A model generated the notes under the pieces. That model worked only from the letters and a program-made list of their open reading frames with translations, ran no database searches and was not told the origin of the DNA. 64,000 nucleotides of DNA, from contig OZ037767.1 in the NCBI GenBank assembly GCA_964035545.1, positions 1,437,680-1,501,679 on the forward strand, in the 5' to 3' direction. The position numbers and the translations under genes are program-made. This document shows positions 1 to 64,000 of the stretch, in pieces (the first letter of the stretch is position 1; the number at the start of each line of letters is the position of its first letter). The DNA is from Bugula neritina (taxonomy: Eukaryota > Animalia > Bryozoa).

Positions 1-88
1 GCTGTTCATCACCCTTAGGTCCTCCGGGCTCCCTGGTAACATCATCTGGAGTCTGGTTTGGAGAGGAGAGAGGCTGAAATGGTGGCGA
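1..88 (-). CDS. RyR: RyR exon 86, partial ([12 protein letters not shown]...)
   Basis: gttttag acceptor, open frame to window edge. Confidence 0.8.
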
Positions 89-3000
89 CTAAAACATACA
101 GGAAATAGTAAAATTAAGTTATTCAAAACACAAAACTAAAGTACAAAAAACACCTTTATTATAACGTGACTCGCCTGGTGATTCATTGTAGAGTTTGGCA
201 AATCATGCGTCTGCTGAGACAAACTAGCTCCGTCTGCAACTTCAATAGCCTCATCTGCATTAGCAGACGTCTGCTCAGACTGAGAAAATGTTCCGGAAAC
301 ATCCTCCAAACTGGTAGGTTCACCAAGGCCAGACGGGGTTGTATAAGACTCAGGAGGGGGTAGGCAGTGGATTCTTTCATCCACCACTTGGGTTTGGGGT
401 TCTCCCATCATCATAGCCAATATCCATTTGAAGAATGTGCTGATGAAAATTGAAATTTATAAAACTAATAACTAATTGACTGTAATTTAATAATAGTAAG
501 GCTTTTAGATTCAAGAGATACCTTTATAAATAGAGCACTTTCAAGTTACTAACCAATCAATACAGCGGATAATAAAAATATAAAATAAAAACTTACCAAA
601 TTATAGTGAAGATGAGTTTCAATATAAACACAGTTGATTTTTTCACAACTTGAAGTAGGGCCATCAACAACTGCGTGAATGTCATGGAGCGTAGAGTTGA
701 AACACCGTGTTTAATATTGGTGACGGTTAGTAAGCCAAGGGCAAACCATAGGCCCGCCCACATGGTAGAGATGCAAGTTTTTGTGCCTTCCCACACAAGG
801 CCGCTGAAATGCACAGGAAATCTGAATTAGTAAAAGTTGAGAGAAATATGTGAGATAACTTTGAGTAGGCTGTTGGGTAGAATAGTGAAAACTAGTTACG
901 AAGATGTCAAAATATATGCAAAAAGAAACAGTTACGGGAAGAAAAGAAAACTATGTGGTGCAATGAAGTCTGTTGACCAATCAGAATGAGAGAATCAAAA
1001 GTTGTCTTTTCAACAACTGAATTAGTGTATAATCAAAGCTTTTTATAGGTGAAGGTAAATTTGGTTTAATAAAAATCAGAGAGTTGAGAAATTATAACAG
1101 TTAAATGTATTGAAATAGAAGCAAGGTGTGTATAATCATCATAAATACCTGTTATTTTTAAAGCTGAAAAACACAAATAACTGCATTACCAAGTAATCAT
1201 CAATACTGCCATTTTCAACAGGTGCAAAAGTTACGAAATCAAAAAAACCTACATGACAAAATAAGTGTTTTAAAGCCTGTAGGCTAGCTTACATATGCTG
1301 CTTTTATCCGGCAACCCACAATAAACATAAAGTACAACATAATATAACATACACAGTAGATATTTGTTCCGTATATCCAGCCTGAGCTCTCAATGCTTTA
1401 GCATGTGCCATACGCAGATCTTGTTCCTCAGCACTGATACTAGTAGCGTGCTGCATCTATCAGAATAACACAAGTGGGTAACTATCAGATACACTGTTAT
1501 ATTCAATGTAATACGTCATGTCAAATAAATTTGTCATTTCAAAAAGATTTAAATAAACTACACAACCAAGCCGTAGCAAATGGCTGATAAAACAAGCAAT
1601 AAATTAAGTTTTGCAAATTCCAACCTCAAATATTGTGTCTTCACAGAAACCAACAAATGATTCAATCTTCTCGTTATCTCCCTCTTCGTTGACGATGTTG
1701 TGAAGGAAGTAACGTTTAGATTCCTGTATAACACAACATATACAATGTAGAGAGTAACATATACATATACAATGTAGAGAGTAACATATACATATACAAT
1801 GTAGAGTGTAACATATACATATACAATGTAGAGAGTAACATATACATATACAATGTAGAGAGTAACATATACATATACAATGTAGAGTGTAACATATACA
1901 ATGTAGAGAGTAACATATACATATACAATACTGAGCGTACACTAGTTTATACTCACTTTGATTTGTGGTTTCTCCCACTGATTGATATGGCTCTGTGTAA
2001 TCTCAAAATAAACTCTTTCTATTCTCCCGGCTGACCCCATAATTTCTATTCTACCCAAATATGGCTCAAAGTAGTCCAGCACTGACTTGGCTTTCTCCAA
2101 GAACCTTTCCAGCCTACAGAATGAGTGACACTCAAGTCTAAACAATTTCTCTACCACCAATGTAATAATAGCTCACCTGGGGTCACCAGCTGGGTTTAAT
2201 AACAGCTCACCTGGGGCTACTAGCTGGGTATAGCAACAGCTCACCTGGGGCCACCAGCTGGGTTTAGTAATAGCTCACCTGGGGTCACCAGCTGGGTATA
2301 GCAACAGCTCACCTGGGGTCATTGGGCATATGCTCGGCCAGATTTGTGAGAAGCAGAGCGACGTTGAATCCAATGTCTTTGGCCGGATTGTGGAAACGCT
2401 CCGTGAACTCAAGGAAGTCTACTTTACCGTCTTTATTGGCGTCAACACACATCATGATGTAGTCAATTTCCTCTCTGTTGATAATTATATAATATAATAA
2501 ATTACTTTGGAACTTTCATTATATTACATTTTAGACAAAGTTTAATTTAGCCAAAGCATTTGATGTTGACATTATTATAAACAACTATTATTATTACATT
2601 TGTAACATTAAATGAGAAGTAGAGAATAGAGAAAAATATCCAAATCAATAAAAAAACAATCAGTACATTACAATATATCACCTAGTAATGTTGTCATTTC
2701 TGTGTTAAAATAAAGTGCAAAAAGTATAATAGACTATACAGTTGAAAAGTAATAGTATATACTAGATATACATAAACTACTGACAATATCGATATCTGTT
2801 GTACAGAACATGCAGTAGTAAAGCGACGTGAATTACAATATCCAAGAAGTAGACATCTTAAAAGATATATTTTGTTCAAGAGTTGGTGAGATTAAAACTC
2901 CTTCACAAAAGAAAGATGCTAATTCGAGAAAAGTCATCAAATATTCGCATATATAATCTAAATTCCAAATGACACTCCACATTAATTGTGGAAAGACAAC

Positions 3001-6000
3001 TTCTAAACCAAACAAAACATTCTATAAAATGTTTGAACAGATTTTACAGCCAACTCGAGAAAGGTGCCCAGAAAAGTATGAGCTACACAACGTCGTGGTT
3101 ATAAAATAAAAACACTGATTTCAAATAAAAGTTGCTTTGCACGTACAAGTAATATGCTTGCCCATGCAGTAGTGAAGCGTGATAGCACTGTGGCTGTGCT
3201 AAGAGATGAGAAGAGAGAACAGAAGAGATAAAAAGTGTAGAGTGTAGAGACAACCTTCAATGTACTGGTTTAGAAAAACATTCAAAACATCTGACTTTTT
3301 AAATTTGGTAATCATTCAGCATGTAGTCTTGAATAAGATGAATCGAACTGTAGCTAGCAATAAATGGAGTTACAGAATTACATTAAATAAAATATATTTG
3401 AATATCAACATCACAATAATATATATTTATGTATGGGGGCAAAGCAGATTGGGGACTCCTTGGAGCACACTGTAACCAGGGAGGTATGCACAGGTATCAC
3501 TCTAACCTTATGTTCAAAGTGATTACAAATTAACTTTTTACTTAATGACACGGAGAAAACTCTAATATTGTGGAGACAACAAGAGAGGTGAAGGGATGAA
3601 ATTAGGGAAAGGAAAGCTTAGGGGATGTAAGCTGACAGACATGGTGAATAGCCCCACGTGCAGTGCTTTCTTACTCTGAGTAAACTTTCATGGAGGCCAT
3701 AGCCTCACGGAATTCCTTGTGCGAGACGTTACCGTCGCCATTTTGGTCGATGGCCTGTGATAAATACAATGAAAGACATTATTTAGACTGTACAAACCGT
3801 GCATACAACTTCTGGTGATACATGGCAATGCGGAATTCCTTGGGGGAAATGTATCCATCTTTGTTTAAATCATACTCCTGAAACACGGTGAACAAGAGGG
3901 AACGATTCTCAATGCTGAATAAACGCGTATTTTATTTTATGTCAACACAAAACCAAAAATACATTTCAACAATGAATAAAGCTCCAATGACAGAAAGGGG
4001 AAACAACTCCAAGTTGGTGGACATGTTGTATAATATGACTACAATTACCAGGAAAGCTTCAGAAGTTGTCATATCCTTCATTTTAAGGAATATATCAAAG
4101 AACTTGAGGATCATCTCAAAGTTAGCAGACGACTCTACCAGCGTGTCAACCATCTGTTTGCCGATGGGACCATTCATCACATTTCCTGTAAAACAACCAG
4201 AATCAACTTGAAATGCTGAACATCTATATAGGATTGCTTAAAATGATGATTTAAAATACAGAGAGCAAAGCATGTTTCAACACAGACACTGTTATTTTCC
4301 TACCTTCCAGCATAGAGAGCAGCATTATCATCATTTCCTTCTGCAGATTCATGAATTCTCTCAACAGCTCCAACTGCTCGGGATCTCTCGACAGTTTGTC
4401 TTGCATGTGTGCGAAGATGAACAGAAAACCTCCGACAGCGTCCCAGAGACGGCTGTGCGCCAGAGTCAGCTGATTTCCTTGACACGGGCCCTGTAACAGA
4501 CAGAGATGTTCGCAAATAATTATTATTGTACTACAAATGTTTGTAAAAAAAGTTCAAAAGTTAGTAGCCGATATTTGAATGAATTCATAACAAAATGAAA
4601 TGCACGTTGGTGTAAACATAGCATTACAAACCCAAATTGGTAAAACACACACCTGGATGTAGAATACACACCTGGATGTAGAACACACACCTGGATGTAC
4701 TCAGTGAGGGCAGCAAACAGCTGTTTGCCGACTTTAATAGCTCTGATGAAGTTTGCTTTGCCCGCCTCGTCGATGGTGTCTTTGCCGGAGTAGTGCCAGT
4801 AGAAGTCCATCATGGACTCCTGAATACGGAGGAGATAATCCACTGTGCTGATGATAAGGTTGACTGTTGTGTTATTCCCTACTTGTGTTCGCAGATAGTT
4901 CTGCCAGTCTAGAGAATACAGAAATAGACTTGGAGATAGAAAATTAATATAATGTGATTTGACAGAAAGTAAAAGTAAAACATAAAAAGTAAAATATGGA
5001 AATGAAATATGAAAATATAAAAATAGAATATAGAAAAAACATGCAATGTTAAAAATAACCTGAAAAATTATAAAGATGTAATTTTTAATTACAATAAAAA
5101 TCTCACATTTTATTGATGCATAACTTTTCATGGGATTAACTTTAAAATAACAGAAATACAAAAAATCTTTTTTCTAAAAACAGATCAAGTGAAAATAAAA
5201 GTCAACAACAATGCTGTAACAGATGCTCCTAAGCAACGGCCTTCAACTTACTAGCATTATGACCTTCACACAGCAGCTGTAGAAACCTGAACAATTTACA
5301 CGTGAAGTCAGCATCTTGGAGGTTTTCCCCGGAGTTGCTAGATGACCCGTCAACACTGACTACACCAAGACTTTCCGCTTTGTTTGTTCTTTCAAATGCA
5401 TCAAGGTCAAGGACACTGTAACAACGTATTTAGGTCAACGACTTTCATGTTGTATAACCTAACCTTCATACTGTGTAACCTAACCTTCATACTGTGCAAC
5501 CTAACATTCATACTGTACAACCTAACCTGCGTACTGTATAACCTAACCTGAATACTGTGTAACCTAACCTGCACTGTTGCATGAAGCCAGACATGGCAAT
5601 GAAGAAGCCTACGTCTTTCTTTTCCTGCAAATGTTCCAGCATGTTCTGTTGGACATCAGCGTTACCTCCCAACAGCAAGGCTATGCCACAGTCAATAGTG
5701 TGAGACACCATAGGACCAGGCACTCCCTGCAACCCACACCAACACATTATATAAGACTCTACGGAGTGAAGTGAACAGCATTTAGAGCATCACAAGAGAA
5801 AGGTCAAAGGTTAAAGGTAGAGTAACGATACCTTAGACGCACTGATGTAGAGCAGCAGCATCTCAGAGGCAGCGCGGTTTGCCAGTCTACCTTGCTCAAA
5901 CAGCAGCTTCTGTTTTTGCATTTCTTGCTCCTAGAGAAGAAACCACAACAACCAACTATACATCCTCGTTAAAGTTACAAGGCTAGGTAAACTGTGCACA

Positions 6001-9000
6001 CAACTACGAGCTATCAACACACATTTACCTGCAGATTAACAGACATTTTACCTGCGTATCAACTCTCATTTCACCTTTGTACCAATAAATTTTTTACCTG
6101 GATTATATGTTTACTAATAGCAATGCTATACAAGCACAAGGTTTTGGGGTGGAATAAATTATATTATGTAAAGTTTGCTAGTTTTTTTAAAAATAATATA
6201 ACAGTTGTCTTTTACTTGAGAAAAAATATGTGAATAGAAAATTATCAAAAATAAAATAATTATTCAGGTATAGGCGTAAAAATAATATTGAGTAGAGACA
6301 GTTATAGGCCTAGTTATAGTACTAGTTAATTTAGTCATACAAAATTACAATATGATTACAAATACGAAAAGTGCTAAATTCAACAGCAGAAAATATGCCA
6401 AGTGATTTGTGATCCTCAACAACAAAACCATGGCATGAAGTAACTAACATTTATTAGCCGACTTGTAGCAGTAAACAATTATACATTTTATAGTATATTA
6501 GCAACTATGCTCAATATTACAGTGAATGCCTGAAGTTATGCTCAATATTACAGTGAACAACTGGAACTACAGCTTTTAAAATATAAATTTGAAAGTGTAC
6601 TCTTTACAGCATTACAGTGAACATTCAAAACAACACTCAATAGTACAGTGAACATCTGAAACAACATTCACAGTGATTATCTGATGCTAACAGCAAGGGC
6701 TTACCTTTATATTTGTGAGGTGCATCTAAGATGTATGACATAGATTTATCAATATAATAAAGCGTAGCAAACAATTACAAAAACTATAAAATTCTTAAGG
6801 TTGCATGTGAAAGTAAAAGATTTCTGGAAGTTAACAATGAATAAAAAAAATCAAAACTAACAAAATGGTCTGTTAAATACATAATCAGTAGGCTAACAAA
6901 AAAGCTCTCTCATTTTTCGCACTCCAGTGTAAGAGCAACAGAATTTTTATTCTAAGAAAGTGACGGCTAAAATGGCCAAAATTTGTGCCAGTAGTTAGAA
7001 TTATGCATTATGTTAATGAAAGTAAATAGTTGCGTCTCAAATAGCCGTAATATTTATAAACATTTACCTGGAAGGAGAGGGTCTCCTCTCCCCCACCCCC
7101 ATCATCGTCTTCGTCGTCCTCATCTTCCCCGCTACAACTTTTACCCATTATATTGGTGAACTCTGCAACGTGAAATATCAAAATCGTTAACAAAGACTTA
7201 TAGCTTCTTTTTTATAAAGATAAACGTCTGCACTAACCTAGGACAGTATAACACCAGTCACTCACGTATGTACAGCTGGTCGTCTGCACTAACCTAGGAC
7301 AGTATAACACCAGTTACTCACGTATATACAGCTGGTCGTCTGCAATGGCGCCTGCACTCTGATCCGCCTGCGCCTGTCTGCTGAGCGCCTGAACGAGCTG
7401 CCGAAGTGGATCTGGAGAAAGAGGAGCTCCCTCTGGTGGCTGTTCGCCTTCTTCAGCTTCATCTTCCCCGTCATCAGCCTAAAAATATATGGTAGTGCTT
7501 TGAATAAAATATCTAACTCGATTGAACTGTAAAATCTTCAACACCAGCTCCCATGAAATTAGGCTGCCAAAATTAAAACCTTGTTTAATAAAATAAAATA
7601 ATATTTAATAAATTGATTTTAAAACAAACTTTGACAGCTTAGCAAAGTGTGAGCTACACAGCTGAATGACCAGATCATACCGTGAGGTCTTCAATAAGCT
7701 TATTCTGATTCCAGTCTACTTTATCGAGCCAGAGGTCTGAGTACGCCGCCAGGAACAAGTTTATAGCTCTGTGGCGGTGCAGGTTGTGTAGAGGCACCAT
7801 TCTGAAGCAGGCCATGACTGCTTTTTTACGCTGAGTAGATATCACCTTCTTCCAGTTAGAGCCCAGCGCAGTGAGCGGGTGCTCAACCTGCAAACCCGCC
7901 AATTTTGTTCAACAATCAACAAGATTAATGGTTATTACAGCTCAGGAGAAGTATTCAAGTTATCATCTCATAAAACTATGAAATTCTGTTTTAAAAGTTT
8001 TTGTTGCTTTGTTTTTTTTATAAAAATTACACAAAAAGCAACTAGTCAACTTTCTATTGTGAAAGTATTGCTGAAAGAGAATTGTGCAGATAGAAAGATA
8101 TTGGACTCGCTGTATACGTGTGATATACATGCATGCTTGAGTAAGCGCGGGTGTGTGGAGCTCATGCACGACGCTATCTGCTGTGTGGGACAGGAAAGCC
8201 TGATAGAAAGAGAGATTATTGACGCAGTGAAATGCCGCAAGTACGAGTAGGAAGTGATGTAATATCCTATTCATCATGCCGAGTTCTACATATATTGTAC
8301 ACATGAATACACAGCATACAGTAGTAGTAGGTGACGTTTGAGCTTTACTATATTGGCAGCCAAAGTGCATTTACAGCAGAGCATTTCCCTACCACGAGCA
8401 CACAACTTCTGTTATACAGAGAGAGGGAAACGCTCTGATGTAAATGCGGTGATAGTGTAGAGAGATACTATGTTTAGAACAACTACCTTTCCCTGATAGA
8501 TTTTTCCTTTCATAATCTTAACACAAAATAACACAACTAAGGTCAACATATACTGATATAACATAGGCTTACAACCTAAACTAAAAATATAAACATGGGC
8601 TGAGTTACTACAACAATATATAAATGAAAAAGCATGAGAAGTAATTACTGGGTACATACCAGATGTAAACCGTAGAGCACTTTAGCGGTGGTCATAATCT
8701 TCTCAATCAACTTCTCCTGAGAAATGAGATTGGTAACCAGGTCTGCCAAGTTGGGCTTAGTTTTCCCCATCTTTAGGTAGAGTGCTTTCTGCCATCTGTT
8801 CTTTGGATCAAACCCCTAACAAACACACAACATCAGCATAGAATAACAAAGATACATGGATTTCAAATTTAAATTCTAAAAATATGCCATTTTGTTAGTA
8901 ATTTACATTTATTGAGTGAAATTATATTATCAAAGTTAAATTTTGTAAAGAAAATTTTTAATTTGTGCCAAGATGAAAAATTACATAGAATAAGAAAGTT

Positions 9001-12000
9001 ATACTAAATCAATATTTATGAATCATAATATAACAATACATTCATCAGAGGAAAGGAACCAGTTACATAGAGGTATTGAAGGAACTTTAACGGAAGAGGT
9101 GAAAATCATAACATAACAAAAAGCATACCAATTTTACTCGCCAGAACTTAAAGTACTGATACAAGTAAAACCACACAGTGTATAAGAATTTATTAGTATG
9201 CATTCATGTTGTCACAGAAATGGCTTATAAGATTAAACTGAAACGATGTCAAACTTCTTGATAACATCAACATGGTAGAAGAAAGTTATGTAAATGTAAA
9301 TATCACGTACTAAAAAGTTTATGGAAATTGAATAACATTGAAATATTTCGCATGCAAATATGCAAGGAGTATAAAAAGATCAAAATGGACTGTTTTCATG
9401 CCATCAAACACCTACCATTGAGTACTTCTGTAACACACAAACAATTATTACCATCGTAAATATTTAGTTTATCCGAGTTTTTATACAAATTTAGTAAAAA
9501 ATAAGCATAACGATTTATAGAATATAATTTATGCAAAAAGGAATGCGAGTGTTTAAAACTTGAAATAATAATTTCAACAAAATTTGCTAGAAATTATTAT
9601 GGAATTGCTTTACCTTGTTGTCAGCTGCAACTGTAGTTCTAAGCAGCTCTTCAATGTCTATTTCTGGCTCCTTCTAAAATTAGTATTTAAAACTCACATA
9701 GAATATCAACATATTTTCCAAGCAAAATCCAATCATTTTGCATTTTCCAAAGATTATGATAATTAAGGAATACTTTACCAATCATCTTGCTAGGTTAAAC
9801 AATCAATAATGGTAGTAGCAAAAGCAATAATCATTTGGTATAAAAAATCTTAAAATTATAATTTGTACCGCAGGATCATACTCACCTAAAAGCAATCAAT
9901 AATTGATAATCAGCAAATAGCAATATTGTTTTTTGAATCAAACATGCACAAAGAATATTTACACATCCAGTAGATAGAAACCAAGAACTCAAAAGCTAAC
10001 TAGAAACAATATATAAACTATACTAGCAACTAGATACAAACCCCACAACACAGACGCATGACCTTCAGCTAACGGCGTTCAATGCAATACCAAAACACCA
10101 GTTGGTTTCCAAAACAAAGAAGGATAAAATAATATCACTGTGAATATAACAAACAAGATAGCTTGAGAGCGTCACAACACACTATCTACTCGAGCTCCAA
10201 CTACGGGGCGTACCAACACACCCCCATCAATACAAAACAATTCGAGCTAACAAGCAGCACTTTGTGAACATGCTCATTGCCATATGAATTATTATACAAG
10301 TTACAACTCAAAGTGACAGAGAGAGAGAGAGAACGATAGTCAAATGAGAGAACATAACTCCAAAGCAGAGTAAATACTAAACCTATCTGTCTCAAATAAC
10401 CAAAATATGTTTAATATTGTGGCAATAAGAGATGACACAAAGAGTAGAGCAGCAGTGATGTAGTAATAAATCATAAAAAGCATGCTCAAGGACAAATATT
10501 ATGAGTATGTAATACTTGTATGCTGACTCATCAACATCAACATTGTTCTATTAATAAGGTTCACAAATTTTCAGCCTTTCGTAACAATTTTCATTTTAAT
10601 TCCAAGCTGTTGTCAATGAGATAGTGATTTGCAAATTAAAAAAATTCCATGAATAATAAATGAAGAATTATATTAAATTTAAACCCAAATACAACTTGAT
10701 GAGTCAACATAATCATAATGTTAAGGGGGGATAATTTGGTAGAGCAAAACTCTGTTATGGTGAGTTGATATGAATCTTCCAGGGAATGGTTATAGCAAAT
10801 GTTGCTCCACAATTTTGACATTACCTGTATAGCATACACATCCAAGGTTTGAGCTTGGTGCTCAATTACCTATAAACAACATTGGTTAATAGAGCACAAC
10901 GCAAGTAATACGTTAGTAATACATGAATGCAGTGATAAAATAATAGGTCTACGACCAACACTTCAAAAGAAACATAAGGGAAAGTTGTTCACCATCTCAC
11001 ACACATTTCAAACAGTGTAGAAAAGTAAATATATAAACAAAACACATGTGAGGGAATTTCATAAGTTCAAATTGAAAACTTTATGCTTTTTGACCAGCCA
11101 TTTGCTAGTAAAGGATACAGAAAGGAGAATTCAAAGAAAAAAATTTAAACAAATAATAAAAACATCACACAACAAAGGAGTAAGAGAGGAAGATGTAAGA
11201 TCTTTCCAGTCTAAGAAGTTAAGTGATAACCAATAAATTGGGTTTACAGGAATGAGTGAAATAGATAACCAATAAGAAATGAGTTTATAAACAAAAAAGT
11301 GTGAGTAACCAATAAGAGATGAGTTTATAGACAAACCAATGAGAGAAGTGTATACAATGTCTGAGTTTAAAGTTTAGAGAAACATCCATTCATAGAATTG
11401 TATTCAACCAATAAGAAAGGAGCTTGTAAAATATCGAGTAACCAATAATAGATTAGAAGAAATAATATAATTTGAAGAGAGTTGTCAAGTCAAATGAGAT
11501 CTTACGCCTTCAATTCGTGCCAGCTATAACAAAAGTCACATGTTATGTACACGGATACTGATAGAAAATTCTAGAACCTAACAGTTGTTGCGCCAACAAG
11601 TAATATTCATGTATAAACCAAGAAAGTCTACATACAATATGGCTATTGAGTGGAACATTCTAGAATATACTCACTTCAATCATCTTCTCCTTGGCTAACT
11701 GAACCAGTTCCTGTTCCGGACCACCGAACACATTCAATCCAATCGGCAGCAAACGCTTGATGGCAGCAACAACCAGACTGGTGAAACCTTCTATAATAAA
11801 CAACAGCAGCTTATAGTAGCAGGTAAGCTTTCTAGCTCTTTGCTCAAAGAAATTGCCAGCATCTCTGTCTTCAAGACACTAAACTCCATCAACTGATGAA
11901 ACACTTAAAAACTCACCCCTCCTTCGAGATTTCTTTTTCCCTCTCTTTTCCCCACCAGAAACTTCTTTCTGTACCGCCACAGCAGATGTGCTGCTACTGG

Positions 12001-15000
12001 GCATTATCAAGGTCATGTTGTTGATCTCATTGATGTTGACAAATGTAGTCTCCGCCCTCCGGAATGTCTAAACCAATAGATTGATGAAATAAAATATATA
12101 ACAATAGTGATTTAATTGATCATTCTACTACGAAACTTCAAACATAATCCAGTAAAACCATACAAAGAACTTTTTGTTGGCCAAATAAAAAAAACTTCAA
12201 TCAATTCACGGTCAACTGATGAAGACAGAAGAAGGAAAATGTTAGTCTCAGCTCCTAGTTGAAGAACTCACGTTAGAGGCAGACCAGAAGTTAAAAACTT
12301 TAGCCACATGTTCAAACAAGATCTCAGCATCAGGATGGGGCTCTTTGATCCACCCCGACCTGTACAGGTCCACGTATCTGATGAGCACTGGGTAAGAGGC
12401 ATACAGGTCTCTCACCATGATCTGGAAATCCTGCAATACGCAAGTCCTTGAGTAACATAAGAGATCATTGAATAACATAAGAGATCATTGAATAACATAA
12501 GAGATCATTGAATAACATAAGAGATCATTGAATAACATAAGAGATCATTGAATAACATAAGAGATCATTGAATAACATAAGAGATCATTGAATAACATAA
12601 GAGATCATTGAATAACATAAGAGATCATTGAATAACATAAGAGATCATTGAATAACATAAGAGATCATTGAATAACATAAGAGATCATTGAATAACATAA
12701 GAGATCATTGAATAACATAAGAGATCATTGAATAACATAAGAGATCATTGAATAACATAAGAGATCATTGAATAACATAAGAGATCATTAAATAACATAA
12801 GGAGAGGTCAACCAAGTATGTAAAAATCAATGTCTCAGTATATCAACTTCTAAAACCCGTCTCACCCAATCATATTTTGTCATACCGACATCACACAAAT
12901 GTATACTACAACAAGGAGACAACTCTAAAAGATGTTTCTATAAAATGTCTTCAATACTGAACCTGAAATATATACATTTTGAAATGCTACAACCGCACTT
13001 TATCATAATATAAAAGGCAAGCTTGATCTCTTCTCTATCTAAACCAACCTCTGTCAGCTGTTCCTCCAGATCTGATGCATTCTCGGAGTTGTTTCTCTTT
13101 TCTGAGCAGTACTCTTCCTCCGCCTTCCGCACCTCCACGGCTCTGTCTCGCAGCTTCTGCGCCATCGGAATGATGTACTCTGTGAGCATGCTCTCCGTGG
13201 CATTGAACAGAATAGCCTGAGTTCTCACTATGTGTAACAATTACAATATATAACAGTATACCATAGTTTCAGCTTGTAGGTTCCTATGCTAATTAAACTT
13301 TTGAACCAACTCAGTGATTAAGCTGTGTGCTGTAGCAGTTAAGAATAGCAGCAATGAAAGTCAGCAATAATTAGTATTAGTTTCATAACACCACAGACTT
13401 CAGAGCCAACTAGAAATGTCATCAGCATGAGCACAAAAGTTTATTATATATATTAAACAACATTATTTGAGCACACAACCTCCAAACAGTATGTAAATGA
13501 CAGCCAAGACATATATGATTATTTTTATACTGCATAAAATAGTGTCAGGGAAACAAACCTTTGTCCAATTCAAAGACCAGAAACTAAAAATATTTTGTCT
13601 GACCTAGATAAAAGTTAGAATTGTCAACTCACTGGCAATTCTGTTCATCCACGGAGCTTCGGCCATTCCGATGTGTTTCTGAATGAGTTTGAGGACATCC
13701 CCGAGGACGGAGTTCATTAGAGCAGACGTCACTGCTGTCACCTGAGTCGTCTGCGAGGAGGAACTGTCTGGGCCAACAGACCACCATTTTGGAAGATAGC
13801 TACAGAATATCACACCAGGGTACACCCACTTTCATTTGGACTGAATTGTATTTGTTTATGACAGAAGACAACTGCTTATTCTAAAATAATTGAATACATT
13901 TAAAGAAAATATGACGCAGGAAGTGTAATATGCAGAAAGACAAACCTGCAGAGCATGGGCAGAGTGACCTCTATTATATGCAGATTATCTTTGTTGTCTT
14001 CCTGCCTCTCTTGTAGCGCGAGATCCTTGATTATATCAGCTATAGTCTCTAGCTCGGGCACACTCTCACCCAACTGTGTCATGATTTCTGTAACATAAAA
14101 TGTGTGAAATGTAATAGCTGTTTGTAAAACAACACTGCACAATATCGTGTTATTTCATGCTTTTCAAAATCAATCATTCTTCAACTCTTTACATATTATT
14201 CAAAGCAAGTATAGAATATAGAAGGTACAGTATAGAGCATAAAGCATAGAGTATAAAGAGTATAGAATATAGAAGGTACAGTAAAGAGTGTAGAATACAG
14301 AGTGTAAAGGGTATAGAGTATAGAGTGTACAATGTAGACTACAACAGGTATGGTGCCAAGTAAAGAATATATAAGTCACAGCATGTATAAAACATGATGT
14401 TGAGATTATAGATAATAAATAATAAAGTTTAGAATACAAGACATATAATATCAAGTAGCTGAAAAGTATAACTAGAAATATCAGGCCAAACCAACCATGT
14501 GCTTCTAGTGAGTGCTCCTGCACCTGATCCATAGGCACCTGGTAGACTATAGAGTGTTTGTTAGCTATGTTATACTTCGGCTCCAAGAACGCCACAGGGA
14601 AACAGGCCGCAAACCCTGCCACACACTCCCCAAGAGCCGGGCGGTGCCTAAAATTTAGAGCACTCAACTATCAACAGTAGAGTGTATTTACTGAGGAATA
14701 TCAGGGTGTTTAGCCAAAGAGGTTAAATTATTAACTCTCTACTGCAGATAAATTAGTTTTCTTGCACAACACAATTGTGGGGAATATAAAACACACACCA
14801 ATTTTTGACTAGGCCTATGCTATAAGAAAATGCACAGAAATCTCGCATATCAAACTTCTATACTATAAGAACTATAATGAGAGTCGGAGAAATTACATAA
14901 TATTCAACTTTCAAGCCTGTAAAGTTAGACATACTTAGTGAATTTCCAAAGATTACAGCATGGAATTTTATATGATTTGCACAGCGCATTTTTCAAAGCA

Positions 15001-18000
15001 TTGAGTTCTGGATTTTCCCAAGTATTGAATATGTGATCTTTGAATATTACACACATTTGTTGCAACGATTTGTAAAAGAATAAATGTTAGAAATAGAATT
15101 ATAATGCAACATTATCCATAAAAGCAATAAAATAAGAGAAAGGTATAAAAAATATGATAATATTTTACGAAAGCAGACCCACAACCCTGCAAAGAAAGCA
15201 TTAATTAGGAAAGTTGTCAGAAAAATATACACAGTTAGGTTGAAGCTACTCCTTTTAATTGTAACAATGTTAGTTCACTTTCAGTAGTTCTACTATTAGC
15301 GTACATAAATCCATAAGCAAACGGATATCTGCAATATTACTAAAACCCACAAAAAGGCAAAGAATATGGTCAGGCAAACACAAATGGCAGCTGGTGGGTC
15401 TATCGGTACAAATGTCTATACGTGTTAAGTAGATCTACTTATTAGCTACAATAGGAACGATATTGACAAAATATTGTACACAATGCTTGTTAGGGATGGG
15501 TAACTCTCAAACTGGTCTACAAAATGGTATATCAAGTGGCCAACACATCTCTGTAATATATACTACAGCAAGGGGCTACGGTGTAAGTAGTTAAAAATCA
15601 GAGCGGCAAAACCAAACACCTTGTCTACCTCAGTAGCTCTTTGCTGAACTGTTCACTGTAATCAAAAGAATATTAGTTTAGCTTGAAGAACCAAAATCTA
15701 TGTTATGGTGTACCAACTGAAATTAGTAATACAGCTACAACTATTATGTAGAGGTGCAAGATGTTAGTATAAATAAGTGCTAGACGTGAAGAAAGATTAG
15801 AGGTAAGAAGTCCAGTTCTAGTTGTTATACTGTATAGTGTCTATAGAGAAATCTAACAAATCAAATACAAAACATTTTACAATATCAGAGAGACATTATA
15901 AAAGATTATACATAGAGCATTAAAAAGAGGCCAGTGACTATGAGATTAGAGACCGGCTTTCATTTAAACAAGATCTCTAAAAAAAATATTAGCCAACAAT
16001 TTCTAATTAGTTAGAATCTATCACAAATCTATTGTTTTGAGCAAATTATACCATTCTCTGAAGAGTTCTGAACTGCCATGACTCATCGCAAGCAATATCT
16101 GACAGCAGCATTGGGAGATACATATGGTAATGAAGACACCAGCAGCATATGGTAATGAAGAGAGAATACTTACCGTTGAACAAAGGAGTCACTGTGCGCT
16201 CCCATGGTGTACAGCGAATGTAAGATTCTATAGCAAGCCAGTTGAATATCATTCACTAAAAGTTAACAGTAATAATTGATACCAAAACTATCATAGCACG
16301 TTATTTACAATAAATCTGATATATAGATGCATGCAGTGTTAGTTTGAGAGCACAAAATTCATTAAACAGTCTGAGAGCCATTCAAATACAGCTGAAAAAT
16401 GCTGGTTTTAATGTTGTTGTATTTCAAACAGCAAACAACTGCATTTCAATACTTTATAAATCTCGACCACAACTATAACATTAATCACAATGATTCAGAG
16501 GCGAAGTACCACCTGGACTATCTGAAATACATCACTTAAACAACTCGGAACTAAACTTGGTACTGTTTAAGTCCAGGAGTTCTGTTGATAGACAGAGAGA
16601 TGGATAGAAGAGAGACAAGAGAAAGAACATGCAGAGTAGAGCAGCACCTACCACAGTGACCTCTGTCTAAATATTACAAAAAGTCTTTTAACAAACAGGA
16701 AGATAAAAAGCTGGAGCACATATTATAATAGCAGACAGTAAAGGTGTTCGGGTAGAAAGAGTTTAACCTCCAACATACTCTGGTAATGAAGGGTTGTCTA
16801 CGACAATTACTCTCTTTTCTACTAGCACACAATGATCAAAAAAAGCATTACAGGTGAGCTATTGTTGAGAAACAAAAATGAGTTAACCAAATCTCATCAT
16901 TTATAAACCGAACCAAGTTCACTGAGGTCTTGAGAGTATACTGTAAACTACACTCAACACTTACCAAGAAGTTCGGCTCCAAAGTTGTGGTACGCGAGAT
17001 GATTAAAGAGTGATGACATCACAGGAAGTACCACCATATGGATGTAGTCTAAGCTCTGATTCCCTTTAGCCAGAGTACCTTTGATGTGGCTGAATCTGCC
17101 CGCCTTTAAATTTTCCACCATGGTGGTAAGATCCTCGGCAGCGTTCATAAACAGCGGGGTCATTTGAGTGCGAACTATGTCGGTGCTGTTCTTCACCACA
17201 GACCTAGGAGCAGCGTTATGTAAGTAACTAGGAGCAGCGTACTGGTTCACTAGTGTGAATCATATCAAATTGACAAACACTTTTAACAGGTTTACTTGAA
17301 TCAATACTAACAGCTATAACTGTAAACCAGTTAATCCTAATAAAATTGTAAATAATTTAGTTCTAATCAAACTGTTGAAATAGTTGAACACTAAGATAAC
17401 TGGTTCAACACGTCTTCATTTAAAAAAATTAATTAGATACAAAAACATGATCAACGAATAATGATGACATTTTTAAGTACTTTGGACGCAACTTATTTGA
17501 CTAGAAAATATAAACAGTGAAAAGAGACAAAAGGTGGCCTTAAGGTGGCCTTAAGATACCCTCAGTCCCTCACCTGGCGTCTATAGCCTGGCAAATGCAC
17601 ACCAGACACTGCACAGTAATGTGAATGTCAGAACCAAAGGCATAGAGCTTCTGTCGTAGCAGGGAGGATAACTTACAGAACAATCTAAAAGAGAATACAG
17701 AGAGCTGTGAGCAGCAACCAAGTATTGAAGTTTAGGTTTAATACTATTATCAAATGTTCACATCTGTCATAACAACTAATTTATACTACATACTCCTTGG
17801 CTTATGCATGGATCTGCTAAATAAATGAGTTGGGAATAAAGTTTAAACAGCAGCTAATGAAAAGATGTATTTCTATATTTTCTATATTTTGGAAGTTTGG
17901 AGTGTATGAAAACTGATATTAATCTACAATTTCATCGTCTACAGTTTATCGTCTACAGTTCATAGTCAACAGTTCATAATCTTCAGTTCATAATCTACAG

Positions 18001-21000
18001 TGTATAGTCTACATTTAGTTGCGTAGAAACTCACGATGCGACCATTTCCTTTTCTTTGATAGAAGCCGAGGTGGAGCCAACTCCCATGAAGTAAGCTTGA
18101 TGAGCGACAAAGTACTTGTTCATTAGCAACAGTACCACCTGCAAGAGATAACATTAAAGTGAAACCACCTACAAGAGATAACATTAAAGTAAAACTACCT
18201 ACAAAAGATAACATTAAAGTGAAACCACCTACAAAAGATGACATTAAAGTGAAACCACCTGCAAGAGATAACATTAAAGTGAAACCACCTACAAGAGATA
18301 AAATTAAAGTGAAACCACCTGCAAGAGATAACATTAAAGTGAAACCACCTGCAAGAGATAACATTAAAGTGAAACCACCTGCAAGAGATAACATTAAAGT
18401 GAAACCACCTACAAGAGATAACATTAAAGTGAAACCACCTGCAAGAGATAACATTAAAGTGAAACCACCTGCAAGAGATAACATTAAAGTGAAACCACCT
18501 GCAAGAGATAACATTAAAGTGAAACCACCTACAAGAGATAACATCAAAGTGAAACCACCTGCAAGAGATAACATTAAAGTGAAACCACCTACAAGAGATA
18601 ACATTAAAGTGAAACTACCTACAGAGGGTATTATTATTAAAGTGAAACCACACCTACAAGAAATAATTATTGCTATTTAATACATTTAAATACAGATAAA
18701 TATTACAATATAAAAAACTAAAATGTGTTGACATGAAATATGGTATGTTTAACTGAAGTGTAAAAAAACTTCTCTTTCAAATCTTCAGCTTCAAATAAAC
18801 AATTACACAACACATTAAAACCCGTTAGATAACTACACGCAGGTCACCTTTCCAAAGAACTTGATCTCCTCGTTCTGGTCGTTGAAACTATCAGTCTTGG
18901 TGAAGTGTTTGCTGGACTGGATGACAACCATGTTGTGTGCCGCCTTGTCTACGTATTCTAGAAGCTTCTCCAACAAGCTGTAGGCAAATCTCTTCTCGGT
19001 GTTAGGAGGTCCCAAATCTTCTTCTTCAGCTCTGGCAGCCCTACAGCACAACCATACCCTCAGACTAACTGACTACAACACAACAATACCCTCAAACTAG
19101 CTGACTAACGCTGCCCTACATCACAATACCCTCTCAGATTAGCTGATTAAACTTGTGCCCAGGATTCTCAATCTGCATAATAATTTTCAATAATGAAAAA
19201 TTCAAGACTTCTAATTTCAGTGAAACAGATTAAATCATAAGCATTATTCAAAAATAAATAAATAAACAAATAATTATTTAAAAGTTCTGATTTTTGATAA
19301 AATTTTCTTTTCTAGAGAAAAAACCAGTAAAAATGTCACAGAAAACTACAAGAATGAGTTGAAATACCAAAGTGTGGCAATGAACTAGATATAAAAGCTA
19401 TTTCAAAATTTATATGTAAAAAATATCTTACGATTTGCAAAAACTAAATAAAAACTGCTATTTGCTGTTAATGGGACAAATTTTTGAATATAAACTACTG
19501 ATTTACTGTTATATGTATTGTTATAGTTCAATTCCACTCACCTGGAAGCATTACTAGTTTCACTGTTTTGTCTTGGTGATTGGAACGACTGACGTTTTCT
19601 GGTAGGAGAGGATGGTCTCACGCCCCCAACACTATTGTGGAAAACATCAAAACACTTAAACTTACAATAAATCTAAAAAAACATATTAATAAAGATGGCA
19701 GAAATCAACAAGGGAAAATAAGGGTCTACCATAACAACTACAACACCTACAAGAAATAAATCTTTGAAAGAAAGGTGAAAATTCAAGCAGAAAATATCTA
19801 GTAAAAGCTTACAAAAAGCAACTCAGTTACATAACTTACGTTCAGAAGCTTCACACAAATTCTAATAATCATTATATGAAATATATGTTAATGCCATTAG
19901 TTATCTAACGAAAAATTTAGTAGCATAAAATTTAGTTAGCAATGTAGTGCAACTAGCAATGTGCTATAATTAGTAAGGTGATGTAGTAAGTGATTATTAA
20001 TGTTATATTTGCCTTGAAATGTTTAAGCGTGAATGAATACCAAAACCGGTTAGAAAGCTTTGTATACAAATCATGTGCAAAAATACTGTTTCCAGCTAGC
20101 CAGAGTTTCTAGAGACTTAGCTTTAGTTCCGAGAAAGCAACATTGCATACTACAATCATAATTGGGAACTCAAACTTTGTCCAAAAACAGTATTTTTACA
20201 CTTTCCTAATGTTAATCAAGGTCTTTCTTACTTACATGATATTAAATAGCTGATGCTCATTGGAGGGCCAATTACAAACCATCCAATCGGGTAACCAGTA
20301 ACAAACCAGTAGTTCCAATCATCAACACCATTGGTACAACACACACAATTTGCTCACCAGATGCAAATACCACAATTACCAAATCAGCTATTACATAACA
20401 TTTCAGTGGCAGCAATAGTTAAACGACCAATAATGGTTTGTGCTGAGAGGGAAAAGAGAACAAAATGGGTTCAAACAGTGAAAAGTGAAAAAAAGCAAAG
20501 CTACAACAGAAAACTGTAGATTAAGAAAAATAACAACATTGACAAGTGCAAGAAATAGAAAAGTGTTTAAACAGAATATTAGAAATTGTGTTCGCAGATG
20601 CTAGTTTGATAAGGCAGCAAGCCATCATAAAGTCAGCCTCAATGGAAAAAGTGAAGCACCATGTTTATTAGTTATGATTATAGCATCGAAGTTACTAAGA
20701 TTTACTAATTAGTATAATTTTTAAACAACATTATAAATTAGCACCATTTACAATATTAAGCTTTTTCTTATAATTTTTAAACCAGAAGTTATTTTGAAAA
20801 CATTTAGTATATAGTTAAGGCTGGCTGGGTTTTGTCATTAGTTAGAAGCAGTTATAACCGACTTAATTCTTTTAGTACAACATTAAGTCTGTTAGAAAAA
20901 CCATGTAAACATATTTAGCACAAACCCAAGTTACATACTTAGCAATTCTAAAGCCGTTGGTTTGAAGAAACTTGAAGAGCTCCGATACGTGTTTTCTGTA

Positions 21001-24000
21001 GTTGTCTTTCTCCGTCTCCGTCAGCATGTCATAAGGTACAAGGAGCGGATGAATACCCCCTCCTATTGCATCTAACTGCTGCTTCTTCTTCTTGCACCAG
21101 ACTGCGTGTTGGTGGGAGGAGACCTTCTCCACCAGAGACTACAGAGAGTGGCAGCATACAAGTATGAGTCATAGTAACATAGAGATATGAGTCATAGTAT
21201 CATACATATATGAGTCATAATATACAAGTATGAGTCATAGTAACATAGAGATATGAGTCATAGTATCATACAAGTATGAGTCATGCATGATATTATAAAG
21301 GCAATGAGTACACTCAAACTTTACACACAAAAAAGTAAGTAAAAGTAAAACTTCCGCTGCTCATGTGGGCCATAGAAGTAAAATATCTCAGCCAACATAC
21401 CAACATGTCTCGGCTAAGAGCAACATTTTTCAAGTCCAGAGGAGAGGGGCAATAACTCCCAATGCTGTGTCCCATGTTAGCTATGCTAGGCTTAGAGACT
21501 GGCTGAGTTCTGTTGCTCGGGTTGGAGTAGCTGACTTGCCACCCCCAAGCCACGACTGCCTTGATAGCCTCCTCAGCTGGCTCTACCAGCTTCTTCTGCT
21601 CCTTATTCCGGAGACTTCTGAACTCCACCAGACTGGGGTGAAGCTTATCATCTTCATCGTAGTATTCTCCGTACAGCCAGCTGTCGTTCATCTATTAGTG
21701 AATGTGACACATGTGTGTAGAACACAGGCTAGTACAATACATAACATATTGAAATAATATCAAAGAGTTTGGTGGAAAGATAATATTTTGCAGCATTTTA
21801 AGAATCAATGGAACAAATTGGCGAAGACCTGCAGCTAAGCATCATTTATACCTGAAAAATTCTAACTCAGAAACAACAAATCTGACTCAAAAGTAACAAA
21901 TAGCTTTGAATACATGAAGTTCTTAGAAGGTAGGGATTGAGTATCTCACCATTTGAGCACACCACAGGTCGTGATAGTGTTCAGCAAAACGCTGTAGAAC
22001 AGGGGCTATGTTAGCAGGTAGCGGAACTTTCTTAGTCTCGATGGGGTGAGGGATGTATGCGTCGTCTGAGCTAACGTGTGGCAGATCCTCCATGTTATTG
22101 GCTACCGAGCAGTCAGGTGACAGGGCACAGCCAATAGCGGCCAGGCAAGGTAGAGCACGGGAGAACAACTCCGGTTCGTATGACTAAAATATTGCATCAT
22201 TTGTGTAACTAAAATAACTATATGATAGACACACATCTATTCGTGTACTTACAGTGACTATATGATAGACACGCATCTATTTGTGTATTTACAGTAACTA
22301 TATGATAGACACGCATCTATTTGTGTATTTACAGTAGCTATATGATAGACACACATCTATTTGTGTATTTACAGTAACTATATGATAGACACGCATTTAT
22401 TGGTGTATTTACAGTAACTATATGATAGACACGCATCTATTTGTGTATTTACAGTAACTATATGATAGACACGCATCTATTTGTGTATTTACAGTAACTA
22501 TATGATACTCATCTTTTGCTGAGGTTAATTATAAAATTTAGTATGACAGTGCACCACACAAAATATCATAATTCATGGTGCAAGTGCGTTTTCCTGTGTG
22601 TTTGTGGTGTTAAACATGCCATTTGTACTGCTTTATACACTAATATAATTATAATTGTTATATATTATATAAAATATCTAATATATATCACAAATGTTAT
22701 ATAACATATAGATTATACCAACTATATAATATATACTGTTATATTATCATTGCTGTCACACATACGTACTGTTACACACGTACCCGCTGAGCTAGAGCGT
22801 CAAACAGACGAGTGAAAAGAATCATAGTAAGTTTTTTCTCGTCATCGCCAGCCATACCGTAGTCAGCGTGTCCCATACTGTAGTACGTCGTACATTTTTC
22901 ATAGTGATGAGTCAGCATGCGGAGGGAGATAACTGTGTTCTCCGTCAGAACAGGAAGATCCACTGTGAGCATGCCCAGCAGTTTCAACATCATGATTGGT
23001 CGCATGTTGCTGTGAACACGCGAGGAAATAAAATTTTAACATCAAGTACGCAATCTGTGTTTCAAGGTGTCTATTTATGATGCATACGTAATGCATAAAA
23101 TTCTATATATAAAAATATTCAGTGCTCTTTAAAGCATATGATGTATATGGTACAAGAAAGCACCTTAACAACCTGTATTATAAGGCAAAGAGGCAGCTGA
23201 CACTTGCAGTCATACTAACACACAATTATAATAAGAATGCCCTTCACCTTACAGAGTGAAACTATCAGTGTGATGTCAGATATAGCAGTGCGAATTCATC
23301 AGTGCACGAGATTATGTGTTTACGGCGTTCATTATGCAGCAACTAAACTAGAGCACTTCACATTGATATAGAAATCTTCAAGTTTAGATGGCAATCATTG
23401 AGAAGAAAATAATTTATAATTATATAAATTGAGATTATACAAGTTTTAAAAGAACACTGTTACCTGGTGTGTGCCACCAGGAAATCCGTGACTGTCCTGA
23501 ATTGGCCGGCGGTGAGACTCCTGCATTTACTCAGCCGGTAGACGGTGTGGAGCAGCGAGTCCATCAACTGGGACTTGTGCTCCGCATTCTCAAAGAACTT
23601 GGCATGCTTAGTCAGCAACGGCAGCACTGCGCCACACAAGTACCGGTTAAGGGCCAGCGCGAAGTCACTCTCCGCTATTCCACTCTGCAAGATATTACCT
23701 TTCTTAGAATATACTCAGGTCATACTCAGTCTTACTCAAGTACATCAAGTCCCACTCAGTATGACAAAGTTGCACTTGTTTAAATCATTTCTTTGGAATT
23801 TCTACTCAGAAATATAAAAGCTCTTCAAACTTATTCATAGACGAAGCACACTTTTCACCAAATTCTGGTCTAGGGCGCAACAAAGCTATTTATCAAGTAT
23901 ACTACAGATATCACAAGTATACTACAGATATCACAAGTATTACTTGAGTACATCACAAGTATTACTTGAGTACATAACTACTCACTGTGTCCAGAGTAGT

Positions 24001-27000
24001 AGAAGTTCTCAAGTCTGCCAGGAATCCATTCTCAATGAGTCTGAAGAATGTCTCCTGATTGTCGATGCCGTAGACTCTCTCTAGGAACATCACCATCGCT
24101 GCCTTGTGCTCCGGTGTGAGTCCAGGAGGCACAGAGTCCGGCTTAGAAGCTTCCGGAAGGAGGAAGTGGAGGGAGAGAATTCCCTCCAAGTCTGCCATAC
24201 TGACCAGTGAGCGCAGGATTGATCTTGCTCTCACAGAATCACTGCGGCCAGCCTGCGTGCAGATAGAATGTTACTAGTACTAGTTCTACTCTACTAGTAT
24301 TACTCTACTACTACTAGTTGACTACTACTAGTAGTACTATGACTCTACAGTACTACTCTACAGTACAAACTTGTAGATTAATTTTAAAATACAATATTTT
24401 TCAGATATTAGTTTTCATGAGCACAAAGCTGCCTATTGTGGATGTGATGTCACTGTATATTAGGATGTGATGTCACTGTACATCAGGATGTGATGTCACT
24501 GTATATCAGGATGTGATGTCACTGTACATCAGGATGTGATGTCACTCACCTTGATAGTCTCCTCACTGGGAGCGCATCTACCCAGAAGGTCAACAAGAGT
24601 TGAGTAGAAGCTGAGAATAGCTGACCCCATGTCTATGTAGTCCTCGTTATCCTCGGAGGGCAGCGAGGAGAAGTCATACTTGCAGTTGGCCAGGTAGGGT
24701 TTACCTTGACTGTCAGCCATTGCTAACAGGAAGTTGCAGCTTGCAGAGTCTCTGGCAGCTGCAATCTGCAGAAACAACACAAAATCAACATATTCCATAT
24801 GAAAATCAGGTAATTGAAAACTTTAGTGAGAATCTTGTTCAACCTCGACAAAACAAAACATATCGTTTACTGTACAGTAGGCGTAATTATATTGCCAACA
24901 CTGTTCACTCATGACAATGTGTCATTTAATATAAAAAGTACCTGTTCACTCATGACAATGTGTCATTCAATATAAAAAGTACCTGTACACTCATGACAAT
25001 GTGTCATTTAATGTACCAAGTACCTGTTCACTCATGACAATGTGTCATTCAATATTACAAGTACCTGTTCACTCATGACAATGCCATACTTCATAGCCTT
25101 AAGTAACCCTCCTCCACCACTTTCGCCACGCAGTGCAGGTCCTAGACATTCTGGTCTTCTGATCAGAAGTCTAACAACTAGATTTGCATTCTCTTCCACT
25201 GATTCTCCTTCAAACATTAGTCAACATTCAGAGTCAGGTGAGTGGATGAGTCAGAGGGTAGAAGTTGATTGAAATATGCATCATATTCAGAGCTAGGAAA
25301 TTTTTGATTAATATACACACATTTACACACATTTACATCTACACACATTTACATCTAACCACATTTACATCTACACACATTTACATCTAACCACATTTAC
25401 ATCTACACACATTTACATTTACACACATTCACATCTACACACATTTACACATGTTAAAAACATCCTAAATTTTGCTATTCCATTTTCTAAGTTACTACTG
25501 ATTGTAAACTTTTATTAGTTTTCCAGTTATAGGAGTCAATGTTATACTATATAAAAATGGAGAAACATTCACATGCATTGCGTGGTATTCCACAAGCCTT
25601 ATAGTTTCCATAGCTACAGCATAAGTTATTCTATTGGTTGAGGAGTTTCTAAATTAGTCCTCATTGGCCGCATGTACTTTCTAATGTTAAAAAGTTGTGC
25701 ACCAAAATGTAACACTACTGCAAGGCTCTTACATAATATTTTACGTTGACCCAACCAGAATAATTATTAAAATCTGAGCTAGGATTTTTTAGAAGATATC
25801 AAAATGCTAACATCTAAAAGGCATGCATGAAATACATTACTAGGACTTCTAAGATTTAATTAAATTGTGTTATGATTATATGTAATCACTTTGAATTTAC
25901 ATTGTATAGAGTTCGCAACAATAACACAGACAAAAGAAGAATAAAAACCAAAATTATCCACTTGGTAAGAAGGTAAACATTAGCTGTACACGTAAATCCT
26001 GCTGCCCATATAATACTGCTGCCAGACAGCGTATGACTAACCAGCTGTAGTCATACTAACACACATTTATAATAAGAATGCCCTTCATCTTCCACAGTAA
26101 AACTATCAGTGTGATGTCAGATATAGCAGTGCAAATTCATCAGTGCACGAGATTATGTGTTTACGGCGTTTATTATGCAGCGACTAAACTAGAGCACTTT
26201 ACATTGATCTAGAAATCTTCAAGTTTGGATGACAATCATTGAGAAGAAAGTAAATTGTATTGATATTAATTGAAAAACCGCATGCAAGTTTTAAATTAAA
26301 ATTGGTGGCGCAGATAATTGTTGTCTGATAATGTTTAGACAGCGTGAAGTGCTCTAATTCAGTAGACAGAGAGAACACATCACAGGAGTAATAAATGCTG
26401 CCAATCAGGATGCTGCCTACCTTCCTCGCCGCTGCAATCACCTAAAGGGGTCACAAAACACAGTCAGCAATGAAACACACAACAGGTTGTGGTAGGTGGA
26501 TGACATTTATTTATAGCATATATTACTGATTGATTGGAGAACGGCTAATGGAAAGGAAACCACCAGAAAGGAACTACATCCGAGTGAACCGTATGGAAAG
26601 GGGAAGTAAGATGGTGGAGCAGGAAAACACTAGACATCATTGAACACGGACTAAAGCGTGTGGCTAAACACGGGCAGGTCAGATTGAGTAACAATCACTC
26701 AGAACTGTACTGGAGATGCTCCATTTATACTGTTATGTAATATCTTCATAACTCTTACCATTCACCCAAACACAAAACCTCAGGAAGTCTAAGAATCTCT
26801 CTCCTTCCACAGGATCCCAGCCGATATCAGGATATCCAGCAGCAAGTAGTTCCGGGTTAGACTAAAACAAGCAGCTCTCTTTTATGATGTATTGTTTATC
26901 AGCTTCAAGGATTTACTATTCCATACGTAGGAAACACCCGGAAAGTGATTATACTATAGCAAACACCGTAACTATTGTATAGAAAAGCCATAGTCTAGAG

Positions 27001-30000
27001 AGGGGCTATTCGATGACATATAGTACGCCAGACGTAAATAAAACAAAATTTAAAAGTATATCTGAGACAAACTTAAAAAATGCAAGTTCCAAATTTCAAC
27101 AGAAAAATAAAATACCTGGGTATACATAATTTATAGATCAGAAATTATTAGTAATATTGAAAACTCCGAGTATTTGATGGCGATGCAACTATTTAATATA
27201 ATTCATACCAAGCCTGGGATAAACTGGTTACTACTAACATATAATTAGATGTCATAGCCACTGATCTAGCGTACCTGTACACCCGCTCTGGACAGGTATG
27301 CCACAATCCTCTCCAAATGAGACTCTCGTAGAGCTAAGGCTAACTCATTGTTGTCCATGAGGGAGGAGTAGGCTACGTCTAGCGGGCAAGAGCCCCGCAG
27401 TGAAGGACGCACTGTGTAACAGGAAACACAATATAGATGATATCCACAAATATACTATACGTAAGATGATATCTACAGAATATACTATACATAAGATGAT
27501 ATCCACAGAATATACTATACATAGGATGATATCTACAGAGTATACTATACATGAGATGATATCTACAGAGTATACTATACATAAGGTGATATCCACAGAA
27601 TATACTATACATAAGATGATATCTACAGAATATACTATACATAAGATGATATTCACAGAGTATACTATATATAAGGTGATATCCACAGAATACACTATAC
27701 ATAAGATGATATCTACAGAATACACTATATATAAGATGATATCTACAGAGTATACTATACATAAGGTGATATCCACAGAATACACTATACATAAGATGAT
27801 ATCCACAGAATACACTATACATAAGATGATATCTACAGAATATACTACACATAAGATGATATCCACAGAATATACTATACATAAGATGATATCCACAGAA
27901 TATACTACACATAAGATGATATCCACAGAATATACTATACGTAAGATGATATCTACAGAATATACTATACATAAGATGATATCCACAGAATATACTATAC
28001 ATAGGATGATATCTACAGAGTATACTATACATGAGATGATATCTACAGAGTATACTATACATAAGGTGATATCCACAGAATACACTATACATAAGATGAT
28101 ATCCACAGAATACACTATACATAAGATGATATCTACAGAATATACTACACATAAGATGATATCCACAGAATATACTATACATAAGATGATATCCACAGAA
28201 TATACTACACATAAGATGATATCCACAGAATATACTATACATAAGATGATATCCACAGAATATACTACACATAAGATGATATCCACAGAATATACTATAC
28301 ATAAGATGATATCTACAGAGTATACTATACATAAGATGATATCTACAGAATACACTATACGTAAGATGATATCTACAGAGTATACTATACATAAGATGAT
28401 ATCTACAGAATATACTATACATAAGATGATATCTACAGAGTATACTATACATAAGATGATATCCACAGAATATACTATACATAAGATGATATCCACAGAA
28501 TATACTACACATAAGATGATATCCACAGAATACACTGCTGACCTAGCAACATGCTGCTATTCTCCAACAGGTACCCCAGGTGCTCAAACATGGCTTGTTG
28601 GTTCTTCCTGCTGATTCGGCAGAAATAGCAAAGAAATTTACAGCACATGACGACCATCTCGGAGCTGTCTGTCTCACTTCTCCTGTGGCAGCAAACAATG
28701 TAAAGGTAGCCGGCAGCACAACATATCTAATGTTATTCACATTAGTTCTAGTGGCATACAATATGAACACAGCTAGGAAAAAATAGAACATTTGAAATTT
28801 CATTTAACAGAAATTTTCCAGTTTCCCAGTGTTACAGGTAAGGTTAGAATAACTCACTCCTGTTGACTCTTGTTAAGAGTGGCCACCATCAGCTGCATGG
28901 TTGTCTCATGGACACAGAAGAGTCTCATCAGGTCAGGGTGCTGGAAGAATATCTTGTTGTCCATAATCTCACTGCAAGATGGAACTAGGTATTAAACCGA
29001 GACATTCTTATTGGTCAACAATAGAAACTATTACAATGGGTTAGGAGTTGCTTTCACCATACAAAAGAGGGTGAGAACAAGACAGCGTCAGAACAAATAT
29101 ATATATAAGTACAATGTACTAACTAATACAATACAGTGGGAGCCAGGGCATAACAAACAATATTGTAGTTTGACCAATTAGAAAAACTTAAACTTGTTGA
29201 AAAATTTAGCCAATGAAGTAGTTGAATCAGACCATCAAGGAAAAAAGAAGAAATATGAACAGATATACCCTCAGAGATATATTCCCCCCCACTTGGAAGG
29301 GGGGGAATATATGTAGTTCTCCAAGACCATTCATTATACAGAACTAAACACAAAGCAGTTACACAATTAGCTGACAACTGAGTAAAAACATTAGTTTCTC
29401 CTAATGTGTAGGTGATATAATGATTTATTCTGATGGGGGAGAATAAATCTTACAACAGTAACTGTAATCCAATATGAAAGGCTAAAGAACCGCTAACACT
29501 GTGATGACTTACGCGAGACTATGTTTGAGTATTTCCTCTTCGTGTGGAGATCCTTGCACGCTCAGCAGAGACCTGATGTTGCAGAGTGGCTTCATCAGAT
29601 GGTACAGGTCTTCTATACTCTTCTCACCAATAGCATATGTCTTAGAGAGAGCCGTTATTACCTGGTAACACAGCATTTAGAGTTTATAGAAAAATGTAGA
29701 ACTACTATTATCTGGTAACACAGAATTTAGAGTTTACAGAAAGATGTAGAATTGTTTTTATACATGGAAGATGAACTGCAGCAAAAATTAACTTTTACTA
29801 CATTCACTGATAGTAGAGAAACGAAAGTGCCACATTTGATTCCACACTAAATCTTCCAGCACCTGAGAAAATTTTATCATTAAAAAGTACACAATTCCAA
29901 ACAGCTATCACACGAGACATATAGCAACAGTTAATTATAGTGTCTACATCTTTATGTCTCCAATGACAGAGCTAGCTGGAAACTACAACACACTGCTGGA

Positions 30001-33000
30001 TATGAAAGGGAAAATACAATTGATATATATTTACTAACGTATACAATATTGCTTATGTGTATGTAAGTCACTATGCATGTAGCTTTTATAGCATTGTACT
30101 GTCTGTATAGCATTAACGTACCTCTCCTAGAGCCATCGTACTGTCTATACTTACCTCTCCTAGAGCATCATACTGTATATACTTACCTCTCCTAGAGCAT
30201 CATACTGTATATACTTACCTCTCCTAGAGCATCATACTGTCTATACTTACCTCTCCTAGAGCATCATACTGTATATACTTACCTCTCCTAGAGCATCATA
30301 CTGTCTATACTTACCTCCCCTAACGCATCATACTGTCTGTACAGCAGAGAAAACATCTGCCTGACAAGCTCTTGACTCTGTATCAGACTACACTTGGACC
30401 ACTTGATCATTGTTGAAGCTATGAGCTTCTGCAGAGTGTCTATAAGAGAATCAGTTTATAGATGCAGACCCGTTTACATATCAGAAAATACCACACCTAA
30501 AACCTTAGTAATATAGAAGTGAATTCTCATGTTCATTGCATCCATTTACTTTATATATACATTTGTGTCACATGTTGAGTTAAAATGTTTATAAATGTCA
30601 AGACTGTCGAGAGTGTATGTTCTAAATTATGTTAAAATACAATTAAAAGCAATGAAAGTTGTTTTACAGCTTTTAAATCATAGTGACAATAAATTAAAAT
30701 TTTACCTGAAAAATAATAAAAATTAAAATAAAAATCAAAGGTGTTAATATGAAAAGAGGAATCAGATTGGTGAAGCTTGTACCAGTTGATAATTTCACTA
30801 ACAGAGCTTCAGAAGGAGCTTACAGGAAACACTCAAAGTTCCTACCACATGGTTCTTCTGTTGTCTCGCTGGCTCCATCTCCTTCCTTCCCGCTACCACT
30901 CAACCCAAACAGCCTGCTCAGTACCCCGGGGGACTCCCCTTCTGTATCCACCTCCTCCACTTCCTCCTCAAACAGACGGCAATGACTCATCAGTTGGTCA
31001 TGGAACTCACCAAGACTGGCCTGCAGCTCCGGGTTGGGGAGAGACTTTGTCTGGTCCTCGGTCTCTTCCTCATCTGGACTGAAGTTTATGGCACTCCTCA
31101 TCTGCAGACAGGAAATGACATCAATTTAGTTAACGTAACTAATGCCCTTCGGAGTAGTGTAGATATTTTACGCTAGACCCCCCTTTCCCCCCCCCCAATC
31201 ACAAAAGTTGTATCCAGTAGCATGTCTAGCAAAGCTGTGGAAATACTCAGATTTAATCCACTTCCAGCTCAAGCTATTTTTTTAGTAATGGTTTTATGTT
31301 ATATTAATATTAGTAGCCTATGTGATATTAGGGTTAAAATTTAGCTGTAGTAGTGAAGAAATTCCAATAGCCCCTGCTCCTTAAATTTTAATATTTAGTC
31401 CACATTAAAAATCTAATGAGAAGCCTAATAAAAATACAAGCTTTTCCGAAATCTAGCTAAACTTAGAGTCAGTATCAAAATCAAAAGCAAAATCTCTTCA
31501 AAAAAATGGGATACCTTTTAATATTGCACTTTGTATCACTTTGAAAAATTTACTCAATACAAATGTTGAATAAGTTTAGAAATTCCTTATAATAGACTTG
31601 TCTAGTTCTAAAACATCCTGAGGTTTCAATCACCTGCTCTCTAGGAGATGAGCGGAACTCTTTAGTCTTCTTGGCAGCTATGGCAGGTGACATGACACTT
31701 GACGTAATCTGTCTATATCTATCCAGCTGCTCCTTCTGTATCTTCTGCACGTATTCAGCTGAGTAGGTGAACAGAGCTTCTATCCTGTGTCTACAAACAT
31801 TTTATTTATTCAGAGACTGGTGCTGTAGAGAGCTGACATTACATCAATATATGCTGCCAAAGATTTAATTTATTCCGATAGTTGTAAACTTTAGCACAAT
31901 ATTTTACTCTTTCTTCCAATACATAAATCTAATACTGTTATTACTTTAGCAGATTTCAATTGCTTCATATCATTCAAACTAGTTGCTAATGCTATCTTCT
32001 ATTTTATGCCACTTCAAATATAATTTTCCTTATATTTAATGCTATGGCGGGTCAATGTTTGAACAGCCACATTCTTGAGCAGCAACATTGAGCACTTTCA
32101 GAACATGTCAGGGTTAAAAATAACTCATGCTAGAACTGAGTTGAGTTACTAATGAGTTGTCTTGAACATCACTCACCTGCCTAACTAGTAACCTTAATGA
32201 CACGTTTGACAGAGTGTCACAAGTGCTACACGACTCACTGACAGGTGTCACTAACCTGACTTGTGCATCACAAAGATGGTGGAATATAGCGCAGAGCTGT
32301 ATCTTTACATCCTCTTCCAGGTCCATTTGGAGGAGTCCTTGACCATCTGGGATATCGCTGAAGGTCACGGGGTCAGTCAGCCTGAGTAGCTGCTTTATCT
32401 CAGAGTCGCTGACTAAACCCATTACTAGTAGGTTATCAATTGTCTTCAGAATTGGCCTATAATATATTCATTTTTCCTTAGTATAATTTTCACCAGCATA
32501 CGTTGCGTAGCTTCAGTTTATTCCATCTTAATGCATCAAGTCATTTAGTTATTCACTTGGCAATAGAGCATAAAGATTTAACTGAATAAACACTAATAGT
32601 TTTGCCCAAACAACAATTAACCTCAGCAAAAACAATGTAAACATTGAACATGGAAACTAAAAGAAAAAAACCTTTAGTTACAAGATTTATAAATCTTAAA
32701 CATGCCCACCAAAATCACTTAATACCCACAATCCCAATTGGAAATTAGTAAAAACATATGTTGATTGCTAGCACTAGAGGACCTACACAAACAGGTGGGT
32801 ACAACTTCCACCAATAGGATCTCGGATATGACCGGCGCCATTGTTCACAGCATCCATCAGAGCCTTCATCATGAACTGCTTTAGCTTGTCTAGCGGTATG
32901 AGGGGGCTGGAGAGTTGGGGAACAGAGGCTAGCCTTAAAAACTCTAACTCCTGCATTAAATAGGACAACAAAAATCACTAAAACAAATAATAATGCTGGG

Positions 33001-36000
33001 AGAATGAAATCAGTAACAACGATTTGAAAGGGGGTAAAACAAAAGTTCTACTTTAGACCTAAGGAGACAGTTAAGAAGGCAATTCTGTACGAGGGCTAGA
33101 GACGCCTGCCCTACCTGCTCACTGAGTGCCAGCTTCGGTCTTATGGTTAGGAATGACTGGCCGTCTGGTACTGTTTTCATAATAGGCTTTTCATTCTCTC
33201 CAATATCATCTCTGTACACCGGCACCTAGGATAACAGAAGTTTGCTGACAATTAGAGATCAATGAGTGCAGACGTAGGTTACATTGATCTCAACTACAGC
33301 TGCTAGGGGAGTGCGTAGCTAGCTTGAAAAGCAGGACTAGTGCATAAAAATTAACAGTAAAAAGCCAAAAATTGAAAGGATATGAAATGACACATATCGG
33401 CTACAACTCATTTATCAGTCATGACTGACACATCAGCTATGACTCATACATCAGTAATGATTCATACATCAAGCTATGACTCGCACATTATTTACGACTC
33501 ACACACTAGTTATGACTCATACTAGAAACTTGCAGCTGAACACATGCGTTTAGTAAGCCAAGCTGTATAATAACCCAAGAACAAACATTTGGCAATAACT
33601 TAGTCCATGTGTATCAGACAGTAACATGTACACGAAACATGTACCAAACCTCAACATAAATGGGTCTTCTGAAAACCAACAGAATGTTACAACAACAGAA
33701 AACTAACAGAGGAGATAAACCCAAGTGTTTTAGTAGAGAGCATACATGTACAACTACATGAGTCTGACTACGGCAGGTCAGGTTATTTACCCGTGGTACA
33801 ACAGTATCTCGATCATCGTAGTCTGAGGGAGGCTAAACATGTTACAGAGACGGTCAGCAAATCACATAGTACATGCTATCAGTACATGTTAAGATTACAG
33901 ACTAAAATGTTACATTCCTAGCAGACACATGTAAGGAAACGACGAGAAATTATAGTTCCCTTCTAGTACCGATTGCGGATTATTAGCAATGCAGAAATAA
34001 TGACAGTCTACCACAAAAAGCCGATGCTAAAAGAGCCAAAACAAGGAAACAGTGAAAAAATATTATTCAGCTCGTACATATTAATGTAAAAAAGCATTAA
34101 TTAAGGTGATGATTCTATAGCAGTACTAAGTTAATTATGATATAATCAAATCATAAACTCAATAATTCAAATCAACGTAGTAATTATGTGTGATTAGGAA
34201 TAACATAGGAAATATGAATATACTGTAATAAAGTAAACATTGAAATCATATGATGAACCAACATACAGGCTGGTCAGGTGATGTAATCCTCAGAGGAAAG
34301 ACGTATTCACTTTCAGTAAGCAGACGAATCTTGCTGTGGGCATTCAAGTGGATGGCATTGAGAAGGTCATGAAAACCCATCCTGAGAGCTCCGGACAGGT
34401 CTATGAAGGTCAGGTTTCATTAGTACCACTTGTTACTACTTACAGTTACTGGTTACTAGTTACTAGTTACTGTTACTAGTTACCACTTATAGTTACTTGT
34501 AACTATTTATAGTTACTAGTAAATATCCAGTAACTGGAGTGATATAGTACCTAATAACTTTTTTACCAACTAATAACAATCAATAGTTTATAGGGCTAAT
34601 TGACAACAAACCAACAAAGTGATGAATGCTATTTCACAAAAGACCAGTTATTCTGTACATCACCAGTTCAAAGGTCAGCTGTTAGAACTACTCACATGGA
34701 TCTTGTATTGCATGCATCAGTTGCCTCTCATCCACGTGTTTTATGAGCTCATGGGCGGCGTGGAAGTTTCCGTGGCTACAGATGGCGCAATACAGCTGCA
34801 ACGTTTTAGCGTGGAAGTTAAGAACGTCGGGAATCTCGGGGAGCTCCAAAGCATCCATACATCTCTCTTCCTCGGGAATATGCACGGCCAGCATACCAAC
34901 AGAGTCTTCAGTGAGCATGCTCCAACCTTTTGTGTCGGACATCTTCATTCTGTGCACTTTGACGGTGCGATTGGGGGCTCTAGACCAAGTGCTTGGCGTC
35001 AAGACTTGAACATCGAGACGGGACGGGCACTGGGGCTCCGTCTGTTTGCCACCCCGGAACATGCCAGAAGATATCGGCAGAGCAACCTGAAGCAAATAGT
35101 AGTGTGCAACTCAAAACACATAACAAAAAGTAAGCTACAACACACACTGTTCAAACACATGTATATATGTCTCATACATATCATATAATTGGCGAATACA
35201 GTTGCATATTGTGTGACATTCACTCCACACAATCATACACTCTACACTTACCCGAGTGCGGCCGATCTCAAAGTGTAGATTATCAACAGAGGTTGGCTCG
35301 TAAATAACTCCAGGAAATAGCTTTGTGCCAGGTTCAACCTGAAATGTGACATTTCACTATTTTCACATAAAAGATGTCACTTCGACAGTTAAAGCTGTCA
35401 CAGATTCACATACAGGTTAAAGCAAACTTCAATAGAAAATTTCAACTTGAAACTATAACCAGAGTTCTTAGGTTACCTGAAACTTGTTGGGAAGTTCACG
35501 GCCATTCAGAGTAAAGGTAAGAAAGCCATTCGAGACATTGATAAGGCAGCCAATGAGAGTGCCCGCACTATCACGGCCAGTAGCAGAACTGGAAATTAGG
35601 TCATGGCTACCATACTTGTGTGCTACTTCCCCTGCGTGTACCATGTACATCTCTCTTCTGCTGATACTAAAGGAAGGCCAAAGAGAAGGAATTATATATA
35701 CAGAGAGAGTCTTAGAAGCTAAAGTAGAAGCTTGATTTCAAGTTATAAACAATGCATGTATTCTATTCTATGCCATACCTAGTTTTCATGTTCGCACCGT
35801 CTAGAGCACCAAGGTTTACATGTCGCACACATTTGGGAGAGAAGTCCAGAGATGGTCTGTTGAAGTTACTGGTGAACCAGCCAACATACACACTATTGGG
35901 GTCCTGTCCAGGAAGCAGTCGTAAGCCGTAGTAGTAGGTGTCTATGCTTTCAGCGTTGGTCTCCAGGTCCTTAAGAAAACTCAATTAGTTGGCAAGTTGT

Positions 36001-39000
36001 AAGATTGAAGATATCAGAGCGGCAGCATTTCTAAACAGCAGCTAATGTCACCCCAAATATCACAATGGTTAAAATGACATGAATGGCTCAACACTGAATT
36101 GCTGTTAACAGTAATTATTTAGTGAATATACGGACTATAGTACTCTTACTAAGTACTACTAGTAATGTTCACTGCCACCGTACACAACTATGGCAACAAT
36201 AGTATTTAGTACTAATTACAAATGGTGTATACTATTACTAGTTTCATACCCTTAACTGTTATCACTGCATAGTGAGTACTACTATGACTGAGCAATTGTA
36301 CCAACTACTCTAATGTAACTGGCTACTACTACTAAGTAATAAAGTAACTGACTACTCACACTACCACTACTCTACTACCACTAAGTACTAATAGAACTAC
36401 TACTCACACTACTACTACTAACCTGCAACTCTCCAGCCGTCAGGTCAATGCTGTCGCTGCCGTAGCTCGTCTCACTCATTCCCTGAGACAGAGGTGGGTG
36501 TGGCCTTCCACTCGTCGGCACCACATCTGGTGGTGCAGCAATGAAACCATCAGTGAATGCACTGCAGACAGACAATACAACTTACTTCTCCTTTTTTTAA
36601 ATCAAGCAAAAATCATTTTTACATTTCAGCGAAACTTTAGATATATCTGATTTACCTCTCACTCTTACATGCATAGACTCTAGTTATCAATATGATTATC
36701 ACTTAACTCTCAATCTCACATGCGAGAAGTCGGGTTGTCAATATTAACATAATTCACCTCTTATGCCACAGAGTCTAGTTATTGATATAATACTCACCTC
36801 TCCTTCTCTCGTATGCTAGATCTAGTTATTGATATAATACTCACCTCTCCTTCTCTCGTATGCTAGATCTAGTTATCGATATAATACTCACCTCTCCTTC
36901 TCTCGTATGCTAGATCTAGTTATCGATATCGGAGAAGGATCTCTGGACTTTCCCTTCTTTTTCAGAAAATGGAATTTTGACTTCTGGTGTTTGCTACTAA
37001 AAAACATAGAGTACTGGTGCATCATTGCTCTGGCATATGAGGCTAGTCTCTCCTCCAAAAGCATTACTACGTCATCGATTCATCATAACCAGAAACACTG
37101 AGCAGAGAGAGAACTTACTCCAGAGTGGCCGACTTCGCATGACCGTTCAGCATGTCACTGGACGCTGAGATGGTAGGCTCATCTGCTGAGCTTCCCCTTG
37201 TCAACTTCCCTCTTTGAGTCTTCTTATCATCATCTAAGATGTCTGCGTTAAAGCTTCTATTCAGAGCTAAATAATCAATAATTTCACACTTGGGTTATGG
37301 AGATAAGAAGTGGAGTGGCTTAAAATTTTATTCATTTATTCAAAGAAAGGTATTTAAATTCATGTTGGTTAAATTTATGTTGCATTACGAGCATCTACTA
37401 TAAAGATGTAGAGGCTTCTAGAACTAATGAAGTGTCATATGCAGAGATTACAGAAGTTTATCTACAACACTATAAAGTCGAGCTAGAGCCACACGCAGAA
37501 CTGGGAGAGATACACATACATCTTTACTATACTAGAGTCATACAAGCTGTAATCACTTGACAGGGAGTATGTAGTTGAATACAGCTGATAATATTTTACT
37601 AACATGCAGAAAACAGGCTACAGTGATCTAATAGAAAGGTTCAATTTGATTGATATCACTGAGATGAGTACGTCTGCATGGATAATGAGAGAGATGACTA
37701 CATTTGCACTGACAAGGAGAGAGATAAGTACGTCTGCACTGGCAATGAAAGAGATGAGTACGTCTGTACTGGCAATGAGAGAGATGAGTACGTCTGTACT
37801 GGCAATGAGAGAGATGAGTACGTCTGCATTGGCAATGAGAAATATGAGTATGTCTGCACTGGCAAAGAGAGAGGTGAGTACGTCTGCACTAACAACAAGA
37901 GAGATGAGTACGTCTGTACTGGCAATGAGAGAGATGAGTATGTTAGCACTAACAATGAGAGAGATGAGTACGTCTGCACTGGCAAAGAGAGAGGCGAGTA
38001 CGTCTGCACTAACAACAAGAGAGATGAGTACGTCTGTACTGAAAATGAATATCTGAGCAGAGCCTATAACAAAATAATGAAAAAAGGATAGAGACAGCAG
38101 AAATATAGTAGAAAGAAAATTAGGAAGATACACAGATAGAATAGAATAGAGCAATTATTACCAGGAAACACACAAGAAAAAAAAGAAGAGACACAAAGTG
38201 GTTGAAGAAGTAACGACACACCCATAAGAGTTCAAACAGGATTGGCAGGCGAGACAGGCAGGCTAAGAAGCTGGGATGAGCCGGGTGCATTCATACGGCA
38301 CACAATACTTACATTTAGACGAAGCAGACAAGGATCTGCCTCCTAGAGATTGTATCAAAAGAAAGGTACACATCAATGGGAGAACACTGGAAAGGATTGT
38401 ACACAAAAACACTAGAGGGGAGTGGAGGTAAGACCCACTAATTTAGCATCCTAAACTGTATAGGGTCTCCACATATGTATATAGCACAGGTTATACAGTC
38501 TGGGAGGGTAGGAAATTGGACTGACAACAATTACAACACAATAAAATAAAATATATGACTGAACAACAATAGAACAGCACATTATATGGCTAAACCTCTG
38601 GGAGATTACATCTACACCACAATCAGAGCTAAATGAACATTAATGTCATGCATACACAAGTGAAGGTCAAATGTCTATGTATATATAGGTCAAGGTAAAT
38701 CACATGATGTCGAGTATCTCAAGGTCACAATAGTGTCAAGGTCACTTGTAGGACATACATAAAACTGCCTATTTAAGAAAGAAAAATTAGGCAGCGTCAC
38801 TTACTCTTGCGGAAGGAAATTTGCCTAAGTTTCTGAGTTATATTTGAAGAGCTGTTAGAGGAGCTGTGTCTATCAGCCCGTTTCAGTAAGAGCTTCATGC
38901 TTTCTGGAGGAGGCGAACATGCAATCATACAAACAATGTGTGACGGAACATGATGCAACCTATCAGAGCGCAAGCGCGGCAGCAGTGGCAGCAAAAGCTA

Positions 39001-42000
39001 GCCAATAGTAAAACTGACAAAAGTTGGGTTTAGTGCATAGAAAGTTGTCACATCTCGTGCTAAAGTGCATGCATGATGCATTTCAAGACATAAGAGAGGA
39101 AAATTAACTAGGCTCATTCCTTTAACAATACTAAACAGGGTTAAGTAAAAGTCAACAAATAATCTTACAAATAGAAAGTCATCCACAGAGTAACACAAGA
39201 CATGCTGCTTACTTAGACCTAACCTGAAATATAGTCTGAATATACTCTGAGCAGGTAAACTGCAACAGAGTATGACTCACCTGCAGTAGTTCGATCTTCA
39301 GTCTCAGAAGCTGTGAGAGAGTGAAAACCGTTTAAAGTTGGTACGTACGACTGAGTGTCGGATTGAGTAACAGATGAAGATCTAGAAAATGTTTAGAATA
39401 TTAATTGGTAACTAGCAATTGGCAAAATAAAAAAACTCAAAATTAGTCAAAATAACAACTCACAAAAAGGGTACTTATTTACATTTCCAACAGAAATTAA
39501 AAATAGAGGAAAAAATAAAATGCATAAATTCCAAGCTGCTGTTTTCCTCTCTAATATCATGTTATATAACAATTTCAAGTTTCAATACTAAATATCAAGT
39601 ACCTACACATTTATATTTGCGGTAATAAGATCTAAGGTTTTTTAACTACAGAAAACACAACTTACGGTTTGTTAGCTAAATATTTGTCGTTGCATTTGAT
39701 GGGCAAACTTAGTCTGAGGAATTGAGTTTTAGTCTTAGCTCCTAGAGTACCGTAACTTCTGGAGCCTATCTTTATAGCGGGACAGTTGCTAGAGCTATAA
39801 TTAAACATGAAAACCATCTGATAATCTGATAAATCAGTGATTAGTTAAAGTTTGCTGGCTGCAACTTTGTTCAACACACTTCAAGTTTGCTTCATTCAAA
39901 ATTTTTGTTGACAAAAATCCTACCTTTTCTGCACTCTCGTTACGCTAACGTCAAATAATTCATCACTGGACGGATCAACGAACCGACCTTCACTCCTCAC
40001 GTACCAAAGAGGCATTGGGCGTGTCATGTTTCTGCAAACAATGCAAGTACAGAGAATTAACAATAATCAACTGATTACCAGCAACTAGCTATTAGCAACT
40101 ATTAAGTATAAAGTAAACTATTAACTTGTCAGCATCAACTGGAAAGAAACCAACAAAAAACAACCAAGTAGACATTTTTAGTTTAAACGTTAAACCAAGG
40201 TAAACGCTTGCACGTCAAACATCATTTCCTTGCATCAATCTACAGACGAACACTTGCGTACATCTGCAGATAAACACTTACATACATCTACAGATAAACA
40301 CTTACATACATCTACAGATGAACACTTACATGCAGAATGGCTCATAGCCCTCCTGGAGCCCACAGCAGGTGTAGTATTTAAGGCTATGAGGATCCTGTCC
40401 GTAGTTGATTCTAGCTCTCTGATCAGGACCAAGCATCACTATGGGAACGTATCTATCAGCTGAGATGTCCTTGAACGCTATTTCCTGTCCCGTCATGTCC
40501 ATCATCAGCTCTCCATTCATTGAGAATGTTAAGGTGTGATTGGATAGATCCAGCATGCAGCCGACTATATCTCCCACCTGCCAGGTCTTGCCATATCCTA
40601 TGGCACCACCATGCCACTTTCTAGCCTGAAGTATTGTCATGTCATGTCATTATGACAGATGATGTGTCGCATGTCAGATGAGTCACAAGTAATGATGTAA
40701 TGACGACAGAACAGGTAAATCTGACAAGACCACCAAGCTGCGAGTACATATACAAGTTGGTGTTGATGTAGTACTGGCTTTATAAAAAATTTAAGGCAAA
40801 CCACACTTGAAATCACATTTGACTAACTCTCTTATCTTATAGGTAGAAAAATTATAAAATAACAAACACTAAACCAACGCCATTCACCCGATACTCACCA
40901 CAAACCCGTCAAATACGTAGGCTTCGTTAGACTCTCCAATAGTGTTAACTGGACTACATGACTCTTTAGCCCAGCCCACCCTCATCAGTCCAGCAGTTAA
41001 TATCTCAAACTCAAAGTACCTGTGCATAAAAATAAAACGCTAGAACTACAAATTATGTCATACAAAAATATATTTGGAGACATATTTTAAGACATTAACT
41101 TCAACTATTTCATAAGAAGTATTACTTTTCGTGCATCAACTAACCATTTTCCCGAATTGACAGAGTAGCTTTTGGGGGGTCTTAGAACACGGCATTGTGT
41201 TTTGGCGTCTGCTATTTGCCGCGAAAGGCCTGCAAACATTAAAGGGGGTTAGAAATCATCTCGCAGTAATTAAATATGTAGTAACAGCAGCTAGGGCAAC
41301 GGTAGCAAACCAGAGGGACACGAGTTGTTACTCTCACAAAGTAAATATGTCAGTTTATTCTACGTTAATTATAGAATATATAATTTCAATAGGCCGGGTT
41401 GCTCCTATGTAAAATTTATGGTGGGGTTTAGATTAGAAATTTTCATGAGAAATGTTAGTGTAGAGCTCAAACTGTTTATCAATTTCTTTGACGACTCACT
41501 CACATAAAACACGTGACAGAAAGAAATCTTGGGCTTAACTTAAAGATTTTTATACACCAAGCAAATTTTTATTTGTAGAAACTTATTAACTATTATTAGA
41601 TATTTGTAATGTAAGTTAATGACTAGAACTAAATAAATAAATAGAGCACCATATTGCTGCAAAACAGGTTAAAATACTTGTGCAATTAAAGAGAAACTCA
41701 ACAAATGCAAGAACTTTGATAATTAAGGTGTTAGCATTTTGAAAATAGTGTGAAATGAAAAGAAGTTAGCTACATGATCAGAGACTAAGCTAGAAGCTTT
41801 GTATTTGTTTAAAATGTTTCAACATTGAAAATTAATTAATTATTTTCACTGAAATTTTGACTATTGCAATAATTATTACTAATTACTTAATTCTAAAATT
41901 TGCTTCAACAGAAAACGGGTGTAAAAGAGAAAAACTAAGACCGGTAGAGATTAGTATAAATCTAGTTTTCTACAGACTACATTATTAACAGGACGCTAGT

Positions 42001-45000
42001 AAGCTGTGAAAGGTTTCTGTATAAATAGCCTGAGTTAGATAGTCAGAGGCTACTACTGTTAGAAAGAAAGGGTAAGCGGCACACCTCTCGTACCACCTTG
42101 AGCTTCGGGGTTTGGAGGCTCTACATTGTACCCGTAGGCTAGTAGAGTTCTTATGGTCTCACTCGCTGTTTCTCTGTAAAATAATAAATAACTGTTTGTA
42201 CAGATATTTACTCACAGCATACAACACTACTGTACGACTTGATCACTGTCAGTACAACTCACTGACTATGTGACGGACTGAGTAACTGCATGACTAACTA
42301 AGTACGACTCACTGCCAGTACAACTTACTAATGGCCAGTATGACTCACTGACTATGTGACTGACTGAGTAACTGCATGACTAACTAAGTATGACTCACTG
42401 CCAGTACAACTTACTAATTGCCAGTATGACTCACTGACTATGTGACTGACTGAGTATGACTCTTTTATAGTACAACTCACTGAGTAACTCTATGACTCAC
42501 TGCCAGTATGACTAATTGATTATATGACTGAGTGACTAAATGACTCCGTGAGTGACTCACTGAGTAAGCAGTTGAGTGACAAACTGATTCACTCACTGAT
42601 TCACTCACCTATTCGCCTTCTTGATAGAGGCATCAACCTTAGAGTACGGCACAAGATGGCAGCTTCTCTTATTCTCCGTATCATCACACTGACCGTATGT
42701 CCACCCTTGTCGTATGCGATCCCTGGCCCACACATTGTGTGTGTTCTCTGCTAGCTGATCTACCAGCTCCTCCAGTCTGTCATTCAGTGAGACTCCTGAC
42801 AGGTCTAGAGGCATTGGCTTGTAACCATTGGTCTGCAAATAGCTACAACAACCAATAAGATAGCATCACTGTCTGCAACAACCAATAAGATAGCATTACT
42901 GTCTGCAACAACCAATAAGATAGCATTACTGTCTGCAACAACCAATAAGATAGCATTACTGTCTGCCTAATAGCCAATAAAATAACATTGCTGTTTGCAT
43001 ACAGAAAGTGAAATACAAATTAACTTCATTATAAATATATAAAACAAAGCAATTTTCTCTCTCGAATTTATAACACAAAAAATGCTCAGCACAGTTTTTA
43101 CAAAAATTTAAAAAACACATATAAAAACACACCAACTATACTGTGTGTACATGTATGTATATGTAGAACAGCTATACTGACAGTATGGTATATCACAGTG
43201 ATGAAGGAATAGAATGTAGAACACACAATGTTCAGGTTATATAAAATATAATACCAGAGAAATATTCTATAATACAGCAGGTAGAGTATATAACACAGTA
43301 GGTAGAGTATATAATACAGCAGGTAGAGTACATAATACAGCAGGTAGAGTATATAATACAGCAGGTAGAGTATATAATACAGCAGGTAGAGTATATAATA
43401 CAGTAGGTAGAGTATATAATACAGCAGGTAGAGTATATAATACAGCAGGTAGAGTATATAATACAGCAGGTAGAGTATATAATACAGCAAGTAGAGTTTA
43501 TAAATAATACAGCAGGTAGAGTATATAATACAGCAGGTAGAGTATATAATACAGCAGGTAGAGTATATAATACAGCAGGTAGAGTATATAATACAGCAGG
43601 TAAAGTATATAACACAGCAAACACACACCTGGAAGGTAACTTCTGGTATTTCATTCTGCGAGCTGGGTCAAGGTTATCTACGCTGATGTGATAGCCGAGT
43701 GCTAGAAGAGTTCGGAGAGTCTCAAATGCCAGAGTGATGTCATACTGGCGCTCACTTCCGGGTAACCTCTCAAATGTGGTGAGACAAGGGTGTTTCTTCT
43801 GAATATCGTCTCGGTGCTGCGTGACACAACAGAGATCACAACTCCAAACATTGAATAGCAATAGTATTACATAACTATATTATATGTACATTTAAATTTA
43901 TACAATATATATACTGTACTAATGCAAAGTAGAAAACCACACATGTATAGCACAGTATTGTACAGTAGACAACTCCTAATTTACAAGCATGATAATATCC
44001 AATGTAAATTTAAGTGCATAGCTACAGTGACACAAAGCAAGTATAAACCAAATAAAATGTTAGAAACAAACCTCTTTAAAGGTCCAGCCCTGCTCTATTT
44101 TACCCAAAGCCCAGAGTTCGTGAATATTCTCGGCCAGTTTGTCTCTCACTGACTCAATGTATGACGGCAGTTGAACCTGTTGCAAGTCAAAACTTGTGAA
44201 ATACATGTATGGAGAGTGTGTCTGTGTGTATTATTGGTCAATGAATTAATTGATTTATATATTGATGGGTCATTTGGATAATTACTGGGTCAATCTGTTG
44301 CTATATAAAAATATATTCATTTTATTAAATGAAAAAAATGATCATACGTTTCTTTTTCAGTTTCACTTTACCATGGTATAAGCAGAATACATTGCTGTAA
44401 CTTGATTATAAGTAGTGAGACTAACACAGCTAAGAAAACAAGGCTAATAACTCAAGCCACACAATGTCTAGTAGTGAGTCCATTAATAATAAACATAGCC
44501 TACAGAACTTACATGAGAAGTGTCAATAGGGTTTGGGACGAACACTTGATGCTCCCCAACATACGACGGGCCAAACAGCACGCCTCTATTTACATCTCCC
44601 AAGTTAAAGCATGGCTCAATCTTCAGCTTCTCTTTTGGCAGGAGTGATTCGAAAGTGGGAGCGTAACCCTCGGGTGGACCATGTTTCAATTTGCCGTGTT
44701 CCCCGCCCAACATGAACCGGCAACTTTACAAGTAAAATATATAATATTATACCACTGAAACCATACAACATGTCACATGTATAACATTCAAGTATCTATA
44801 TACAAAAATATTAGCTTAGGAACTGGCAAAAGTCAAGTAGGGACAAAGTCTTTAGCCTGTTTAATAAAAACCCTTTTCATCAGGGGTTCTCACAGGGATG
44901 ACGACTATAAACCGACACACTTTTACTGCATTTCCCATAGAATAAAATGAACAAGGAAACTATAGCGTGTTTTAATACAATAAAACATGCCGCTCACATA

Positions 45001-48000
45001 ACACAGAGACTCAGGTACCTGACTTTAGCCGACATGGACACCACAGGGAAAAACATTCCCGTCATGTTGAAGTCTTTCATAACCGCCTTGAGTCTAAATC
45101 CGTTAAGAGAGAAGCTGATGGCCGGAATACTGAGGTCAAGGCAGCAGCCCACTACATCTCCCTGAAGGAATATCAACAAGTGTGCTGTTACAACACTGTA
45201 CTTAGCCAGCCAATCAGCATCCAGTCTATTTATGTACATTTAATTCAATTCGACTGAATGAATAAGGAAATTGGCTAAAACCCATTTCAACTCAGCAAAC
45301 CAACCTTCTGGAGAATATGAGTTTCTGCGGATCTCACTTGCTTCCTTTTGCCACCTGTCCACAATGCAACGCCGTCAAATGCATACGAATACAAGTCGTC
45401 ACCGAGTCCATTACAACCCCATTTGCTGCCAGTAGCTGGATAAGCCCTGTAACCTTCTATGTTAGCCCAGCCCACTCTGACGTGAGGCGGGGACACGCCC
45501 ACTGCCTCTGTGTGGTCTATCACCACCTCATAATACCACTTCTTGTACATGGCGGCCCCCTCATTGAGACCAATAAATATGTTGGGCCTCATGCTACAAG
45601 GGAAATTCAAATATAGAAACAGGAAAATAATTGTATCTACAAGATTATTCACAGATATTTGAATAAAGGTTATTTACACCTACAAACATAACATTCTTAT
45701 TTTGTTCTAATTACAGTACAAGGTCAACGCATTATAATAACTGTTTTGCGTACATTTGGGGTTATCTAACCTTTTCATCCTATTGTAGACAAGTTCATAA
45801 AAAAATTTTATCACACAACAATCGGGAGTTATCTACCTTCATACTCTCACAAGCTATCCTAAGTTACTACATTACCAAGCAAGTGTATAAAGCTAGTCAT
45901 TTAGCCCCGACTATAAACGTTAGGAGTTGTCCAGCTTTATCGTTGAGCATAAATGCTTTGCCTAAATTGGAGTTATCTAACCTCATCACAGTTCTAATGA
46001 TTTAAGTGAGGAGTTGTCTAACCTTATCACTTTTTGAATAACTAAGTGAGGGGTTGTCTAACCTTATAACTGTATCCACCACTTTAGTCTGCAGCAGGAG
46101 ATCTCTGGAGGGGAGTAAGTTGTTACAGATGAGATTCTGATTGGTCCTCACAGCAATGTCATTCCCAACACAGAGAGAACACAACACCTCAAGCACCTAA
46201 TAAATGCAGGCAAAATGAGGGTAAATATCAATAGTACATATACATGTGTAACTTTACTGGCCGTATCTAATTTATACTACAGCTGGTATACATTACAAAT
46301 TATATATTACATAGTATATATTAAATCTAATATACATATTACATCAAGTACATTTAGTATATAGTATATAATATTTAGCAGTAATTAAAATAAAGTTAAC
46401 GCATCCAGAATATACATCAAGACGAAAAAGTCTGCATTTGTAGCTTTTCTCTAACATTCCAGAAAGCGTCTCATAAATGCAAGTATTTGTATATATTTTA
46501 TTGGATCATACTATTACTATAGTATACAGAAGACTTGATAAGATTAAATTATACTACATAATTAGAGTCTAAAATGTTATCGGTATTCTGTTATATTCTA
46601 TATTAATTTTATATTAGACACAGGGAGTTGCCCCACCTTTGGGTCTCTGCCGTGCTTGTCCAGCAGAGCTATAATACTCTGAATGTGAGGCTCCTTTATC
46701 ATAGTGAGGGCCTCGGGGGAGTCGATGAGTACGCAGTGCAGTACCTTCAGCACCCCCTTACTCGCCTGCTGACTCTGCAGCCTGTCTACCAGCCAATCAA
46801 GTCGCGACACCTGGGCAAACTGAGCACAGTTGGCTCTGTTACCCTGAATCATGGAGGCTGAAACAAACAACATAATCGTTACTCAATTATTCTGATAGAA
46901 AATATGTCCAACACACAGTAAGAAGGAGTTGAGATTTAAGAGACGTTTTTATCAGTTTATTTTTAGAACCACGGGTTGTCTAAAAACACACTTTACTCTG
47001 TTGACACCACTTTACTTCTGGAGCACCTGTATCATGCTGTCACATCTCTCACTATGGCAGCACACAGCAGACATTGCTGTTTAATTAAAAACAACAAAAT
47101 TGAATAACCTAATAAAATCCTACAGTTCAGACTGGCTTTACAAACTTTTGGCTTATATTATAAATATTTCATTCTAAAAATCTAGCATGATGAAACAAAT
47201 AGAAGTATCAAGTTTATAACATTTTCTAGTTTGTGGGCCATGAAACCCACCCAGAAGTAAGTAAAGATAGCTTGAGATCTCTTCATACAGTGTAGCTGCA
47301 TCCTCTCCAGCATAGTTGGCGAAATGACGGGGCGACTTGTACATGCTGAACTGGTCTATGGTATCTAGAACTAGGGCTATCATTCCTTCTTCCTGGAACA
47401 GGTTCTGCCGATTTCTCAGGGCGTGAAGTTTTTTCTGGACATCTTCATAGCCAACTACAATAGAGATTCAGTAAATGAAACTCCCTTGAAGAGAGCACAA
47501 CTTCTAAATTTACTAAGTGCAGTGATGATCAGCACACAGTCAAAGATGTCTATAGAAAGGAAACGTACTGTCAGGGTCAGGTTGAGCAAAGAACTCAATG
47601 AGATCTTGAAGACAGTGAAGTACTTCCTCTAGACTGGCCTTACTCCACGTGTCGGTAGCTCTTTGGTGAGTTCCGCCATCCAACGAGTCTTTGAGACTAG
47701 ACAGGCCTGTAGAGAGTACATAGTACTAGTACTGTATCACCACACTAGTGTATATATAATATAGTATAGTACAAATAATACTAGTTGTATACACTAAAAG
47801 TAGTACTGTGTTGCCACGGTGGTAAATGTGGTGTATGCCAGCGCTAGCAGCGCTGTTACATCGCCACATTAGTAAATATTAGTAGAAGTGTTTCAAAAGT
47901 TAATAAACACAAATTTTAAAACTAACACCTTTTAAGATTGTAAAATTAATTTAAATTATTTAAATGGGAAGAAGCCTTAAATAACCCATACATACTTTAC

Positions 48001-51000
48001 TGGAAATGTTGAAGACATCCAATAGAATTATAACCACAACAAATTAAGACGTAATCTAAATTAATCCAGTGAACCTTTGAGCTGTGCACCAAGTCTAACT
48101 AATGTATACCAGAGTAGAGGGTGAAATGAAACCTAGGGAGTCACAGAAAACCTGTCCAGTACAGTAATACTACAGACTAGTGCAGAAGAGTGAAAGAACC
48201 GCCCATCTACTTTACCCATACATAAACTTTACCTGCTGTTGATTTCTTAAGTACTTGGGCTACAAATTATATTATAGAGCAGCTCAGCTGTGTGCCTCAT
48301 TGTACATTTCACGCTACTTAGTCTATTACCAAACAGAGCCTATCAGATTGAAGGTGACATAACCAGTAACTGTGGGAAGGTACAATAGCATGCATTTCAT
48401 GAGACTAACGTTATTTAGATCTGGTGAATATAGCTAGTGGTTTAGCCAATCCAGTGTATATGTACACATGAATTTGTTAGTTCTACTCCATACATAATCT
48501 AAGTTGAAACTGTTGGATTCATGATATGACATGCTATAAACGTCCAACACAAACTTAAAATTTTTTTCTCTTCCCCCTCTCCTTTTCTCTTTTTTTCTCT
48601 GCTTCTAAACAGAACTGTAAGTGGCTAGCATACAACATTTTCTCGTAAACTTTGAATCAGGTAAGTAAATCTGGTTTGCAGAATCATCAAAAAAGCGCTG
48701 CTTCAACATGAATCAAACTATATTATTATAGGGTAGACAACTCTATATTAATAGAATGATTCCATAAAGAAGATAAATCTTGTAACCCTCAACTATTCAC
48801 CTCAAATAATTAGAGCCTGATTAGTAGCTTCCCATAATGCAATAGTTGCAGACTACCGATTGAATAAACTTATAAAGAAATAATAACAAAATATAAGCAG
48901 AGAGAATTTAGTTTTAAAGAGCCACTTTTATCTTACAATATAATATAATATAATAAGATAATATAATATTAATCCAACAAACAAACCTTCCGTTTTGTAT
49001 AATTTTATACAACTCAACATTTAATATAAAAACGGTACGATGTGTTAGCAATTGGAATGAGCTATTCAGCAACATGCACAGTAATAATATAAATATTAAG
49101 AATACATAGTATAGAGTTGTAGCAACATGTAACAGAATTGTGAGCATGAGCGAGCAAATATTAATTTCCTTAACCAAAAGTATAGCGACTTACACCCACA
49201 ATATAGTGGCAATATGCTTTTGAGATAAACTGTACTATATAGCTCACACATCTCTACAATGTTCATATAAATACATCACATCACTACAAAACTTCTACCA
49301 GTTCACCACTGTGAAATATATAGCTGATTATTTAGTATTAAAAATAATGCTGATAGATTCAGTAGTCTTAGGTTAGATAAGATGTTGGATATACCTCTAG
49401 CAATAAAACATCGGCCTATGATGCATAAAACTCAACTTGTTTTTGACATAAAACACTAAACTTACCTTTAATAAATTTATTGAAAAGGGAAGTACATTTA
49501 CGGATCACAAGTGCCGATCTGGACTCCTCATCCTGAGCTCTCGTAAGTGTCAGTCCGTCATCCATGTGACCTTCCTCTAGCATCACCGACTGCTTCACTT
49601 CAACTTTACCAATACCTAATAAATGGAAAATTACCAATACCTAATAAATGAAAAATAACTACTACCTAATGAATTAGTAAACACCAATACCTAATAAATG
49701 AGTAAACACAAATCTTAAAAAAATTCAGTAAATATTTACTGTATATAGAATAAATATATACATACCACTACTAAAAAATAAGCAAATATTAAAACTTAAT
49801 TAACGAGTAATCACAATACCGAATAACCGATTCAACACTGAAGACTAACCACAAACTCTAAAAATAAAAGGATTATGAGGCAAAATCTACATAAATGTAT
49901 AAACTTCTTGAAAACAAGCCATGTATATTTGCAATAATAAATTAAAATAGAATGAGTAAACGTAACACCTCAAAAATACTATTTACAATAACTAGCCTAC
50001 CTCTCTTTTTGGTCTCGTATGTTTGATAAGATAGCCAGTACCCAGTTGCAGCATGCTGTACAACTACGACTGAGTCACCATATTTAATCTCAGGCTGCCC
50101 CATGCCTTCTTCATCTTCTTCGTGACTTCTCTTATCATCCTAGACACCAAATTAATTGACTAAACCATCAGAATGATGCAACACAAGATTTATTTACAGA
50201 CAAACCATGATAAATTTTATAGAATTGCTAAATAGGAGAGAGTATATCAAATATCACTGCATTTCACCCACCTTACTGTCTCGTAAAATAAAGATAGTAT
50301 CATCATTATTAGATTCTAGTCTGTAGTGAGTCACAAGCCTATGGTCTGAAGTCACACCTAAGAACCTTCCGGAAGTCACGTGTCTAATCCGTACTGGCCG
50401 CCCATAGCCCATAAACCCACCGTACCATTTCACCTTGACATGTTGCATTCTCCACAGAGATCTAGCTTGTGAGCAGACGCCTCCAGTCTCATACATCACA
50501 GATCTATTGTAGAGATCATGCAGCATGTAGCATAGCCTAGTATACAGTATTATTACAGGAGAGAATTTCTGTCTATTTTAAGAAAATATGAATAAGAAAA
50601 AGTTATAATTAATATCATATTCTAATAAGCTATAAAAAACATAACCGTCCCTTAGTCTCTATTTAAACATAATTTCAAGAAATATCTAGTCACCCAAGTA
50701 GTGGTTAAAAGAAAAATATGTAAACCACCATATGATTGGCCAACTATCATTTCAATATGAAAACTATAAAATTATTGGTTGATTTTCAACTCAAACATGT
50801 GAACAGCTCAACGATTGGTTAGAATTTAGATACTAACTCAAACAGATTATCACTGCCAGCCTCAGGCAGAGCAAGGCACTCATCCCCGTGGAAGAAACGG
50901 AGCACGTCTCCTCCAAACACTTGGCCTGCAAAAGTATTTTTGGTTATTAATAATTTTTCACCAAGTTAATGAGTTGCTTCATACTAAATCCTGAATATGC

Positions 51001-54000
51001 AACATAACTTAGCCTGCAAACGAACCGAGAGATTTCTGTCTAAGTGCACCGGATGAGACGGGTACCATAGTCCACAGAGTCTGTTGAAATGAGGCTATGA
51101 CACAAGTTCCATTGCCGATGTGCTACAAAGAATTACCAAGTGTAAAGTATTGTATAACTTTCCACAAAGGGAGCTTGCATCAACACCTCTAGATGTATTC
51201 TTATATAGCACATACATCTTACACACATACATGTGTGCATTATCTCTTGAGTGTTAATATATGTTAAAATTGCCAACTAGGTATGACATGGGAAATTAAA
51301 ATTGCTTTAAATTTCTAGAAAAATTTAAAGCCTTAACTGACAATAAAAAAACAAATTAATAAAAATTGACATTCAAATCTGTTAAAAATGATTGGACATA
51401 ACTTACTAGATATCTCTCAGAGGAAACGCTGACAAGGATGAAGTCATCGCCAACTCTGACCTTCTCACCCTCTGACCTCTGTTTGGATGCCGGGTGTATC
51501 GTCCACCAACATGTCTCCCCTTCGGCTAGAGCTGTCAGCCCGACGTCAAACGCCAACTTGTCATTAGAGGATGAGGTGGTGAGGCAGGATAAGTACTAAA
51601 GAGATCAATACTCGAGTTCAACACCATAGTAACAGTAACCATAGTAACAGTAACAATAGATAATAGCAACAGTATAACAGAAATATAGTGAGACAAATTG
51701 GCCACCTTGCTCTACTTCATTTAGAATAGCAACTTTCTTCAGTTCAGCATATCACTATATTTTAATTATTTTTATTTAAAATTCATAAGTTATCAATTTA
51801 ATATAGCAATACTTTGAATGTATGCATATATTTGGAATAATAGAGGGTAATAGAAAAATAGGCATGTGATATAGGTAAGTAACACAGGTAAGCAGATGCA
51901 GGTAGAGTGTAAATACAGATAAGTAGTACACAGGTAAGTGGTATACAGGTAAGTGGTATACAGGTAATTGGTTCACAGGTAAACATACCATGTCACTGTG
52001 ACAGTGTCTTAATAACACAGCGTGTCCATACAGCAGGGTCCTGCTTCCAGCCTGTGCAGTCTTCAAGAGAAAACATTGTAATTTCATTAGATTTAGTATT
52101 ATTACTGTATTATAATATAATACAGTAAAATATAATGTAATACAGTATAGTATCATACAGTATAATACAATACAGCATAATATAATATAATACAGTATAA
52201 TATAATATAGTATAATACAGTATAATATAATATAATATACTATAGTATTATATATTATAGTATAACATAGTATAATATAATATAATACAGTATAATACAA
52301 TATAGTATAATATAATATAATACAGTATAATACAATATAGTACAATATAATATAATACAGTATAATATAATATAATATAATATAGTATAGTATTATATAT
52401 TATAGTATAACATAGTAACACTCACTGCGTCTGCTTGTGGTGCATTTATCATCTCTTGCAAAGCCCTCACTGACAAAGCTTGTTCCAACATAAAAGAGCA
52501 TATTGAAAGGTCGGGAGGTTCAGGACTCTACAAGTACCAAAAAACCATGACTCTACTTAATAAAGAAGAACTGAGGCTATCTAGTTCATTGGCTAGTCTT
52601 ACCAACAGCTGAAGAACTGGAATTCACATGCTGACTTTAAACAAGTTCTATTATTTTAAAACAGATATGAGCTCGAAAGATGGTAACAGAAAGCTATAGA
52701 GTATATTTAGAAGAATTTAATATCAAAACTACTGCTTTGATTGAAAGATTCTGTGATGAAAATATGTAATAAAATGCCAAGCAAGCAGGTAGCTACTGGA
52801 TACTATAAGAAATCTGCAATCAGCAAACATAACTTAATGTAAATATTTATCCAATTTAATTGAAGTGCAGCTTGCCCTAATATTTCAATATTTGGCTTGC
52901 GGAAAAGTTGCATAAGTTTTAGAATTTATCTCCCTTGCTGTTGGGAACCGTAGCTTATAGCCTTAGTTACTGGAACTGCAACTATTTCATGAAATAGGGG
53001 AGATAACACCACCCTTTCTGTGTTACATATAGATAGTAGATATTACAGAAAGCATAGGTAGTATATGACACAGATGAGTATAACAACTAATCAATTCCAC
53101 TTGGCAAGGCAATGTACATGTAGAGTTGTACAAATAATCTATCGGACAACAAAGTTCACAATGATCTAGTTAAGTGGTAGAGATATAATATTACACAGTA
53201 TACAATAGTGTACTCAGTGTGTACAGAATGCAGCGTATATACTACCTGTTCCTTTCTAACATGAGAAAACAGGTTCCAATGTTATTAAAACGCTGAAAGC
53301 ACCTCAATTTATTAATTTTCATATAAATAAATCAGTGATTCAATGTGCATCAATGTGATAACAACCAGATAAAGTTTCACCACAAATGCCAAATCAAAGC
53401 CAACACACAGCATATGAAAACTGTTAAAATTTTTACTATCAGACGATTAGAATGTGGTAGATTTGATATTGCTGCATCACACTGAGCTGCTTTGCTCTGC
53501 ACTACTAATAATAACTTAACTCAACAAGGATGCTAATTACAGGTAATTACGTAACATTCTGATTACAGTTAATGCTTCATGATTTTTCATACTAAATGAA
53601 AACCCATTTAGTTCCACTGTAATTGAAGCAGCAGGTACTTTAAGCCGGCTGCCGGTCTCACCACCCTTCAAATGCTGCCAACCTTCTATTTTAAGACTAA
53701 TTTTGAATTAGCAATAAGTGACCCTTCTAATTGCTGACCAATGAAACACCAAACTAGTGACAGACTGTTTACACAGTTGTCATGTAAACAGTCACCGTTT
53801 CCATGGCGATAACATAAACAAACTGACCTCTGCCTGCAGAGGTTCTGTGAAGCACTTCCTGTTGCCGAATCCCTCGGCAGCCAGAGCCACTCGTGTGCTG
53901 CCATCTTGAGTGTTTATGTTGCAGCTCAGACAGATGTAGTCGTTCTGAAAGTACAAGTCAGATTACTTACAGTGACATACTTACAGTGACACACTTACAG

Positions 54001-57000
54001 CGACATACTTACAGTGACATACTTACAGTGACATACTTACAGTGACATACTTACAGTGACATACTTACAGTGACACACTTACAGTGACACACAGTGACAT
54101 ACTTACAGTGACATACTTACAGTGACATACTTACAGTGACATACTTACAGTGACATACTTACAGTGACACACTTACAGTGACACACTTACAGTGACACAC
54201 TTACAGTGACACACTTAAAGTGACAAACTAGTACAGAGTATGCATGCAAAAACATTTATATTATAAAACTGCAGGTAGAAAAAGAACTTTGTTAGAATAT
54301 TAGAAGAAAACAATAATAAACTACAAGATAACACTTGGTAGCTTTTTTTATTCCAATTCCCAGCATGTTTTATGAAATGTCAACCTTTCTTTTCATCACC
54401 CAGTTTTGTATTTTAATAGTTCAACCACTCCACCATGTTACACGAATTAGAAGTTATGTTTGTTGGCTTTTTGAGCTGAAAGAAGCAACTGAAAAGCCAG
54501 CACATGCTAAAAGTTGATGTGAATCAGTTTCAACAACTACTCACTCAGCTTTATTGTTAATGCAGAAATTTCTAAAAGTTAGTTTTTAGTACATCTGCCC
54601 TCCCCCAACTGTCCTATTTTCCTCCATAGTAATTTAGGTTTAAAATGTAGTGCTCCTACGATCAAAGAAGGACATTCAACAGCTAGCTGGGAGGGGGAAT
54701 CAATGGCCAAAACATAAATTTAACAGTTTTTCAAGCAATTTAAACTAATTACTAGCAGCTCAGTATAAACATGCCTTTCCAGTCTGTGGAATATTTAGTA
54801 CTTAGCTATCTCTCTACATGATACTAAAACTGCTGCCTTAAAGTGTTGTCTCTTAATGCTGCCATGTGATATTTCCTCTTAATGCTGCCTCAGATTACAT
54901 GAATTGTTGCCTACATCTTGGTTTTTACCATCATTATTTCATCCTCAACACATTATTTTCTGTTTGCATCCAATCTGGGGATAATTAATGCCATATACAC
55001 CCAATTATGTTGAATAGAGTTAGCTATAATTAGCATTCAGCCAGCCATGTGGCTTCCCATCATGCCTACTAGAACTACTTCTTGCTAATACCGAGTCAGC
55101 ATGCCATGTAATACTAAATAGAACACAAATAACAAGTTTAAATTCTTAAAATATCAGATTTTGTTCAATTTTTAGTTTCCTTTGTTTTATTTTTCCAACA
55201 AAAAGTTAATTTTTTCAAGTGTAACAATGCAAGTTACCACAATACACTATAAAGTTTTAAGAAGCAACAAAATTCCTTAAAAGCCATCAAAAAGATTATA
55301 TAGATTACATATTTGCATTTTTTGGAACTAAATCTGGAACATGTGTTCAAAGACAAGACATGCACAAAATACCATGCGGAAAGGCGAAATACATTTCTAG
55401 CCCTCATAAATTCCCCTAAACAAGTTTCAACTTATAGAATAGTTCTGTAACCTGAAATTACATCAACAAAACATGGAACCCAGGCCGCCATAGCAAACCA
55501 GCACTGGCAGTGATGTATAGGAGGCAGACAAAGGAGAACTCATACACGACAGCAAAGACGCTGCACACTCATACAAAATTCAGATGTGTTTACTTTTCAA
55601 GTTCAAAAAAATGTAAAGTCTCAACTAACCTGTTCAAGGCAGTCTGAATACGGACTGTCGGCCATGTTGTATCGGAATAACAGCTCGAATGAGCTTCAAG
55701 AAGGTTACAAGATCGAAACAAATTTGCTGCTAAGTTTCATGGTGTTTGCTAACGAAATAAATATGACTAGATAAAATCCTGCTGTCTAGTTTAACCTATC
55801 GTGTAGCGCAACGTGTATATCATGAGTTTGTAGAATATTACACCATTAATAAGTTCAAGAGCTATCTGTAAGTTCAAGGTTTCTATACTAAGGATAGTAA
55901 CTGAAGAACTTGCTGCGTGCCTGTATCATTAGATGAAAGTGGTTATTGGATGTGCACGCGTTGTGTAGACTATACTGTATATACTAGGTATTACACACTG
56001 GAGGTGCAGTAAATGCAGTAGGCAAGTCCGTTTGTTTATAAGATCAATGTTAATAATCTGTGTGTAAGAAGTTAGTATGTTCAGTGGTATGTAAATACAC
56101 TGGAGGCCAGAATATATAATATTGTATAAGTTAGGATACTTTGCGTGGCCTGACATGCAATTATACCAACACAGTACATTTTGTAAACTAGATATAAACA
56201 CGATATTTTGTGGTTAGCTTCAAGAAAATGTAAAGAAAACGTTTGCTAAATTTCTTGCAGTTCTTCTACATTTCAAAACAATTTTTTATTTAACTATATC
56301 TTATTAGGTGTGCTACTGTGTGTCATGCTACTGTGTGTCACATGCTACTCTGTGTCACATGCTACTGTGTGTCACATGCTACTCTGTGTCACATGCTACT
56401 GTGTCGCATGCTACTGTGTGTCACATGCTGCTACTGTATACTGCACTAGTGAATAGTAATTTTCCACCCAACAATCCTGTAATACTGCTCTCTCAATACA
56501 AACAGCCAACTACAGGTAGAAATTTCTTCAAGTTGCCATGCCAACCATAACACTTTCGAATGTACTTATACATGTGTACTGGTTAAAATTTCAGCTACAC
56601 CTTTAAGTTAATTGCAAATTAATTATAATATTTCCAAGGAGACAGTTGACATCATGCTATATTATAGACAGCCAGTTAAACTATAGCTGTAATAGCTTGC
56701 TATATGTGCTTTTATATTTTATATAGATGAAAACAATAATTAGAACATGAAGATTTTAATATACCTATCTATAATATCAGTACATGATTTGGGTAGCATG
56801 CTATTACCAAATGCCACCAACTCACATAGTAGTGGAGAGAGGGGCGCACTATTCCTCATACTATTATAGACCAAACCCCTAAAAGGTAAAAGCTAACTAC
56901 ACCCCTTGATGTGTACGATCTAACATGTACTTTTAGCTTAAGGAGTTTAGAATTAATTGTATTATAGCAGTTTTTATTCTAGCAGTAGTTATTCTACCAG

Positions 57001-60000
57001 TAGTTAGTCTAGCAGTAGCCGACTACTAGGAAAACCACAGTTGGTATGCATTTCAAACATTCACTCAATCCTACAAGAGAGAGGAGACCTTACTGCAAGG
57101 GTGTAACTACACTCTATAACGTAGTAATATTATTTGCAATATCCTGACATTGCATCAAAAACCATGGCTACAACATGGATGTTTATTTTTAAATCGACCT
57201 CAAAGTTTCCCCATAGCAGGCACACCTAAATAGTTGATTCTCACCAATAAATTAATTTATTTATTTTTCTGTTATTAAAACATCTTAGAGTTATTACAGT
57301 GTTATGATTAGCTAAGAACTGCAGGTATAAGTGGCTGTTAGAGGCTAGAGGTATAAGTTATCCCAGACTAGAAGTAGTTAATTGACTGCATACAGGAAAC
57401 TAATACAGTTATGATTAGTACATACTGAAAACTCAAGTCAATTAATGCCCTAATTAAATATATTAATGTGGGGCAACAATACACTCTGTAGAATCAAAGG
57501 GAATTGGTCAAATGTGCGTTGATCTCAATTATATTGAATACATTGGTAGGGTAACTCCAGTATTCAACTTAAAAAATCTTGTTTATTTACGTTTGTAGAG
57601 ACTATTGATAATAGCTATGGTCATGCAATTTTGTATGTAACTCATTTATACTACAAAGTAAGAGAAAATTATGCACAGCAAGTTTCAGAAAATTAATAAT
57701 TTATTGGCTCGCGGTGATTTATTGAGGTCACCTTTACGTTTCAGCTACATAATAATTATATGCATGTTGCAACTTTAAGTATAATATCAGCTTCTAATAC
57801 TCAGGTGCATTTTTAGGAGTTGCATTTTCAAACTAACAAATGCTTATTTAACTCTAATTGTTCTAAAATTTCTAAAGCAAAAAATAAAGAAAGTAATTCT
57901 TAAAATTGTTGTGCCTTATTCCAGTAATTAAATCATTACATTTGATTAAACAAGAGAAGTTGCTTGAGGGACTACTTTGCTCTGTGGAAGTTTTTAGTTT
58001 TATTCAAGTTTGAATATTCGATTTTGCTAAGGGAGTTTGAAGTTGTAAAAATATTTTAAACTATTTATATTATATACTATATGGTTTAGCTTTAGCATAG
58101 GAGAAGATAACTCCAAAATTCTGCTGTTTCATCAATGCTGAAAAGATTATAAAAAAAGCAAATTATCTATACAAAGTTTAAAACTTTAATGCCCTTTGCA
58201 ACATTTTTATTTTTCTAATTTTAATAAGTTTTTCCAAACAGATGCAGATATAATATTTGGAATCTCATTATTGTGGAGATAATAATAATATTTAGAACTA
58301 AATTGCTCAGTTTTTAGATTGAAGTTGTCTTCCCTGGCACATTGAGCAGTTTGCTCCTTGTACATATCTATAGGTTGAGTTGCTCGAGAGCATAACTCCT
58401 ACTTGGGGCTTAGTACTTATCTACTCAAAGCAATGTATATTATAATAAACAGTAGACATTAGAGGGTATGGCCCAAATCTGCAACTCAAAGTGATAATCT
58501 ACTATTGAAAGAGATAGTCTGCAGTAAATCTTGTAACATGAACCTAGTTACTCAATTCGATTAAACTCAAGTCTCAACTCTTTAGAAATAGTTACAGACC
58601 TTGCAATAGTATTCCCATGTGACTGGGGCGGGGGGGGGGGGGGGGGGCTCCTTTAACCAATCAATTATCGCATATGTTAATATTATATTATTAGGACTAC
58701 AATTATAGAAGTTTACTATCAGCTGAAAGGATGTAGATTTTTGCTTGCAACTTCTAGTTTGGAAATACAACTCTCCATTTTAATATCTTCTGCTAGTGCA
58801 GGTTCTAAAGATTTAGTGGCTATGCAATTTACCACAAAATTAACTGTTTAACCAAGAGTCCAAAATCATAAAAGTGGCATTTTTATGTTTTGTTTTTAAC
58901 TCAAAGTAACAGATTCGTATTCCTAATATGAGGTAACTCAACACCTATGCTTATACTTGGGTATCTACACTGCGTGGTTACTTACTTACTAGTAAGTGAC
59001 CATTCAGTGTAATAACTCAATAGTAAGTAATTAAATAAAAAGCAATGCTATTTAGCACCTGTTAAGCACATCTGGTAAATGCCACAGTTGTATGACTGCA
59101 AGGGTACCCTGAAGGCAGAATAGTACTAATACACACACCCTAACTGACTAACGTAACCCACTTAATAATTGTAACAGAAAGTAATTAATAAACTATTTAC
59201 ATTTTCACAAATTACCAATAATTATCCCTAAGTGGAGTATATCTGCATCTAGTATATCAAATTAAATTGTGCAAAGCTGCTACAAAACAATTAGTAAAGA
59301 GAAGAGTTAATATTAGACAGCTGCCCATAGAATGAGCGCTAGCCAATCAGCTAAGCTGATTGGCAGCTTAGCTGTCTAATGTAAGTTCAGGATGGTTTAC
59401 CTGTTGCACTCTCCTGGGAATAAGGATCATCTTTATAGCTTTTATTTGGAGTAAACATGTTATTGTTATCTTACCCAGTTCAAATATATCAATTTGTTGC
59501 AACTTTGTGTCTTGTGGTGTTTATCAATATAATAACGCAATAAATCTAAACAAAATAATGGACTCACTTTCCCTCATTTTAATTACATTATGTATCAAAT
59601 AACTAAAATATGTATAATTTTAGGTTTTGTAGTTATATAGATTGCATTTGCATATAAATATACAAGTTTTTGCTCTTTACTATCTCTTCAAGTAGCAGGT
59701 GTTACTATAGCAAGGGGGGATAATGTAGAGAGAATATTACCACCAAATACACTCATAGATTACTAACTTTAAATTGCTAAACTCTCTACTATTTATTGAG
59801 GATAGTAAAATCTTTTCTACATAATAAATATAACTGTTCATGAATATAATTATCACATGAGGCAAGGGCAGCAGAATGCGGCAGCAGCGGAACATATAAG
59901 GACAGCACAGAGGCTAGTGAGTGCCAATACTGTTTGCACAAATAGCTAAAAGTACACAAACTTTCCAGGAGAGGAGCAGCTTTCAGGATTAATGGCCATG

Positions 60001-62819
60001 TGTGAAGAGTATAAGAGGCTAGAGCTGTTTCCATATGTGTCTATATGATGTAATATAATAGATATAATAGATATATGTAAGGGGTATGTAAGGGGTGGGT
60101 AAGGGGTGGGTAAGGGGTATGTAAGGGGTATGTAAGGGGTATGCAAGGGGTGGGTAAGGGGTATGCAAGGGTTATGAGAGGTAATAAAATGGGTATGTAA
60201 GGGATATGCAAGGGTTATGTAAGGGGTATGAGAGGTATATGTAAGGGGTATGAGAGGGGTAGGGAAGGAGTAAGAAGGGGTGCATTCGTTTCATAAACAA
60301 TATATTCTCTCATACTAGTATGTTGGAATAATTTATTTTATTTTATACAATGTTCAATCATTGCTATTTTTTACTTGCTCGCTAACTTTGCCCACTTTCA
60401 GTTTGCTCAAATGTAGCTTTAAAAATAGCTGCTATAATCGTCAAGTCTGCCAAAAGGTCAAACTTGAGGTCGAATCAGTTTTCAGCCCCGGAGGTGCCAT
60501 TTTAAATGTCCCGGAGGTGCTGTTTCACTGCTTAAATTAATCTGAACCCACAGATTATTACACTATACTAGATTAGATTACAAAACTTGAGTGAATAAGA
60601 ACAGCGTTGGTAGTAATCAATACCTCAGAAGAGATATATGTGCATATAGATTATACCATAGTAGATAAAAGAACAATAATATAACAGATATAAAGAGAAA
60701 AAGCAGTGTGAAAAGAATATATGGCAATAGCCAGTTCTGGCATATGGAAGAGAATGAATAAGGAGTATTCTAATCACATTCAAGTGACCAATACTACTAT
60801 ACTCAGTGTATAATAGCTAGCTGCGTTAGGAACTAGGAGGGAAAGCTATCTGCATGTATATAAAGCTCTTGGGGAAACTATTGATGAGTTGATATAGTAA
60901 GCTGCAAATAGACTTATTATTAAATTAGTATGTACTAGTATATTCATGTCCTTGTCAACTATCCACTAACTACTACCATAAAACTTATCAACTCAATAGT
61001 CCTAGCTAGTACAAACGGGTTTGGGGCTTTTAATTTAGATATTAAATACTCAACACTTTCAAATCCAGCCAATCACACTCCCAGCAAATATAATACAGAC
61101 ATACCATAGTAACAGCTACTGAAAACAGATTTTTTTTTTTTATGTATTGCTAAAATTTTGCTGGTCTAAGAAAAATTCTTTGCTAACAGAAAATGTATGA
61201 AGAGCTCTTCTACCCCCCCCCCTACCTGAGGTTTCGTATACAAAGACTTTAGAACTACCTAAAGTATGGTAAATACTTATATCCTGATTATGACAAATCA
61301 AGGGCAGACCAGTGATGTCACTAGGGAATATCCAGTCATAATAGGCCCTTTAACTATATTGCCAATGTAACTCGAGACTAAAAATGTCCATCTTCCAAAA
61401 GCATGGATCTTGGGTTATTGCAACTATCAACAAACAGAAGTTGTTTCAGAAGTAAGTCAATGTGTTTTTATAGTTACTCAGCAAGTATCTACGCTGGCAG
61501 ATTATATTTCTAATCAAAACACAACAGAAATGAACATTTTACAAGTTGAAATTTTGGTAATGAAGTTTTTAACTTTTGCTTGGTTTATGATTCATGGATG
61601 ATAGATATGTTACAATGTTTACACTAGATAGATTTATTGATGAAATAACTCTCACAAATAAACAAAGCTTTTGGTCTCTTACAGCTACAGAAATATATTA
61701 CAAAAGCTATCTATTATTATCACCACAATCTAAAGTGACCAAAGATCTTGGTTCTTCCGATTCCATGTTTAATGAGAGGAAGGTTAGCAGCTGCCTCGTC
61801 AATTCAGAGCTAAATTTAGCTTTGGCTCACTTAGCCGGCATAGTATTATTTTTCCTTGGCTGGTATGTAATTAAATGTGTTTTGAGATCCATTTAACTTC
61901 GGATTAGAGCTGGTAACATGTTATATGATTGTAATTATCTAGCTAGAGCTGGTGAAAGCATGAATGACATCGTGAACTTTGATGTCACTAGCTAACCCAG
62001 CTTGATGCTGTTCCTTGCAGACTCAGCAGTGTTATGATTAAATGATTACCAGTTACAACAATATGGGTTACATTAGAGGCAAACTTGTCTGATGTATTAC
62101 TATTGTTCACCAGTAGCCCGACTTTTAAAATATTTTCTTTAGTGATTAAAGAGTTGATTTAACTCATAAATTGCTGTCACCAACAGATAATGGCTAGACA
62201 GTAGCTTGAGTAGACTTGTATCTAGTTTTTGAACACTGTGTATGGTTATTAAATTATCCAGTCTGCACAAAGCATGCAGTTACCATTCACAAAGAGTGGT
62301 TACATAAATACTAGGAGGAATAACTAGTAGTAAATGCAATGGGTCAGTTCAAGTGAGCTAAAAAGCTACAAATGATAAATGTTGGTTAAGATGGAAATAA
62401 AGATAACTAGGATTTTAAGGGAACGTTCTAGAACTAATCTCATAATATGGTAAACACTAAGTAATACAAACCACGGCCACGGACCAAACTATTCAAGTCA
62501 ATATATAATAATGGTTTCTAAAACTTGGTATATTTTAACCAAAATTCAATAGACCTTAAAAAACTTTCAAACTGGTAAAAAAGCATACCATTGGCAGTGT
62601 ACACTCCAGTTTAAAAGGTAACTACAGAAAAAAACTTTCTACCAACACTCATTCCCAGTCACACAAACCATCACCTTTAACTCACAATTCAAACAGAAGA
62701 ATTAAGCCCAGCATAATGAATCAGTAGCAAAGTCAAGGTTGCAATATATGTAGACCTCTACTTACCGTACGGAGAAAAGAGAAATCATCGTGTTCATCTG
62801 TTGAAGACCGGCTCTCCAT
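1..62819 (-). CDS. RyR: Ryanodine receptor gene, multi-exon, 3'-truncated by window edge (NTD through EF-hands and start of transmembrane/D1 region)
   Basis: Spliced translation has RyR hallmarks: [125 protein letters not shown]. Phases are consistent across 86 exons. Confidence 0.99.
175..439 (-). CDS. RyR: RyR exon 85, divergent D1 region
   Basis: Acceptor catcag; donor either CAG|gcgagt (exon end 175) or AAG|gtgttt (exon end 154), both phase 0. Confidence 0.82.
597..803 (-). CDS. RyR: RyR exon 84, hydrophobic auxiliary membrane helices
   Basis: ag/gtaagt borders, phase fit, hydrophobic/amphipathic segments at the expected position. Confidence 0.88.
1353..1456 (-). CDS. RyR: RyR exon 83 (MQHATSIS)
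   Basis: ag/gtatgt borders, conserved motif. Confidence 0.92.
1625..1723 (-). CDS. RyR: RyR exon 82 (ESKR...FCEDTIFE)
   Basis: ag/gt borders, conserved motif. Confidence 0.96.
1735..1929. repeat. 27-bp intronic minisatellite (aacatatacatatacaatgtagagagt)
   Basis: About 7 visible copies. Confidence 0.95.
1957..2113 (-). CDS. RyR: RyR exon 81, thumb-and-forefingers ([10 protein letters not shown]...ERVYFEI...QWEKPQIK)
   Basis: ag/gt borders, conserved motif. Confidence 0.96.
2165..2320. repeat. 34-bp tandem repeat containing exon 80 donor copies
   Basis: agctcacctgggg occurs 5 times. Confidence 0.93.
2313..2474 (-). CDS. RyR: RyR exon 80, EF-hand 2 ([13 protein letters not shown]...[19 protein letters not shown])
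   Basis: ag/gt borders, conserved motif. Confidence 0.96.
3675..3754 (-). CDS. RyR: RyR exon 79b, mutually exclusive EF-hand 1 ([26 protein letters not shown])
   Basis: tcacag|80 nt|gtaaga, phase 0/2, EF-hand loop, paralogous to 79a. Confidence 0.9.
3798..3877 (-). CDS. RyR: RyR exon 79a, mutually exclusive EF-hand 1 ([26 protein letters not shown])
   Basis: ttcag|80 nt|gtttgt, phase 0/2, EF-hand loop. Confidence 0.88.
4049..4185 (-). CDS. RyR: RyR exon 78 ([18 protein letters not shown]...FLKMKD)
   Basis: ag/gt borders, conserved motif. Confidence 0.96.
4304..4490 (-). CDS. RyR: RyR exon 77 (GPCQGNQ...[13 protein letters not shown])
   Basis: ag/gt borders, conserved motif. Confidence 0.96.
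4644..4699. repeat. 20-bp tandem repeat containing exon 76 donor
   Basis: acacacctggatgta x3. Confidence 0.9.
4691..4908 (-). CDS. RyR: RyR exon 76 (QNYLRTQ...DFYWHYS...LTEYIQ)
   Basis: ag/gt borders, conserved motif. Confidence 0.96.
5252..5415 (-). CDS. RyR: RyR exon 75, core solenoid (VLDLDAFER...[13 protein letters not shown])
   Basis: ag/gt borders, conserved Ca2+-site Glu. Confidence 0.96.
5451..5575. repeat. 21-bp tandem repeat containing exon 74 donor
   Basis: aacctaacc...tactgt about 6 copies. Confidence 0.9.
5569..5726 (-). CDS. RyR: RyR exon 74 (GIALLLGGN...EKKDVGFF)
   Basis: ag/gt borders, conserved motif. Confidence 0.95.
5832..5930 (-). CDS. RyR: RyR exon 73 ([10 protein letters not shown]...ISASK)
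   Basis: ag/gt borders, conserved motif. Confidence 0.95.
6705..6725 (-). CDS. RyR: Candidate 21-nt microexon (MHLTNIK)
   Basis: catcttag|21 nt|gtaagc, phase 0/0. Confidence 0.55.
7068..7162 (-). CDS. RyR: RyR exon 72 (IMGKSC + acidic stretch)
   Basis: ag/gt borders, conserved motif. Confidence 0.93.
7224..7345. repeat. 56-bp tandem duplication spanning exon 71 donor
   Basis: cgtctgcactaacctaggacagtataacaccagt...ctcacgta repeated. Confidence 0.9.
7322..7478 (-). CDS. RyR: RyR exon 71 (PDPLRQLV...DQLY)
   Basis: ag/gt borders, conserved motif. Confidence 0.93.
7681..7887 (-). CDS. RyR: RyR exon 70, calmodulin-binding helix ([25 protein letters not shown])
   Basis: ag/gt borders, conserved CaM-binding motif. 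Confidence 0.96.
8660..8815 (-). CDS. RyR: RyR exon 69 (RWQKALY...AKVLYGLHL)
   Basis: ag/gt borders, conserved motif. Confidence 0.94.
9416..9427 (-). CDS. RyR: Candidate 12-nt microexon (KYSM)
   Basis: gttacag|AAGTACTCAATG|gtaggt, phase 0/0, TGCATG ~60 nt downstream. Confidence 0.55.
9614..9673 (-). CDS. RyR: RyR exon 68 ([12 protein letters not shown])
   Basis: ag/gt borders, phase 0/0. Confidence 0.88.
10825..10869 (-). CDS. RyR: Candidate 45-nt cassette exon ([15 protein letters not shown])
   Basis: tttatag|45 nt|gtaatg, phase 0/0. Confidence 0.62.
11506..11523 (-). CDS. RyR: Candidate 18-nt microexon (LARIEG)
   Basis: gttatag|18 nt|gtaaga, phase 0/0. Confidence 0.6.
11675..11790 (-). 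CDS. RyR: RyR exon 67 ([16 protein letters not shown])
   Basis: ag/gt borders, conserved motif. Confidence 0.95.
11917..12067 (-). CDS. RyR: RyR exon 66 (FRRAE...NEINNM...KKKSRRR)
   Basis: ag/gt borders, conserved motif. Confidence 0.93.
12272..12430 (-). CDS. RyR: RyR exon 65 ([16 protein letters not shown]...FNFWS)
   Basis: ag/gt borders, conserved motif. Confidence 0.95.
12453..12801. repeat. 20-bp near-perfect minisatellite (taacataagagatcattgaa)
   Basis: About 17 near-identical copies. Confidence 0.97.
13049..13227 (-). CDS. RyR: RyR exon 64
   Basis: ag/gt borders, phase fit. Confidence 0.92.
13633..13799 (-). CDS. RyR: RyR exon 63 ([11 protein letters not shown]...APWMNRIA)
   Basis: ag/gt borders, conserved motif. 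Confidence 0.95.
13946..14087 (-). CDS. RyR: RyR exon 62 ([11 protein letters not shown])
   Basis: ag/gt borders, conserved motif. Confidence 0.95.
14496..14647 (-). CDS. RyR: RyR exon 61 (HRPALGEC...FPVAFLEP)
   Basis: ag/gt borders, conserved motif. Confidence 0.95.
15629..15655 (-). CDS. RyR: RyR exon 60, 27-nt microexon (EQFSKELLR)
   Basis: ttacag|27 nt|gtagac, phase 2/2; supplies the helix expected before HRPALG. Confidence 0.8.
16174..16255 (-). CDS. RyR: RyR exon 59 ([14 protein letters not shown])
   Basis: ag/gtaagt borders, conserved motif. Confidence 0.94.
16965..17203 (-). CDS. RyR: RyR exon 58 (NAAEDL...[11 protein letters not shown])
   Basis: ag/gt borders, conserved motif. 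Confidence 0.94.
17574..17684 (-). CDS. RyR: RyR exon 57 (LFCKL...AIDA)
   Basis: ag/gt borders, conserved motif. Confidence 0.94.
18035..18138 (-). CDS. RyR: RyR exon 56 ([10 protein letters not shown]...[11 protein letters not shown])
   Basis: ag/gt borders, conserved KEKEMV. Confidence 0.94.
18135..18660. repeat. 30-bp minisatellite, each unit carrying a copy of the exon 56 acceptor
   Basis: ccacct(g/a)caagagataacattaaagtgaaa about 17 copies. Confidence 0.97.
18848..19040 (-). CDS. RyR: RyR exon 55 ([13 protein letters not shown]...IKFFGK)
   Basis: ag/gt borders, conserved motif. Confidence 0.95.
19542..19631 (-). CDS. RyR: Candidate 90-nt cassette exon ([20 protein letters not shown]...)
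   Basis: caatag|90 nt|gtgagt, symmetric phase 2, open frame. Confidence 0.78.
20939..21138 (-). CDS. RyR: RyR exon 54, RyR repeat 4 ([15 protein letters not shown])
   Basis: ag/gt borders, conserved motif. Confidence 0.95.
21156..21284. repeat. Degenerate ~22-bp repeat (tatgagtcatagt...) next to exon 54 acceptor
   Basis: tatgagtcat occurs 6 times. Confidence 0.8.
21401..21691 (-). CDS. RyR: RyR exon 53, repeat 3 and repeat 3-4 linker
   Basis: ag/gt borders; WLYGE, HPSL, PSPLDL motifs. Confidence 0.94.
21950..22183 (-). CDS. RyR: RyR exon 52 ([16 protein letters not shown]...FAEHYHDLW), start of RyR repeat 3
   Basis: ag/gt borders, conserved motif. Confidence 0.95.
22216..22507. repeat. 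40-bp minisatellite
   Basis: taactatatgatagacacgcatctatttgtgtatttacag about 7 copies. Confidence 0.95.
22784..23009 (-). CDS. RyR: RyR exon 51 ([11 protein letters not shown]...FDAL)
   Basis: ag/gt borders, conserved motif. Confidence 0.95.
23208..23408. mobile_element. Dispersed ~200-bp repeat, copy 1 (probable non-autonomous element fragment)
   Basis: Highly similar direct copy at 26049-26249. Confidence 0.65.
23464..23684 (-). CDS. RyR: RyR exon 50 (ALALNRYL...LHTVYRLSK)
   Basis: ag/gt borders, conserved motif. Confidence 0.95.
23986..24252 (-). CDS. RyR: RyR exon 49 ([10 protein letters not shown]...FLERVYGI)
   Basis: ag/gt borders, conserved motif. Confidence 0.95.
24440..24546. repeat. 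22-bp repeat abutting exon 48 donor
   Basis: ggatgtgatgtcact x5. Confidence 0.93.
24550..24765 (-). CDS. RyR: RyR exon 48 ([24 protein letters not shown])
   Basis: ag/gt borders, conserved motif. Confidence 0.95.
24900..25083. repeat. ~41-bp repeat containing exon 47 end and donor
   Basis: agtacctgttcactcatgacaatg about 4-5 copies. Confidence 0.93.
25065..25207 (-). CDS. RyR: RyR exon 47 ([28 protein letters not shown])
   Basis: ag/gt borders, conserved motif. Confidence 0.96.
25313..25451. repeat. ~16-bp repeat (acacatttacatct)
   Basis: About 9 copies. Confidence 0.88.
26049..26249. mobile_element. Dispersed ~200-bp repeat, copy 2
   Basis: Highly similar to 23208-23408, same orientation. 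Confidence 0.65.
26421..26441 (-). CDS. RyR: Candidate 21-nt microexon (GDCSGEE)
   Basis: cccctttag|21 nt|gtaggc, symmetric phase 1. Confidence 0.6.
26759..26861 (-). CDS. RyR: RyR exon 46 ([26 protein letters not shown])
   Basis: ag/gt borders, conserved motif. Confidence 0.96.
27275..27411 (-). CDS. RyR: RyR exon 45 ([21 protein letters not shown])
   Basis: ag/gt borders, conserved motif. Confidence 0.96.
27430..28536. repeat. 30-bp minisatellite filling intron 44 (tatactatacataagatgatatccacagaa)
   Basis: About 37 copies. Confidence 0.98.
28543..28682 (-). CDS. RyR: RyR exon 44 ([23 protein letters not shown])
   Basis: ag/gt borders, conserved motif. Confidence 0.96.
28858..28971 (-). 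CDS. RyR: RyR exon 43, bridging solenoid ([12 protein letters not shown])
   Basis: ag/gt borders, conserved motif. Confidence 0.95.
29513..29661 (-). CDS. RyR: RyR exon 42 (ALSKTY...IRSLLSVQ)
   Basis: ag/gt borders, conserved motif. Confidence 0.94.
30121..30338. repeat. 32-bp repeat containing exon 41 end and GAG|gtaagt donor
   Basis: tatacttacctctcctagagcatcatactgt about 6 copies. Confidence 0.95.
30315..30439 (-). CDS. RyR: RyR exon 41 ([18 protein letters not shown])
   Basis: ag/gt borders, conserved motif. Confidence 0.95.
30846..31101 (-). CDS. RyR: RyR exon 40 (MRSAINF...FHDQLMSHC)
   Basis: ag/gt borders, phase fit. Confidence 0.92.
31634..31790 (-). CDS. RyR: RyR exon 39 (HRIEA...[15 protein letters not shown])
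   Basis: ag/gt borders, conserved motif. Confidence 0.95.
32256..32456 (-). CDS. RyR: RyR exon 38 ([12 protein letters not shown]...HLCDAQVR)
   Basis: ag/gt borders, conserved motif. Confidence 0.94.
32787..32950 (-). CDS. RyR: RyR exon 37 (PLDKLK...HIRDPIGGS)
   Basis: ag/gt borders, conserved motif. Confidence 0.94.
33115..33225 (-). CDS. RyR: RyR exon 36 (...LTIRPKL)
   Basis: ag/gt borders, phase fit. Confidence 0.88.
33791..33832 (-). CDS. RyR: Candidate 42-nt cassette exon ([14 protein letters not shown])
   Basis: gtttag|42 nt|gtaaat, symmetric phase 0. Confidence 0.65.
34267..34400 (-). CDS. RyR: RyR exon 35, junctional solenoid ([14 protein letters not shown])
   Basis: ag/gt borders, conserved motif. 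Confidence 0.94.
34696..35086 (-). CDS. RyR: RyR exon 34 ([10 protein letters not shown]...[10 protein letters not shown]...FHAKTLQLY)
   Basis: ag/gt borders, conserved motif. Confidence 0.96.
35252..35338 (-). CDS. RyR: RyR exon 33 (VEPGTKLFP...FEIGR)
   Basis: ag/gt borders, conserved motif. Confidence 0.95.
35477..35666 (-). CDS. RyR: RyR exon 32, SPRY3 (LIGCLIN...LTFTLNG)
   Basis: ag/gt borders, conserved motif. Confidence 0.94.
35779..35969 (-). CDS. RyR: RyR exon 31, SPRY3 ([13 protein letters not shown]...VYVGW)
   Basis: ag/gt borders, conserved motif. Confidence 0.94.
36423..36561 (-). CDS. RyR: RyR exon 30, divergent linker
   Basis: ag/gt borders, phase fit. Confidence 0.87.
36787..36929. 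repeat. 47-bp repeat containing exon 29 end and donor
   Basis: ataatactcacctctccttctctcgtatgctagatctagttat x3, degenerate copies down to ~36654. Confidence 0.93.
36892..36996 (-). CDS. RyR: RyR exon 29 ([18 protein letters not shown])
   Basis: ag/gtgagt borders, symmetric phase 2; tandem TAGTAG acceptor. Confidence 0.82.
37119..37266 (-). CDS. RyR: RyR exon 28, divergent linker ([10 protein letters not shown]...)
   Basis: ag/gtaagt borders, phase fit. Confidence 0.85.
37660..38050. repeat. 30-bp minisatellite (gagatgagtacgtctgcactggcaatgaga)
   Basis: About 13 copies. Confidence 0.95.
38313..38342 (-). CDS. RyR: Candidate 30-nt microexon (GRSLSASSK)
   Basis: ctctag|30 nt|gtaagt, symmetric phase 1. 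Confidence 0.68.
38805..38903 (-). CDS. RyR: Candidate 99-nt cassette exon ([15 protein letters not shown]...RQISFRK)
   Basis: cctcctccag|...|gtaagt, symmetric phase 1, open frame. Confidence 0.72.
39281..39381 (-). CDS. RyR: RyR exon 27, divergent linker
   Basis: ag/gtgagt borders; needed for the phase 2 to phase 1 change. Confidence 0.85.
39666..39794 (-). CDS. RyR: RyR exon 26 ([10 protein letters not shown])
   Basis: ag/gt borders, conserved RLSLP. Confidence 0.93.
39924..40031 (-). CDS. RyR: RyR exon 25 ([10 protein letters not shown])
   Basis: ag/gt borders, phase fit. Confidence 0.92.
40249..40331. repeat. 24-bp repeat containing exon 24 donor
   Basis: aacacttacat...tctacaga x3-4. 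Confidence 0.88.
40330..40625 (-). CDS. RyR: RyR exon 24, SPRY2 ([10 protein letters not shown]...[11 protein letters not shown])
   Basis: ag/gt borders, conserved motif. Confidence 0.96.
40899..41019 (-). CDS. RyR: RyR exon 23, SPRY2 (YFEFE...MRVGWA...YVFDG)
   Basis: ag/gt borders, conserved motif. Confidence 0.95.
41145..41229 (-). CDS. RyR: RyR exon 22 (SYSVNSGKW)
   Basis: ag/gt borders, phase fit. Confidence 0.92.
42085..42173 (-). CDS. RyR: RyR exon 21 ([16 protein letters not shown])
   Basis: Conserved motif; donor position slightly uncertain. Confidence 0.88.
42226..42540. repeat. Degenerate tgactcactg-based repeat
   Basis: Recurrent gactcactg/ccagta units with an ~85-bp duplicated block. 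Confidence 0.8.
42609..42842 (-). CDS. RyR: RyR exon 20, RyR repeat 2 (GYKPMPLDL...[14 protein letters not shown])
   Basis: ag/gt borders, conserved motif. Confidence 0.96.
42845..42990. repeat. 30-bp repeat containing copies of exon 20 acceptor region
   Basis: caacaaccaataagatagcattactgtctg x4 plus a degenerate copy. Confidence 0.93.
43269..43619. repeat. 21-bp minisatellite (tataatacagcaggtagagta)
   Basis: About 16 copies. Confidence 0.96.
43629..43816 (-). CDS. RyR: RyR exon 19 (KKHPCL...[11 protein letters not shown])
   Basis: ag/gt borders, conserved motif. Confidence 0.95.
44072..44176 (-). CDS. RyR: RyR exon 18, RyR repeat 1 ([11 protein letters not shown])
   Basis: ag/gt borders, conserved motif. 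Confidence 0.95.
44513..44723 (-). CDS. RyR: RyR exon 17 (RFMLGGEHG...FVPNPIDTS)
   Basis: ag/gt borders, conserved motif. Confidence 0.95.
45019..45161 (-). CDS. RyR: RyR exon 16, SPRY1 ([10 protein letters not shown]...FFPVVS)
   Basis: ag/gt borders, conserved motif. Confidence 0.95.
45305..45593 (-). CDS. RyR: RyR exon 15, SPRY1 (RPNIF...KKWYYEV...[11 protein letters not shown])
   Basis: ag/gt borders, conserved motif. Confidence 0.96.
46063..46196 (-). CDS. RyR: RyR exon 14 ([12 protein letters not shown]...RDLLLQT)
   Basis: ag/gt borders, conserved motif. Confidence 0.95.
46637..46857 (-). CDS. RyR: RyR exon 13 ([13 protein letters not shown]...LDKHGRDPK)
   Basis: ag/gt borders, conserved motif. 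Confidence 0.96.
47251..47454 (-). CDS. RyR: RyR exon 12, RIH/NTD-C ([14 protein letters not shown])
   Basis: ag/gt borders, conserved motif. Confidence 0.95.
47569..47706 (-). CDS. RyR: RyR exon 11 ([12 protein letters not shown])
   Basis: ag/gt borders, conserved motif. Confidence 0.93.
48233..48259 (-). CDS. RyR: Candidate 27-nt cassette microexon (AQVLKKSTA)
   Basis: tttgtag|27 nt|gtaaagt, symmetric phase 1, no stop. Confidence 0.55.
49466..49615 (-). CDS. RyR: RyR exon 10 (EEGHMDDG...LFNKFIK)
   Basis: ag/gt borders, conserved motif. Confidence 0.95.
50001..50139 (-). CDS. RyR: RyR exon 9 ([13 protein letters not shown]...WLSY)
   Basis: ag/gt borders, conserved motif. Confidence 0.95.
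50272..50503 (-). CDS. RyR: RyR exon 8 (QARSLWR...[11 protein letters not shown])
   Basis: ag/gt borders, conserved motif. Confidence 0.95.
50838..50925 (-). CDS. RyR: RyR exon 7, MIR/NTD-B ([14 protein letters not shown])
   Basis: ag/gt borders, conserved motif. Confidence 0.94.
51026..51122 (-). CDS. RyR: RyR exon 6 ([12 protein letters not shown])
   Basis: ag/gt borders, phase fit. Confidence 0.92.
51407..51595 (-). CDS. RyR: RyR exon 5 (YLSCL...[22 protein letters not shown]...ERYL)
   Basis: ag/gt borders, conserved motif. Confidence 0.96.
51989..52060 (-). CDS. RyR: RyR exon 4 ([13 protein letters not shown])
   Basis: Conserved motif; acceptor could alternatively be the in-frame site at 52051. 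Confidence 0.9.
52100..52415. repeat. AT-rich pentamer microsatellite (tataa/tacag/tatag)
   Basis: Low-complexity tandem pentamers. Confidence 0.9.
52426..52527 (-). CDS. RyR: RyR exon 3 ([23 protein letters not shown])
   Basis: ag/gt borders, conserved motif. Confidence 0.95.
53828..53944 (-). CDS. RyR: RyR exon 2, NTD-A (NDYICLSC...[12 protein letters not shown])
   Basis: ag/gt borders, conserved motif. Confidence 0.95.
53963..54224. repeat. 14-bp minisatellite (acttacagtgacat) next to exon 2 acceptor
   Basis: About 18 copies. Confidence 0.96.
55630..55665 (-). CDS. RyR: Candidate alternative first coding exon ([12 protein letters not shown])
   Basis: acaacATGG start context, 12 codons, donor CAG|gttagt, phase 0 matching exon 2. 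Confidence 0.55.
56311..56437. repeat. 17-bp repeat (gctactgtgtgtcacat)
   Basis: About 7 copies. Confidence 0.92.
60077..60262 (+). repeat. 11-bp G-rich repeat (gtaaggggtat)
   Basis: Many GGGG/GGG tracts at 11-bp period. Confidence 0.9.
62766..62819 (-). CDS. RyR: RyR exon 1 ([18 protein letters not shown])
   Basis: ATG, conserved RyR N-terminal DD.SFLRT, donor ACG|gtaag, phase 0. Confidence 0.93.
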
Positions 62820-64000
62820 AGCACAAGCTTATACCTGGTGAATTACCAACAGATATACTACTACATGGTGATAGTTAGAAACTAGTATATCTACTAAACA
62901 TAGCAGTCAATGCTAAAGTCAGCAATCAATCAATATTTGCTGACCTAGCATCAAACCATCACAAGGTCTATGTAACGTGTACTATGACAATGCTAATAAT
63001 AACAACTAGCAGATGTCTACTACACAGATAAACCATTCACTCTGCTGTCTGCACAAATTCACCTGAGACAAGTCGCTGCCACCAGTAACGCTGCCACCAG
63101 TAATGCTGTCAGTAGTAGAGCTAAATAAATCCACAAAACAGCTCTTGGACTCTCAGATGTACAATGAATCCATTATTTGTTATTTCTACTCTCCATGAAG
63201 GATTTTTTCTTTTTTTACAGAAGCAAGCAATTATGAGTTTATGCACTGAAATTCTCCACTAATGCCTCGTGTGTTGAAAACAGATGCTATTGATACGGAG
63301 TACACTAAGCCGACTGGAGCAGTGTAATGCATGCCAATATAAATATCAGACCAACTGCATAAATGTTATAATGGAATTCCAAGGGATGCAATCGGCTTAC
63401 TATCAAACACATTGTACATAATCAATTCCCGATTTAAATAGGGCATGAAGAGCTGGGGAGTAATTACACATGAGAACAAATTTAACCCACGATATATCTG
63501 TGTGTAGATATCGTATGGCGACGTGTATGAATAATTATAAATATTTCTCCATCTGTTCTTACCGATATTACTAACAATAAATAAATAAAAATTACAAGAA
63601 TAAATCCTATGCTAGTTTATATGTTATTATTAGAAGTTGCATATTTCAGCAACTCCTAATTTAAGTAATAAAAATACCTTCACTAAAATTATAGCAATGC
63701 AGCACTTTTTTTCTTAGCTGGTATAACCCTGTCTTTATTCACATTAAAATAAATTTTAATATGCAAAAACAACTTGTTTACTAGTATACTAAAACAACTG
63801 CAGTATTCACAGTGGCAAAGAGTTACAGTGGATTAGTCTTAGAGGTTTGTGCAAAATAGTTCTTGCAGACTAAGTTTGGGTTTTTTGCAAATTACAATGT
63901 GTAGAATTTTGAATGAATTTTTAAACTAAAAATAGAGATCTAAACTAAAAACATATAATATGTAGCCTATATAAACACCTTGCTCTGCCTTTTATCATTA

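What the first reader, a model, noticed from the sequence alone, without database searches (positions are those of the whole stretch)
3675..3877. Mutually exclusive duplicated exons swap EF-hand 1 of the ryanodine receptor
Seen: two paralogous exons, each exactly 80 nt and phase 0/2, encode [26 protein letters not shown] and [26 protein letters not shown]. Only 43 nt separate them (3755-3797), with a branch-like ctaaat about 12 nt from the upstream donor. Including both or neither shifts the frame. Knowledge: a donor this close to the next branch point is the classic steric mechanism of mutually exclusive splicing. The RyR EF-hand pair contacts the neighbouring S2-S3 loop and has been implicated in Ca2+ regulation. 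Inference: one gene makes two channel isoforms with different Ca2+/Mg2+ sensing, possibly tissue-specific (TGCATG motifs lie downstream at 3163 and 2809). I cannot tell whether this pair has already been reported in this lineage.
Basis: partly seen in the sequence, partly recalled or inferred. Interest (0 to 1): 0.85.

Follow-up and report, generated by a model that had tools for sequence, protein, structure and literature searches.

The report
Swappable calcium-sensor exons in ryanodine receptor
This animal's single gene for the main calcium-release channel carries two interchangeable copies of the exon for one calcium-binding loop, uses both in RNA, and shares the arrangement with molluscs, a lamp shell and a ribbon worm, so one gene probably makes two channels that differ in how high calcium or magnesium shuts them off.

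Summary
Confirmed. Two 80-nt exons (3877-3798, 3754-3675, minus strand, 43 nt apart) in the genome's only ryanodine receptor gene each encode the loop and exiting helix of EF-hand 1. Contigs from four independent studies show all four exclusive junctions and no A-to-B or skipping joint. Both exons are under purifying selection against two relatives (pN/pS 0.08-0.37). The duplication is not peculiar to this lineage: RefSeq isoform models swap the same segment in bivalves, gastropods, cephalopods and a nemertean; genomic DNA shows two copies in Biomphalaria, three in Lingula, four in an unnamed animal. The very short spacer (43, 64, 74 nt) occurs only in this lineage (probably bryozoans), so steric exclusion is plausible here but is not the general mechanism; a weak-donor-first, strong-donor-last pattern is conserved everywhere. 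Both copies keep identical calcium ligands, so any functional difference is tuning, and it is inferred, not shown. The Rbfox claim is unsupported by counts. I found no paper on this splice (known insect pair is in SPRY2), though database models already contain it. The scan had no earlier RyR note but lists many similar exon pairs in this genome.

The parts
4049..4184 (-). Constant upstream exon; encodes the entering helix of EF-hand 1, ends in phase 0
   Evidence: joints 4049>3877 and 4049>3754
3798..3877 (-). Alternative exon A (first copy), 80 nt, EF1 loop and exiting helix; non-consensus donor GTTTGT; junction codon gives Arg
3755..3797 (-). 43-nt spacer, shorter than any other intron mapped in the gene (minimum 100 nt); in-frame TAA if retained
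3675..3754 (-). Alternative exon B (last copy), 80 nt, EF1 loop and exiting helix; consensus donor GTAAGA; junction codon gives Glu
2475..3674 (-). 1200-nt intron below the pair; covered by contigs in runs X1 and X3 while neighbouring introns are not (slow or regulated removal, inferred)
   Evidence: tables 2 and 8
3163..3179 (-). First copy of a 17-nt intronic repeat ending in TGCATG; candidate splicing element, function untested
2809..2825 (-). Second copy of the 17-nt repeat (16/17 identical)
2313..2474 (-). Constant downstream exon; encodes EF-hand 2 and the following helix

Best explanation
A tandemly duplicated exon pair is spliced mutually exclusively, so the single RyR gene yields two channel subunits that differ in 13 of 26 residues across the EF1 loop and exiting helix (rabbit RyR1 4079-4104). 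Shown: both junction paths exist in RNA; both exons are conserved; the arrangement recurs across lophotrochozoans. Inferred: in this lineage the 43-nt spacer is too short to be spliced, which enforces exclusion sterically; choice between copies rests on a weak upstream donor competing with a strong downstream donor, and in long-spacer species double inclusion is removed by frameshift and decay. Inferred: both versions still bind Ca2+/Mg2+ and differ in affinity or in coupling to the neighbouring S2-S3 loop, tuning the low-affinity inactivation of the channel, a role that vertebrates fill with paralogue-specific EF1 sequences.
For: Four junctions and two 139-nt bubble contigs in each of four studies, no A-B or skip joint. 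pN/pS 0.08-0.15 for A and 0.18-0.37 for B with synonymous sites near saturation. A and B differ from the read strains at 1 of 158 nt against about 40 of 860 nt in flanking exons, Fisher p 0.014. Two EF1 variants with identical flanks in RefSeq isoforms of Ostrea, Magallana, Haliotis, Gigantopelta, Pomacea, Biomphalaria, Mytilus, Mercenaria, Octopus and Lineus, three in Ruditapes. Genomic tandem copies in L002, L003, L020, L023, L056, L057, L065, L066. Last copy has GTRAG in 9 of 9 loci, earlier copies in 0 of 12. EF1 scrambling or exchange alters Ca2+ inactivation of RyR1 (PMC11096358, PMC12119028); K4101 matters for inhibition (PMC10832476).
Against: Loop ligands at positions 1, 3, 5, 9, 12 are the same (D, N, D, S, E) in A and B, and the K4101 equivalent is kept in both. 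The R4736 partner on the S2-S3 loop is a Glu in the closest full-length relative, so the mammalian contact map transfers only partly. Contigs drop rare forms, so absence of other joints is not proof. No tissue data. EF-hands were reported dispensable for cytosolic activation of RyR2 (cited in PMC8301844).
Confidence: 0.62

Rival explanations
1. The splice is real but the swap tunes protein contacts (calmodulin-dependent regulation, packing against EF2 or the neighbouring subunit), not ion affinity.
For: Ion ligands are invariant while loop positions 2, 4, 6, 7, 10 and the exiting helix differ; EF-hand motifs are reported to contribute to isoform-specific calmodulin regulation (cited in PMC8301844); PMC12119028 argues that RyR1/RyR2 differences lie in coupling rather than binding.
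Against: Non-ligand loop residues are known to set EF-hand affinity (own knowledge); no binding data either way.
Confidence: 0.22
2. The two exons are functionally near-equivalent; the pair persists because each is expressed in some cells and so stays under ordinary purifying selection.
For: Across phyla first and last copies do not form distinct sequence classes (mean identity to mollusc Arg-type versus other type differs by at most 1.5 of 26 residues); clitellate-like loci, Macrostomum and Rotaria have one copy; this genome has very many such pairs.
Against: Within this lineage A and B keep distinct signatures in three species (21-22/26 to own type, 11-13/26 to the other); both are used at comparable contig depth; donor asymmetry is conserved.
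Confidence: 0.13
3. One copy is a decayed duplicate or the pair is an assembly or allelic artefact.
For: B evolves faster than A in protein.
Against: Both are spliced in four studies, intact in two relatives, and in tandem on one contig in many species.
Confidence: 0.02

Closest known systems
Insect RyR mutually exclusive exons in SPRY2 (PMC6026295, PMC3989282)
   Same: Same gene, single-copy in invertebrates, diversified by a tandem exclusive exon pair; tissue and stage regulation shown there.
   Different: Different domain (residues about 1135-1165, not the EF-hand); no duplicated SPRY2 exon was detected in this window.
C. elegans unc-68 isoforms (PMC7644089)
   Same: One RyR gene making tissue-enriched isoforms.
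   Different: Alternative promoters and optional exons in divergent region 2; no EF-hand swap mentioned.
CaV2.1 exon 37a/37b and alpha-actinin EF-hand exclusive exons (own knowledge; papers surfaced)
   Same: Exclusive exons that swap part of an EF-hand and alter Ca2+ regulation.
   Different: Different proteins; alpha-actinin uses a distant branch point, for which I found no sign here.
Steric mutually exclusive exons, donor to branch point under 50 nt (PMC5740500)
   Same: The 43-nt spacer meets the criterion whatever branch site is used; relatives have candidate branch A at 38 nt.
   Different: Threshold is from human data; orthologous pairs in molluscs, Lingula and others do not meet it.
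Vertebrate RyR1/RyR2 EF1 differences (PMC12119028, PMC10832476, PMC11096358)
   Same: EF1 sequence varies between channel types and affects Ca2+/Mg2+ inhibition.
   Different: Achieved by separate genes; vertebrate loops are degenerate, whereas both copies here have canonical ligands.

Membership tests
Tandem-duplicated mutually exclusive exons | Adjacent homologous exons of like length and phase with intact splice sites | tested here: met
Tandem-duplicated mutually exclusive exons | Each exon joined to both flanking exons in RNA | tested here: met
   four joints in four studies
Tandem-duplicated mutually exclusive exons | No transcripts with both or neither | tested here: inconclusive
   one search lists none, but only contigs were available and these drop rare forms
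Tandem-duplicated mutually exclusive exons | Both copies under purifying selection in relatives | tested here: met
   pN/pS 0.08-0.37
Steric-interference class | Donor to branch point under about 50 nt; spacer below the minimal intron size | tested here: met
   43-nt spacer; shortest other intron 100 nt of 56; branch point itself not mapped
Steric-interference class | Same constraint in orthologous pairs | tested here: not met
   279-1073 nt spacers with AG-free zones of 1-81 nt outside this lineage
Docking-site/RNA-pairing class | Conserved complementary intronic elements | tested here: inconclusive
   no shared inverted repeat or intronic match in window, L056, L058; relatives' introns only partly held
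Rbfox-regulated exon | Enriched, conserved TGCATG near the exon | tested here: inconclusive
   2 in 1200 nt, P about 0.10; they sit in a 17-nt repeat; none in 904 nt of L056, one in L057
Ryanodine receptor | Homology to solved RyR chains and RyR domain order along the gene | tested here: met
Canonical Ca2+-binding EF-hand | D/N/D/S/E ligands and Gly at loop position 6 | tested here: met
Canonical Ca2+-binding EF-hand | Measured ion binding and isoform difference | not testable with these tools
   needs titration and channel assays

The most novel reading that the evidence does not exclude
One duplication early in lophotrochozoan history created a splice switch in RyR EF-hand 1 that sets the Ca2+/Mg2+ inactivation threshold by cell type (for example muscle versus neuron), was expanded to three or four choices in some lineages, and stands in for the RyR1/RyR2/RyR3 gene split of vertebrates; the natural variants would test the disputed role of EF1 as the inhibitory ion site.
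Probability: 0.3. Interest if true: 0.72.

Novelty: new member of a known kind. Interest (0 to 1): 0.5.

Why it matters
Whether the RyR EF-hand pair is the low-affinity inhibitory Ca2+/Mg2+ site is still argued from mutants and low-resolution maps. Here animals across several phyla keep two to four natural versions of exactly that loop in one gene, which gives ready-made variant pairs for binding and gating tests. It also shows a second, apparently undescribed way in which invertebrates diversify their single RyR, and a case where the means of exclusion seems to have changed between lineages while the switch was kept.

Tried and rejected
Intron retention as a read-through form with two EF1 loops: A+spacer+B keeps the frame in the window and L056 but has an in-frame stop in all three species. 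Distant branch points in long-spacer species: no long AG-free zones. Conserved RNA pairing or intronic blocks: none found. Rbfox enrichment: not significant. Single origin of the pair: a tree of 27 columns is unresolved (4 of 42 branches supported; the junction column was left in, which biases the Arg-junction clustering), so orthology across phyla rests only on position, junction Arg and donor pattern. Other duplicated exons in this gene: none besides the RyR repeats. Naming the organism by COX1: no named hit. Eight paper searches found no description of an EF-hand splice in RyR; PMC5657546 was not held. Contig look-ups failed for Mytilus, Anneissia and P0170.

Full report
Observation. The window holds most of one ryanodine receptor gene on the minus strand, from about 53.9 kb to beyond the window's start. 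The exon at 2474-2313 matches solved RyR chains (E 2e-16) and has one match in the 216-Mb, 321-contig assembly. Exons A (3877-3798) and B (3754-3675) are 80 nt each, flanked by AG and GT, 43 nt apart. Either alone keeps the frame between 4049 and 2474; both or neither run into stops. They share 13 of 26 residues and each passes the Pfam EF-hand_1 cut-off. By the ungapped match of a close relative to rabbit RyR1 they cover residues 4079-4104: the end of the entering helix, the 12-residue loop and the exiting helix of EF-hand 1.

Expression. Contigs of four public runs from four studies were laid on 1900-5000. The tool marks them as RNA by guess, but they skip every GT-AG intron, so they are spliced transcripts. 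Each run shows the joints 4049>3877, 3798>2474, 4049>3754 and 3675>2474; the listed A and B paths are separate short bubble contigs. No A>B joint and no skip is listed. Contig depths for A/B are 431/388, 31/27, 5/13 and 24/15; these are rough, but show that neither form is marginal and hint that the ratio varies. Contigs cannot exclude rare forms and carry no tissue labels. The animals sequenced differ from the assembly at about 40 of 860 nt in flanking exons but at 1 of 158 nt in A plus B (Fisher p 0.014), as is typical of regulated exons (own knowledge). The intron below B is covered by contigs in two runs while neighbouring introns are empty.

Close relatives. A metagenome scan gave two independent loci with the same fused upstream exon and the same pair: L056 (spacer 64 nt) and L057/L058 (74 nt). 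A matches their first copies at 21-22 of 26 residues and their second at 11-12; B matches their second copies at 18-19.

Wider distribution. RefSeq isoform models show two EF1 segments between identical flanks in Ostrea, Magallana, Mytilus, Mercenaria, Haliotis, Gigantopelta, Pomacea, Biomphalaria, Octopus and the nemertean Lineus, and three in Ruditapes. Genomic DNA shows two tandem copies in Biomphalaria pfeifferi (1073 nt apart), three in Lingula (639 and 783 nt), two in L065 and L066, and four in L020. One copy was seen in Macrostomum, Rotaria, a set of JGI loci that look like clitellate annelids, and one variant only among the listed isoforms of Schistosoma, Trichinella, Folsomia, Ptychodera and Antedon. 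So the pair is widespread among lophotrochozoans and was not seen outside them. Whether it arose once is not settled: the tree of these 27 residues is unresolved and copies do not sort into two classes across phyla. For a shared origin speak the identical exon borders, an Arg junction codon on an upstream copy in this lineage, molluscs, Lingula and L020/L023, and the donor pattern below.

How exclusion works. The spacer is 43 nt; the shortest of 56 other introns mapped in this gene is 100 nt. There is no YTRAY in it, but any branch point 18 or more nt from the acceptor lies within 25 nt of the donor, well under the 50-nt criterion used for human genes (PMC5740500). In the two relatives the best branch candidate is 38 nt from the donor. 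Steric exclusion is therefore likely in this lineage. It cannot hold for the species with 279-1073 nt spacers, which have AG-free zones of only 1-81 nt; there, the 80-nt length makes double inclusion a frameshift, and decay plus regulation is the likely safeguard (inference). What all share is a donor asymmetry: the last copy has GTRAG in 9 of 9 loci, earlier copies in 0 of 12, against 28 of 55 for other introns of the window's gene (loci are not fully independent). I infer that the last copy is the default and upstream copies need activation. The two TGCATG motifs are not above chance in number, yet they end a 17-nt repeat that is identical in both copies in run X1 and lies in the least variable part of the intron; this is a lead only.

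What the swap may do. In mammalian RyR1 the EF-hand domain moves toward the S2-S3 loop of the next subunit at high Ca2+ or Mg2+, scrambling EF1 weakens inactivation (PMC11096358), exchanging EF1 between RyR1 and RyR2 changes inhibition (PMC12119028), and K4101 mutants raise the IC50 (PMC10832476). Here both copies keep D, N, D, S, E at the ligand positions and the K4101 equivalent; the D4730 partner is kept as Glu, but the R4736 partner is a Glu in the closest full-length relative. Differences fall on non-ligand loop positions (aromatic versus small polar at position 7, Pro/Gln versus His/Thr at 10), the first residue (Glu versus Ala/Thr) and the exiting helix. The likeliest effect is a graded change in ion affinity or in coupling to the gate, not an on/off switch. 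Nothing here measures it.

Organism. Not named by the tools. The protein is closest to lophotrochozoan RyRs; earlier notes of this scan call the genome a bryozoan, probably Bugula neritina, which fits the genome size and the symbiont-metagenome runs (own knowledge); my COX1 check returned no named hit.

Novelty. Tandem exclusive exons in ion channels are a known kind, and RyR has a described pair in insects, but in SPRY2 (PMC6026295, PMC3989282). I found no paper on an EF-hand pair in the searchable library, which lacks most subscription journals. The isoforms are already present, unremarked, in automatic RefSeq models of molluscs and Lineus. The scan lists many other exon pairs in this genome, including EF-hand ones in PDCD6 and nucleobindin, so the device is common here. 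Verdict: real, expressed, old, apparently undescribed; new member of a known kind; interest 0.5.

Noticed in passing
window 3179-3163 and 2825-2809 (minus): 17-nt direct repeat ending in TGCATG, 16/17 identical; in run X1 the one mismatch is absent, and no difference is listed over 3123-3224 although the rest of the intron differs by about 4-9%.
   Followed up: partly
window about 3235-3188 (minus): Long polypyrimidine tract followed by three AGs inside the intron below B, acceptor-like; no joint using it was seen in four runs.
   Followed up: partly
window 3674-2475: This intron is covered by contigs in runs X1 and X3 while adjacent introns have no depth, suggesting slow or regulated removal.
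   Followed up: no
P0229-P0245, P0268, P0475: Decapod crustacean and Folsomia RyR isoform models swap the segment just upstream of EF1 (the entering helix), a second, apparently independent exclusive splice at the same domain.
   Followed up: no
L020:4078-5484 and L002:46039-47700: Four tandem EF1 exon copies in an unnamed metagenome animal and three in Lingula; the third Lingula copy lies beyond the annotated gene end.
   Followed up: partly
L003, L020, L065, L066, first 60 nt after the first copy: UG-rich runs such as TCTGTGTC follow the upstream copy in several long-spacer species, resembling CELF-type binding sites; not tested statistically.
   Followed up: no
G000 C321, C6, C214, C73, C4, C17: Several COX1 matches: a mitochondrial contig, a near-identical copy inside large contig C6, other divergent copies, and a stop-free copy on C17 that may be bacterial or from another organism.
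   Followed up: no
window 52400-51800, 43650-43100, 28550-27400, 18700-18000, 2000-1600: Several RyR introns are filled by minisatellite-like tandem arrays that give long spurious open frames.
   Followed up: no
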